Positions 1-64,000 of a stretch of DNA of 64,000 nt are shown in pieces. The notes under the pieces were generated by a model. That model did no database searches. It saw nothing but the letters and a program-made list of their open reading frames with translations, and was not told where the DNA came from. How positions within the stretch are numbered: position 1 is the first letter of the stretch; each line of letters starts with the position of its first letter. A program made the position numbers and the translations under genes. The stretch is from positions 38,626,001 through 38,690,000 of the forward strand of contig OX597818.1 in NCBI GenBank assembly GCA_951406725.2, in the 5' to 3' direction. This stretch comes from Octopus vulgaris (taxonomy: Eukaryota).

Positions 1-760
1 ATTACTTCGAGATTAAAGCCCTGTTTGATATGTAGAAATGATGTTGGTAGAAATTCAATTTGGTGTATCCAGTACAAGCTATGGACACATAAGAGGTGCA
101 GTGGAATCACAGGAAGGTTAACTGAAAAAGCCTTTGCATATGGCAGACGTGCAGGAACAATAAACATAAGAATTAGATTTGCTCAAATGCCCAGATGGTT
201 TCCTTGAGGTTGTAAATAATTTCTGTTACCTAAGTGACCAAATTAGCAGTGGGGGAGGATGCTCTGAAAGTATTGTTGCTAGAGTAAGAATAGGATGGAG
301 AAAGTTCAGAGAGATATTACCTTTGTTGGCAAAAGGCAGATTGTATGATGCTTGTGTATAAATGACTATGCTTCATGGTAATGAGATGTGGGCCCTGAAT
401 GCAGATGACATGCACAGACTGTAGAGGAATGAAGCTAGTGTGCTCTGATGGCTGTGCAACATCAGAGGGCATGTATGACAAGTACAAATGTGTGGAGAGA
501 AGTTGGGCATTAGGGTAACCAGGTATAGCATGCAAGAGAGATGACCATGATAGTTTGGTCATCTGAAGTATTTGAATGATGAGAACTGTATAAAGAAGTG
601 CTGATTGCTTAAAGTGGATGGCACTTGTGGAAGAGGGAGACCCAGGAAGACATGAGATGAAGTAGTGACAGCTGATCTCAAGATGCTGAGCCTCCCAGAG
701 GTGATGCCAATGGATTGAGATGTCTAGCAATATGAGATTCTTTAGAAGACCTGCTCCCCT
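1..760 (+). mobile_element. Degenerate RTE-clade LINE, 3' part of RT ORF (PHD-like finger, thumb and C-terminal region)
   Basis: Frameshifted peptides CLICRNDVGRNSIWCIQYKLWTHKRC, LEVVNNFCYLSDQISSGGGCSESIVARVRIGWRKFRE, KGRLYDACV, GRPRKT-like 3' end; same family as 59405-60445. Confidence 0.85.
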
Positions 761-1329
761 CAGGGAAACTGAGTTCTGGAAGTGCTGTATATTCTACCAA
801 CAAGTAGCAATAATTCACACATCTCATACCAATAAACCAAATTACATCTTTTCTTCATGCATTATGCTTGTTTCCCCACCCAAAACCTGCAACCCAACAT
901 CACTTGGTTATCCCTCTTTCTTCTCCTTTCCCTGCCAACTGTATAATTGCTATCCTGTTGCCTCCCCCTACACACCTGTGGTTAGCCACCCACTGCATTC
1001 CTCCCTTTCCATCTCCTCTTTCTCTTTTGTCCTTTTGTGAACTCCTTGCACAAACACTCTGGGCAATCCTCAGTCATTCCATCTACATTCATCTCCTTGT
1101 ATCTTGAGAGCATGCCCTGGCATATCACTACCATCTCCTTTGCTCTGTTTCTCTCCCTCACTCTCTTGCTTGCCCTTTCTCTCTCTCTCTCTCTCTCTGT
1201 GTCTCTTTCTCTCTCTCCCACTGACTGGAGTAACTATGTCTACAGTATTAAAACTGAAAGTATTATCTCACATTACAATAGAGATGATATTGTTTCACTC
1301 TTGACACATAATACTGAAATAGTGTAAGA

Positions 1330-1504
1330 GATAAAAGATTGTTCCAGGCTTGCATTAGGCAAGAAGTTGAAAATGTTTTTGGCCCATGACACTTCATGGA
1401 CTCTAAGTAAGGCATGTGTAAGATTTGAATGAAATCAGTTGGGTAGTTCTTGAGTTTTAATGATGCATACAGACAGACATACATACATTCTCAGTTTTAT
1501 ATAT
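1330..1504 (-). mobile_element. Probable non-autonomous Helitron-like fragment (5' end)
   Basis: Ends in ACAGACAGACATACATAC..CAGTTTTATATAT on +, the same terminal style as the clean Helitron at 20065-20463. Confidence 0.35.
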
Positions 1505-2094
1505 TCATTACATAAATAATATTTTCAAGATTAAATAAAAAGACAACAAATGGAAAATATGACCTACCTATATATATATGATTAAAAAACGTATGGTAAA
1601 TAAATGAACACATTCTAAATACACAGGCAGATAGAAAACATAGTCAAATGCAATTTCAGCCATTATTGATAATATTTCTTCCACTCTGAAGGCACCTACA
1701 AGAAATTTGCCAGGAATCGGACCTAAACATAGCAAAATGAAATGGGCCTGAGACGAGACCATTAGTGGATGGATGGGGGACAAAACAATAAACAGAATAA
1801 AGGCTTAAGGTTTCACAAAGACAACAATTAACAATGATAATACATAAATGTAAAACCTTGGGGCTGCAAGACAAAACAAAAATGGATAACACAAAGAAGA
1901 AATGAAAACTGACCTAAAGGACTAGACAGGAGGGTAGAGCGAGAATCTCAGAAAATCCTGTCCACTATGATTGAAGGCAACATGAAAAGAATGACACCAC
2001 TTTAGGTCATCATGGGTCAGGAGTGAGTAGACAAATGAAAGAAGGGTACTCAACACCTTTACTGGGAGTTACCTGTATGGATCAAAACAGTTTG

Positions 2095-3619
2095 ATTCAA
2101 ACTCTTTAGTATTCTGAGTTTCAAACATGGTGCTGACCTTTGGCCATTGGAGTTTGAATGAGAGGATGGTTGAAGAGAGTCAATGCTTATTATGGATGTT
2201 AGCCTGTGATTGGTTGAGAAAGATCATGTGGTATTGCAGTTTGATGTTGGTATTTCAGCGACAACAATTACTTTGAAAATACTGCACAGTTAAAAGGAAA
2301 TCGACTGCATGGTGCATATATCCACACATGGACACATACAGTGTGCAGATGTATATGCATATGCATGCACACTCATGTGCACGCGTATACTTGTGTGGTT
2401 ATGTACAAGGGGTGAGGGCATGTGCATAGACAGGCATGAAGAAGTGTTGGAGATTGCTGATTTGCGGTACTGTTCATGGGGGTTAGTTGGTGACAGTGAT
2501 CTTGGTGCAGGCAGGGGAAGCTGGTACTAAGGAGGCATATCCAGGTTGTTGGTGGCCAGTGGCTTGAAATTTACCAGAAGAGTATACCTTTGGTGGCAGC
2601 AACAGGATAGATCGTATTTCTTGTAGATGGATACTGCGGGTTGGTAGATGATATGCAGTTTTTCATGGAGGCAGAGCTGACAATTAGGGGCACCAGGTGA
2701 ATATGGTGATGTCCTGTTGACAATAGTCCACTCGATGCTGGGTGTTTCATCTTGGAGGTCATAGAATTTCCAGAGAAAGCACGACAGAGAAGTGGAGTTC
2801 TCTCTATCCCTGGATCTGAAAGAGTGTATGTGCTGGGAGTACATTCCCTTGAAGTCATTGGCTGTCATACCCATATAATGCCTAGTGATGCCATCGGATG
2901 GTGCAAGGGTGGCACTGTATACTACAGCCCTTGAGAGGCAGGATCCTTCTAGAGGACAGGTGATGGGATTTCGGCTGTTGCAAGTTGGGATTGAGGGTTG
3001 TGTGGATCATTTTTACGCCTGTTGATGTGTGCAATGTTGTCTAAGCAGGAGTAGCTCTCCTTAACATTATGGGGATTGAAGAGTTTGTAATACTATTGCC
3101 TTTGAGGAAATGTTTCTTAGTTAACGATAGGAAGCCCCTGGCTATGTTGGTAGAAACTTCTAGGTTAAATGGGAGGTTAGACCAGATAATTTTCCTTTTC
3201 CTAATTCTCTTGGAGTGAGGAGAGGGGGTTTGTGGATCGTCCACATATGTGAGCTTCTCAGAAAATCTGCTCTTAACCGAAGCATCCTTGTAGGGGGGGA
3301 GGGCAGCTCCATTAAATATTTCCCTATTGGAAGAGAGTTTAGATTCCCATTTGCTAATACCTGAAATCAGGTTTCTAATTACAAGGGTTGATTTCCTGTT
3401 CACCATGCAGTAATTTCCAGGTAATTGTTGTTGCTGAAATACCAACATCAAACTGTGACATTGCATGACCTTTCTCGACCAATTTCAGGCTAATGTTTGT
3501 AATATACATTGACTCTCTTCAATCATCCTCTCATTCAAACTCCAATGGCTGAAGATTAGTGCCATGCTTGAAACTCAGAGTACTAAGGAGTTTCAAGAAT
3601 GGTGCTAATCTTCAGCCAT
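2095..3619 (-). mobile_element. Penelope-like element (GIY-YIG), 5'-truncated, with inverted pseudo-LTRs
   Basis: RT C-terminus KLSSNREIF..RKRKIIWSNLPFN, Cys linker CNSRNPITCPLEGSCL, GIY-YIG-like VVY..YMGMT..FK and CQLCLHEK; 2095-2307 is an inverted copy of 3386-3593. Confidence 0.85.
3540..3590 (+). ncRNA. Candidate minimal type I hammerhead ribozyme motif in the Penelope pLTR
   Basis: CTGAAGA..GAAA core, stem III CTC-A-GAG, GTA triplet, imperfect stem I CTCCAATGG/CTAAGGAG; decayed copies at 2100-2152(-) and 3588-3619(-). Confidence 0.5.
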
Positions 3620-4027
3620 ATATATATGTATAGTGTAAAACATGCATGATAGTGCCACACAAAAGCACCCATGAAGTGTTGTGTAAAAACATCCAGCACA
3701 CTTTGTAAAGTGGTTGGCATTAGGAAAGGTATTGAGCTGTAGAAACCATGCCAAATCCAACTGAAGTCTGGTGCAGCTCCCCAGCTTGCCAGCTCTGGTC
3801 AAAGTGTCCACTCTATGCCAGCATGGACAACAGACATCAAAAAGATGAAGACAGGTGAGGGAACAACAAGCAGGTGTATTAGTTTGACATTCGAGTAGAA
3901 TGGAAAAGTGTTTGATCTTTGACAGAAAGCTTTGAAAGGAAAAAATGGAGAGAGAGAAAAAGAAGCAAAAACGGAGAAAAGAATTTGTAGGGATTAACAG
4001 TTCAATTTTCATATACATATAATATGC

Positions 4028-4060
<33 letters not shown>

Positions 4061-4229
4061 TATATATACAATAGGCTTCTTTCAGTTTCTGTCAACCAAA
4101 TCCACTCACAAGTCTCTGGATAGCCGAGGGTTATAGTAGAAGACACTTGCCCAAGGTGCCATACAGTGGGACTGAACCTGAAACCATTTGGCTAGGAAAC
4201 AAACTTCTTACTACACACCCACATGTGTC

Positions 4230-4281
<52 letters not shown>

Positions 4282-4718
4282 GTAATATAATATTATATTA
4301 CATTATATTATATATTAAAGTATATTATATATACACTTCCACCAATACACATGCATATGTGTCATAACTTATGATTTGTATTTTGTTTATTTGTATGTAA
4401 TGAACTAAATTGTACCTTTGCAATAAGGACTGTTTCTCTTGATAAAAGAGAAAGTAATCATCATCTTCATTGTAATAATAGGTTAAGGAATTTTACTATA
4501 GAGAAAGTAAAGAATCATAGAAATTATCAACAGTGTGATACAGGGCCAAAGAAAGCAAATGTACTACTATGGGAAAATATTTTGTCAGAGAATTCAGTTC
4601 TCTTCATTTTAATATGTTAGTTATAGCATTTTTTCTTAAACAAATTACTACTATTTTAAGACTTTTGTTCAGCTGTTTTCCATGATAGAAATCATGTGTA
4701 CAAATATTATTAGGTATA

Positions 4719-5090
4719 TGATCGTTGCCAGAGCGGCTAAGATCATTGCCAGAGCGGCTAACTGGCTTCCGTGCCTGTGGCATGTAGGAGGCACCATTCG
4801 AGCGGGATCATTACCAGCATCGCCTTACTGGCACCTGTGCCGTTGGCATGTGTGAAAAAAAAAAAATTCGAGCGAGGTTGTTGCCAGTACCGCCTGACTG
4901 GCCCCCGTGCCGGTGGCATGTAAAAGCACTCACTACACTCTCGAAGTGGTTGGCTTTAGGAAGGGCATCCAGCTGTAGAAACTCTGCCAGATCAAGACTG
5001 GGGCCTGGTGCAGCCATCTGGTTCACCAGCCCACAGTCAAACCGTCCAACCCATGCTAGCATTGAAAGCGGATGTTAAACGACGATGACA
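4719..5090 (+). mobile_element. (GAT)n-tailed non-autonomous RTE-type retroposon ('family R'), representative copy
   Basis: Internal ~55-60-bp subrepeats around GGTGGCAYGTAAAAAGCACC, core GTGGTTGGCRTTAGGAAGGGCATCCAGCTGTAGAAA, tail CGTTAAACGATGATG. About 20 copies, e.g. 21372-21600(-), 27355-27930(+), 27960-28140(-), 29880-30202(+), 30352-31050(-), 31763-32186(-), 37750-38165(+), 41087-41543(-), 46000-46393(+), 46803-47095(+), 47477-47770(-), 50648-50970(-), 58320-58813(+), 58818-59395(-). Confidence 0.85.
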
Positions 5091-5807
5091 TCTCTAAAAA
5101 GTTTGGAAAATGAAAAATATATCAAGATTTCATTCAAAATATATTTACCTCATCAATATAAAGCAAACTGGGACAATGATACAAGCAGCTTGTAAGAGTT
5201 TTCAGAACAGCATGCAGACCTAGTTTCAAATTTAACCATAGCTAACTGATAATTTTCTCTATCCGAGGCCAATAAAACAAGTTCTAGTTGTATGCTGGAA
5301 AAGGTGATGTATAGCGTTTATAGATCAATAACATTTGTTAATATCAAAGAATTTAACAAGAATTATTGAAATGAAAATGTTTCAGTCACCTTTAATTACA
5401 TTGTTTTTGCTTAACATGATTAAAGGTAAGTCAGTATGGTCAAGTTTATACTTCTCTAGCATTAAATTATACATTTCAGAACAGCATGCCTACATTAAAA
5501 TCCAGGTGATCAACTTTAAAAATGCCAATGAGATAAATGAATTCATGATAAGCAAAAATCTGAATTCGAAAAATATGAAAATAATGGACAAATTTAAAAT
5601 TATAACAGAAAAAAAAAGAGAAATTATTTTGAAGTCATTTACCTTTACTTTATACAGCATTAAATATTCCCTTACTGATGACAAACAATTTAGGGCTATG
5701 CCAGGTAGGAAATGGCAAGCAGAGAATACAGCTGGAAATCACAGATACAAGAGGCATGTGAAATGATACTGAAAATTGAACCTGCATTGCAGACTCAACT
5801 TGTTGGG

Positions 5808-5980
5808 AGATTTCTCCCCTCCATACACATGCAAGCATGTATCTGACTCATACACTGTTCACTTTCCAGACATTTGTATATTACTGCATATGCTTTATAC
5901 GCACCTTTGACAAGTTGTGGTGCACCGGAGCACTGTATACAATAATTTCATTATTATTATATTATTATTATTATTATTAC
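5808..5980 (+). mobile_element. CR1-type LINE 3'UTR fragment with (TTA)n tail
   Basis: Matches the 3'UTR and tail of the CR1 copy at 22690-22850. Confidence 0.85.
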
Positions 5981-6624
5981 CACTCTATGACACTCATACT
6001 AATTCCAGTTTCCCCGACAACATGAACAACAAAACCAACTTCTCTTGTATAAGCTGACTATCTTCTCAAGGCAGAAGGATATATGTTTTGAAGACTTCAA
6101 GAGGGATGTTTTGACCCGATCACCCAACTTATATTTGGTAATGTTAAAGAAGAGAAACCCTATGAAAATATAAACTCCAATAAATAGTTTTGAGTGTCAC
6201 CATCTTTGACTGTAGATGTGTTGGGTTGAGAATGATCATCATGGAGCAGTTAATGAATACCATTCAAATGGAGAACAAAGCAACTTCAATCTTCTCTACA
6301 CAGAACCTGAATGTAATGGTAATTCATCACTGTAAGTAGCAAGAGTGTCATGGGAATGAAAAGTGTTTCACAAATGTGAACATCTGGAATGGATTTAATG
6401 AAAATGAAGATTTATTCTCTGAAAGAAGGATGGTGAAACTACACAAAAGACAACAGATGTTCAACCAATTACTTCTATGTATTTCAAACAGTTCTATGTA
6501 GTTGAACTGTCCAATCAAAATTTCTTCAATAATACCCAATAACATTGAAAATGGGAACCATATATCTTAAATTATAAATTTCAGAACAGCATGCCTACAT
6601 TAAAATCCAGATGATCAACTTTAA

Positions 6625-6845
6625 CCCTTTCAATACCAACCCAGCTGAAACCGCCTCTGGCTCTGTAGCACAAATGTCTTGTTTTCAAAAGTTCTAAATT
6701 AAAATCTTCCACCAAACCTTAGTCACAGTTTATGTTCCTAAAACTAGTTTAATGCTAACTAAGTTATTTTACTAAATTCTTTGTAATATTTAAAATAATT
6801 GAAAGAAACACTGAGCATCTCAAAATAAATGCAGTAATGAAAGGG
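6625..6845. mobile_element. TTAA-specific MITE (piggyBac-type ends), family 1
   Basis: TTAA|CCCTTTCA...TGAAAGGG|TTAA; empty site at 5516-5519; second copy 44267-44839. Confidence 0.9.
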
Positions 6846-8535
6846 TTAAAAATGCCAATTAGTTATTTTGTTTAAGCAACTATCTTTGCACCACCAATAC
6901 TCAAGGCATGCTGATTGTAGACATAAAACAATAATATAGATAATGGTGAAATATAAAACAATATGAGATAAATGAATTCATGATAAGCAAAAATCTGAAT
7001 TTGAAAAATATGAAAATAATGGACAAATTTAAAATTATAACATAGAAAAAAAAAAGAAATTATTTTGAAGTCATTTACCTTTATCTTATACAGCATTAAA
7101 TATTCCCTTACTGATGACAAACAATTTAGGGCTATGCCAGGTAGGAAATGGCAAGCAGAGAATAAACAAACACAAGGTTACTGAAGTTACTTATGTATTC
7201 ACATGCACTGTCAGAATTTAAGATAAGTTGTGTTGTTAGAATTGAGCTCCGAGGGAGATAAAAGCTTCAGTTGATATGAAAAACAGAATGGAACATGTGT
7301 AGCAAACTAGTTGTTGGAAGTTTTTGTTGCTAAGGATACATACTTGTTATGTGTTATACTATGTATTATAGTTTTATTCCTATTCTGAAATGAAAATCTG
7401 ATCTTACTTCTTTCAGCTACTTTAGTTATAATTATAGAAGGATTAAAAGGGGAAATCAACAGGAATGTGGGTCCATGCAAACCTGAAAGATTCGTTATCA
7501 TTGAGGTGACAATTTAATAATAATAAAATGTGTGTAAACTAAGTAAATCTTCCTTCTCATAATAGACAGTAAAACTTTGAATAGCATGATGAAACTTTAG
7601 AAAAAATAGAAGATATCACAAATACAGAATAAAACTTAAAGATAATAGTTTAAGGTTATCTCAGGGGTTTAATTAGCCTCAGTAAAATATGAAAGAGTTA
7701 ATGAAATCATTATTAATGTTAATGAAAAACAACAGAAGATCTGTATTACTAAATTCTTTTGTTATCTAATTCACAGCTAGGTTGATTATGTTATCAAGAG
7801 ATCAAGTATATTGACCAAGGGAGCAGCACACTTCCAATAATGACTTGTAAGCTGATAGTTTAACACATTATCCACTTATAGTCCCTTATCTAAGCTATCG
7901 TTAATATTAATACATTACAAGAGGTAGTTAAGTATTTAAAACAGTAGAATACTAGATTAAGTAATATTTAGTTGTGTTCTGAACTCCAGCCCCTTCACAG
8001 GGTCAATTTTATTTTATCACACTGGGTTTGATAAAAACAAAGGCCCCTTATATACTGGAAGGGATTCAGCCAGCAATTCCTCTCTCTTACCAATTTATGG
8101 ATTTCTAAAGAAGTTAGAAATCATTATTATGATAAGATCAACAGGACTAAGAACAAACACTTTTCTTTTCAGCCAAGACCTTATCAAGTCCTTGTAATAT
8201 CATTTTGAGAGTAAAGTGAGGGTGGAAGTGGGGTTTACTGAATGGTGAACAAGAGTGATGGTGTGGTCTGGGTAGATGGATGGACCTACTCTGAGTACAT
8301 ACTTACAAGCCAGAAAACACAGCTGGGAAAAGGCACTTGCCTTTTGTAGTTAAGGTAATTCAGGATCTTTGGGGTTCCTGGAATGAATGTAGATCAGGGA
8401 TTCCTGACCATTTTTTATTTATGGACCCCAATGATTACTATTTTATTCTGGTGGATCCCCATAGCCACTCGATGTCTAAAAACTAGTTTTATAGAAACTC
8501 TTTTCAAAATTTCTATTATGTTTTTCACACATTAC

Positions 8536-8945
8536 GTGGTGGTAGAATGAGGAGGTGATGGATGTGATAGTGAGGAAGAAGGAGGTGCACAAAGCTTTAT
8601 GTAATAATGGGACTCAGCAAATGAAAGCCAGGTATAAGAACATGAAGAATCATGCAAAGAGGGTAGTTGCGAGATCTATGAGGAAGGGGGCTGAGGAGAG
8701 GTTGAGCGGGATGGATGAGAACCCAGATAGAGTGTTTAGGTTTATTAAATCAATGAAAAAAGATGGAAGAGATGTTGAGGGACGAAGATGCACGAGGGGG
8801 AGTGATGGAAGGTTGAATTTTAGTGAAAAGGACAGTGGAGGAGTTTGGAAGGAGCATATGGAGGGGATTTTGAATGAGGAGAATGAATGGGATCAGAGGG
8901 TGGAAGTTGCTGTGGTAAAGGGGCCAGTGGAGAAGGTTAGTTAAT
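8536..8945 (+). mobile_element. RTE LINE fragment (endonuclease-RT linker)
   Basis: 129-aa ORF ..VFRFIKSMKKDGRDVEG..WKEHMEGILNEENEWD..GP, typical of the region before the RTE RT. Confidence 0.75.
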
Positions 8946-10639
8946 GGGGGTGACCAGATCTACCTCAATACCATAGCAACCACCCTCACACCATCTCACC
9001 AATTTGCCTGGTTTTGGGCATCCTCCCTTCTCAAACCAACCCTCCCAATCTCCTCCACCTGTCCCCTCCACATTTTCCTTAGTCTACCTCACTTTTGCAG
9101 TCCATTTACCTCAAATTTACCTAAAATATCTGTATATTTTACATACTTATGTATAGTAGTGTTATGTTTGTATGTGTTTCACTGCATTTGCTGTATATAA
9201 ACTTCTGCATATAAATTCACTAACTTCCTACACCTAATTATTATCATAATATTTCAATGTGAATAACTCTCCTTGTTTCTCACTCTTCTTGAATGCAATT
9301 ATTATTGACACAGTGGTTGGACCATTGGCCATCCTGAACTGTCTAGAAATCTATTTCTTTATCAACATCTCTGATTATGGCCCCACCAAAAGGTCAGCCA
9401 GTTCATTGGCAATGGCTTATTATCTAATAGGGTGAACACATATCTCACTGGCATGCTGTTCCTTCTTTCTGATTTTTCTATTACAACTAGCTCAATGCAT
9501 TCATTTTTCTATTACAAGTCAGCTCAATGCATCCATCTTTCTAACCTCTTTATATTTCTATTGTGTTTCACCTTCTCAGACCTTGCCATAAACTTTTTAG
9601 CCAATCCTTCATGCTCACTGTTGTAGTTATCTGGAATTCTTTCTCTATTTATGTTGTTGTTTAGCTCCAGCTCAACCCTGATCTAGCAAACCTATCGCCA
9701 ATGTTATTCCAGTTGTGGCCATCCAGTTTTTTTAGGGATATGTCTCAGACACATTAGCAAGACACATTAATCAATGTATCTTTGCTATTTCTACATAACA
9801 TGAGTCAAGGGAAATTTAGCTACTATTTCTCACTTGCTACGTTCATCAACCCATTCATGTTCAAACTGAACATCAGTGATATTGATATCACAGTCTGGAA
9901 GGGCCTGTCCCATCTACTCTCACAAATTAATTAAAAAATGTGAGTAAAATGCTTAGGAATACAAGTTCTAAATTTATATGCTAACTCAGTCACTGTGTGG
10001 TGTTCCCACAAAACATTGGCTGAGAAATGCTTCCGCCTGCTTGTCAATTAATAACATTCATGGAAATAATTTTTCACCGGTGTTTCAAGGATTAAAGAAG
10101 CTAAGAAGGAAACATACCAACAATTTGTATTTGATTAGTTTGCTGTTACCAAGTGAGGTAGGTATTTAAAACCATATTGAGAATAAATGAGTTTAAAATA
10201 TCTAGAATATATCCCAATTTGTATAACCTGGGATATCAAAATCAAATTAACTGCCACTATACATTCATACCTCAGATCATATAGCTCTCATTGAGATAAA
10301 GAAAAAGTTATGCTTACTGTTTACATTAACCAGACTGGTTTCCTTCTTCTTGATTATTGTTTACATTACATTCTGGCTGTTATATACTGCAACTGTCTTT
10401 AGGAGTGTTGTGGTTCACCTTAGTGCTTTGCCCAGGATTGAACTCAGAACGTCTAGGTGACTGCATTGCATTAACCAACACCTTTATCCACTATGCTATG
10501 CCCTTAGGCAGATAGAGGGAGAATTATTAAGGTTTTATATAAACTGCCATTGATAAGTTAACTTGATAAAAGAATGACAAAATTTAACTGATAAATAGGT
10601 AGAGATTCCATATGGTATATTCAATGTAGAATCATTGCC

Positions 10640-11340
10640 AGGTGAACAGAGAAAGCAGATTTCGTATGCGGTAGATGTGCCGGAGTAATATTCATTCAGA
10701 ATGTCCAGGGAATAGATGCTTTCACTTGCACAGGAGGATCCATAGAAATAGTGAAAAGTTGCTTTTCCTTAGATGACATAATGAGTAATGGTGGGCAATG
10801 TTCTGAAAGTTTAGTAGCTAGAGTAAAAAAAATGAAGGTTGCAGAAAGTTTGAGGAACTAAAACTTCTGTTGGTGACAAAATGTTTCTCCCCCAAAGTAA
10901 AAGGCAGACTGTCTGATGCCTGTGCTTTAACTGCAATGCTAGATGGTAGTGAGATGTGAGCCCTGAATGTAGAGGACCTGTGAGAACTAAACAGAAATGA
11001 AACAACCATATGTTTCTAGATGTGCAATGCTTGTGTGGATGAACAACAAAATACAGTTTAAAGAGAAAAACTGGGCATAAGAGGAATTAGATATGATGAG
11101 CAAGGGAGAAGATTATATTGGTTTCACTGTTTGAAGCATACACACGAGGAGAGTTGTATAAAGAAGTGTCAACTGCTTATAGTAGACAAAAAAATGAAGA
11201 AAAGGGAGACCAAGGGGTTGGAATGAGGCAGCAAAGGCTGATCTCTGGATGTTGAGCTTTAGAGAGAGAGAGAGATAACAAAAAACTCTAGCTGATTGAT
11301 AATACACAGTGCTTGAGAAGACCCACCAAGTTATGCTAAT
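10640..11340 (+). mobile_element. Highly degenerate RTE LINE 3' fragment
   Basis: Relics of CGRC, SNGGQCSESLVARV, KGRLSDAC; collinear with 1-760. Confidence 0.7.
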
Positions 11341-11621
11341 ATTGGCATATGTGGAATCCTGAAAACAATGTGTTTGCACATAACTAAGATTGTGGAAACT
11401 TGTGTATGCACACTATGCATGCAACTGACTCTTTCAGTGTCCTTGTCAAGTCTAGAACTACCATTTGTCTTTCATTTCCTCATTCAGAAAACTAGGTCCC
11501 TCTCCTGAGCCCAACAGCATTCCCCCATATTTACTGTTTTTCCCTACTATTCAGTCCATCCACCACACTCCTATCTACTGCAAGCCATGAACTGAAAACC
11601 TGTTACTACAACGCATTTTTT

Positions 11622-12549
11622 TATATCCTGCTACAGGCTGGTATAGATAAATTAACCAGAGGAGATTTAATCAATGTGTTCACACAATGTACTTCATGAG
11701 ACTATCAAAACGCTCTTTCCAGCTATTACTGACCACTACCCTTTATAAGAGTTTCCCTAGTCCATTCTACCAATCTGCCAGGGGTGACAATGACTCTTGC
11801 CACAACATCACTCTCTTTGAAATTGACTTCTGTTGGAAGTTAATATTATCATTTTTATTTATTTATCTTTCTTTCATCGCATCTCCCTTTTTGAAATTTA
11901 GGAAGTTTAATATTTGTTCTGTTTAGGTACTACTTCCAACCATTCTGTTTGTTTCCTCTTCCTTGTGCTGCTATGACTAGGTTCGATTTCTTGTAGTGTT
12001 GGGACATCAAAGGTGTCATAGAACATTTCTGTGGGTATCACTTTTCTTTTTTCCGTATATCTATTGTTTCGCTGATCTAAATGATTTTTGTGTTCCTATT
12101 TTTCACCTCTTGTCATACATGTCATTTTGCCTATTCTTTTTGTTACTACTCCATCTTCCCAACTTTGTCTTCCATTTTTATATATTTTGAAAAACACTTT
12201 GTCACCGATGTTAAAATGCTTTGTAGTATTTTAGTGTTTTTCCTGTTTGTTTTTCTTACTGGTTGAAAATTGACTTTATTTTTAACAAGTTATTCAGAGG
12301 TGTTCTTAAATCGTGCATATTCAGTACTAGTAGAGATACCTGGTGCTGCTCGAGGTTAAAACGGCATAGTTTTTCATTGTTTTAATTGTTTTGGTTATGT
12401 GATTGCAGTCATGCTGGAGCACTGATTTTAGTTGAAAAAATCAACCCCAGGATTTATTCTTTGTAAGCCTAGTACTTATTCTATTGGTGTGTTTTTCCAA
12501 ATGGGGATGTAAACACAGCAACATCGGTTTTCAAGCGATGGTGGGAGTA

Positions 12550-12607
<58 letters not shown>

Positions 12608-14925
12608 CACACACACACACATATATACATGGTGATGAACTGGTTGAAGGAGAACAGAGGCGACGAAATGGTTGTGGAAAAAACTTTTCATCTCATAAAC
12701 TCTTTAGCACTTAATCTATCTGCAAATCAAATTTGAAGCGAATCAGATGTTAAATGCAAAAGTTATTGAGCGAATAAAAAATTGCAATCAAATTGAAAAA
12801 ATCGTTTTTATGCAGCTTTTTGTCCCCCCCCTTCCCTTACAGCCCAAGTAAAATATTTTTCCTTAGTAGTCATCCTCGTAGCATTTTCCACCTGTATCTC
12901 AAATTTGAAGCAAATCAGTTGAGAAATGTAAAAGTTATTGCAAAAACATATCTTTCTTACGGAAATTCTCATTCAAAACTTCTAGTGATTTTTTCAATTA
13001 GCTGCTGATTTTTAATTATCGATTTTTTCAACAATCTGAGTATGCCATGAGGTTTCCAGACATGAGTTCTACTCACGTGTCAAGTTTCATCAAAATCGAT
13101 AAAACGATGTAGGAGGAGTTAGCTAACAACTCCACAAACAAACACACCCACAGAAAGATTGTTTCAATGCTGTGGTCTGCGATAGGTACCATTCTTTTTG
13201 GTTTAAACACCGATAGCATTTTCTGTCGCTTGAAACTTTGCCTCTGTTTTAGTGCAAAGACCCTACTCCTCAAAAAAATTTGAGGAAAAAATTATTTAAA
13301 AAATCTCTGATGCCTTATTTGTACTGGCAGAAGAACCATTCACATTCTTACAAAATATATTTATGGGTAGGTCCCATAAGAAAAATAGTTCCATCCAGTC
13401 TGTTCCAAATAAATTTGTTTTATTTTTCAACACAAAAACTTTGGCTTTCAAAGTTTTTCCATGAAATGTAACATCACTTTTCATTTCGCCCATAAAATGC
13501 AATTTTTTTCCTGAAACACCCCATACAATTTTCAAAGTTTCCTTTAATCTAGGTTTCTCTAATTTTCTCCATGTGTCTGTATTACTTAACCTGATATCAC
13601 TGCCTGTATCCATAACTAACAAAATTAGAACAGGACCAGAAATTAACTCTACAGGCAGTGGCTGATGAATGCCAGAGGATTATAAATTTAAGGCATGGCA
13701 AAGATAAAATTGAAGAAAAAGATTGTTCTCAGATACATGCATGTCATCCTGAAACGGATGTTATTAATTTTTATTAACATAAATTTTCTTTTCTGAGCCC
13801 CAATTAGAATTTTTTTAGCAATACATTCTTTCTTGCATTTTTTTTGCTTCCCCCTTTTTTGTGTTTTGCTATATAATGTGAGCTTTTATGTCTGATTTTT
13901 CCACAATCAAAACACTTATGATTTTAAAAAGGACAATTACTTCTTAAATGTAAACCTCTGCAACCATAGCATGGATATGGCCTTCACGTTCGTTTTTTTT
14001 TTCTTATCCGTTTCAGGATGACTTGCATGTATCTGAGAGCAATCTTTTTCTTCAATTTTATCCATGCCATGCCTTAAATTTATAATCCTCTGGCATTCAT
14101 CAGCCACTGCCTGTAGGGTTAATTTTTGGTCCTGTTCTAATTTTGTTAATATAGAGGAACGTATATCAGCATCTTTTCTTGCTGTTAACCCTTGAACAAA
14201 AATTAGACTTTTGAACAAATCTGGGGTTCATTTCATTTGAATTTTTCACACTCTCTGTTAATGACACTAGCATTGGTGATGAAATCTTCATCATCTTTCT
14301 TAAATAAATTTAAACATTGCCAACAAGTATTGAACAGGAAACTTCTTTCTATGAAAATTGTTGATGACAAATTAACTGTTTGATTGAAACAAACCTCACC
14401 TGGTTTCTTTGGAAGAATATAGTTACTGTATTTTGTGTTTGGAAGAGGATAACTTTCTTAAAAATAGTCACACTTTCTTCTTGTCATTCCAGTTTTTACA
14501 TTCTTCTTTGAAGATTTCTTCATATCTCAAAATATGAAGTAAAAGTAGTACCTTCTGGGTTATAAATAAATTCTCCGATTGAATTTACTATGCTGTCTGA
14601 CAAGAATTAACCTGAAGTATTTTCAGACTTCTTCAATATTACTTCCAGTAACTGCTGGTATTGTTGTTGTTGCTGTTGTAGTTGTAGTTGTAACTGCTGT
14701 TGTTGTTGCTGTTACAACTGCAGCATGCAAGCCAAGAAATCATCCATGTTAAATAATTTTTTCTTTGGTTTTGTACCAAGAAAAAAATTTAAACATCCTA
14801 CACAAGTTTTGAATATCTCGTTGCCACTTTTATATCCTGCCACAAGTTGGTATAGATAAATTATGCAGTGGAGGTTTAATTAATGTGTTCACGTGATGTA
14901 CTTGTGAGACTACCAAAATGTTCAA
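11622..14925 (-). mobile_element. Ty3/Gypsy LTR retrotransposon relic (gag-protease, RT region missing), with nested inserts
   Basis: LTR ends shared by 11622-11715 and 14831-14925; PBS TGGCAACGAG at 14826-14817; PPT AAAAAGGGAGA then TG at 11881; poly-Q gag start, FKSLIFVQGL..LEQD, zinc knuckle CFDCGKIRH, protease MDTGSD..NLFGTDW. Confidence 0.85.
12327..13160 (-). mobile_element. Non-autonomous Helitron-like element nested in the Gypsy relic, itself holding a tRNA-SINE (~12395-12630)
   Basis: 3' CTAG at 12330-12327 followed by T, GC-rich subterminal segment like 20065-20095, ACAAACAAACAC near the other end. Confidence 0.55.
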
Positions 14926-14926
14926 T

Positions 14927-16330
14927 TTCTTTATTGGCCACCAGGGCCCTACACAGAAGGGACAGCACAAGAACAGACAATACAAATACAAAGTGGAGAC
15001 ATAAAACATAGACGGATGAATGAAAATGGATATATAATATAATGAGGATGCAATGGCTACTTGAGCCCCACTCTTGAGTGGTTACATTTAACTGTTTTTG
15101 ATGTTATAATATTTTTATGTTTTTTTTTATAATATTAAAATTTACTTACATTTTTTTTACCAGTTTATATATGGTTTTAATTCTTCATAGTCTGGGGGTA
15201 GGGTTTCATACTCCACCTCCAATGTTCAAACCAAACAATTCCCTCAATTTAGCGTGTCTTTCCCTGTCTATCAGCATGCATTTTGTGTTTTCTGTGTATT
15301 TTTCTGCCGGTAATTTAACTCTAATCACCATTTTGAACTTGGCAATTTTTCATTCAATTTCTGTGCTTTTGGTATATGTCTTTATGTATGCTTTGTTTTT
15401 AGGGGGTCTTTTGTGGGACTGTGTGTTATGCCTGTCTGTGCTTGTGTCTGCTTGTCTACATGGTGAACCTGGACTATCTGGGGTGGTTTCCTTTTTGGGG
15501 GACGTTACTTGTAGTGATGTATGCTGTGTGGATGTACCTTGTGTGTTGTGTGCTTGCTGTATAATCTTCTCTGTTTTGCTGTTCTTCCTATTCTTCGTTG
15601 TACTTTTAGGGGGGTGTAGTCACTGTTTCCTTTCTATTACTTTTTGATACTTCAGAGAATCCCTCCTCCTCTTTATCTTCCATACTCTCCTCCTAGGCTC
15701 AGGCTGCTGTTATGGTACTCCTACTTTGTTTTTCCTGGTTCTCTGTGGTTTTACTGCTTATCTGGGGGCACTTTATTTTAATGTGCTCCTTTTCCCCACA
15801 GTGGTAGCAGGTGGGCAGTTTTCCCTCTACCACCACTCTCAGCTTTGTATCTTCAGGCAACAGCACCTCTTCTGCTATTTCATTCAAGTCTTGCTGGGTG
15901 GCCTTGATAACCATTTTCAGGCTGTAACCCCACCAATTCATTTTCTTCGTTCTTGCAACTTGGATTAGCTTTACATTCTCTTTGGTTCCATACATCACAG
16001 CTGCCACCAGCCATGCTTCTTCGATTTCAGGTGCTACCCTGCTGATCCTAATTCTTGTAACTCTTTTGCTGCAATAGGTCGGCAGGAGCACCCATTCTTG
16101 TGATCTCAGTGGCACAGTGGAGTGATTTATTGCCTCTTCTTTGGTGGAAAACCTCATCTCCAGTGTGCTATATCTTCTCCCTCTAGTGTAGAATGTTGCA
16201 GCACTCTTCACTTCTTCCATACATTTCTCAGTGGCTTCCTCTGATGCATCTCCATTTTCCTATTAGTTATGGACAGCATTCTGTATACCACTGTCCTATC
16301 AGTTCCTTGCAACTCTCCAACTCTCTTTCA
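14927..16330 (-). mobile_element. L1/Tx1-like ORF1 (CCHC zinc knuckle) element without detectable ORF2
   Basis: ORF 16220-15699 ends VVVEGKLPTCYHCGEKEHIKIKCP; K/T-rich continuation; T-rich 3'UTR and AATAAA at 14935-14930 abutting the Gypsy 5' LTR. Confidence 0.6.
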
Positions 16331-16504
16331 ATTTTTACTTACCCCACCTCCAGCACATTTGTTCTTGTGGTACGGCTTCCAGCCGCCAAAGCATAGCTCA
16401 TGGCATGGGCTTGTTCCAGTTCGCTATTCAATTTTTTTCCAACTCTTTTCACCCCTAAATGGGGGAAAGAAGACAAACAAATACACAGGCCCACAGGTAA
16501 AATG

Positions 16505-16624
16505 GCAAAAAAATATTCACTTAAAGAGAATAACAATCTACATAATGTAAAATTTTTACTTTTCAAAAATTCCAATTCTAAAGGGTCAAAACAAAAATGA
16601 GCAACGTCGGGCGATACTGCTAAT
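16505..16624 (+). mobile_element. Helitron 3' fragment
   Basis: Reverse-complement match to 20065-20190; ends GGGCGATACTGCTAAT. Confidence 0.7.
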
Positions 16625-16797
16625 ATATGTATATATTTATATATATATATATATAATTAAGAGAAATAACCTCTATTAAGTAATTCAGTTGTGAAAGATA
16701 TTATCTATATTAAATCATATAGAAAAAAACTTTAAATCTTATAATAAATATTATTTTTTAAAAATCACAAAATTAAATAAATATTTATATTCCCTAC

Positions 16798-16840
<43 letters not shown>

Positions 16841-17624
16841 CAGCTAGCATGCTCTGATGGGAACATAATGTTAGGTTTTATTATTGATAAGATTTGGTAG
16901 ATGGATTGATGGAATTGTAATAGTATTGGTATTTCTTCTGGTTCTTATATTTTGAGTTCAAATCGTATCAAAATTTAACTTATCCTTTTATCCTTTTCGG
17001 AGCCAATAAAATAAAATATCAGTCAGCTACTGAGGTCCTTTTAATCGACTGACACCTTCCCCTAAAATTTCAGGCTGTGTGGGTATGTTAAATGCAATTA
17101 TTATAAATAAAGTCATTATATGTTATTGTAAGGTAATGAGCTGGTAGAGTTGTTAGCACTCTGGACAGAATGGCTAGTGGCATTTTATCCATTTCTCTGT
17201 TATGAGTTCAAATCTTAGCAAGGTTGTCTTTGCTTTTCATCCTTTTGGTGTCGATTAAAAAAAACAGTACCCGTTAAGCACTGGAGTCAATGTAACTGAC
17301 TGGTTCCCTCCCCAGAAAATTTAAGATTATGTGCTTATAGTAGAAAGAATTATTATACATTATTGTTTTCATTCACTGACACCACAATTAAAAACTTTAG
17401 TAAAGTACAAATAAGGACTTGGTTCCATATAAAACTAATACTTTATTTTAGCAACACTAGAAATATGAAAGATAAAATTGACCTCAACAAGATCTTAACT
17501 CATCAGAATGCCAAAGCCATATCTACGTACCACATAACATTTATCTGATGCTCTAAGGATTCTGCCTATCCACTGCCTAAGTGTGGTCACAGCAAAGGTA
17601 AATTATAGTTTTATAGTCCCAGCA

Positions 17625-18030
17625 TACTTACTTGTACTTGTACTTGTGGCGACATTCACCCTGGGCGGGTTGAGTCGGCTTCTTCTACCATGGTACAAGT
17701 TTCATGGGAATATGAATTTCACAAGCGGTCCCCAACAATCCCGCATGTAGAGACATCCTATTTGCCACAGATTGTCTGCAGATGCAGGGACAGAATGACC
17801 GAGGAGCCGCCAGTTGCCGAAACAGACACTCCGAGGATTTTCACCAGAGCCCGTCTGCCGGGTTGTGGCCCTAATACCACTTGGTGTCAGACCAATTCGT
17901 CTTGGGTGGCCCTACCAGGAACTGAAATTCCCGACAGCATAGCTCTGACACAACCCATTGCCAGCATCCCCGCCATGGTAAGGAGGGGATGGACTTTGGG
18001 GACGCAATGGACATTGGGGACGCATGCTGT
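17625..18030 (-). mobile_element. Bipartite non-autonomous RTE derivative (5'UTR-like head + (CAAGTA)n tail)
   Basis: AGAGCTATGCTGTCGG..CCTGGTAGGGCCACCCA resembles RTE 5'UTRs; tail CAAGTACAAGTACAAGTAAGTA; no coding remnant. Confidence 0.55.
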
Positions 18031-19218
18031 TTAACAAATTAAAATTATCTAAATTGAAGAAGCTAGCTTTACAAACACATAGTTTTGAGTTCAGTCACAT
18101 TGTGCAGCACCTTGGGTATGTATCTTCTACTATAGCCTTGGGATGACCAATGCCTTGTGAGTGAATTTTGCAGACAAAAACAGTGTGGAAACCCATCACA
18201 CATCCATGCATGTGTGCTTGTCCTTCGTTACTTTTTAAGAACAGGTGTTGGTTTGCTTATCACCCCTGTAACTTTGTTAGAATAAGTACTAGGGGCAATT
18301 TGTTTTACTAAACCCTTCAAGGCAGTGTTCCAGCATGGCCACTGTCCAATGACTGAAACAAGTAAAAAAAAAAAGTTTACTAAAACTTGTAACAGCATGC
18401 TCACAAATAATTTGAAATGTGCTTCATTGGATACCAATTCAAATACAGCACACTAGACTGTTTGAATTATTGTCAGGTCAAAAGTGAGTAGTAGGATTCT
18501 AATTACATTTACACACACACACACACACACACATACATACACACACACATTTGAAGATAAGAATCTACAGCTCATTATCATTATTTGTATGAAGAATAAA
18601 CTGAAGACAGCTGTCCTGACTATCATCAAATATATTCCTTTCATGGCACTCTGTAATTCATTGGACTGCTTATTATCTCCAGTCGTTATTGCACAAAGGT
18701 GGGAGACAATTTCTCTGGATAAGTACTAATCTATTGTAAGTAGTCTATTAGTCTATTCTACCACAAGGGTAGAAATGAATTTAATACACCAAGCTTACAT
18801 TACAAAATCCTAATCAATTGTATCATGTTGGCTGTTATTGTTGTTGTTGATGTTTAGCCCCAGGTCAACCTTGATTGTGCAAATCTATGAACAAAGGTGT
18901 TCCAGTCATGACCATCCTACTTTTTAAAGGGTATCTAAAACTATGGTAGGATCTGGATTCAAGGAGATTTGGCTGCTATTTGCTGCATGTTGGACAACCA
19001 CATAGAGGCTCTCTCCTACAGGTTCTTCCAGGTGAAATGGTCAAATGGGAATAAAGTATGGTGTGGTTGTGTGGTAAGAAGCTTGCTTCCCAGCCACACG
19101 GTCCTGGGTTCAGTCCCAGTGTGGGCACCTTTAGCAAGTATCTTCTACTATAGCCTTGGGATGACCAAAGCCTTGTGAGTGGATATGGTAGACGGAAACT
19201 GAAAGAAGCTCATCATAT

Positions 19219-19483
19219 ATTGAATTGGCAACTAATATCCTGCTGTCTTTTTAAATTTTGGAATCTATTTTTTTCGAGAATTCTATTTTTGAATGATTTT
19301 GGAATCTATTTTGTTTTTTTCTAGTTGATTTTAGTTAATTTTTGTTTATTTTCAGATCATTAAAATGGAATGTCAAGTTAAGAAAAGTGAGCATTTTCGA
19401 CACCTTCTTTTTGCTTTTAATCATGATTCTAAGGCCGCAAAAGCTGCTTGCAACATTTGTGCTGTGTATGGAGAGGGTACCAT
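19219..19483 (+). mobile_element. Mariner transposon 5' fragment inside a SINE
   Basis: TIR-like TATTGAATTGGCAACTAA in a (TA)n tract; ATG 19365 reads MECQVKKSEHFRHLLFAFNHDSKAAKAACNICAVYGEGTI (mariner N-terminal HTH). Confidence 0.8.
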
Positions 19484-20064
19484 ATTGGTGTGTTTGCATA
19501 ACCCATAACTTAGCAGTTCGGCAAAAGAACTGATAGAATAAGTACTAGCCTTACAAAGAATAAGCACTGGGGTTGATTTGTTTGACTGAAGGTGGTGCTC
19601 CAGCATGGTCGCCGTCAAATCACTGAAACAAGTAAAAGACTAACTACTTGTTGCATGGACGATGAGTTCATAGCTTCTTTTACTTTTTTACTTACTGAGT
19701 CTAGAGAGAGGGGCAGAACCCTTTACATTTGCAGGCCCTCCATGCTGTTAATATTCTGTTTAAACTGTTGCAAACCAATACCTTCAAAAGTGACATGAGC
19801 AAGAAGATTCCGGAGGACCAATGTTCTTGAGAGGAAGAACTGGAAATAGTGGCTGGTGCAGGGGTTTGGATGTGAAAAGGACAATGCAAGATGGAACAGT
19901 TAGTGGGTCTCATACTTCCTCTGAATGGAGGTTTAAGCATATTCTTTGGTGGTTTGGGGCAGAATATCTAATTTTGGATAACTTCAGTTAAATAGTGACT
20001 GCAGTATGGAAGGTATAAGTTAGCTATTCAGAAACACAAAAAGACTGTTAACTTTATTTAAACA

Positions 20065-20463
20065 CTAGTAGTATCGCCTGGCATTGCTCAGGTTTGTTTT
20101 GACCCTTTAGAATTGGAATTTTTGAAAAGCAAAAATTTTGCATTATGTAGCTTGTTTGCATTATGTAGCTCTTTAAGTGAACATTTTTCTGGTTGAAATA
20201 CACCGATAAATGGCGACACAGCAGTCAAAAAATTGTAAAAAATAGGGATTTTCATAGAAAAAAAGCACCTTTTTGATGTAAATAATTTTTGGTCTTAACA
20301 TGGTCCGATTTGAATTTCATCTTCTATAGAATGAAGAGCAATCCTTCTTCTATCATACTCTCAATTTTGGTCAACTTGCACTGCAGGGTCTCAGAGGAGA
20401 TAGTGTTAGTTGAAGGCTACCAAACCTGCCATACACAGACAACTTCAGCTTTATATATATAGA
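20065..20463 (-). mobile_element. Complete non-autonomous Helitron
   Basis: Minus strand reads A|TCTATATATAT...GGCGATACTACTAG|T: 5' TC, 3' CTAG, A/T target, no TSD. Confidence 0.8.
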
Positions 20464-20625
20464 TTTATTTGCAATATAGTGTCAAAATTTTTGTCGCTCA
20501 AAGTTGTGACCTGTTCACTGACTAAAAATTTTGCTGCATCTCTTAAACAGCTGTTGAGACTAGACATCAGCTCATCTATGAATGTTAGATTATTATCATT
20601 CTAACTGGTGGATAGAATTATTGGC

Positions 20626-21703
<1,078 letters not shown>

Positions 21704-21854
21704 TCCAAATTATTTATCTCTCATCTATTTCAAACCATGAAATTGTTGTAAAATACTGACTTTCAATGACCATACTTTACATGGCAATGGGAGTGAGCTT
21801 AGCCCTTAAGCATTCAAATTATTTTATCAAATGTAATGCTTATATACTCACACT

Positions 21855-22850
21855 GCTTATATGCCAACTTAAAGAATGCCACAGTGCTGAAATATGCAGA
21901 TGACATCAAGCTGTACCTCGAAATAAAGAGGTCAGATCCTGTACACTATAGATCTCTATTGCAATCAGACCTGGACACAATGCAGCAGTGGATCATGGAC
22001 TGGCAGCTCAAGCTGGCTGTGGAAAAATGTACAACCATGCATTTTGGGAGAAAAAACCCAGCGTCTACCTACTCCCACCACAAAACTAATCTCAAAAAGT
22101 CTTCGTGTGAATCTGACCTGGGTGTTATTGTCGACAGCGATTTGTGTTGGACAAAACACATCGCTAAAATTTCCAAGAAGGCTGAGGGTGTCTTGGCATC
22201 ACTCACCAAGTCCTTTGTGAGCCGCTCTCCAGCTATCTATCTGCGGCTTTATATAGCTATGGTAAGACCTCACCTGGAATTTGCATCACCAGTCTGGAAC
22301 CCCTATCTTGCCCAGGATATTAATCGTCTGGAAGCCATTCAGCGACGTGCAACCAAAAGAATACCCTCCATCAAGCATTTGCCATATTCTGAACGCCTTA
22401 CTTCTCTGGGCATGGACACATTGAAACTCCGACGTCTGGCAGACACCCATAAAATTATTAACCATCTTACAAACAATAACTCTGAGTACCTTTTCAAACT
22501 CCACCCGTCTAACACCCGTGGGAATATTTACAAAGTCAGAAAACAGCACAGCTCCCATAACTTTAGGAAACATTTTTTCATGCTGAGAGTTGCTGAAGCA
22601 TGGAACAAACTACCAGCATCAGTTGTTAGTTGTCGGAGCACTGCATCCTTCAAAACTTCCATGCTTTCTGAGATTCGCCAACACAACAAATGATTTTCTC
22701 CCCTCCATTCACACGCAAGCATGTATCTGACTCATGCATTGTTCACTTTCCAGACATTTGTACATTACTGCATATACTTTATATGCACTTTCTGACAAGT
22801 TGTGGTGCACCTGAGCACTGCATACAATAATTTCATTATTATTATTATAA
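21855..22850 (+). mobile_element. CR1-clade LINE, 5'-truncated, open RT C-terminal ORF, inserted in a TTAA MITE (family 2, ~21803-22998)
   Basis: ORF with KYADDIKLY, WQLKLAVEKC, DLGVIVD, VRPHLEFASPVWNP, QRRATK, WNKLP; (TTA)n tail; flanks match the two halves of MITE 51915-52135. Confidence 0.9.
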
Positions 22851-23731
22851 TTAATCGGTCATTATCTTGTAGTTTCAACAATGTAATTATTATTTGAATG
22901 ACATTGTAGAGTAGGTATGAGAGGCCAGATCCGGCCAGTTTGAAGACAAAACAAGTAGAATATTAGGGCCGGATATGGCTGGTTTAAATGCTAAAGGGTT
23001 AAAAGACATTTAAGGTAGAATCTTAGTTGCTGAGATCTATACATGTCTGAAATTCTATCAAAACAAATAACCTAGTTCCATAATAAATTACTCTTTACTC
23101 TTTTACTCTTTTACTTGTTTCAGGCATTTGACTGTGACCATGCTGGAGCGCTGCCTTTTAGTCGAGCAAATCGACCCCAGGACTTATTCTTTGTAAGCCT
23201 AGTACTTATTCTATCAATCTCTTTTGCAGAACTGCTAAGTTAGGAGGATGTAAGCACATAAGCATCGGTTGTCAAACAATATTTGGGGGACAAACACACA
23301 CACACACACACACACATATACATGCATATATATGACGGACTTCTTTCAGTTTCCATCTACCAAATCCACTCACAAGGCTTTGGTCGGCCCAAGGCTATAG
23401 TAGAAGACACTTGCCCAAGATGCCATGCAATGGGACTGAACCATGAGGTTCGTAAGCAAGCTACTTACCACACAGCCACTCCTACGCCTAATATTTTTAG
23501 TAATGTAATTATTTGTGTTGTTACATTGTTGGAAATTTGGTCTTTAGATATGCTGGTACCAGATTTATGGCAATGATATCAGTTAATTCCTTTAAGTCTT
23601 TCTTCCTGTAACTGTATGAAGGCAGAGTAATATAAAAATATAATAAAATAGAAAACCTGGTAGTTCTTTTGAATTACTTGATATGTAGCAGTATACGGAA
23701 CAATTCTATAAAGCAACTGAGTCACAGCTGG

Positions 23732-24296
23732 ATTTTTTGTTCCTACTCAAGCCATACCTGGCTCATAAGAGCCGGTTTACCGATTTCCTTGGGGTATGGG
23801 TTCCCCTCCTGGGCGGGACGCTGGTCTGTCGCAGGTGAGCTGCAAGAAGCAGGAGGAAAGAGTGAGAGAAAGTTGTGGTGAAAGAGTCAGCAAAAGTTCG
23901 CCATTACCTTCTGCCAGAGCCACGTAGAGCTTAGGTGTTTTGCTCATAAACACACACATCGCCTGGTCTGAGATTCGAACCTGCGATCCCTCGACCGCGG
24001 GTCCACTGCTCTAACCACTAGGCCATGTGCCCCCACAAAATAATAAATGCACCCTTTTAAAGTCTAGCCAGGCTCATGGGCCCAGTTTGCCGGTTTCAAT
24101 GGCGTATGTGTTCCCCAGATGGATGGGACACCAGTCCATCACAGCGTTACTCATTTTTGCCAGCTGAGTGGACTGGAGCAACGTGAAATGAAGTGTTTTG
24201 CTCAAGAACACAACGTGACGCCTGGTCCAGGCATTGAAACCACAATCTTACGATCATGATGCTGATACCCTAACCACTAAGCCACGCGCCTCCACA
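23732..24296 (-). mobile_element. Two different tRNA-derived SINEs in tandem inside one 12-bp TSD
   Basis: Heads TGGCTTAGTGG..GGTTTCAATGCC and TGGCCTAGTGG..GGTTCGAATCT (A/B boxes); AGTCACAGCTGG at 23720-23731 and 24297-24308. Confidence 0.8.
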
Positions 24297-24546
24297 AGTC
24301 ACAGCTGGTTAGCAAATAAGGAACTGGATCATTGGTTTCTGCCAAAACACTGAAGAATATTTTTTTAGCCTGCAATGCTGAGTTCAACATCTTCCTTGTG
24401 TATGACTTGGTGAAAGTCACACACAAATAGGTATGAAAGGTCAGATCTGGTCAGTTTGAAGATAAAACAAGTAGAATATTAGGGCCAAATATGGCTGATT
24501 TAAATGCTAAAGGGTTAAAAGACATCTAAGGTAGAATCTTAGTTGG

Positions 24547-26940
24547 ATTACTTGATATGTTGCAGTATATGGAACAATTCTATATCTTGGCTTACTGTTC
24601 CAAATGCACCAATTATTATAGGCATGACCTTTACTGTTTGCGCGCTCCAAATTTTTCCTATTTCAAATTTTAAGGGACAGTATTTTTTTTGTTTTTTATC
24701 CTCTTCCTTTATGATCTTCAAATCAAATGGCCATGATGGGTTGATAAGTAAGAAACTTTGCTTTTCCCTATCTATAATCATTATGTCTGGTCTATCATTT
24801 TCTAATTTCTTGTCTATTTGAATAGGAAAGTCCCACAAAATCTTAAATTTTTCCGACTCGATGATAGTACTTACATTACTCTTTTGACTTAATGATGGTA
24901 CTATATGTTTCCAGCTTCAAATCCCAATTTTTGGCACAGTTTCCAGTGTATAACTTTACCCTGGTTGTGCCTCCATTTCTTATATTCTTCCTGTGACAAC
25001 ATGGGGCATACTGTCACAATGTGTGCCACTGCCTCACTCCAAGTTCTACAAGCTCTAAATTTTTCTGACATATTCTCTCCATACATATTTTTTCTCAAGT
25101 TGTTTGTTTTTATTGCTTGATCTTGGACTGCTACAATCAGGTTTTCTGTTACTTTTTTTAATTGCCCCCTTTTTTGACCAAACCCAGAATTTTGTTCCAC
25201 ATACGTTTTCAGTGGCTTTCCCCAAAAATTGGCTCCTATTACACACTTCATCACCTGTTCTTTATTACCTTTTTTTAGTAGTGTTTCTATGCTGCTCTGC
25301 AAATACTTTAGCAGACTTTTCTTTTCAACTGTACCCATTCTTCTACTGCTATTAAGCCTCTCCCACCTTGATCTCTCCACAAGTACAGCTGATTGATATG
25401 AGCTTTCAGATGGTGGGGTCCATACATTGTCAACAACTTCCTAGTTTTTCTGTCAAGTTTCTTTTATATTGTTTCTGGTTTAGTCAATAATTCCAACACC
25501 ATATCTAATTAAGGATAAAAAAATAATAAATTTCGGCCTTTTCAATCCTAGCCAGGCTCATGGGCCTGTTTTCCCAGTTTCTGTGGCATATGTGTTCCCC
25601 CCAGCTGGACAGGACGCCAGTCCATTGCGGTGTTACTCAAGAAACAGGAAGAGAGAGTGAGAAAGTTGTGGCGAAAGAGTACAACAAGGGTCACTACCAC
25701 CCCCTGCCAGAGCCTCATGGAGCTTTTGGGTGTTTTTGCTCAATAAACACACACAACGCCCGGTCTGAGAATTGAAACCGCAATCCTCCGACAGCGAGTC
25801 CAATGCCCTAACCACTGGGCCATTGTGATCTGATTAAGGATGCTGCCCTGGAATTTATTGCTTCAATAAGATTTTTGGAATTCAGATTTGACTTCAATAA
25901 TCTTCTGACTCTCCTTGTGTACTGCATATTGGTAATTTGTTTCATTTATTCATTTTTTTTCTTGTCTGCTTCTAGTATTCCCAAGTACTTATACCACTGT
26001 CCTTTCCCAACTGCTCTCATTGTTTGCTTGTTTGGCATTTTGATTCCTTGGCTTCTTTCAAATCTTCCTCATTTCATTTTCAATAAAGCACACTTTTCTA
26101 TCCCAAATCCCATTCCCATGTCATTTGAGAAAATGCAGATAGTATATACAAGACTTTCAAGCTGTTTCTCATTTTTGCACAAACCTCACCTACTTGTCAT
26201 CCAAGCAAGGATGTGACCTTGCTGCAGGCAGTCATCCAATTGCACAGCGATCCTTTCATGCAACTGTGTAAAAGTTCTTCAGCCAATAGCCTTGTACTCC
26301 ATCTGGGCCTGATCCTTTCCAATTTGCTATTTTTTTTCCTAACTCCTGCCTCACTGTAAATAAATTAATTCTGACATCCTTTTGTCTTGGTACAGCTGCA
26401 AGTTGTCTTTCCACCTTTGTTAGCCACTCTGTGCCTTCTTTGTCTTGTCGGCTTGTTCCACAGCCTTCCCCCAAATTCTTTACTTTCTTCTGTATCTGGA
26501 ATCAGTTTCTGGTGTTGGCCTCCCTCTATTTCCTCAAATAGACACCTTCTATTTGATTGGAACAGTGTATTCTGTTTGAAACCTTTGCATCTAGCATCAC
26601 ATCTTTTCAATTTAGTCTTTAATGCTGTCACCTTTTGTATCAATTCTTCATGTACTGTTCGTTTTCCCCTTTCTTCTAACCAGTACTGTCCATTCAATTT
26701 TCTGATTACTCCCTTATTTTTGAGTTCTCTCATTATCCTATTCAATCACCCCAGTTCTTTCCATGTCTTTTTCAGCTTCATTCGTATTCTTTTCCCCCAG
26801 TTTGGTTCTTTCTTTTCTGACAGTGTGAAGTACAGTGTAGTGTGCACTTTTTGGTTCTTTTGTATTTTGTATCGTTGCGGATAGGATATCTGTTGTTGAT
26901 TGTTTTGACTTGTGATATTATTTGCCTTTGTTGCTTTTTT
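24547..26940 (-). mobile_element. Degenerate R4/Dong-like non-LTR element (restriction-like endonuclease), RT core apparently deleted
   Basis: NWKGSGPDGVQGYWLK, GMGFGIEKCA, knuckle ACR..EAVAHIVTVC, RHNQGKVIHWKLC, WDFPIQ..RPDIMIID, IIIGAFGTV. Confidence 0.85.
25517..25827 (-). mobile_element. tRNA-SINE (chimeric head/tail) nested in the R4/Dong-like element
   Basis: A box TGGCCCAGTGG; TSD ATCTRATTAAGGAT at 25503-25516 and 25828-25841. Confidence 0.8.
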
Positions 26941-29900
26941 TTCCCTAGTGGGGGCAAAAATTACAGAGAATGTGAAAGAAGTACAAACGCGTGCCAGGAG
27001 CTATGCTCAGTAGCAGGCTGCGATAATATTGTTACAACTGTTAAACAGCTTGAAGTCAGAGAGGTGCATGTAAACTTTGAGACAGTGAAGAACAGTAGAA
27101 AATTGTTAAAAAGAGAAGTAACAAGACTGAAATTGACACCATCAGAAGAAGAAACAAGAAACAAGAAAAAGAAAACAGTGGTTTACAGAACCCTTTCATT
27201 AATAACCTCTGTTGGTAATAAAGGGCCTTTTGCTCAGAGTGGAAAGTAGACTGTATGATGCATGTGTGCGAACAGCCATGCTACACGGCAGCAAAACATG
27301 GGCTGTTACTACTGAGGAGATGTGTAGGCTTCAAAGAAATGAAGCTAGTATGATCACAGCTGTGGTTGATACCGGTGTTGCATAATCAGCCCATTTAAGA
27401 GTATCCTTGAATTTTCAAGCGATATACTGTGCTTGAGAAGACCTGTTGAGTCAAGTGAAATTGAATTGTGGCCAATGACTTGGCAAGTAAAGTGAGATCA
27501 CTGCTGTGGCCCATACCAGTGTCGCATAAGCAGCCCTTTTAAAAGTATCCTTGAATTGTCAGATGGTATGCTGTGCTTGAGAAGACCTATTGAGTGAAGT
27601 AAAATTAAATCAAATCAAAATCAAAATGGAAATTGTAGTTGTGGCTGATGCCAGTGCTGCCTGACTGGCACCTGTGCTGGTGGCACATAATAAGCACCAT
27701 TCAAATGTGGGTCAATACCAGTGCTGCTTGATTCGCTCCCATGCCGGTGGAACATAAAACGCACCCACTACACTCTCAGAGTAGTTGGCATTAGGAAGGG
27801 CATCCAGCTGTAGAAATCTTGCCAGATCAGATTGGAGCCTGGTGCTGCTTGCCGGCTTGCCAGTCCCCAGTCAAACCATCCAACCCATGCCAGCATGGAA
27901 AATGGATGTTAAATGATAATGATGATGATATACATTTGTGTAAATGTGCATATACATAGATCACCATCATCATCATCCTTTAACGTCCATTTTCCATGCT
28001 GGCATGGGTTGGATAGCTTGACAGGAGCTGGAAAGCAGGAGGGCTGCACCAGGCTCCAGTTGTCTGTTTTGGCATGATTTCTATGGCTGGATGCCTTTCC
28101 TAGCACCAACCACTTTACAGAGTGTACTGGGTACTTTTTGACGATGATGATGATGATGACGGTGGCGGTGGTGATGATGACAATAAAAATATAGTTAGAA
28201 GATGAAAAAGTAACAAGGGATAAAATGATCTGAAACAGATGCTATAAAATATATACATCTGTGGAAACAGATATTAAAAATAAACATACACACCCCAGCT
28301 CTGAAGCTGAAACTTGTAAAGAAAAAAAAATACATCCATACATACATACATACACACACGTATGCATATATAGCTGTATCTAGGACCTATAACTTAATCT
28401 TAGTTGCTAAAGTAAATACTAAATGAGATAACTTCTATATCATAAATTAATTGCTTTATCAGAATAATGAACTAAATTTTATGTGCCTAAGACTGATAGT
28501 ATTAAAGATATTTGTCGCTACAGAGAATTGAAGTATAAGGCTTTAGAATTTGTTTTTCTATGACAAAGTTTTAAAACACTTCAAGAATATTTTTCTTTCT
28601 TGTTGAAAGGTCATTGCGTCCTTCACTGTGTTTATTTTTTTGTATGATTGATGTGCATATCTTGTCTTTTACTTGTTTCAATCATTGGACAGTAGCCATA
28701 CTAGGGCAATGCCTCGTAAAGTTTTAGTCAAACAAATTGCCCCCCAGTACTTATGGTACTTATTCTATCAGACTCATTTGCCAAACTGCTAAGTTGCAGG
28801 GATGCAAACAAACCAACATTAGTTGTCAGGTGGGTGGGATGACAGACACATGCACACATATATACGATGGTCTTCACAGTTTTCATCTACCAAATTAATT
28901 TACAAGGCACAGATTATCTTGGGGCTATATTAAAAGACACTTGCTCAAGGTTCCATGCAGTGGGACTGAACCTAAACAATTTGGTTGTAAAGCAACCACA
29001 GAGCCAAAGTCATACCTAAAACAGGGAAACACACAAGAAGGATATTGAAATTTGGTGTGATATAAACTAGAATAAATACAATCTTACTGACACCTGCAAG
29101 CTGATGAAAGACAAACAAATCTCAGATAAATCCCTTGATGTACTTTGAGATGGGAGTAAAGTGAAAGGAAACCAGTCTCTGTAATTTAGTAGACTGACAC
29201 TTTGGTATATTGCTATGGTTCCACAGTGGTTCATAAAGCCAGAGCTTAAATCCAGATTTTTGGAGTATTAAGCAGATGAGAAATATATCCACTCTACCAA
29301 CTGGATAGAATTCAGTCTATTGTAAGTGTCACAGGTGTCAGTCATATTTCCTGTAGCTAGGTGAATTGAGTTCATAGATAAGAACTTATAAGCTGTAAAC
29401 TAGTAGTCTAATGTCTCATCCACTTAGCTGTATGGTCTCGTCCAAATTATAATATTATGATATTAAGAAATGAAAGCAGATCAGTTGTCACTGATATCTA
29501 TGCTGTTAAATAAATGGCAGACAAGAAATATCTTCCCTGGTTTGGATGCTAGTGTACATATAAGTTAACTTTATCTGGCAAAATGAAACCTACTTTCTAG
29601 CTACAGTACATGTTTGAAATAACACATGGCATCCAGAATAAGGGGAAACTTCAAGCTTACAGTACTCTAAAATTTGTAATAAGCATGTACTTGCTATCTA
29701 ACACTAGTGGTATATGATTCATGTATTCCTTTTTAATTTTAAAAATGCATCTTAAATGATTATTTTGATATTTTCAAAATGCATTTAAATGCTTTGTTTA
29801 AATCTTTTAAATATTTTATAATGATAGTTTTAAATGTATTAACATGCTTTCTCTTCAAAATTACTTGCTGTAATAAATACCAGCGTCGCCTTACTGGCAC

Positions 29901-32754
29901 GTGAAAAAACATTCAAGTGAGGTCATTGCCAGAGCCACTGGGCTGGCTCCTGTGCAGGTGGCACATAAAAAACACCATTTGAGTGTGACTGTTGCCAGTA
30001 TCGCCTGACTGGCCCTCGTGCTGGTGGCATGTAAAAGCACCCACTACACTCAGAGTGGTTAGCGTAAGAAAGGGCATCCAGCTGTAGAAACTCTGCTGGA
30101 TCAGACTGGAGCCTGTTGCAGCCATCTGGTTTGCCAGTCCTCAGTCAAATCATCCAACCCATGCTAGCATGGAAAGTGGACGTTAAATGATGATGATGAT
30201 GAATAAAATGGTATTGTATCACTATTTCCTATTTACTGTACCTCCTTTTTTATATCTCTCTACCTCTGCAATAAATGTGATTTAAAAGCAGTTGAAAATT
30301 CACAATTGCAACATTCTGTAATAAGATTAATTTATTTTAATATGCTTTACACCATCATCAGCATCATCATTTAATGTCCATTGTCCATGCTGGCATGGGT
30401 TGGATGGTTTGACTGGGCTGGCACGCTAGAAGGCAGCACCAGGATCCAGTCTGATTTGGCATGGTTTTCTATGGCTGGATGCCCTTCCCAATGGCAACCA
30501 CTCTGAGAGTGTAATGGGTGCTTTTATGTGCAACTGGCATAGGTGCCATTCACGTGACACCAGTTTCTGCCACGACTGCAATTTTACTTGGCTTGATGGG
30601 TCCTCTTCTCATGCACAGCATAACACCAAAGGTCTTGGTCATTGCTTCCGTGAGGCCCAACACTTGAAAGGAGCTTTGCCACTTTGCCTCTATGAAGCCC
30701 AACGTTTGAAAGAAACTCAGCCACCTCACCTCTGTGAAGCCCACTCAAAAGGAACTCAGTCATTTTGCCTTTGTGAGGCCCAACGTTCAAAGATTAATTT
30801 GTTTTTTGTATGTGCCACCAGCACAAGTGCATTTGGCTTGGTGGGTCCTCTTAAGCAGAGCACATCACCAAAGGTCTTGGTTACTACTCATTGCCTCTGC
30901 GAGGTTCAAAGATTGAAGGTTAAGCTTCACTACCTGGTACCATGTCTTCCTGGGTCTAGCTCTACCACAAGTTCCCTCCAGTTAGAGATCAGCACTTCAT
31001 TACACAATTGTCCTTGTCCATACACATCACATGATCATACCAGCGCAGTCATCTCTCTTACCAACATTATTTTAAATCTGTTTTTTTTCATACTGGCATG
31101 GTTGGGACAGGTTTTACACTGCCTTGTAATCTGTCCACAATCTTTGTTATCAAAACCAACCACCCCACTCCATGAACAGTAGCAGCAGCAGCCACTGCCA
31201 CCACCTCATCCTCATTATTTAACATTTATTTTCCATGCTGGCATGGGTTGGACGGTTTGGTAGGAACTGGCAAGGCCAGGAGCCACACCAAGTTCTGTTG
31301 TCTGTTTTGGCATGGATGCCCTTCCTAACATTAACCACTTTACAGAGAGAACTGGGTGCTTTTTACGTGACACCAGTACTGACAAGATCATCAAGTACTT
31401 TGTAAGACAAAAGCTCCTCAACTGAGAGCTGGGGCAGTAGTTTTGAGAGCAAGTAGCTTTGTGCCAGTTGAGAGATTAAAAGTATAGAGGGACAGATTTA
31501 GGTGTCTTGCTGTAGAGTAGATACATGGATACTCCAGTTGGAAAAGGAAGGAGAGTCAGAAGAGTAAGATAATGAGGGTGGTCGTAGGAGAGATAATGGT
31601 GAAGATGTGTTGAGACATTCCCTTGTGCAACTTTCATGAACCCTGTTCTGTGAGAAATACTGATGCAGAGTCTGTAGTATGGTCTGTGATGAAGAGCACT
31701 ATATAGATACACCAAAGGTACATTTGTGTGTCTATCTTTTCTATTCTCTTACTTGTTTCAGTCATCATCATCATCATCGTTTAACATCCACTTTCCATGC
31801 TAGCATGGGATGGACAATTTGACTGAGGGCTGGCGAACCAGATGGCTGCACCAGGCTCCAATTGTGATTTGGCAGAGTTTCTACAGCTGGATACCCTTCC
31901 TAACGCCAACCACTCCGAGTGTAATGGGTGCTTTTACATGCCACCAGCATGAGGGCCAGTCAGGCGGTACTGGTAAGGACCTCGCTCGAATGTTTTTACA
32001 CGTGCCACCAGCACAAGTGCCAGTAAGGCAACACTGGTAACGATCACACTCAAATGGTACCTTTTACATGCCACCTGCACGGAAGCCAGTTAGCTGCTCT
32101 GGCAATGATCACGCTCAGATGGTGCTCTTAGCACCCTACTAGCACGAGGCTCAAGTGCCAGTAAGGCGACACTGGTAATGATCATACTATTTGACTGAAA
32201 TTGGCCCCAGGACTTATTCTTTGTAAGCCTAGTACTTATTCTATTGTGGGACTGAACCTGGAACCATGTGGTTACGAAGCAAGCTTCTTACCATACAGCC
32301 AAGCCTGTGCCTATGCATACCTTTAGCTAATGTGTATCAAAGAGGGATGTAAATATTAACGAGAAAACAAGAAAAAAATATCCCAGAAGAAAACAGTGCT
32401 TTCTATCCAAGGACTCTTATGCTGGATCACTGCCTTAAAGGCTTTTTTTCAGTTGAAGAAATCAACCCCAAGACTTACTCTTTGTAAGCCTAGTACTTAT
32501 TCTATCAGTCTCTTTTGCCGAACCACTAAGTTACAGGGACGTAAATGCACCAACATTGTAAATACACACACATATATATATATGTCAGCTTCTTTCGGTT
32601 TCTGTCTACCAAATCCACTTACAAGGCTTTGGTTAGCCCGAGACAATAGTAGAAGGCACTAGCCCAAGGTGCCATGTAGTGGGACTGAACCCAGAATCAT
32701 GTGGTTGGGAAGCAAGCTTCTTATCACACAGCCACGCCTGTGCCTATATAATAT

Positions 32755-33147
32755 ACTCTCTTTTACTTGTTTCAGTCATTTTGACTGTGGCCATGCTGGA
32801 GCACCGCCTTTAGTCGAGCAAATCGACCCCAGGACTTATTCTTTGTAATCCTAGTACTTATTCTATCGGTGTCTTTTGCCGAACCGCTAAGTTACGGGGA
32901 CGTAAACACACCGGCATCGGTTGTCAAGCGATGTTGGGGGGACAAACACAGACACAGACACACACACACACACACATATATACGACAGGCTTCTTTCAGT
33001 TTCCGTTTACCGAATCCACTCACAAGGTTTTGGTCAGCCCGATGCTATAGTAGAAGACATTTGTCCAAGGTACCACGCAGTGGGACTGAACCCGGAACCA
33101 TGTGGTTGGTAAACAAGCTACTTACCACACAGCCACTCCTACGCCTA
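32755..33147 (-). mobile_element. Abundant tRNA-derived SINE with central microsatellite ('family O'), representative copy
   Basis: Head GGCGTAGGAGTGGCTGTGTGGTAAG..GGTTCAGTCCC, body CCTTGGRCAARTGTCTTCTACTATAGC, tail GACTGAAACAAGTAAAA. Other copies 23092-23490(-), 32400-32745(-), 39955-40367(-), 45432-45839(-), 47896-48298(+), 18060-18375(+), 19058-19640(+), 57320-58260 cluster. Confidence 0.9.
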
Positions 33148-34704
33148 TAAATAAAAAATTTGGTTTCTGTATTTCGTTTGCAATAATAAAAACAAGCACT
33201 GGTTCAATTCCACTTTTTTATTAATTATTTCTTAACTGATTAGCTATATAACTAATTAATTGTTTGCTTAATCATTCTGTATGGTTTTAAGTTAAACTTC
33301 TGCTAATGAAGAACATATGAGGGGGTACCCAAAAGTAATTGGAAATGTCCTGTGGGACAAACCTGTTATAGTTCAAGCTTCTGCTGCTAGAAGCCACTTG
33401 ATGTGACCCTCAGGCATCAGTCTAATATTTCTTCTGAATAATATTTTATTAGGTTGTGTATGGAGTACTTAGGATGAATTCATTGATCTGAAATTGCTTT
33501 GGAAATCCTTGATTTACATTTACATATAAAGCAAAATAAGAAATCTTATTCAATAGAAAATATAACAGCATAAATCCTCAAGACAATTTATTAGCTAGGA
33601 TTATCATTTCATTCTCATTTGTATGGCATCCTAACAATGTAAGCCACTGCCACTACCACCACCATTTAGCATCTGTTTTCCATGGCATGGGTTATTCAGT
33701 TTGACTGTAACTGGTAAGCCAGAGAGCTGCACCAGACTCCAGTTTGTTTTGGTTTGGTTTCTACAGTTGGATGCTCTTCCTAACGCCAACCACTCTACAG
33801 AGCCAAGTAGGTGTCCTTTACGAGTCAACTGGCATCATCCTAATATTCATTTTTTTGAGGCATATTTTCTACAGCCAACTGCCCCTCCTATTATCAAACC
33901 CCACCTGTTTTCAAGCAAGGTAATATCTCTCCATCTCTGGATATGTTTCCATGGAAGATTGAAAATGAAAAACGCTATTTGTATGGCAACAATGCTCTTT
34001 TATAACTCTCACATGATGTCTAGACAAAAGGGACACAAGCACACACATATATATGTAGTGGATCTTGCATGCATGAAGTAGATTCGATCCACCACAGCCA
34101 AATTTAAATTAACACTGCAACAGAACTTTTCCCACGGTGGAACAATGGTTTTTCTTTGACAGCAGTTTTACATTTTCCAGATGCCTTTAGCTATGCCGAA
34201 ATAATGTCTTCACCACTTGACCCTTTCTAACCTCTTCTACTTACCCAAAAGCTAGAATAGAGATAACAAGACCACCAACTAAATCTATTGTTCTCAATGA
34301 TATATCTATCCTTCTGGATGGTTATATAAGCAAGCACATCCCAAGCAAAAATCAGTTTGTCACAATCGTGATGACTCAACACAGTTAGTCACAGTTGGTG
34401 ACGACTCAACGAGGTCTGGCTGACCAACCTTGGTCAGAGGGAGAAAGCAACTGTGAGACAACACCCTACAATTCTCTCTAGCTCTAATTCTGTTCTCTTA
34501 CAACATCATTCTATCTCTCTCTGTGAATTACTACTACTAAACAATGAAGAGGACACAAACACAAACTTTACATCGCAAGCTTTTAGATTTATCACAACCT
34601 GCCCGTCGAGGCATGGTATTGTAACGTAACAGTAAATAAATACTTCCTTAAAACTTCATGCATTGTTCATCTTTCACATCTTACAACATGCAATTAATAA
34701 CTAC

Positions 34705-36036
34705 GAACTTTAATTCATCCGTATCTCTATTTATTATTATTATTTATTAATTATTATTATTCTGATCCCCCTAGTCGCCACTCTGTTTACTATTTCAGCC
34801 TCGCCTCGTTTTTTTTTTTTTTTTGCATATTCTGTATAATTCACTAGTTATCGTTATAGATATTTAGGTTCTATCTCCCTTACAGAGCTGATTAGAAATT
34901 GGCTGCCCGTTCTTCGCGGGGTTTTCTCTCCCCCTCTTTTTACATTGTCTGTCTGGACTCCTCTTCCTACTCCTCGACATGGCCATGCATACTTAAGCTA
35001 GTAACCTGCCTCACTCTTGATTCTGAACTCCTTTTGCCAAGTCTGTCCGTAAGCGAAGTGATCCCAAGATAAGAAATCTTTGAACTTTAATTCATCCGTA
35101 TCTCTATTTATTATTATTATTTATTAATTATTATTATTCTGATCCCCCTAGTCGCCACTCTGTTTACTATTTCAGCCTCGCCTCGTTTTTTTGCATATTC
35201 TGTATAATTCACTAGTTATCGTTATAGATATTTAGGTTCTATCTCCCTTACAGAGCTGATTAGAATTTGGCTGCCCGTTCTTCGCGGGGTTTCTCTCCCC
35301 CTCTTTTTACATTGTCTGTCTGGACTCCTCTTCCTACTCCTCGACATGGCCATGCATACTTAAGCTAGTAACCTGCCTCACTCTTGATTCCGAACTCCTT
35401 TTGCCAAGTCTGTCCGTAAGCGAAGTGATCCCAAGATAAGAAATCTTTGAACTTTAATTCATCCGTATCTCTATTTATTATTATTATTTATTAATTATTA
35501 TTATTCTGATCCCCCTAGTCGCCACTCTGTTTACTATTTCAGCCTCGCCTCGTTTTTTTTTTTTTGCATATTCTGTATAATTCACTAGTTATCGTTATAG
35601 ATATTTAGGTTCTATCTCCCTTACAGAGCTGATTAGAAATTGGCTGCCGGTTCTTCGCGGGGTTTCTCTCCCCCTCTTTTTACATTGTCTGTCTGGACTC
35701 CTCTTCCTACTCCTCGACATGGCCATGCATACTTAAGCTAGTAACCTGCCTCACTCTTGATTCCGAACTCCTTTTGCCAAGTCTGTCCGTAAGCGAAGTG
35801 ATCCCAAGATAAGAAATCTTTGAACTTTAATTCATCCGTATCTCTATTTATTATTATTATTTATTAATTATTATTATTCTGATCCCCCTAGTCGCCACTC
35901 TGTTTACTATTTCAGCCTCGCCTCGTTTTTTTTTTTTTTTTGCATATTCTGTATAATTCACTAGTTATCGTTATAGATATTTAGGTTCTATCTCCCTTAC
36001 AGAGCTGATTAGAAATTGGCTGCCCGTTCTTCGCGG
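34705..36036 (+). repeat. Tandem array of ~370-bp units (3.6 copies, near-identical)
   Basis: Units start 34705, 35082, 35449, 35822; they differ mainly in poly-T length. Confidence 0.97.
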
Positions 36037-36114
36037 CGCGCCCGCCATACCCACCCCCACCACCAATACCGGATATCTCTATTTTGCTCCAACTATACCG
36101 GATGTCGTTTCTCC

Positions 36115-36745
36115 CACCATTATAGGTGTCTACTCTTTGAACCCCTCTCTTCAATACGCTATTTCACCATGCATTACCCCTCTCTCGATATCCTACGTTC
36201 TACTTGCCTAGAACCTGTCCTCTGAACCACCCCTCCCACTGGTGCTCCCCCATATTTCTGCACCCCCACCACCATTATAGGTGTCTACTCTTTGAACCCC
36301 CCTCTTCAATACGCTATTTCACCATGCATTACCCCTCTCTCGATATCCTACGTTCTTCTTGCCTAGAACCTGTCCTCTGAACCACCCCTCCCGCTGGTGC
36401 TCCCCTATATTTCTGCACCCCCACCACCACCATTATAGGTGTCTACTCTTTGAACCCCCCTCTTCAATACGCTATTTCACCATTTCACCATGCATTACCC
36501 CTCTCTCGATATCCTACGTTCTACTTGCCTAGAACCTGTCCTCTGAACCACCCCTCCCACTGGTGCTCCCCTATATTTCTGCACCCCCACCACCATTATA
36601 GGTGTCTACTCTTTGACCCCCTCTTCAATACGCTATTTCACCATGCATTACCCCTCTCTCGATATCCTACGTTCTACTTGCCTATTACCTGTCCTCTGAA
36701 CCACCCCTCCCACTGGTGCTCCCCTATATTTCTGCCCCCCCCCCC
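36115..36745 (+). repeat. C-rich VNTR, ~155-bp unit x4
   Basis: CACCATTATAGGTGTCTACTC units at 36115, 36270, 36428, 36591; single homologous unit at ~56182-56341. Confidence 0.95.
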
Positions 36746-36986
36746 ATAAAAAAAAAAAAAAAAAAAAAAAAGCACCATCCGAACGTGGCCGATGCCAGAC
36801 CCCTCTGGCACCTGTGCAGGTGGCACGTAAAAAACACCCACTACACTCGTGGAGTGGTTGGCGTTAGGAAGGGCATCCAGCTGTAGAAACACTGCCAGAC
36901 TAGACTGGAGCCTGGGGCAGTCCCGAGCTCTCAGACCCCGGTCGAAACCGTCCAACCCGTGCTAGCGCGGAAAACGGACGTTAAAC

Positions 36987-37028
<42 letters not shown>

Positions 37029-37310
37029 AATAATTATCGTCACACCAGCTGACCAAAACATAACATAGTAATGTTTACAAATTTATTCCTATCGTTACAA
37101 ATACATACATATATGATGGGTTCTTTCAGTTTCCAGCTACCAAAATCACTCACAAGGCTTTGGTTAGCCCAAAGTGCCATGCACTGGGACTAAACCCAAA
37201 ACCATATAGTTGGGGTGTGAACTTTTGGGCCACATAATCATACCTAATTATACTATCTTCAAGTAATGATAAATTAATTTCCAAAAAATAATTGTTTTAT
37301 AAACATTTCC

Positions 37311-37316
37311 TTTATT
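37311..37316 (-). promoter_or_regulatory. PRKDC: Candidate polyadenylation signal of PRKDC
   Basis: AATAAA ~145 nt after the stop codon in an AT-rich 3'UTR. Confidence 0.5.
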
Positions 37317-37461
37317 TTAATTTCCCACATACATTTAAAAATACAGTGTAACATTTTAGGTGATTTTAAGAAAAGATGTTTTGAATTAAGTTTTAAAAAA
37401 TTAAAATGTAACAAAGTGATTCAACAAATGAATTTTAAAAAATTGATAGTATGATTTAGAT

Positions 37462-37669
37462 TTAAAGCAATGGATTCCAGCCTTCAAATGTTCTGATCAA
37501 AATATTTGGGTCTGTAGCCAAATCAATGAGTGCTGTAATTTGTTGCTCAACAGTAAGATGTTTTTGCGGAAGTGTATATCGAACATTGCCTTCAGTACCC
37601 AGAACAATCGAAGTGATAGATTCCAAAGCATCCGATTTTCTCACATGTGAATTCAGATTCAATTCATCC
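37462..37669 (-). CDS. PRKDC: DNA-PKcs terminal exon (FATC)
   Basis: tttaaag acceptor, phase 2; DELNLNSHVRK..EQQITALIDLATDPNILIRTFEGWNPLL*, matching DNA-PKcs ATDPNILGRTWEGWEPWM. Confidence 0.96.
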
Positions 37670-39231
37670 CTTTAAATAAAAGAAAGAAAAAGTTATTTTT
37701 TACTCCCTTAAATGTAAAACAAAAAAAGTTTTGAAAATTTTTGCTTACCTTGGGTCGTAGGGTGACCTGCTGTGCTTGAGTCAAGTACATCAACATCAAA
37801 ACAAAAAAATCAAATGGAAATTGTAGTTGTGATACCTATGCTGGTGGCATGTAAAAAGCACCATCCGAACGTGGCTGATGACAGTGCTGCCATGACTGGC
37901 TTCCGTGCCGGTGGCATGTAAAAAGCACCAACCGATCGTGGCTGCTGCCAGCCTCTCCTGGCACCTGTGCTGGTGGCACATAAAAAGCACCTACTACACT
38001 CATGGTGTGGTTGGCATTAGGAAGGGCATCCAGCTGTAGAAACACTGCCAGATCAAACTGGAGCCTGGTGCAGCCTCCTGGCTTCCCAGACCCCGGTCGA
38101 ATTGTCCAACCCATGCTAGCATGGAAAACGGACGTTAAACGATGATTTTGCAGATGATGATGACACCTGAAGTTGAAATTGTTAAAATTTAATTAATTAG
38201 CTAAATGATTTAACTTCTCTGCATTGAAAGGTTACAGCTCTGGTATTAAGGACATGTGATTAAAATGTTGCAGGGAAGAATCGCAAGATAGATTCTTCAA
38301 ACTGAGCCAACTCATAGGGGTCCTAGGGGTAGACCAAGAATGAGATAGCTGGATAATATCCATAGTCTCAGTAGGTCATGCTTGGGAATCCAGGTGGAAA
38401 ATTTAATGATAGTTGCTTCTGATAGTATCCTATGAAGGAGGTTCCTGAAGATTTTACCCCATCCGCCCACGACCCTCATAAGAATAGTGGACAGAGAAGA
38501 TGGATGAATGGATGATTTAACTGCAAGCCCTGTTGCTAATTTGTTAAATGAATTAAAGTTGGGGAGTAGCATGGTCACTAACACTCAACTGTGAGATGAC
38601 TTTCTTAATATTACCAAACCTTGGTTTAACATTTCTGATAAGATATAGACTCAGCATAACTTACAGTCCAACAGCTTACATCTATTCAGCTTTTACTCTG
38701 ACTGACCAGAAACTTGATCTCAGGTGCTTCAGCGATGACAACTCTCTCTTTTTAAGGGCAATGTTAGACAACATTGGAGGAGATTTGGCTGTTATTTCTA
38801 GCAGGCCAAGTGACCTCACAGAGGTTTCTTGTTAATTTTGCCTTAATTCACTGTTAAGATAATGTGCTCTCTATAATACAACCATGAACTAAAAGAACAG
38901 TTTGGTCAGACTAAACTATGTAAATGCATCTCAATTCAAAATACTTCTAGAAGACACAATGATATTTGTTACTATGAAAGAAAGAGTAATTAGGATATTG
39001 AGAAAACTGTAATGCTTCAAAGGGTAAAATATACTAACAATTCCGTCATTGATACTTTTGTGGCTTTGTGTTTATGTAAGAAGTCAACACTATTAATATT
39101 AAGGAGGAGGAAGGTGGCAAGCTGGCAGAACCATTAGCACACTGGGCAAAATGCTCTGTGGCACTTCATCCATGTTTATAATCTGGGTTCAAATTCTGCT
39201 GAGGTCAATAAAATCAATACCAATTGTGGAT

Positions 39232-39568
39232 AGAGGGGCTCCGAAAGGAGTCTCAGGGTGAAGCGTCCCTGCTGTCCTGAGATTGTTTTCCACCACATTT
39301 CTTAAAAATTGTGGTAGAGGCCTTGGTCTTGGGGCCACTCATGTCTAGAAACTGAGGCTGGAGGTAAGTAAGGGCATGTTCCCCGTAGAAAACCCTGCTC
39401 CAAAAAAGCCTCATGATAGCAAGGGAGAATAGGCACCAGCCAGCCAGCCCAAAGGTTGATGTAGGCCGCACCTGCCTGCCTCAGTTGCTATGGCATTGAG
39501 ATAGATCCGGCCACCCCTGTTAACAGGGGCAAAACCTGGATTTAAAACACTGGATGATGATGATGATG
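39232..39568 (+). mobile_element. Another (GAT)n-tailed RTE-derived non-autonomous element
   Basis: GTAAGGGCATGTTCCCCGTAGAAA motif related to the family-R core; GATGATGATG tail. Confidence 0.5.
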
Positions 39569-40172
39569 GACACTAGGGTCGATGTAATTGATTGACCCCA
39601 CTCCTCAGAAATTGCTGGCCTTGAGCCTTTGAAACCAATATGAAGGAGCAGAAAGGTAAGCAGAACAAAGAACTAGAGAAGAAACAATGAAAGAAAAAAC
39701 TGAAGGAAATGTTTATTTAAACAGAATTTTCCACTTTTTTTTTGTAAGCCTGGAGAACAGAGTATAACCAATTAAATAGAATTAATTCTCACCATTTCAT
39801 GACCGCATTTCTAATGAAATACACTGCCTATACGTTCAATTAATTTAGAAGAGTAATTATTGAAAGGGATTTAATAAAATAATGAACTTTTAACTGTTTT
39901 GCTGATAAGAAAAGGGTTTCACAAAAAATTATGGTAGAAGGTTTTTAATTAGATACTCTTTTATTTGTTTCAGTCATTTGACTGTGGCCATGCTGGAGCA
40001 CTGCCTTTAGTCGAGCAAATCGACCCCAGGACTTTTCTTTGGAAGCCTAGTACTTATTCTATCGGTCTCTTTTGCCGAACCACTAAGTTATGGGAATGTA
40101 AACACGCCAGCATCGGTTATCAAGCGATGTTGGGGGGGACAAACACAGACACACAAACATATACACACACAC

Positions 40173-40203
<31 letters not shown>

Positions 40204-40374
40204 CGACGAGCTTCTTTCAGTTTCCATCTACCAAATGCACTCACAAGACTTTGGTCGGCCCGAGGCTATAGTAGAAGACACTTGCCGAAGGTGCTACGCA
40301 GTGGGACTGAACCTGGAACCATGTGGTTGGTAAGCAAGCTACTTACCACACAGCCACTCCTATGCCTATAGATA

Positions 40375-40446
40375 TGGTGCATCGGCTGGGAATCATACCC
40401 GGGCTGCCCACGTGGCAGGCGAGCATTCTACCACTGACTCACCGAT
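40375..40446 (-). pseudogene. tRNA-Gly(GCC) retropseudogene with genomic CCA
   Basis: ATCGGTGAGTCAGTGGTAGAATGCTCGCCTGCCACGTGGGCAGCCCGGGTATGATTCCCAGCCGATGCACCA; anticodon at 40416-40414; first 2 nt absent; B box mutated. Confidence 0.9.
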
Positions 40447-40553
40447 TTTATAAAACAGAATGTTCTGTAGCAAAGAACTAGAGGCAGTTTAAGATAAGTT
40501 AGTATTAAAAAATTTTAACGAAGGTGAAAATGTTGAGTATAATGTGACATTAC

Positions 40554-40644
40554 CTGGTAATGTAAGCAGGATGCTCCCCATCTAACTTGCGTTTAACAAA
40601 ATCAATTTTCTCCTTTGGATACCAAGAAAGGTCTTCCTCTTCAC
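40554..40644 (-). CDS. PRKDC: DNA-PKcs exon (end of PRD to kinase C-lobe)
   Basis: tttcag/gtaatg, phase 1 to 2; EEEDLSWYPKEKIDFVKRKLDGEHPAYITR (human [23 protein letters not shown]). Confidence 0.95.
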
Positions 40645-41955
40645 CTGAAAGATGCAAGGGAAGAAAAAAAAAAAATTAGCATTTTGCAAGCAACTGGTAA
40701 ATCAAAGTTGTAAAAAACATAACTAAATGGAAGCTATTTTAATTATATGTGTTGTAAAATTTCTGAAATTCCCCTTAAAATTTCATCTTTAATCTGTAAG
40801 AATTTTCCTTCCCCCAGTCGTTTTTTCTTATATCTTTTACTTGTTTCAGTCATTTGACTATAGCCATGTAAGGGCACCACCTTTAACAATTTTCGTCAAA
40901 CAAATCAACCCCAGCAACAACGTTTGTTATTTATAAAACCAGCTACTTAGTCTATTGCTCCCTTTTGCTAAACTGCTAAGTTAAGGGGGTGTAAACAAAC
41001 AAACACTGGTTGTCAGGTTGTGGTGGTGGGATGTGTATGATAAATATAGACACAAACACATTTATTTATATATATATATATATACCATCATCATCGTTTA
41101 ATGTCCGCTTTCCATGCTAGCATGGGTTGGACGATTTTGACTGAAGGTTGGCGAACCAGATGACTGCACCAGGCTCCAATCTTGATTTGGCAGAGTTCCT
41201 ACAGCTGGATGCCCTTCCTAATGCCAACCACTCCGACAGTGTAGTGGGTGCTTTTTACATGCCACCGGCACGAGGGCCAGTCAGGCAGTACAGCAACAGC
41301 CACGCTCAAATGGTGCTTTTTACGTGCCACCTGCACAGGAGCCAGTCCAGCAGAACTGGCAACGACCTCGCTCAAATGTTTTTTCACGTGCCACCAGTAC
41401 AATTGCCAGTAAGGCGACGCAGGTAACGATCATGCTCAAATGGTGTTTTTTACGTGTCATCGGCACGGAGGCCAGCTTGTTACTCTGGCAATGATCTCGC
41501 TTGTATGGTACTCTTAGCGCTCCACTAGCACGGATGCCAGTCAACTGACATGAATTATCTTTCTTAATATATACACAAATATATAACGTATATGTTGCAT
41601 TCTGTATTAGATTGTGTTTTGGAAAGGTTTCTATGGCTGGATGCCCTTCCTAATGCCATCCACTTTATAGAGTTTACTGGGTACCTTTTTATGTGGCACC
41701 AGCATGGGTGCATTTAATGTGACACCAACATAGGTGCTTTTTTGATTTTAAATTAATAAACTGGGGTGTGACTTATACACAGGGCAAGTTTGAATATGAA
41801 GGGGAAAATTTTGAACCAAGTTTTAACACTGAGCTGGGAGAGCAATTTATTCACAAGTAAATATGGCATTTAATATTTTGACTTTAAAAGTCATAATAGT
41901 GAAATGCAAATAAAAAGAAAAAAAAAAAACCCCAAAAAACATGAATTTCACTTAC

Positions 41956-41998
41956 TGAAATCTTGTGCTTTTCTGTGCATATTGTTTCGAGCATTTTT
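41956..41998 (-). CDS. PRKDC: DNA-PKcs 43-bp exon (PRD region)
   Basis: ccttag/gtaagt; KNARNNMHRKAQDF; supplies the phase 0 to 1 bridge needed between its neighbours. Confidence 0.85.
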
Positions 41999-42186
41999 CT
42001 AAGGAAAATAAAAAACAAAAAGATGTAAGCATCAGTATATCATAAAATCATCATCATCATTATCATTATGTCTGCTTTCCAAATGTTGGCATGGGTTGGA
42101 TGGATCATCACCCTCTGAGCATCTTCCTATTTGGAGTTACAGCTCTACAAGATCAGTTAGAGGATTGTTCCATTTTGGTATGGTTT

Positions 42187-42646
42187 TATAATGGAATTGA
42201 AGGCTTGTGATACCTGTGGAGTATCTCCTCCCATTATAAGTATTTCTGTAGTCTTAAGGATCTGGAACACGAAGAAGAAGTTTACATGTGGAGTGCAATT
42301 CAATAGTCGTTTATTTTTAGTTCGCGTTCATGTGGCTCACTCCTATCTTTATGGCAGCGCGTGGTTCATTATAGTTCCGTTCACATGAGGTTCATTACCT
42401 CTGGAAATAACAGGTGAAGTTAGAGCGGGTTAAGAGTCCGCTGTGAGGTGCCAGCTTCGCAGAGTTTCTCAGCATAAGTGAGAAGGAAGAAAGAGAGAGA
42501 ATGTCTTAATTCTCCTGCTTAATTAGTTGTTGCTGACGAGAGGCTTGCTGTCATCTCGTGCATGGCAAATTACCTGTTTCGGACATGGTAATGGCTACCA
42601 GTGAGATCTCGTACAAAATGGTGCTGGCTTCTTGTACCTCACTACA
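42187..42646 (-). mobile_element. Probable solo LTR inserted in a family-R copy
   Basis: Starts TGTAGTG on minus, AATAAA at 42315-42310, GTTT duplicated at 42183-42186/42647-42650, host repeat resumes on both sides. Confidence 0.6.
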
Positions 42647-43169
42647 GTTTCTATGGCTGGTTGCCCTTTTTAACACCAACTGTTTTACTAATTGTACTGG
42701 GTGCATTTAATTGAGGCACCAATACTAGAAAAGTTATCATGTTCTTCATAAGACTAAAGGGTGCTCTAGAATTGTTGGATTTACATTGCATCTGTTTGTT
42801 TGCCAACCACCATAGAGTTTTAATGGGTTCATCCTGTGAGGCTAAAGAGCCCTCACTCCACTTGAGTGTCTCCAAAAAGATTTATATGTTCAAAATGTAT
42901 GAAAGACAGTACATATGAGCCGAGAGAGTGGTAACAGATTAGGAGTATCAGATGATTGCACAAATAAAGACATGAGATGCAACAAGAAACTAAATGCACC
43001 ACCACCAACGTTGTTTTATATCAACTTTTCCTTTTGGTATAAGTAGGATAAGTCATTGCTGCTGCTCTTATAGATGAGTTGAAGGATCACACCTCACTCC
43101 AATTTTCATCTTTGGCTTAATCTGATAAGATGGGTCTCCTCAATCCTTCATTTAACAGAATGTGATGGA

Positions 43170-43397
43170 TGCGAGCTGGCAGAATTGTTAGCACGCCGGG
43201 CGAAATGCGTAGCTGTATTTTGTATGCCATTATGTTCTAATTTCAAATTCCGCCGAGGTCGACTTTGCCTTTCATCCTTTCAGGGTTGATAAATTAAGTA
43301 CCAGTTACGCACTGGGGTCGATATAATCGACTTAATCCCTTTGTCTGTCCTTGTTTGTCCTCTCTGTGTTTAGCCCCTTGTGGGCAATAAAGAAATA
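43170..43397 (+). mobile_element. tRNA-derived SINE with GCCTTTCATCCTTTCGGGGTCGATAAA central domain, representative copy
   Basis: TSD AGAATGTGATGGATGC; other copies 43961-44190(+) and 62690-62915(-) with TSDs, and 60793-60965(-). Confidence 0.88.
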
Positions 43398-44382
43398 AGA
43401 ATGTGATGGATGCATTTTATTAGGGCACCAGCACTAGAGAGGATAGCAGTGAGAGAGTGATTGCTAGCAGGAGATGGATAAATGGTGAGGATGAATGATG
43501 GATGTCAATACCAAATGATTGAGGGCAATGTAGGTAGAGTGTAAGGGGTATATGCAAATCTAATAAGGTCCTGTATGTATATATCTGAAGATGGTGAGAG
43601 AGCTAGGGTGATAAAGATATGAAAGGGAGGGGTGAGTGTTGGAAAGAGGGTCTTGTGGTATCCCTAGTTACACTGAAAGTAATTTATGGTGAACTGAAGA
43701 GGTCCAGCGCTATCCTTAGTCATATCAGTAGCACAGTACATCGAGAGTGAGAAGAGAGTGATTGAGAAATGAGCAATAGGGGCATGAGCTCTAGAAGCAT
43801 GAGTGGTAAAGGTAAGAATGACAAAAACATGAATGACAGTAGCATGGGTGATGGAAGATAGACAAGTGAATGATAATAGGGATATGTAAAGAGACAGGGT
43901 GCAAATAAAAAGAAGTTTTGTCCTGTTACTTGTCAATAGAACAGGTATCACTAATACTAAGGCGGCGAGCTGGAAGAAACGTTAGCATGCTGGGCGAAAT
44001 GCTTAGCGGTATTTCGTCTGTCGTTACGTTCTGAGTTCAAATTCCGCCAAGGTCGACTTTGCCTTTCATCCTTTCGGGGTCGATAAATTAAGTACCAGTT
44101 ACGCACTAGGGTCGATGTAATCGACTTAATACCTATGTCTGTCCTTGTTTGTCCCCTCTATGTTTAGCCCCTTGTGGGTAATAGAGAAATAGGTATCACT
44201 AATATACTAAAGTAACTTCAGTCCATATATTCACTTCTACTAAGGTAAATCTTTTGCTAACTTTAACCCTTTTGATACCAACCTGGCTGAAACTGGCTCT
44301 GGCTCTGTAGTGCAAATGTCTTGTTTTCATAAGTTTTGAATTAGAATCTTCCACTAAACCTTAGTCACAATTACTATTCCTA

Positions 44383-44725
44383 TCTATCTATCTATCCGCT
44401 CAGTCGAAGTCGACTCTTGGTTACTCCATGGATCAGTGTCCTCCAGTCAGTTCTATCCTGGGCCGCTTCTTTCAGACTGGCTATGTCCATTCCAGTATCA
44501 CTCTTGATGGTGTCAAGCCAGCGGGTTCTTGGTTGGCCTCTTCCTCTCTTGCCACTGACCATTCCGAGCATGATGCCCTTCTCCAGGGATTTTCTCCTCA
44601 TAATATGACCAAAATATGCCAATCTATGCTTGGTGATCCTAGCTTCTAGTGACATTTTCGGCCTGATCTGCTTAAGAACTTCTCCATTGGTGAGCCTCGC
44701 TGTCCATGGAATCTATAAAAGTCTT
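44383..44725 (-). mobile_element. RTE/BovB-like LINE 3' end inserted in TTAA MITE family 1 (44267-44839)
   Basis: YFGHIMRRKSLEKGIMLG..RGRGQPRTRWLD..WRTLIHGVTKSRLRLSG*; (TAGA)n tail; TSD CTATTCCTA 44374-44382/44726-44734. Confidence 0.9.
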
Positions 44726-45046
44726 CTATTCCTAACACCAGTTTAACGATAACTAAGTTATTTTACAAAATTCTTTGTTAAATCTAAAATAACTGAGAGA
44801 AATACAGAACATCTCAAAATAAATACATTAACGAAAGGGTTAAAGAAATCAATCACTTATTGCTGTAAAAGAGACACCTTGATCCTTTATTGTAATTCTT
44901 CCTTTTTTAACTTCACCTTCTATTGTCTACTTAATTTTCCTCCAGTTAATCTTCCTTTTCTCTCTTCCCTTCTGCTAACTATTGATTCTTTATAAAATAA
45001 GCCCTAAATATTTTTAAATATTTCAAAGAAATTAAGATTTTCTCAC

Positions 45047-45235
45047 CAGCCAATCAAAAGAGGGCTCTCTAACAAAGATCTCCAGTGTATGAATAAGCAG
45101 GTCTTTATCAGATCGAAGTGATTCCAAGCAGTGCACCATAGTTCTTTCAAATGTACCTTTAGTACCATGAGGCAAGCAGACATTTTGAAGTTGTCGAGTA
45201 AGACGGAATGGAATTAACTCTGGAATTGGTAAATA
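45047..45235 (-). CDS. PRKDC: DNA-PKcs kinase exon (activation loop/C-lobe)
   Basis: ttatag/gtgaga, 189 bp phase 0-0; YLPIPELIPFRLTRQ..IFVREPSFDWL. Confidence 0.97.
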
Positions 45236-45644
45236 CTATAAGGAAATGGAGAAAATATCAATGGAATTAAATACAAGAAACAAGCAGTATTTGGTAAATA
45301 CAAACATAATTTTTGGTAAATAGAAATTTAATTAACAAACTGAAAGACATGAAGATATTGCAAAAGAAACAGAAAAGCATAAATTCAAATGATAAAGAGA
45401 TTTGCAGGTTCAATGCTTAACCTGGGCAGTTACTCTTACTCTTTTACTTGTTTCAGTCATGTGACTGTGGCCATGCTGGAGCACCGCCTTTAGTTGAGCA
45501 AATCAACCTCAGGACTTATTCTTTGTAAGCCTAGTACTTATTCTATCGGTCTCTTTTGCCGAACCGCTAAGTGACGGGGACGTAAACACACCAGCATCAG
45601 TTGTCAAGTGATGTTGGGGGGGACAAACACAGACACACAAACAT

Positions 45645-45679
<35 letters not shown>

Positions 45680-48484
45680 CACGCATATATACGACGGGCT
45701 TCTTTTCAGTTTCCGTCTACCAAATCCACTTACGAGGCTATAGTAGAAGACAATTGCCCAAGGTGCCACGCAGTGGGATTGAACCCGGAACTATGTGGTT
45801 CGTAAGCAAGCTACTTACCCCACAGCCACTCCTACGCCTGTGTTGCTGAGTCATGTTGTAGTTATTGTGTAAAAGCTATCATTTGTCCTTTTAACTAACG
45901 TCATCATATATTTAAAAAGTGATTGCATTATGAGGCTACAAATCTAGAGATCACAAGCAGATATTGTGCCACTAATTATTTCTTACATTCCAAATCCTAT
46001 GACTGGCACCCGGCCAGTACCAGTTGCCAGTACCGCTGGACTGACTCCTGTGCAGGTGACAAGTAAAGAAACACCGTTTTGACCCTGTGCTTGAGGAGAC
46101 CTATTGAGTGAAGTACATCAACATCAAAAATCAATGGAAATTGTAGTAGTGTAAAAAGCACCATCCGAACGTGGCCGATGCCAGCACCGCCTTGACTGGC
46201 TTCTGTGCCGGTTGCATGTAAAAAGCACCCACTACACTCATGGAGTGGTTGGCATTAGGAAGGGCATCCAGCTGTAGAAACACTGCCAGATCAGACTGGA
46301 GCCTGGTGCAGCCTCCTGGCTTCCCAGACCCCGGTCGAACTGTCCAACCCATGCTAGCATCAAAAACGGACGTTAAATGATGATGATGATGATTTGTCCT
46401 AGGTTTGAAAGTTTTAGAGAAAAAGTATAAGGCTTGGTTTTGGGACAGCTATCACTATGTCAAGGGGAAGGAAAAGGGTACCCACTTTGGGTAAGCTATA
46501 TTATTGTACTTGTTTGCTCTGACCTACTCTACCTGGTAAAAATAAGTAGTTAGAGAGTCTGAACAAGCTAAGTAGCATTGCACTGTGTTTCTAATGTAGG
46601 CACTTAACTTTCAGTGGTTTTGTTCAACTGAATTTAAATAATTAATTCCTAGAAGTACAGATCAACAGTGCAATTGTTAGGGTTACTACCTAACGTGTAG
46701 TGTTAGATTCAAATAAATCTCACTTTGTGGAGAAGGAAACATGAAATCATTCCAGTGTATTGTCTTTCGAATCCCAACTCAACATACATTCACAGTTAAC
46801 TCATTCGAGCGTGATCGTTACCAAAATCGCCTTCTGGCACCTGTGCTGGTGGCAAGTATAAAAGGATTCGAGTGAGGTCATTGCCAGTACTGCCTGACTG
46901 GCCCCCGTGCCGGTGGCATGTAAAAGCACCCACTACACTCTCGGAGTGGTTGGCGTTAGGTAGGGCATCGAGCTGTAGAAACTCTGCCAAATCAAGATTG
47001 GAGCCTGGTGCAGCCATCTGGTTGCCAGCCCTCAGTCAAAATCGTCCAACTCATGCTAGCATGGAAAGCAGATGTTAAACGATGATGATGATGATATATA
47101 TACCGTATTATAACTACAATAGTACATAAATTCAGATCTATAATCCTTATATATCAAACTATAGTCCTATTTTGTTGTGTCTGGGGAGAGTTATTTTCTT
47201 TTTGTGCCTTATAATGTAACACACTCACTGGAGAGTCAAGGCTATTGAAAAGGTTGCAAGATGCAATGAAAATTTTAGGAAAATAAAAATAAGAAATAAG
47301 TGGAAATGTTACCGGTGAGTGTGTTAAATCATAAGGCACAAAAAGAAAATGACTCTCCCCAGAAACAACAGAATATGCTTCAACACACGAACTCATATAA
47401 AGAATCTAGCAAACCAAATCCAAAAATGAAATATAGTCCTATGTATTTCATCAATAAAAACTTCACTCCATTTGTTCATCATCATCGTTTAGCATCCGCT
47501 TTACATGCTGGCATGGGTTGGGCGGTTCAACTGGGATCTGGGAAGCCAGAAGGCTGCACCAGGCCCAGTCTGATACGTGCCAGACGAGGCTGGCAAACGG
47601 CCACAATCGGATGGTACTTTTTACGTGCCACCGGCACGGAGGCCAGTCGGGGCGGCGCTGGCAACGGCCACGTTCAGATGATTCTATTGTGTGCCACCGG
47701 CACTGGTATCACAGCTACAATTTCCATTGATGTTGATTGATTTTGATTTTGGTTTTCACTTGTTTTAAACAGTCTTTTGCTGTCATTCCAACTTATTTGT
47801 TGTTTTATGCGGCATTTCAGACATTCTACTCTTTTTCTTGCTCCAAGAAATTTCTGTTGTTATTCCAGTTTATTTTCTTCATCTTCTTTCCTTAAGGCGT
47901 AGGAGTGGCTGTGTGGTAAGTAGCTTGCTTACGAACCACATGGTCCCAGGTTCAGTCCCACTGCGTGGTACCTTGGGCAAGTGTCTTCTACTATAGCCTT
48001 GGGCCGACCAAAGCCTTGTGAAAGGATTTGGTAGACAGAAACTGAAAGAAGCCTTTCATATATATGTATATATATATATATGTATGTGTGTATATGTTTG
48101 TCCCCCCCAACATCGCTTGACAGCCGAAGGTGGTGTGTTTACGTCCCCGTAACTTAGCGGTTCGGCAAAAGAGACCGATAGAATAAGTACTAGGCTTCCA
48201 AAGAATAAGTCCTGGAGTCAATTTTCTCGACTAAAAATGGCGGTGCTCCAGCATGGCCACAGTCAAATGACTGAAACAAGTAAAAGGAGTAAAGAGAGTT
48301 TCTTTTAATAGTAAAAAGAATTGTTATAAATAAAATTAAAAAGGATCATTCTTTAATCCATCAATATCTCTTATTCTACACTCATTTACAGTCTCTTACA
48401 ATTTTACGCTATTTCTTTTCATGCTGGTTTTCAAATACTTCTAGAAAATAAAATTGGTAGAAAAAGCAAAATTTCTTAGCTTAC

Positions 48485-48686
48485 TTGTGTTGCTGAACCA
48501 AAAGCATGACCAAAATCAATTCCGATCATTTGTCCTGTACCTTGATGTATCATCAAATTACTTAGATGTCGATCACCAACACCCAGTATGTAATGACAAA
48601 TGCATAAAACTGCATGGGAAATAGTAAAACCTGTACGTAGCACATGAAAGGCCTCGGGGGATGTACTCATTTTCTTGAAGGATTTC
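48485..48686 (-). CDS. PRKDC: DNA-PKcs catalytic exon
   Basis: atacag/gtaagc, phase 2-0; [33 protein letters not shown]. Confidence 0.98.
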
Positions 48687-49409
48687 CTGTATGGAAGGAA
48701 CAGATTATGAATTTGCTTGAAGATCGAATGCAATAATATTAAGATCATAATCTAAATTCTTAAAATTTAATGATAAATTAAAAAAACTCCATCAAACTTT
48801 CTGAATCAGTCTATAACAATAATCATTTCTAATTTAGGGACAAGGCAAGCAATTTTGAGTGGAGAGGGTTAGTTCTCTTTCCAGTTCTTTTGAATGTACT
48901 GAAAGAACTGGAATGACAAAAAAAAAAAAAAAAATGCAACAACAATGAAAGGAGCAATAAATTCTAGTTTCTAGAATACTCAAGTAAAACACTGGTAATG
49001 GCAACAGAAACACTTTTATGCTCACTATTAAATATTTCTAATAGTGGGCACAAAGGTAATCACTGCTCTTTTTATGATACCTCAAAGAAAAATCTCATTT
49101 GGTACTGCTTAAACAAATTGTGCAATGAAAGGAGATCTTCACACTATATACAGCAAATATTGGAAATTATTATTACTATTATTGTTATTAAGTCAGCAAT
49201 CTGGCAGAATGGTTAGTGGCATTTTGTCTGTCTATATGTCTTGAGTTCAGTTTTTGCCAAGGTTGACTTTGCTTTTCATCCTTTCTGGGCTGATAAAATA
49301 AATGCCAGTTGAGCACTTATATGTTCTTATTTACTGAAGATTTACTGAAGATATGGCAGTGCCCCATCATGGCCACAGCTCATAAGCTGAAACTAGAATC
49401 AATCAATCA

Positions 49410-50110
49410 ATCATATCTGCACTGGATGTGTCAGCATTATAAAATCAAAACTGCTGATAAATGGTACAAGCACCAGCCTGAGGCTGTAACTGAGAGAGAA
49501 AATGTAACTATTCTTTGGGACTTCTCAGTATGTACAGACCAGACCATCAAAGCAACTAAACCAGATATTGTTGTGAAAGACCAAAACAGTAAAGTCTATT
49601 TATTGATTGACAAGAGCATACCATGTGACCATAATATCTCGGCAAAAGAATTTGATAAGCTCAGAAAATAAAAAGATTTGCTAATTGAAATCGAAAAGTT
49701 GTGGCATCTCAAGACGGTTACAATACCAGTGATTGTAGGAGCACTTGTAATGATCAAAAAAGGAACTGAAAATTATTTAAGAATGATCCCTGGCTTACCA
49801 TCCATGCAGGAAGTGCAAAAGATTGTCTTAACTGGTATGTCATACATAGTGAGAAAAGCATTGTCACTGTGAATTTTCTTTCCCTTTTCCCCCTTTATTT
49901 TCTTTGTTTAGTTTTTTTTTTCTCTGTCTTTCTTCCCCTTTTTTTTCCATCACATGATTTTGTAAATGGACAACTTGGTGTGTTTGTTCTCTCTGCTCTA
50001 GGTGTCAGGAAGACACTCAGCCAAAAATGGAAACAGAGGAGGAGGAGGAGGGGAAGAAGAAGAAGAAGAAGAAGAAGAAGAAGAAGAAGAAGAAGAAGAA
50101 GAAGAAGACG
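49410..50110 (+). mobile_element. R4/Dong-like RLE 3' fragment with (GAA)n tract
   Basis: ILWDFSV.TD..IKA.KPDIVVKD..IPVIVGAL; paralogous to 53412-53960. Confidence 0.88.
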
Positions 50111-50466
50111 CCGATGATGTGGCGAGCTGGAAGAATCATTAATGTGTTGGACAAAAATGCTTAGCCCTTTAAGTTTTGAGTTCGATTCCTGTTGAAGTCA
50201 ACTTTGCTTTCCATCCTTTTGAGTGTCGATAAAATAAATCAAGCACTCACACAAAATTTCAGGCCTTGTGCCTATAAAGGAAGAGATTATTGTTAGTATA
50301 AAAGTGGAGTGGTTAACTATAAGAAGACCAGGCAAGTGTGAAATTGCTCTAACATTATGAAAATGTACAACATTGAATTTAAAAAGAGTAAAAGGAATAT
50401 CTGACAATAAATATAGAAAGTCTATAATTTAATAAATAAATAAAGAAAAAGAAACAATTTATTAAC

Positions 50467-50604
50467 CTTAAAAGATCCTGTGGTATTCTTGCACAAATAC
50501 TTTGGTATCCTAATTCAGCGTCGGTTTTTTTACATTTCTTAAATATATTCATTATTCCTGATGCAACATATTTCTTTTTAAACTCTCTATGTCTTTCAAA
50601 TGTC
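50467..50604 (-). CDS. PRKDC: DNA-PKcs kinase-insert exon
   Basis: tttcag/gttaat, 138 bp phase 2-2, open; ends ICARIPQDLLR (human ESKVPADLLKR). Confidence 0.9.
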
Positions 50605-51914
50605 CTGAAATTTTAAGATAATTAGTTTGAATTTTTAATATTCTTGCATTTAACGTCCATTTTCCATGCTAGCATGGGTTGGACGGTTTGACCAGGGTCT
50701 GGGAAGCCAGGAGGCTGCACCAGGCTCCAGTCTGATCTGGCAGTGTTTCTACAGCTGGATGTCCTTCCTAACACCAACCACTCCGTGAGTGTAGTGGGTG
50801 CTTTTTACGTGCCACCGGCACAGGTGCCTGGCGAGGCTGACAACGGCCATGATCGGTTGGTGCTTTTTACGTGCCACCAGCACGGAAGCCAGTCAAGGCG
50901 GTGCTGGCATCGGCCACGTTTGGATGGAGCATTTTATGTGCCACCGGCACAGGTATCACAACTACAATATTCATTTGTTGTTCACCATTTATGTAAAATC
51001 AAGCTACATGAAAAGAAGACTGTAAATTATTCCACAAACAATTGAATAATGTTAATTTTCATTAAATAATGGTTTAATTTTCATGTAAATACTAAGCTCT
51101 ATGTAATGTGTAGCCAAAATACAGTAGCCTGGAGTAGCAAAATATAATTAAAATTAATTTTTTTTATTGAAAAGTTGAGGTAAAATGAGCTGAGTATAAT
51201 CTAATGAAATATATTATATAAATTACAAACATGGCCTGGTGGTTAGGGTGATTTTGATTCTTGGATTGGGTGGTGTTCTTGAGAAAAATACTTCTTACAC
51301 ACTTTGAAAACTGGGTGACCAGTCCTAGAACTTGAGACAGTGATATCCAGGTGTTAGTGATGATGATGAGAAATATAACAAAATGTAAAGGTATTATATG
51401 TTTTACAAAGAAAAGAATTGTGTATAATTGGGAAATGAATCAAACTACTTATCTGGTGGACAGTTTTCTCCACTAATATAACAGAAGATAATTCTACATC
51501 CTCTCAAAGACTGAACACAATAAAAAAATCAATTTGCTGGACATTTTCCCCTCTCCTATGCCAAAATCTATGCAAACTACATATCTCATTCCATTCTAAG
51601 TCTTATTCTCTATTTCAAATACTCTCTGGAAGGCAGTGTTTTGATAGAATCTACTCTTACACTCACCTACTTAAAATTCTGTCTTCCTTATTTCTCTAAG
51701 TTCATTTACAATCCTTCTCTCAGCTCCTCTTGCATCTACAAGCAGTTGTTTAATTATCTTATATCTTATCTTGCTTTAAGGACAGCAATCTCAGAAGTCA
51801 TCAAACTTGGAGACTTTACTGAACACAACTCCTCTTAACTTTTATACTTTTTCCATACTAAAACTGTTGACAAAGAGGCTAAATATGCCACCCATGACTG
51901 CCCGTATCAGTTAA

Positions 51915-52135
51915 CCCTTTAGTGTTCGCATTATTCTGCCAAAATTTAATGCTTTTTATCCACATTGTTTTGAACTAATCATGCATTATCTTGTAGCTGT
52001 GAGATTTTAATGTGGTAGCTGTTAATTTTTAAAACGATATTGTAGGGTTGGTGTGAGAGACCAGATCTGGCCAGTTTGAACATAAAACAGGCAGAATACA
52101 TTTGGCTGGATATGGCCGGTTTAAATGCTAAAGGG
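51915..52135. mobile_element. TTAA MITE family 2
   Basis: TTAA|CCCTTTAG...CTAAAGGG|TTAA; other copies ~54905-55080, ~62008-62229, 21803-22998. Confidence 0.88.
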
Positions 52136-53087
52136 TTAATGTCTTCTACATTTCTTGCTGATCGACATACTAACTTTCCAACAGTTGGTGAGCTCTTTCT
52201 TACCTCCAAATCTATCAATCATCATCGAAAATTTTATCAGATTGACTAATGCCTAGAAGTAATATACTTCACGTTTGATGACTGCTCAAGACATGACACA
52301 TTGCATTCTCTACTACAGCTAACTAGTTGAAACTCCTTGGCAGAAAATTTGCTTTTTCATACAACTAAACTGGTGACTGATAATTTCCTAAGTATGTTTC
52401 TTAATACATATGCAATGAAAGCTGATATCAACCCAAAACTGTGTGATACACTTTAAGTTAGACAGGCAAAAAAGAAAAAAACCCAAAAAAACCCCTCCAG
52501 CTTGCAGTATCTGGAGATAGTCAACTAGTATTACCAACTGGAAAGCATTTACCTACTACTGCAACACCTAAAAGATTACTACCAGTAAGTAAAAATACTT
52601 TTTGTGCATCCATCATACAACCTACAAGCTCTATCACAACCTGAATTGTAGTTACATTTTCTGGTTTCCAGTCAAAAGGGTCTCTTTTAACTTAAGATTA
52701 TATATTCAATGGGCTTCTTTCAGTTTCTATCTACCAAATCCACTTGCAAGGCTTTGGTTGGCCTGAGGCTTTAGTAGAAGGCACTTGCCCAAAGTGCCAC
52801 GCAATGAGACTGAACTCAGAACCATGTGGTTGGTAAGAAAGTTTCTTACCACACAACCAAAATCCATGATATATACAAAAAAGAAAGTTGGTAGTGTTCC
52901 TTGTGCGTGTATCAGATGACAAAAGAATTCAATGAATGGTGAGATTCTGTGCTAGAACAAACCTGTTCAATCAATGCTAATATGGAATAAATACATAAAT
53001 CAATTAAAATGATGATGTAAAACAGTTAAATTAATTAAAATTGATAGTGAAAAAAAAAAAACAAACAAAAGATTTTACATTACTTAC

Positions 53088-53177
53088 TCCATAATGTAAT
53101 TTTCCTTTTCTTCTAAAACTTTTTGCAGAGTATCTTGAAGAGTGAGAACATTTTCAAGGCATTCAAGTAGTCCAACA
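53088..53177 (-). CDS. PRKDC: DNA-PKcs hinge exon
   Basis: ttttag/gtaagt, 90 bp phase 2-2; VGLLECLENVLTLQDTL (human LGLIEWLENTVTLKDLL). Confidence 0.95.
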
Positions 53178-53411
53178 CTAAAAACAGTGCAAAAAAAAAA
53201 TAAAACAGATTATACTAAAAAGAGACAAATATATATTTTAGAACTGGTTTAACCAGAACTCAATGCTATATTTATATCAAGGAGCAGTGGTAAGTCGGAA
53301 TCTTAGCTGCCAACAAATCAAGTTTAATTTGATTTTCCAGATGAAGCCATTTCATTTCATTTATATTAGTAATGCTCAAAGGAAAGACAAATATTTCAAA
53401 GGGTACTTTGT

Positions 53412-53960
53412 ACTGAGGGAGAAAAATGTAACTATTCTTTGGGACTTCTCAGTACATACAGATCAGACCATCAAAGCAAACAAACCAGATATTGTTGTGA
53501 AAGACCAAAGCAATAAAGTCTATTTATTGATTGACATGAGAATACCCTGTGACCATAACATTTCAGCAAAAGAATTTGATAAGCTCAGAAAATATAAAGA
53601 TTTGCTAATTGAAATAGAAAAGATATGGCATCTCAAGATGGTTACAATACCAGTGATTGTAGGAACACTTGGAATGATTAAAAAAGGAAATGAAAATTAT
53701 TTAAGAATGATCCCTGGATTACCATCCATACAGGAAGTGCAAGAGATTGTCTTAACTGGTACGTTACACATAGTGAGAAGAGCATTGTCACTCGTGTTTA
53801 GTTTTTTATTTTTTCTCTCTGTCTTTCTTCCCCTTTTTCTCTACCACATGACTTTGTAAATGGACAACTTGGCGTGTTTATTTTCTCTGCCATAGGTGTC
53901 AAGAAGACACTCAGCAAAAAAACGGAAACAGAATTGGAGGAAGATGAGGAGGATGAGGAG
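53412..53960 (+). mobile_element. R4/Dong-like RLE 3' fragment, second copy
   Basis: Open frame ILWDFSVHTDQTIKANKPDIVVKD..KLRKYKDL..IPVIVGTLG. Confidence 0.9.
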
Positions 53961-54508
53961 GCAGTGGATCTCTTGGCTTCTGATCTTAACTGATTGGAAG
54001 TGTTATCATCTAAATTGTTTTGCCTTGGTATAAAAGATGGGCTACAGCAAATATTCTACTCAATACCACAGATTTGCTTGTCAGTTGTTTGACCATAACC
54101 AGTTGAGCATGTCCCTTAGTGGCTGATGATATGTGCATCTCTGATCACGAGTAGAAGTAGTGGGGGAGCATCAAGGCCATGTTTTGAGAGGAATTCTTTG
54201 AGGTTTGAATAATTCACCTCTGTAAACATGGGTGTTTCGTTCAACATCCTTAAACAACCCTTATTCAGGGACCTTTTGAGCAGGATGGGTTACTCGACCA
54301 GAAGAAAATTCTAACTGGGCCTCCACTTGCAAGGTCATGTGCTGTTTATCTTGATATGAGATCACCATGTCGTGCACATATGGTTGTGATGCATGTGCCT
54401 AGCGTACCTTTATCAGACGGGTAGTCATGATGGGTATACTGGGCTTCGTATATTTTACCCCAGTGTTATTTTGATGGCATGCACTGCTCTCTCACTCACT
54501 CAATAATG

Positions 54509-54560
<52 letters not shown>
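53961..54560 (+). mobile_element. Unclassified (TAA)n-tailed retroposon
   Basis: ~600 bp absent from the paralogous segment at ~50040-50118; ends in a long (AAT)n. Confidence 0.6.
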
Positions 54561-54562
<2 letters not shown>

Positions 54563-55225
54563 TGGTGAGCTGGAAGAATCATTAATGTGTTGGACAAAAA
54601 TGCTTAGTCCTTTATGTTTTGAGTTCAAATCCTGTTGAAGTCACACATAGTGAGAAGAGCATTGCACGAGTGTTAGTTACACGACACTGGCATTGGCCAC
54701 ATTGCCTCCATGAGGCCCAACACTTGAAAGGTGCTTTTTACATGCCACATATGTGACACTAACAACAGCCACAACTAACACTTCACTTGGTCTGACAATT
54801 CTTCTCAAGCATGGTATATAGTCAAAGGTCTCGGTCCCTATATAATTATTATACGATTTGTTTTGAGTGCATCTACATTGTGTATCATGAATAAAAATTA
54901 TTTTAAACCTTTAGCATTCAGATTACTCTGTCAAATATAATGCTTCCTTCACATTGTTTTGAAATAAGCATGCATTATCTCATAGCCTGAAGATTTTGAT
55001 GATGTGATTGTTTATTTTTAGAATGACATTGTAGGGTAAGTGTGAAAATCTAGATCTGGCTGGTTTAGATGCTAAAGGGTTAAATATTTCACCTGATGCA
55101 GCTCCCCAGCTTGTCAGCATGGACAACAGATGTTAAATGATGATGGTGGTGATGATGATGACGATGATGATGATGATATCAGACCAAATTACAGAGAATA
55201 AAACATGCCAATATGGCAACATCTA

Positions 55226-56820
55226 CTGTAAATTTTCCCCCCAAAATTTAAAGGTCAAAGTCCCTAGTGCGTACTATATATGAGGTTAAAAATGAAAAAA
55301 TTTTCTAAGCAATGTTCGAGTCTCCATTTGCTGTCCGGCAATGTTTATTCAGATGCATTTTGTGATGTCGGGCGCAAAAATACCTTAAGCTAAGCCTGAA
55401 AGCAATGAAGTCATAAAAGGATCATCCATAACTTGCAGTAAGCAACATTTATTAAAATAAAAGTATTCAGAACACAGAATAACATGCAACAAAAACAATT
55501 TGTAAACATATTTACATTCCCATATAACAGTTAAGAACATCACCGTTATTGTATAACGCATTCACCTAGCAGCTATATCCTGAGTACAGATAAGTTGAAA
55601 ACTTATTTTCACTTCTCGACCAATCATACTACACTCAAAACATGTTTTTATCTATCTATCTATTTTATCCACTTCCATTTCTCCACCGTCCCTTATTTAT
55701 TTTGCCCGTCTAAGTCCTCGCTCTCTCGTCTATCAACCTTTGCGTATTCCTTTATTAATTTTGCCCGTCCAAATCCTCGCTCTCTCGTCTATCAACCTTC
55801 GCCATCTTGAAGTCCGTTTCTTTAGTACACTTCCGCCTTGTCTAAAAATTCCCCTTCCGGTCAACTTTACTTAAAAGGCAACCCCACACGTGCTCTATCT
55901 CATTCACCTAGCAGCTATATCCTGAGTACAGATAAGTTGAAAACTTATTTTCACTTCTCGACCAATCATACTACACTCAAAACATGTTTTTATCTATCTA
56001 TCTATTTTATCCACTTCCATTTCTCCACCGTCCCTTTATTTATTTTGCCCGTCTAAGTCCTCGCTCTCTCGTCTATCAACCTTTGCGTATTCGCGGTGCA
56101 CTCGCCCTTGCCCACCCCCACCACCAATACCGGATATCTCTATATTTTTGCTCCATCTATACCGGATGTCGCTTCTCCCATCACCATTATAGGTGTCTAC
56201 TCTTCGAACCCCCCTCTTCAATACGCTATTTCACCATGCATTACCCCTCTCGTAATATCCTACATTCTACTTGTCTAGAACCTGTCATCGTTTATCCGAA
56301 CACCCCCTTCCACTGGTGCTCCCTTATATTTCTGCCCCCCCACATAAAAAGTACCATCCGAACGTGGCCGATGCCAGCACCGCCCCGACTGGCTTCTGTG
56401 CAGGTGGCACATAAAAGGCACCAACCGACCGTGGCCGATGCCAGACCCCTCTGGCACTTGTGCAGGTGGCACGTAAAAAGCACCCACTACACTCGCGGAG
56501 TGGTTGGCGTTAGGAAGGGCATCCAGCTGTAGAAACACTGCCAGACCAGACTGGAGCCTGGGGCAGCCCCTGGCTCCCCAGACCCCGGTCGAAACCGTCC
56601 AACCCGTGCTAGCGCGGAAAACGGACGTTAAACGATGATGATGATGATGATGATGCGCAGAAGTGTTTGTTCGACCAGGTGCTGCTGGTTTAATTACGCA
56701 TGACTCAAGTTAGAGAAGGGGTGCGTATTATACACAAGGTTTAGGTTTTTCAGAGGTACAACCCACTAAAACTCCTCTGTGTATTATACTCAAGGGTGGA
56801 CTATACTCGAGGATTTACGG
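55226..56820. mobile_element. Tc1/mariner (pogo-like) non-autonomous element split by composite copy 2
   Basis: TA|CTGTAAAT...ATTTACGG|TA termini; subterminal GTGCGTAYTATA motifs in both halves. Confidence 0.65.
55559..56655 (+). mobile_element. Composite retroposon copy 2
   Basis: 342-bp unit x1.56 (55559, 55901), then the same linker, one VNTR unit and family-R tail as copy 1; possible CGCA TSD. Confidence 0.75.
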
Positions 56821-56943
56821 TATGTGAATGTTGGTCTTACTAGAAATAGTAGTCAAGTCTCTTTCAAAATTTACATACTGCTATTTTAAAAAAAAGATAA
56901 AAGGAACTACATATTGGATTAATGCTTAAGGATTAATGGAAAG

Positions 56944-57037
56944 TATGATAAAGATGATGATGATAAAGATGATGATGAAGATGATGATAAAGATGATGAC
57001 GAAGATGATGATAAAGATGATGACGAAGATGATGATA
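56944..57037. repeat. (GAT)-derived 24-bp minisatellite
   Basis: GATAAAGATGATGAYGAAGATGAT repeated about 3.5 times. Confidence 0.85.
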
Positions 57038-57069
57038 AAAACAAAAAAAATGTCTTCAATGAACCATAC

Positions 57070-57290
57070 CGTGTAGTCATTGGTATAATTTGATATGTCT
57101 TCAGCTGTAATCTCTTGGTTTGGCAGATGGAATTTTTTTTAAATATTTCATTGATGACTTCAGACAGTTGTCCAATTCTCTGGTCTTGACGTAAATCTTC
57201 TCCACATTTTACTATGAAGGGATATTCCTTTTGATTGTTACCTCGAATTATAATCTTTCTTGGCTTTTGTAATGATCTGAAGGTTTGGAC
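57070..57290 (-). CDS. PRKDC: DNA-PKcs kinase N-lobe exon
   Basis: tttaag/gtatgg, phase 0-2; VQTFRSLQKPRKIIIRG..FIVKCGEDLRQDQR..LKTYQIIPMTTR. Confidence 0.97.
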
Positions 57291-57812
57291 CTTAAAAAAG
57301 AGAAAGAGAAAAAAAGACAATGGGTGTGAGGTTAAGAAGCTTGTTTTGCAACCAAGTGATTTCAGGTTCAGTCTCGTTGTGTGTCAACTCAGGAAAGTGT
57401 CTTCTACTATAGCCTTGGGCTGACCAATGCCTAAGGAGTGAATTAGGCTGAAAGAAACTATGTGGAACCCCATTCTGTACATATTCATTTATTTGCTTCA
57501 GTCATTAGACTGCGGTCATGCTGGAGCACCACCTATAGTTGAACAAATTGACCCTAGGACTTATTCTTTGAAAGCCTAGTATTTACTCTATTAGTCTCTT
57601 TTGCCACACCGCTGAGTTACGGGGACGTAAACACACCAGCAATGGTTGTCAAGTGATGGTGGTGGTGGGGACACACAGACGTACAAACATACACACACAC
57701 ATACATATATGCGTGGCACCTTGGGCAAGTGTCTTCTTCTATAGCCTCGGGCCGACCAAAGCCTTCTGAGTGGATTTGGTAGATGGAAACTGAAAGAAGC
57801 CCGTCGTATATA

Positions 57813-57854
<42 letters not shown>

Positions 57855-59404
57855 TGTGTGTGTTTGTGTGTCTGTGTTTGTCCCCCTAGCATTGCTTGAC
57901 AACCGATGCTGGTGTGTTTATGTCCCCGTTACTTAGCGGTTCGGCAAAAGAGACCGATAGAATAAGTACTGGGCTTACAAAAGAATAAGTCCTGGGGTCG
58001 ATTTGCTCGACTAAAGGCGGTGCTCCAGCATGGCCGCAGTCAAATGACTGAAACAAGTAAAAGAGTAAAAGAGAGTAAGAGTAGAGTATATATGACAGGC
58101 TTCTTTCAGTTTCATTTACCACATCCACTCACAAGGCTTTGGTCGGCCCGAGGCTACAGTAGAAGACACTTGCCCAAGGTGTCACGCAGTAGGACTGAAC
58201 CTAGAACCATGTGGTTGGTAAGCAGGCTACTTACCACACATCCACTCCTGTGCCATAGGTTTTATTTTTATTAATATTTAGTAGAAGTAACAGAGTGACT
58301 CAAGGTTCAAGAGTTTTGTGATGTCTGGCCCGGTTAAGAGTACCCCTGATGTGTCCGGTGATATGATATGCTTGAGAAGACCTGTTGAGTCATGTAAAAC
58401 CAATATTGTAGCTGTGGCCTGTGCCCCATGATAGGCTCCTGTGTCGGTGGCACGTAAAAAGCACCATCTAAACACGGTCACTGCCAGTTCGGCCTGACTG
58501 GCTCCCATGCTAGTGGCATGTAAAAAGCACCATCCAAACGTAGCTGATGCCAGGTCTCCCTGACTGGCCCTCATGCTGGTGGCATGCAAAAAGGACCATC
58601 TGAACGTTGTCAATGACAGGTCCACCCGACTAGCTCCTGTGCTAGTGGCACATAAAAAGCAACCACTACACTCTCAGAGTGGTTGGCATTAGGAAGGGCA
58701 TCCAGCTGTAGATCAAATTGGAGCCTGGTGCAGTCGCTGGCTCTCCAGACCTCTATCAAACCGTCCAATCCATGCCAGCACGGAAAACATGTTAAACGAT
58801 GATGATGATGATGTTATATCATCATCATTTAATGTCCGTTGTCCATGCTGGCATGGGTTGGAAGGTTTGACCAGGCCGGCATGTTGAAAGGCTGCATCAG
58901 ACCCCAGTCTGATTTGGTATGGTTTTCTATGGCTGGGTGCCCTTCCTAACACCGATGGGTGTCATTTGCGTGACACCGGTATCTGCCACAACTGCGATTT
59001 TGCTCGGCTTGATGGGTCTTCTTCTTAAGAACGACATAATGCCAAAGGCTTTGGTCATTGCCTCGTGAGACCCAACACTCAAAAAGAACTTTGCCTCCAT
59101 GAGGCCCAACTTTCAAAAGGAACACAGCCACACTGTCCCTGCGAGGCCCAACACTCGAAAAGTGTTCTTTACATGCCACCAGCACAGGTACCAGTTACCA
59201 TGACTATGATTTCACTTGGCTTGACAAGTCTTCTCAAGCACAGCACATCGCCAAAGGTCTTGGTCACTAGTTATTGCCTCAGTAGGGCCCAAAGTTTGAG
59301 GAGCATGCTTCACCACTTTGTCCCATGTCTTCCTGGGTCTATCTCTACCACAGGTTCCCTCCACTGTTGGAGATCAGCACTTTTTTATACAGCTGGCAGT
59401 TGAT

Positions 59405-60445
59405 GGAGTTTATTTTCTACACATTTTCAGTGTTTATTGTACCTGTGCATCTTCCACATACAACAGCTTGTTTTCCTGTTAACTCTCCTCTTATATTGCT
59501 GCAAATCTTATGTGTCCAAAGCTTACACCAGGTGCATCTTATGGAGTTTCTACCTACACCTTTTCTACAGATCAAGCAAGGCCATCTACCTGAAGGAATT
59601 TGTGATTTGTCTGCTTCCCTTCTCACTAAGTCTTTGGTTTTTGCTAGGTTAACTCTAAGGCCCTTTGATTCTAGACCTTGCTTCTATACCTGAAACTTCT
59701 CTAGTTCAGGTTGTGATTCAGCTATTAGAGCAAAGTCATCAGCATAGAGGAGCTCCCAGGGGTAGCCTATCTTGAATTCCTCTGTTATTGCTTGGAGGAC
59801 TATGATGAACAAGACAGGGCTGAGCACTGATCCTTGGTGAACCCCTACTTGTACCCTGAATTCTTCGCTGTACTCATTGCCAATTCTCACCTTACTGGTA
59901 GCATCCCTGTACATAGCTTGTACAGCTCTCACCAACCGCTCGTCTATCCTAGTTTCTGCACTGACCATCAGAAAAGAGATTGGGGGACCCTGTCAAAGGC
60001 TTTCCCCAAGTCAACAGAAGCCAAGTACAGAAGTTTATCTTAGGCTATGTATTTCTCTTACCATTTCCTCATCAGAAATATAGCATCAGTGGTGCTTCTC
60101 CCTGGCACAAAACCAAACTGCATCTCAACTAAGCTAACTCTCTCCCTAATTATTTGAGCTATGACTCTCCCCGTAACTTTCATTACCTAGTCCAGCAATT
60201 TGATACCTCAATAATTATTTCTCTCTAAAGCATCGCCTTTACCTTTGTAGCAGTTGACTATGGTGCTGCTACACCAGTCATTGGATATGACTCCTTTGTG
60301 AACCACCTGATTTACAATACAGGTGACTAGACCATAACCCACACTGCCAGATATTTAAAGCATCTTAGCGGTGATTCCTGATGGGCCAGGTGCTTTTTCT
60401 GTCTTGATATCCTTAATTGCTTTATCTACCACGGAACTGTCAATT
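59405..60445 (-). mobile_element. RTE LINE RT fragment with internal C4HC3 finger
   Basis: KAPGPSG, MQFGFVPGRSTTDAI, GVHQGSVLSP, LLYADD, VNLAKTK followed by CLIC..CTWC..HKIC..CGRC. Confidence 0.92.
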
Positions 60446-60464
60446 ATATGATTATATATATATA

Positions 60465-60673
60465 TATGAAGGGATGCTGAAAAGTTTCTGGCTTTAAGGG
60501 TACTGTGAAATGTTTGGATGGCGGCTCAACCTTCTGAGTTCTTTTACAGGGATTAGAAAAACTGAAAGATCGCTGCAATAAGTGTGTGAAACCGAGAGCG
60601 GAAAATGTTGAATAAAATTATAATTAACTGATCCACTTAGATTTTCTGTTACTCAACGCCAGGAACTTTTCAT
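60465..60673 (+). mobile_element. Mariner-derived MITE
   Basis: TIR-like TGCTGAAAAGTTTCTGGC / GCCAGGAACTTTTCA; retains transposase end DRCNKCVK..ENVE*. Confidence 0.7.
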
Positions 60674-61698
60674 ACATTACATCAACCCCAGAACTTGACT
60701 AGTAGTTTATTTTATTGATTCCATTGGAATAAAAGGCAAAGTTGACTTTAGTGGGGGTTGAACCCAGAATGTAATGAGCCAGAAGTAATACCTATTTCTT
60801 TACTACCCACAAGGGGCTAAACACAGAGAGGACACACAAAGACGGACAAACAGATTAAGTCGATTATATCGACCCCAGTGCGTAACTGGTACTTAATTTA
60901 TCAACCCTGAAAGGATGAAAGGCAAAGTCGACCTCGGTGGAATCTGAACTCAGAATGTAACGGCAGAAATAATATCACTAAGCATTTTATCCAATGTGTT
61001 AATGATTCTCCAAGCTTGTTACCTTAGAAAAGTAATTAGTAGACCATAAACATAAATTGAATAGTATAAGGAAATATGAAACGAAAGAAAGAAAACTGTT
61101 TTCTCTTCACAAATGAGAAAAACATTAAGGCACAAATAAAGAGTTAAGAAAGAAGTTATAAATAAGGCAATCATCCTTTGACCCATTTTCATTTTACTTC
61201 TATTATCATTCACTTATTTCCTGTTTGCCATTTAACAACCTTCTGCTTCCACACTGTTCTTATTAGCATAATCGAAAATCAAAACAGTTTAATATATGGA
61301 TGTTATAATAGTGATTTCTTTTGGCAAGGTTAACATTTTGAAAATGAATGTGGAATCATTAAGTCTCTCCTTATTATATTCCTAGTACTTTTATCATTGA
61401 TCATAGAGTAAGTTTGAATTTAGAACTGAAAGAAATCAAATAGGATGTATTAACCATAGGTGAATCTTTTGGTTTTTCAGCCTGTCAGAAAAGGTAGCCA
61501 AAATACCCTTAACGTACAACTACCATCTTTAAAACGATATCGAAAATTACATTGGATAATGTAGTATTAGAGATATAACATCTATACAAAAAACAAAATG
61601 GGAGCGGGTTATTCTTTTGATCATAGGTCTGCTTAATAAAGGCTGACCTAGGAGTAAATATTAAGAACAATCTAAAATAAAATATTTCAATAACTTAC

Positions 61699-61766
61699 CT
61701 GTTGGTCAAAGCCAGAGATTTTTATATGATATTCTAGTAAAGGTTTACTAAATCCATGATACTGAC
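61699..61766 (-). CDS. PRKDC: DNA-PKcs exon at the start of the kinase domain (gene continues beyond the window)
   Basis: ttctag/gtaagt, phase 1-0; GQYHGFSKPLLEYHIKISGFDQQ (human [23 protein letters not shown]). Confidence 0.96.
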
Positions 61767-62604
61767 CTAGAAAATAAGATCAATAGTGCATTATAATAAA
61801 GCTGGATTTAAAAAAAAATCACAATGATGGTTTATTATATATAACAAGTAGGGAACCTGCAACCTTCGAAGTCCTTAAAACAGGATTCATTATAGGACCA
61901 GGGGTAGTCTTGGGTGAGTTGGTATCAAAAGGGTTACATTTTTCAATTAAACCCATTCAATACAATCAACTGAAAAACTTAAAACACATACAAGGAAATA
62001 GTATTTAACACTTTAATACTCAGAGTACTCCATCAAATTTAATGCTTTTTGATTCACACTGTTTTGAAGTAACCATGCATTATCTTGTAGCTTTAAGATT
62101 TTGATGATGTGGTTGCTTATTTTTAGAATGACATTGTAGGGTAGGTGTGAGAGGCTGAATATGGCCAGTCTGAACATAAAACAAGTAGGATATTTGGGCC
62201 GGAAATGACCGGTTTAAATATTAAAGGGTTAAATTGCCACACACGGAAGACCCTCCTTCACAGCAGAAGTGTTAAGGACACTTCACCTGGTGAAGAGGAT
62301 TGGTTTGCAAGAGTCCTGTGCCAGTGTCAGATAAAAAAACATTTGTGTTGATGCCACATAAAAGTGCTCATGTTGGCACCATGTTAAAGCACCCAGGACA
62401 TACTGTAAAGTGGTTGGTGTTAGGAAGGGCAACCGCTGTAGAAACTAAACCAAATCAGAATGGAACCTGGTGCAGCTCACCAGCTTTGGACAAACAGTCC
62501 AACCCATAAAGAATAGTTAAAAAAAAACACCTTTTCTTCTCCAATAAATATTTTTCAAATAAAACCATTCAAACCATCCAACTGAAAAATTCCACACACA
62601 CACG

Positions 62605-62650
<46 letters not shown>

Positions 62651-63332
62651 GAATAAAATTACTTAAAATAAACAAATATAAACACATACCTATTTCTTTA
62701 CTACCCACAAGGGTCTAAACACAGAGGGGACAAACAAGGACAGACAAATGGATCAAGTCGATTACATCGACCCCAGTGCGTAACTGGTACTTATTTAATC
62801 GACCCCGAAAGGATGAAAGGCAAAGTCGACCTTGGCGAAATTTGAACTCAGAACGTAACGGCAGACGAAATACGGCTACGCATTTCGCCCAGCGTGCTAA
62901 CGTTTCTGCCAGCTTGCATATAAACACATACCACCAACCCACCAATGTACCATAAATAAATGAATAACCCCCCCACCACCCACCGTCAGTTACAAGAAAT
63001 ATTATCCCACAGATATAACACATACAACCAATGAAATACCTAATGAACAAACACAAATGCCAGACCACCCACATACATCAATATACATATACACACCAAT
63101 ACGGAGTCATATCAGTTTCACCTAAAGTTTACTGTGGTATGAACCTTGAGTTGCAGGACAAACTCTCAGCTTTAGTTTCAAGAGGCATTATATGCAGTGT
63201 GCAAGAGAGAAGAAAGTGCAGGTATGGTCAGGTGATGCATATGGAGGAGGACAGCAGCATAAAGAATTGCTAATCTCTAATTGTGGAAGAAACCTGTGGA
63301 AGTGGTAGACCCAGGAAGACATGGGACAAAGC

Positions 63333-63825
63333 ATGGGACGAATCTAAGTAGAGACTTCAAACTTAAAATCTTCAAAGCCACAGTTGAACCAATTCTACTA
63401 TATGGCTCAGAACATTGTGGGAAGATGTTTTTTTTTTTCTTCAATTTCTGCAATTTCAACCAATAACGATTAAAGAAGCTTGAGAGGCGGTTGGATGGAA
63501 CTTACACTTGCCTCCTTATGAGAGCTCAAAATCTCTCGTGGAAGCGTCATCCAACCAAAATACAAATATATGGAAAACTACCACCTGTATCATCTCTTGT
63601 GAAAGGTAGGAGAGTCCAGTTTGCTGGACATTGTTGTAGAGCTGAAAACGAGGTAATTTCTACTCTTCTCCTCTGGAAGCCATCTACTCGCGATACCAGA
63701 GGGCGCACGCTCTCCTACCTTGATGTAATCTCTAAGGATACAGGCATCCAGCAACAGGATCTCCGTAAAGTCTGGCGTAGCATGGTAAATTCCATTGTCT
63801 CAACCACGGTCAAACAATGATGATG
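63333..63825 (+). mobile_element. RTE LINE 3' fragment nested in an older RTE 3' end (~63160-63925)
   Basis: KIFKATVEPILLYGSE..RRVQFAGHC..LLWKP; (TGA)n tail; TSD ATGGGACAAWGC 63321-63332/63826-63837. Confidence 0.85.
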
Positions 63826-64000
63826 ATGGGACAATGCGGTGAGAAAGGATCTTCAGATATTGAACCTCAACTGAGAAGTTAAGGGACTGAGATCTTTGGC
63901 AATTTGTTGTGGTTGAGAAGACACATCAAGCTATATAAAATCGTGGCCATTCAGACATACAAGCATGTCCTTATGGCTATAACTCTCCTCTCCTTCCCCT

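Follow-up and report, generated by a model that had tools for sequence, protein, structure and literature searches.

Retroelements made of the two ends of an RTE-type LINE have been described as bipartite non-autonomous RTEs, among them RTESINE1/2, WALLSI3, MAR4_MD, RTE-N2_Lch and Bov-A (Kojima 2018, PMC5786205). According to the accessible part of that article, an internal deletion fuses the RTE 5' UTR to the 3' UTR, no ORF is left and a microsatellite tail is kept, as in the octopus elements reported here, whereas RTE-N2_Lch consists of 214 + 70 bp and the octopus copies add 5' monomer arrays that reach 16 kb, as well as several swapped monomer types; the word 'tandem' is absent from its main text. 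Such arrays are known from the mouse L1 families A, Gf and Tf, in which tandem monomers of several types and in variable number, with a YY1-like motif, precede a tether, again as in the octopus (PMC6454616, PMC9022269). The portion of the mouse work at hand gives a mean of 2.7-3.1 monomers, with 99% of the copies at 10 or fewer and a mixed 50-mer, 5' ends that cluster at the start site and subtypes with a position preference (PMC6454616). In comparison, the octopus family belongs to another LINE clade, has more than 10 monomers in 7/85 copies, shows no phase clustering and contains near-uniform long arrays; unlike those of mouse L1, its arrays also ride on non-autonomous copies. The upkeep of the mouse arrays is left unresolved in the text available, second-strand-priming expansion and unequal crossing-over both being open models (Zhou and Smith 2019, PMC6454616).

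Two RTEs are also close in other respects. In SolRTE from tobacco, as in the octopus, the 5' UTR was repeatedly replaced while ORF and 3' end were conserved, and template switching was proposed; SolRTE is described without tandem monomers, 'tandem' and 'monomer' occurring 0 times in the text as available (Hartig 2022, 10.1101/2022.11.04.512097). RTE-2_OV, from Octopus vulgaris itself, is likewise a single-ORF RTE, with a protein of ~1100 aa and UTRs of ~600 nt, for which the accessible text does not mention tandem 5' repeats (Petrosino 2022, PMC9115989). Identity with this element was rejected, as 0/11 of the published primers match the seven RTE-bearing loci compared at fewer than 5 mismatches. 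No description of the present family, or of monomer arrays on an RTE, was found in the literature, although Repbase, Dfam and the octopus library of Bonar 2026 (PMC13282606) may hold pieces of it.

Two deleted RTE copies in one window

The window, i.e. the whole stretch of 64,000 nt of O. vulgaris DNA that was analysed, contains two elements whose parts are collected in Table 1. The order originally predicted for them, namely a junction TTCGCGG, a linker, a 155-bp unit (x4 vs x1) and a tail, was borne out by TRF and BLAST: linker and first 155-bp unit are 86% identical between the two (36030-36269 vs 56090-56343) and the tails are 95% alike, element 2 having one more 67-bp repeat than element 1, which carries its A24 run there. 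The upstream arrays are unrelated, as had been claimed, since no BLAST match was found between the ~370-bp unit (x3.6) and the 342-bp unit (x1.56). Also upheld were the perfect (GAT)n of element 1 and the restriction of the tail variants GAGCCTGGGGCAG and CCCGTGCTAGCGCGG to these two elements, which alone carry them among 10 aligned tail copies (2/10, the alignment comprising both elements and 8 of the further ~25 copies that the window holds of tail-like sequence). TTCGCGG is indeed shared, but it is not an independent junction part: it lies inside every ~370-bp monomer of element 1 and also directly before the linker in ORF-bearing RTEs, where it belongs to the 5' UTR. The linker of element 1 contains what we take to be GC-box-like and CACCC-like motifs, and the type D monomers of element 2 carry the motifs CGCCATCTT and CTTCCGG.

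Table 1. Features of elements 1 and 2 (window coordinates)
Feature	Position	Strand	Basis
Element 1, 5' array, type A monomers, ~370 bp x3.6, 5'-truncated	34705..36036	+	TRF, 373-bp unit, 97%
Element 1, TTCGCGG, 7-nt microhomology between A monomer and RTE 5' UTR start	36030..36036	+	sequence
Element 1, linker, first part of RTE 5' UTR, tether-like	36037..36113	+	
Element 1, 155-bp unit x4.0, amplified piece of RTE 5' UTR	36114..36744 (TRF 36114-36741)	+	
Element 1, A24 run and RTE 3' UTR tail	36745..36986	+	sequence, BLAST
Element 1, perfect (GAT)13.7, 3' microsatellite tail	36987..37027	+	TRF
Element 2, 5' array, type D monomers, 342 bp x1.56	55559..56092	+	copies 55559-55749 vs 55901-56092, 99.5%
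Element 2, TTCGCGG, linker and one 155-bp unit, RTE 5' UTR	56090..56339	+	L284 alignment
Element 2, RTE 3' UTR, 67-bp repeats and (GAT)n	56341..56655	+	deletion junction 56339/56341

No RT reading frame is present at either element among the ORF translations of the window. The origin of element 2 becomes apparent from its alignment to the ORF-bearing copy L284: positions 56032-56339 match L284 5172-5480 at 87% (the same 5' block at 88% in L270 and 86% in L282), and 56341-56630 match L284 9058-9345 at 93%, with the same picture in L270 and L282. Since the two blocks align to the ends of L284 with 3.58 kb between them, this stretch, including the ORF, has been deleted from element 2. In addition, linker and 155-bp unit lie in the 5' UTR of full-length ORF-bearing RTEs. 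Homology to the 5' UTR and to the 3' end, a (GAT)n tail on both elements, the ORF deletion and dispersed, 5'-truncated copies of the unit were thus all found, and both elements are almost certainly bipartite non-autonomous RTEs, with the 5' UTR fused to the 3' UTR and the ORF lost. SVA and LAVA are non-autonomous, VNTR-bearing and LINE-mobilised, and SVA joins parts of unrelated elements. The SVA-like composite origin put forward in the original prediction had to be abandoned: linker, 155-bp unit and tail, and hence all that follows the monomers, come from one RTE LINE by internal deletion.

The young tail has 2025 exact matches; of the first 30, 6 follow an RT-type reading frame. The partner LINE, represented by locus L195, has a single frame of 1095 aa, in which PF03372/PF14529 and PF00078 score above the cut-off and a PHD domain below it. 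As defined in the accessible text of Hartig 2022 (10.1101/2022.11.04.512097), the RTE clade has one ORF, which encodes AP endonuclease and RT, lacks ORF1 and ends in a microsatellite tail. This layout, one ORF with endonuclease and RT followed by a microsatellite tail, is that of the partner LINE. Its classification as an RTE, as read from the sequence, rests on this layout and on C-terminal motifs that we take to be those of the clade; among its 1072 relatives of the same layout, nearly all lack a family name.

The abundant tail-only copies in the window (the 'family R' of the original prediction) are probably 5'-truncated ends of this RTE. Its 3' UTR varies, the 67-bp repeat being present in ~1 to 11 copies (L139, L135, L161, L274). 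In three RTE copies (L197 8080-8447, L278 9089-9448 and L162), the 3' UTR holds the end of a 155-bp unit before the tail, and this tail is 95-98% like that of element 2. These three copies are likely recombinants between autonomous and deleted RNAs; L197 and L278 being ORF-bearing, their 3' ends would point to an exchange between the two kinds of RNA. Fragments of other elements, which we presume from their translations to be non-LTR and Penelope-like, occur in the window at 21803-22693 (+), 24548-25440 (-), 2527-3484 (-) and 8546-8944 (+).

Array, linker and tail were inserted as one unit. Paralogues of the host repeat of element 1 join its two flanks directly in 6/19 cases at offset 0 (BLAST), most of the others being visibly alike, and 18/19 paralogues of the element 2 host repeat join the flanks at the expected offset. 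For element 2, an exact empty-site pattern gave 0 matches, and flank searches then located these paralogues; the flank of element 1 is a high-copy repeat, in which alleles and paralogues are indistinguishable. Elsewhere, a copy with 18.8 type C monomers (L096) interrupts a LINE reading frame. Together with the flank-joining paralogues and with 15/15 sampled type A loci, this upholds the claim that satellite-like arrays are co-mobilised. Cataloguing the target-site duplications, as had been proposed, succeeded in part. The right junction and the site of element 1 show no target duplication and both window sites have 0-2 bp; element 2 sits in CATG, of which CAT matches the monomer and ATG the tail (18/19). 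In addition, (TA)n adjoins 41/72 of the 5' ends and 40/72 of the 3' ends, the value for window tiles being 0.9%, and duplications are mostly unreadable in such (TA)n, with a few candidates of 6-7 bp (L086, L089, L090).

As for the genomic setting, an exon for a PI3/PI4-kinase domain lies at 56919-57383 (-), with the domain near 57060-57227, and its sequence resembles that of DNA-PKcs. The window likely spans introns of this gene. On account of this nearby minus-strand exon, element 2 would be intronic and antisense to the kinase gene, as would, probably, element 1.

A dispersed family with exchangeable monomers

In the 2.80 Gb of genome searched (227 contigs), the 26-nt core of the linker is matched exactly 536 times and its reversed control 0 times, which argues that the linker family is not due to chance; it has at least ~500 copies. 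The best 30 of 779 candidates for this first linker (40 scored) all consist of type A monomer, linker, 155-bp unit x1-10 and tail, and 60/60 further matches carry unit and tail, so that a linker mostly devoid of tail, a possibility raised beforehand, was not encountered. A sample independent of similarity (30 matches, corresponding to 29 loci, on contig C1) gave the upstream modules B in 11 loci, C in 6, D-like in 6, A in 4, E in 1 and none in 1. Altogether, the 89 loci draw on about six recurrent types of monomer, and the junction is fixed. The genome-wide linker search suggested at the outset therefore returned a few recurrent types instead of one-off units. Types A and B are distant homologues, with 70-76% identity in patches; C, D and E match A/B in short or simple-repeat patches only, and mosaic monomers exist. 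Besides, a search seeded with the A monomer led in 15/15 sampled loci into 155-bp unit and tail, one of them lacking the linker, which speaks against independent satellites, and a stand-alone source locus of monomers was found neither here nor at the D loci checked.

A second linker variant, with 514 matches including tandem copies, stands at the head of another short family, parallel to the first, whose monomers are of type F. Loci L104-L133 represent a second, independent deleted family derived from the F-type RTE, with linker 2, 34-bp linker repeats and monomers of 247-333 bp. Some chimeras of the form E-linker-D-linker were also observed (E-linker2-D'-linker1 at L119, L120, L124 and L128). 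Flank-sharing copies were recognised as segmental duplicates (L011/L012/L029 and L044/L045), L011 and L012 lying inverted ~6 kb apart on C21. One A-monomer array (L208, C9:69.04M) is broken by another, different RTE copy, whose frame is 945 aa long.

Tandem monomers upstream of the tether are also found on autonomous copies (L194, L195, L196/L286, L269, L271): 86 bp x16.2 upstream of the ORF-bearing RTE at L194, 392 bp x35 or more at L196+L286, 146 bp x8.6 at L271 and about two F monomers at L195. Among 19 extended ORF-bearing loci, the upstream sequence is D-like in 4 (L269, L270, L281, L282), C-like in 4 and a duplication ending at the linker in 7; extended, older ORF-bearing RTEs mostly have fewer than ~2 monomers, and type A or B monomers were seen on none of the ORF-bearing copies examined. 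These observations show that the arrays belong to the RTE LINE itself and are carried also by its deleted derivatives. With the 89 loci and the ORF-bearing RTEs, the first reading of the original prediction, that of swappable, recurring monomers with 5' truncation, is supported, although the 5' ends show no preferred phase.

The 5' monomers probably serve as Pol II promoters, a putative role suggested by their position, which is that of the mouse L1 monomers, by CGCCAT in 5/6 types and by the retention of CpG. CGCCAT, a YY1-like core picked post hoc, averages 0.55 in shuffles, 0/300 of which reached the observed count, and is missing from element 1's own monomer variant; the monomer CpG o/e is 0.7-1.4 vs 0.36 for the window. 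The 5' ends show no phase clustering in these small samples (Rayleigh test, p=0.17 for 29 A copies and p=0.71 for 24 B copies), and since they are unclustered, unlike what the available mouse L1 data display (PMC6454616), no start site is visible. In all monomer types, G is scarce on the sense strand (9-16%). Contigs of three runs, whose RNA origin is guessed, cover monomer and body and are not counted as evidence.

Other heads were considered and rejected. Rfam gave no ribozyme in element 1 at E up to 5 or in 8 loci at E up to 1, sub-threshold chance matches aside, which argues against a ribozyme or small-RNA head. In the same element and loci, the absence of any tRNA, 5S or 7SL match speaks against a tRNA-headed SINE. 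Retrozymes are ribozyme-bearing tandem retroelements with a self-cleaving ribozyme per monomer; this identity was set aside, as no known ribozyme family appeared in the scans, which novel folds could escape. Monomer folds have z-scores of -0.7 to +1.7, and linker plus 155-bp unit z=-2.8 on 40 shuffles. Back-splicing was dismissed as well, splice-acceptor motifs in monomers not being enriched over shuffles.

Behaviour and upkeep of the 5' arrays

In 85 copies (four duplicates or same-locus matches and one monomer-less copy being left out), the median is 1.5 monomers, with 2 or more in 30 copies, 9 or more in 8, more than 10 in 7 and a maximum of 44; the 5' arrays extend up to 16 kb. Such a heavy-tailed length distribution hints at a second process. 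Monomers 1 and 2 of the same copy differ by 0.46/0.30/0.24% (types A/B/C; 11, 7 and 4 copies), and the same monomer position differs by 1.2-2.7% between copies. The internal 155-bp array behaves in the opposite manner: in 29 copies, first and last unit differ by 1.73% within a copy, while the differences between copies are 0.74% for the first unit and 1.49% for the last. Its variants are position-specific and common to sibling copies, with a maximum of 10 units, and one four-unit pattern is common to element 1, L011, L020, L028 and L030. In the 5' array, the sole shared position-specific variant is at the linker end of monomer 1. Two substitutions private to element 1 are present in every 5' monomer that covers those positions, and such private fixed substitutions occur in 4/21 arrays that have at least 3 monomers, seven copies having been omitted as duplicates or as mis-split.

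Ten long arrays were compared outside masked runs. Four are free of substitutions throughout their complete interior monomers, of which they have 9 to 44, the array on C12 (46.45M) having 44 full monomers with 0 substitutions; one has singletons only, two show period-3 patterns (C2:58.74M, C1:70.54M) and three irregularly spaced shared variants (C14:37.32M, C28:8.40M, C1:134.56M), which one of the period-3 arrays has as well. Arrays of 9-44 monomers sit on bodies that are 0-1 differences per 233 sites away from the nearest sibling. A complete 5' end was seen in no copy, and the phases look uniform (A n=29, B n=24).

On balance, we lean towards young internally deleted RTEs with exchangeable 5' promoter arrays that are re-extended during reverse transcription; for the coupling of array extension to reverse transcription taken by itself, the chances appear even. 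Mobilisation in trans through a shared 3' end is established for LINE partners. The partner RTE protein would bind the 3' UTR, which both share, and prime at (GAT)n/TA-rich targets. Transcription would start within or upstream of a monomer, such that 5' sequence would be lost at each cycle. At the RNA's 5' end, the RT could jump back to the corresponding position in a monomer further downstream or in a sister RNA; repeated jumps would write many copies of a unit of 1-3 monomers until the RT falls off. The monomer type would be swapped by a jump to a different RNA via short homology (TTCGCGG, TCAACCTTCGC). In its fullest form, that the RTE rebuilds its own promoter at each retrotransposition by rolling-circle-like re-copying, yielding uniform arrays up to 16 kb and type swaps, the proposal is a tentative one.

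The same bipartite RTE with promoter monomers may instead have arrays that grow and homogenise at the DNA level, either in source copies or once inserted, through unequal exchange, slippage or gene conversion, and that are passively transcribed and truncated, which is a strong rival, though a less probable account. It would explain the irregularly spaced shared variants of three long arrays and the heavy-tailed lengths, it predicts edge effects such as the sole shared position-specific variant at the array edge, and an unsampled source copy could account for the private fixed variants; moreover, the mouse 50-monomer promoter was assigned to unequal crossing-over in the accessible text of Zhou and Smith (PMC6454616). 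However, the adjacent 155-bp array of the same copies, with 10 units or fewer, is not homogenised, sequence-unrelated monomers all expand and do so solely in the 5' position, and the long uniform arrays on near-identical bodies leave little time. These observations, together with the lack of a complete 5' end, favour upkeep by RT jumps, although both processes may act.

The second reading of the original prediction, in which the RT jumps onto free small circular RNA or DNA and copies it by rolling circle, each capture being separate, is now unlikely. An endless template would fit the long runs in which monomers are identical, the period-3 patterns and the random phase of the 5' ends, and there is microhomology at the A junction; but about six unit types recur with fixed junctions that are common to whole subfamilies, at variance with a fresh jump and a one-off unit per insertion, the loci checked hold no stand-alone source, and neither Rfam ribozymes in or near the monomers nor unusual folds or enriched splice acceptors were found. 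In a weaker form of this reading, the circles may come from monomers of the element itself, and the array pattern is still compatible with re-copying in the manner of a rolling circle. Single differences between repeats can be lost through polishing, and short-read polishing could thus exaggerate uniformity here. It is nevertheless highly improbable that assembly or polishing created the long uniform arrays as artefacts and that the element is an ordinary bipartite RTE with just 1-3 monomers: an additional A array of 12 kb (L204) does stop at an assembly gap, but most long arrays are assembled at both ends, monomer-to-monomer joints are present in contigs of 4/4 independent public runs, and polishing would not yield array-wide private variants or period-3 patterns.

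Meaning for LINE promoters and satellites

Bipartite RTEs, 5' switching in RTEs and monomer promoters with rare 50-mers are each known alone. Their combination, in which an RTE and its deleted derivatives both bear monomer arrays, some of them long and uniform, appears to be new with respect to the literature found. The family offers a second, independent case of monomer upkeep in another LINE clade, and it brings its own control: the internal 155-bp array is passed on with each position keeping its variants, whereas the 5' array is written anew. A retroposon here seeds multi-kilobase uniform tandem arrays genome-wide, which annotators would likely file as separate satellites. If promoter rebuilding by the RT is true, the maintenance of monomer promoters in LINEs would become directly testable, and the octopus family would provide a retrotransposon route to dispersed satellites.
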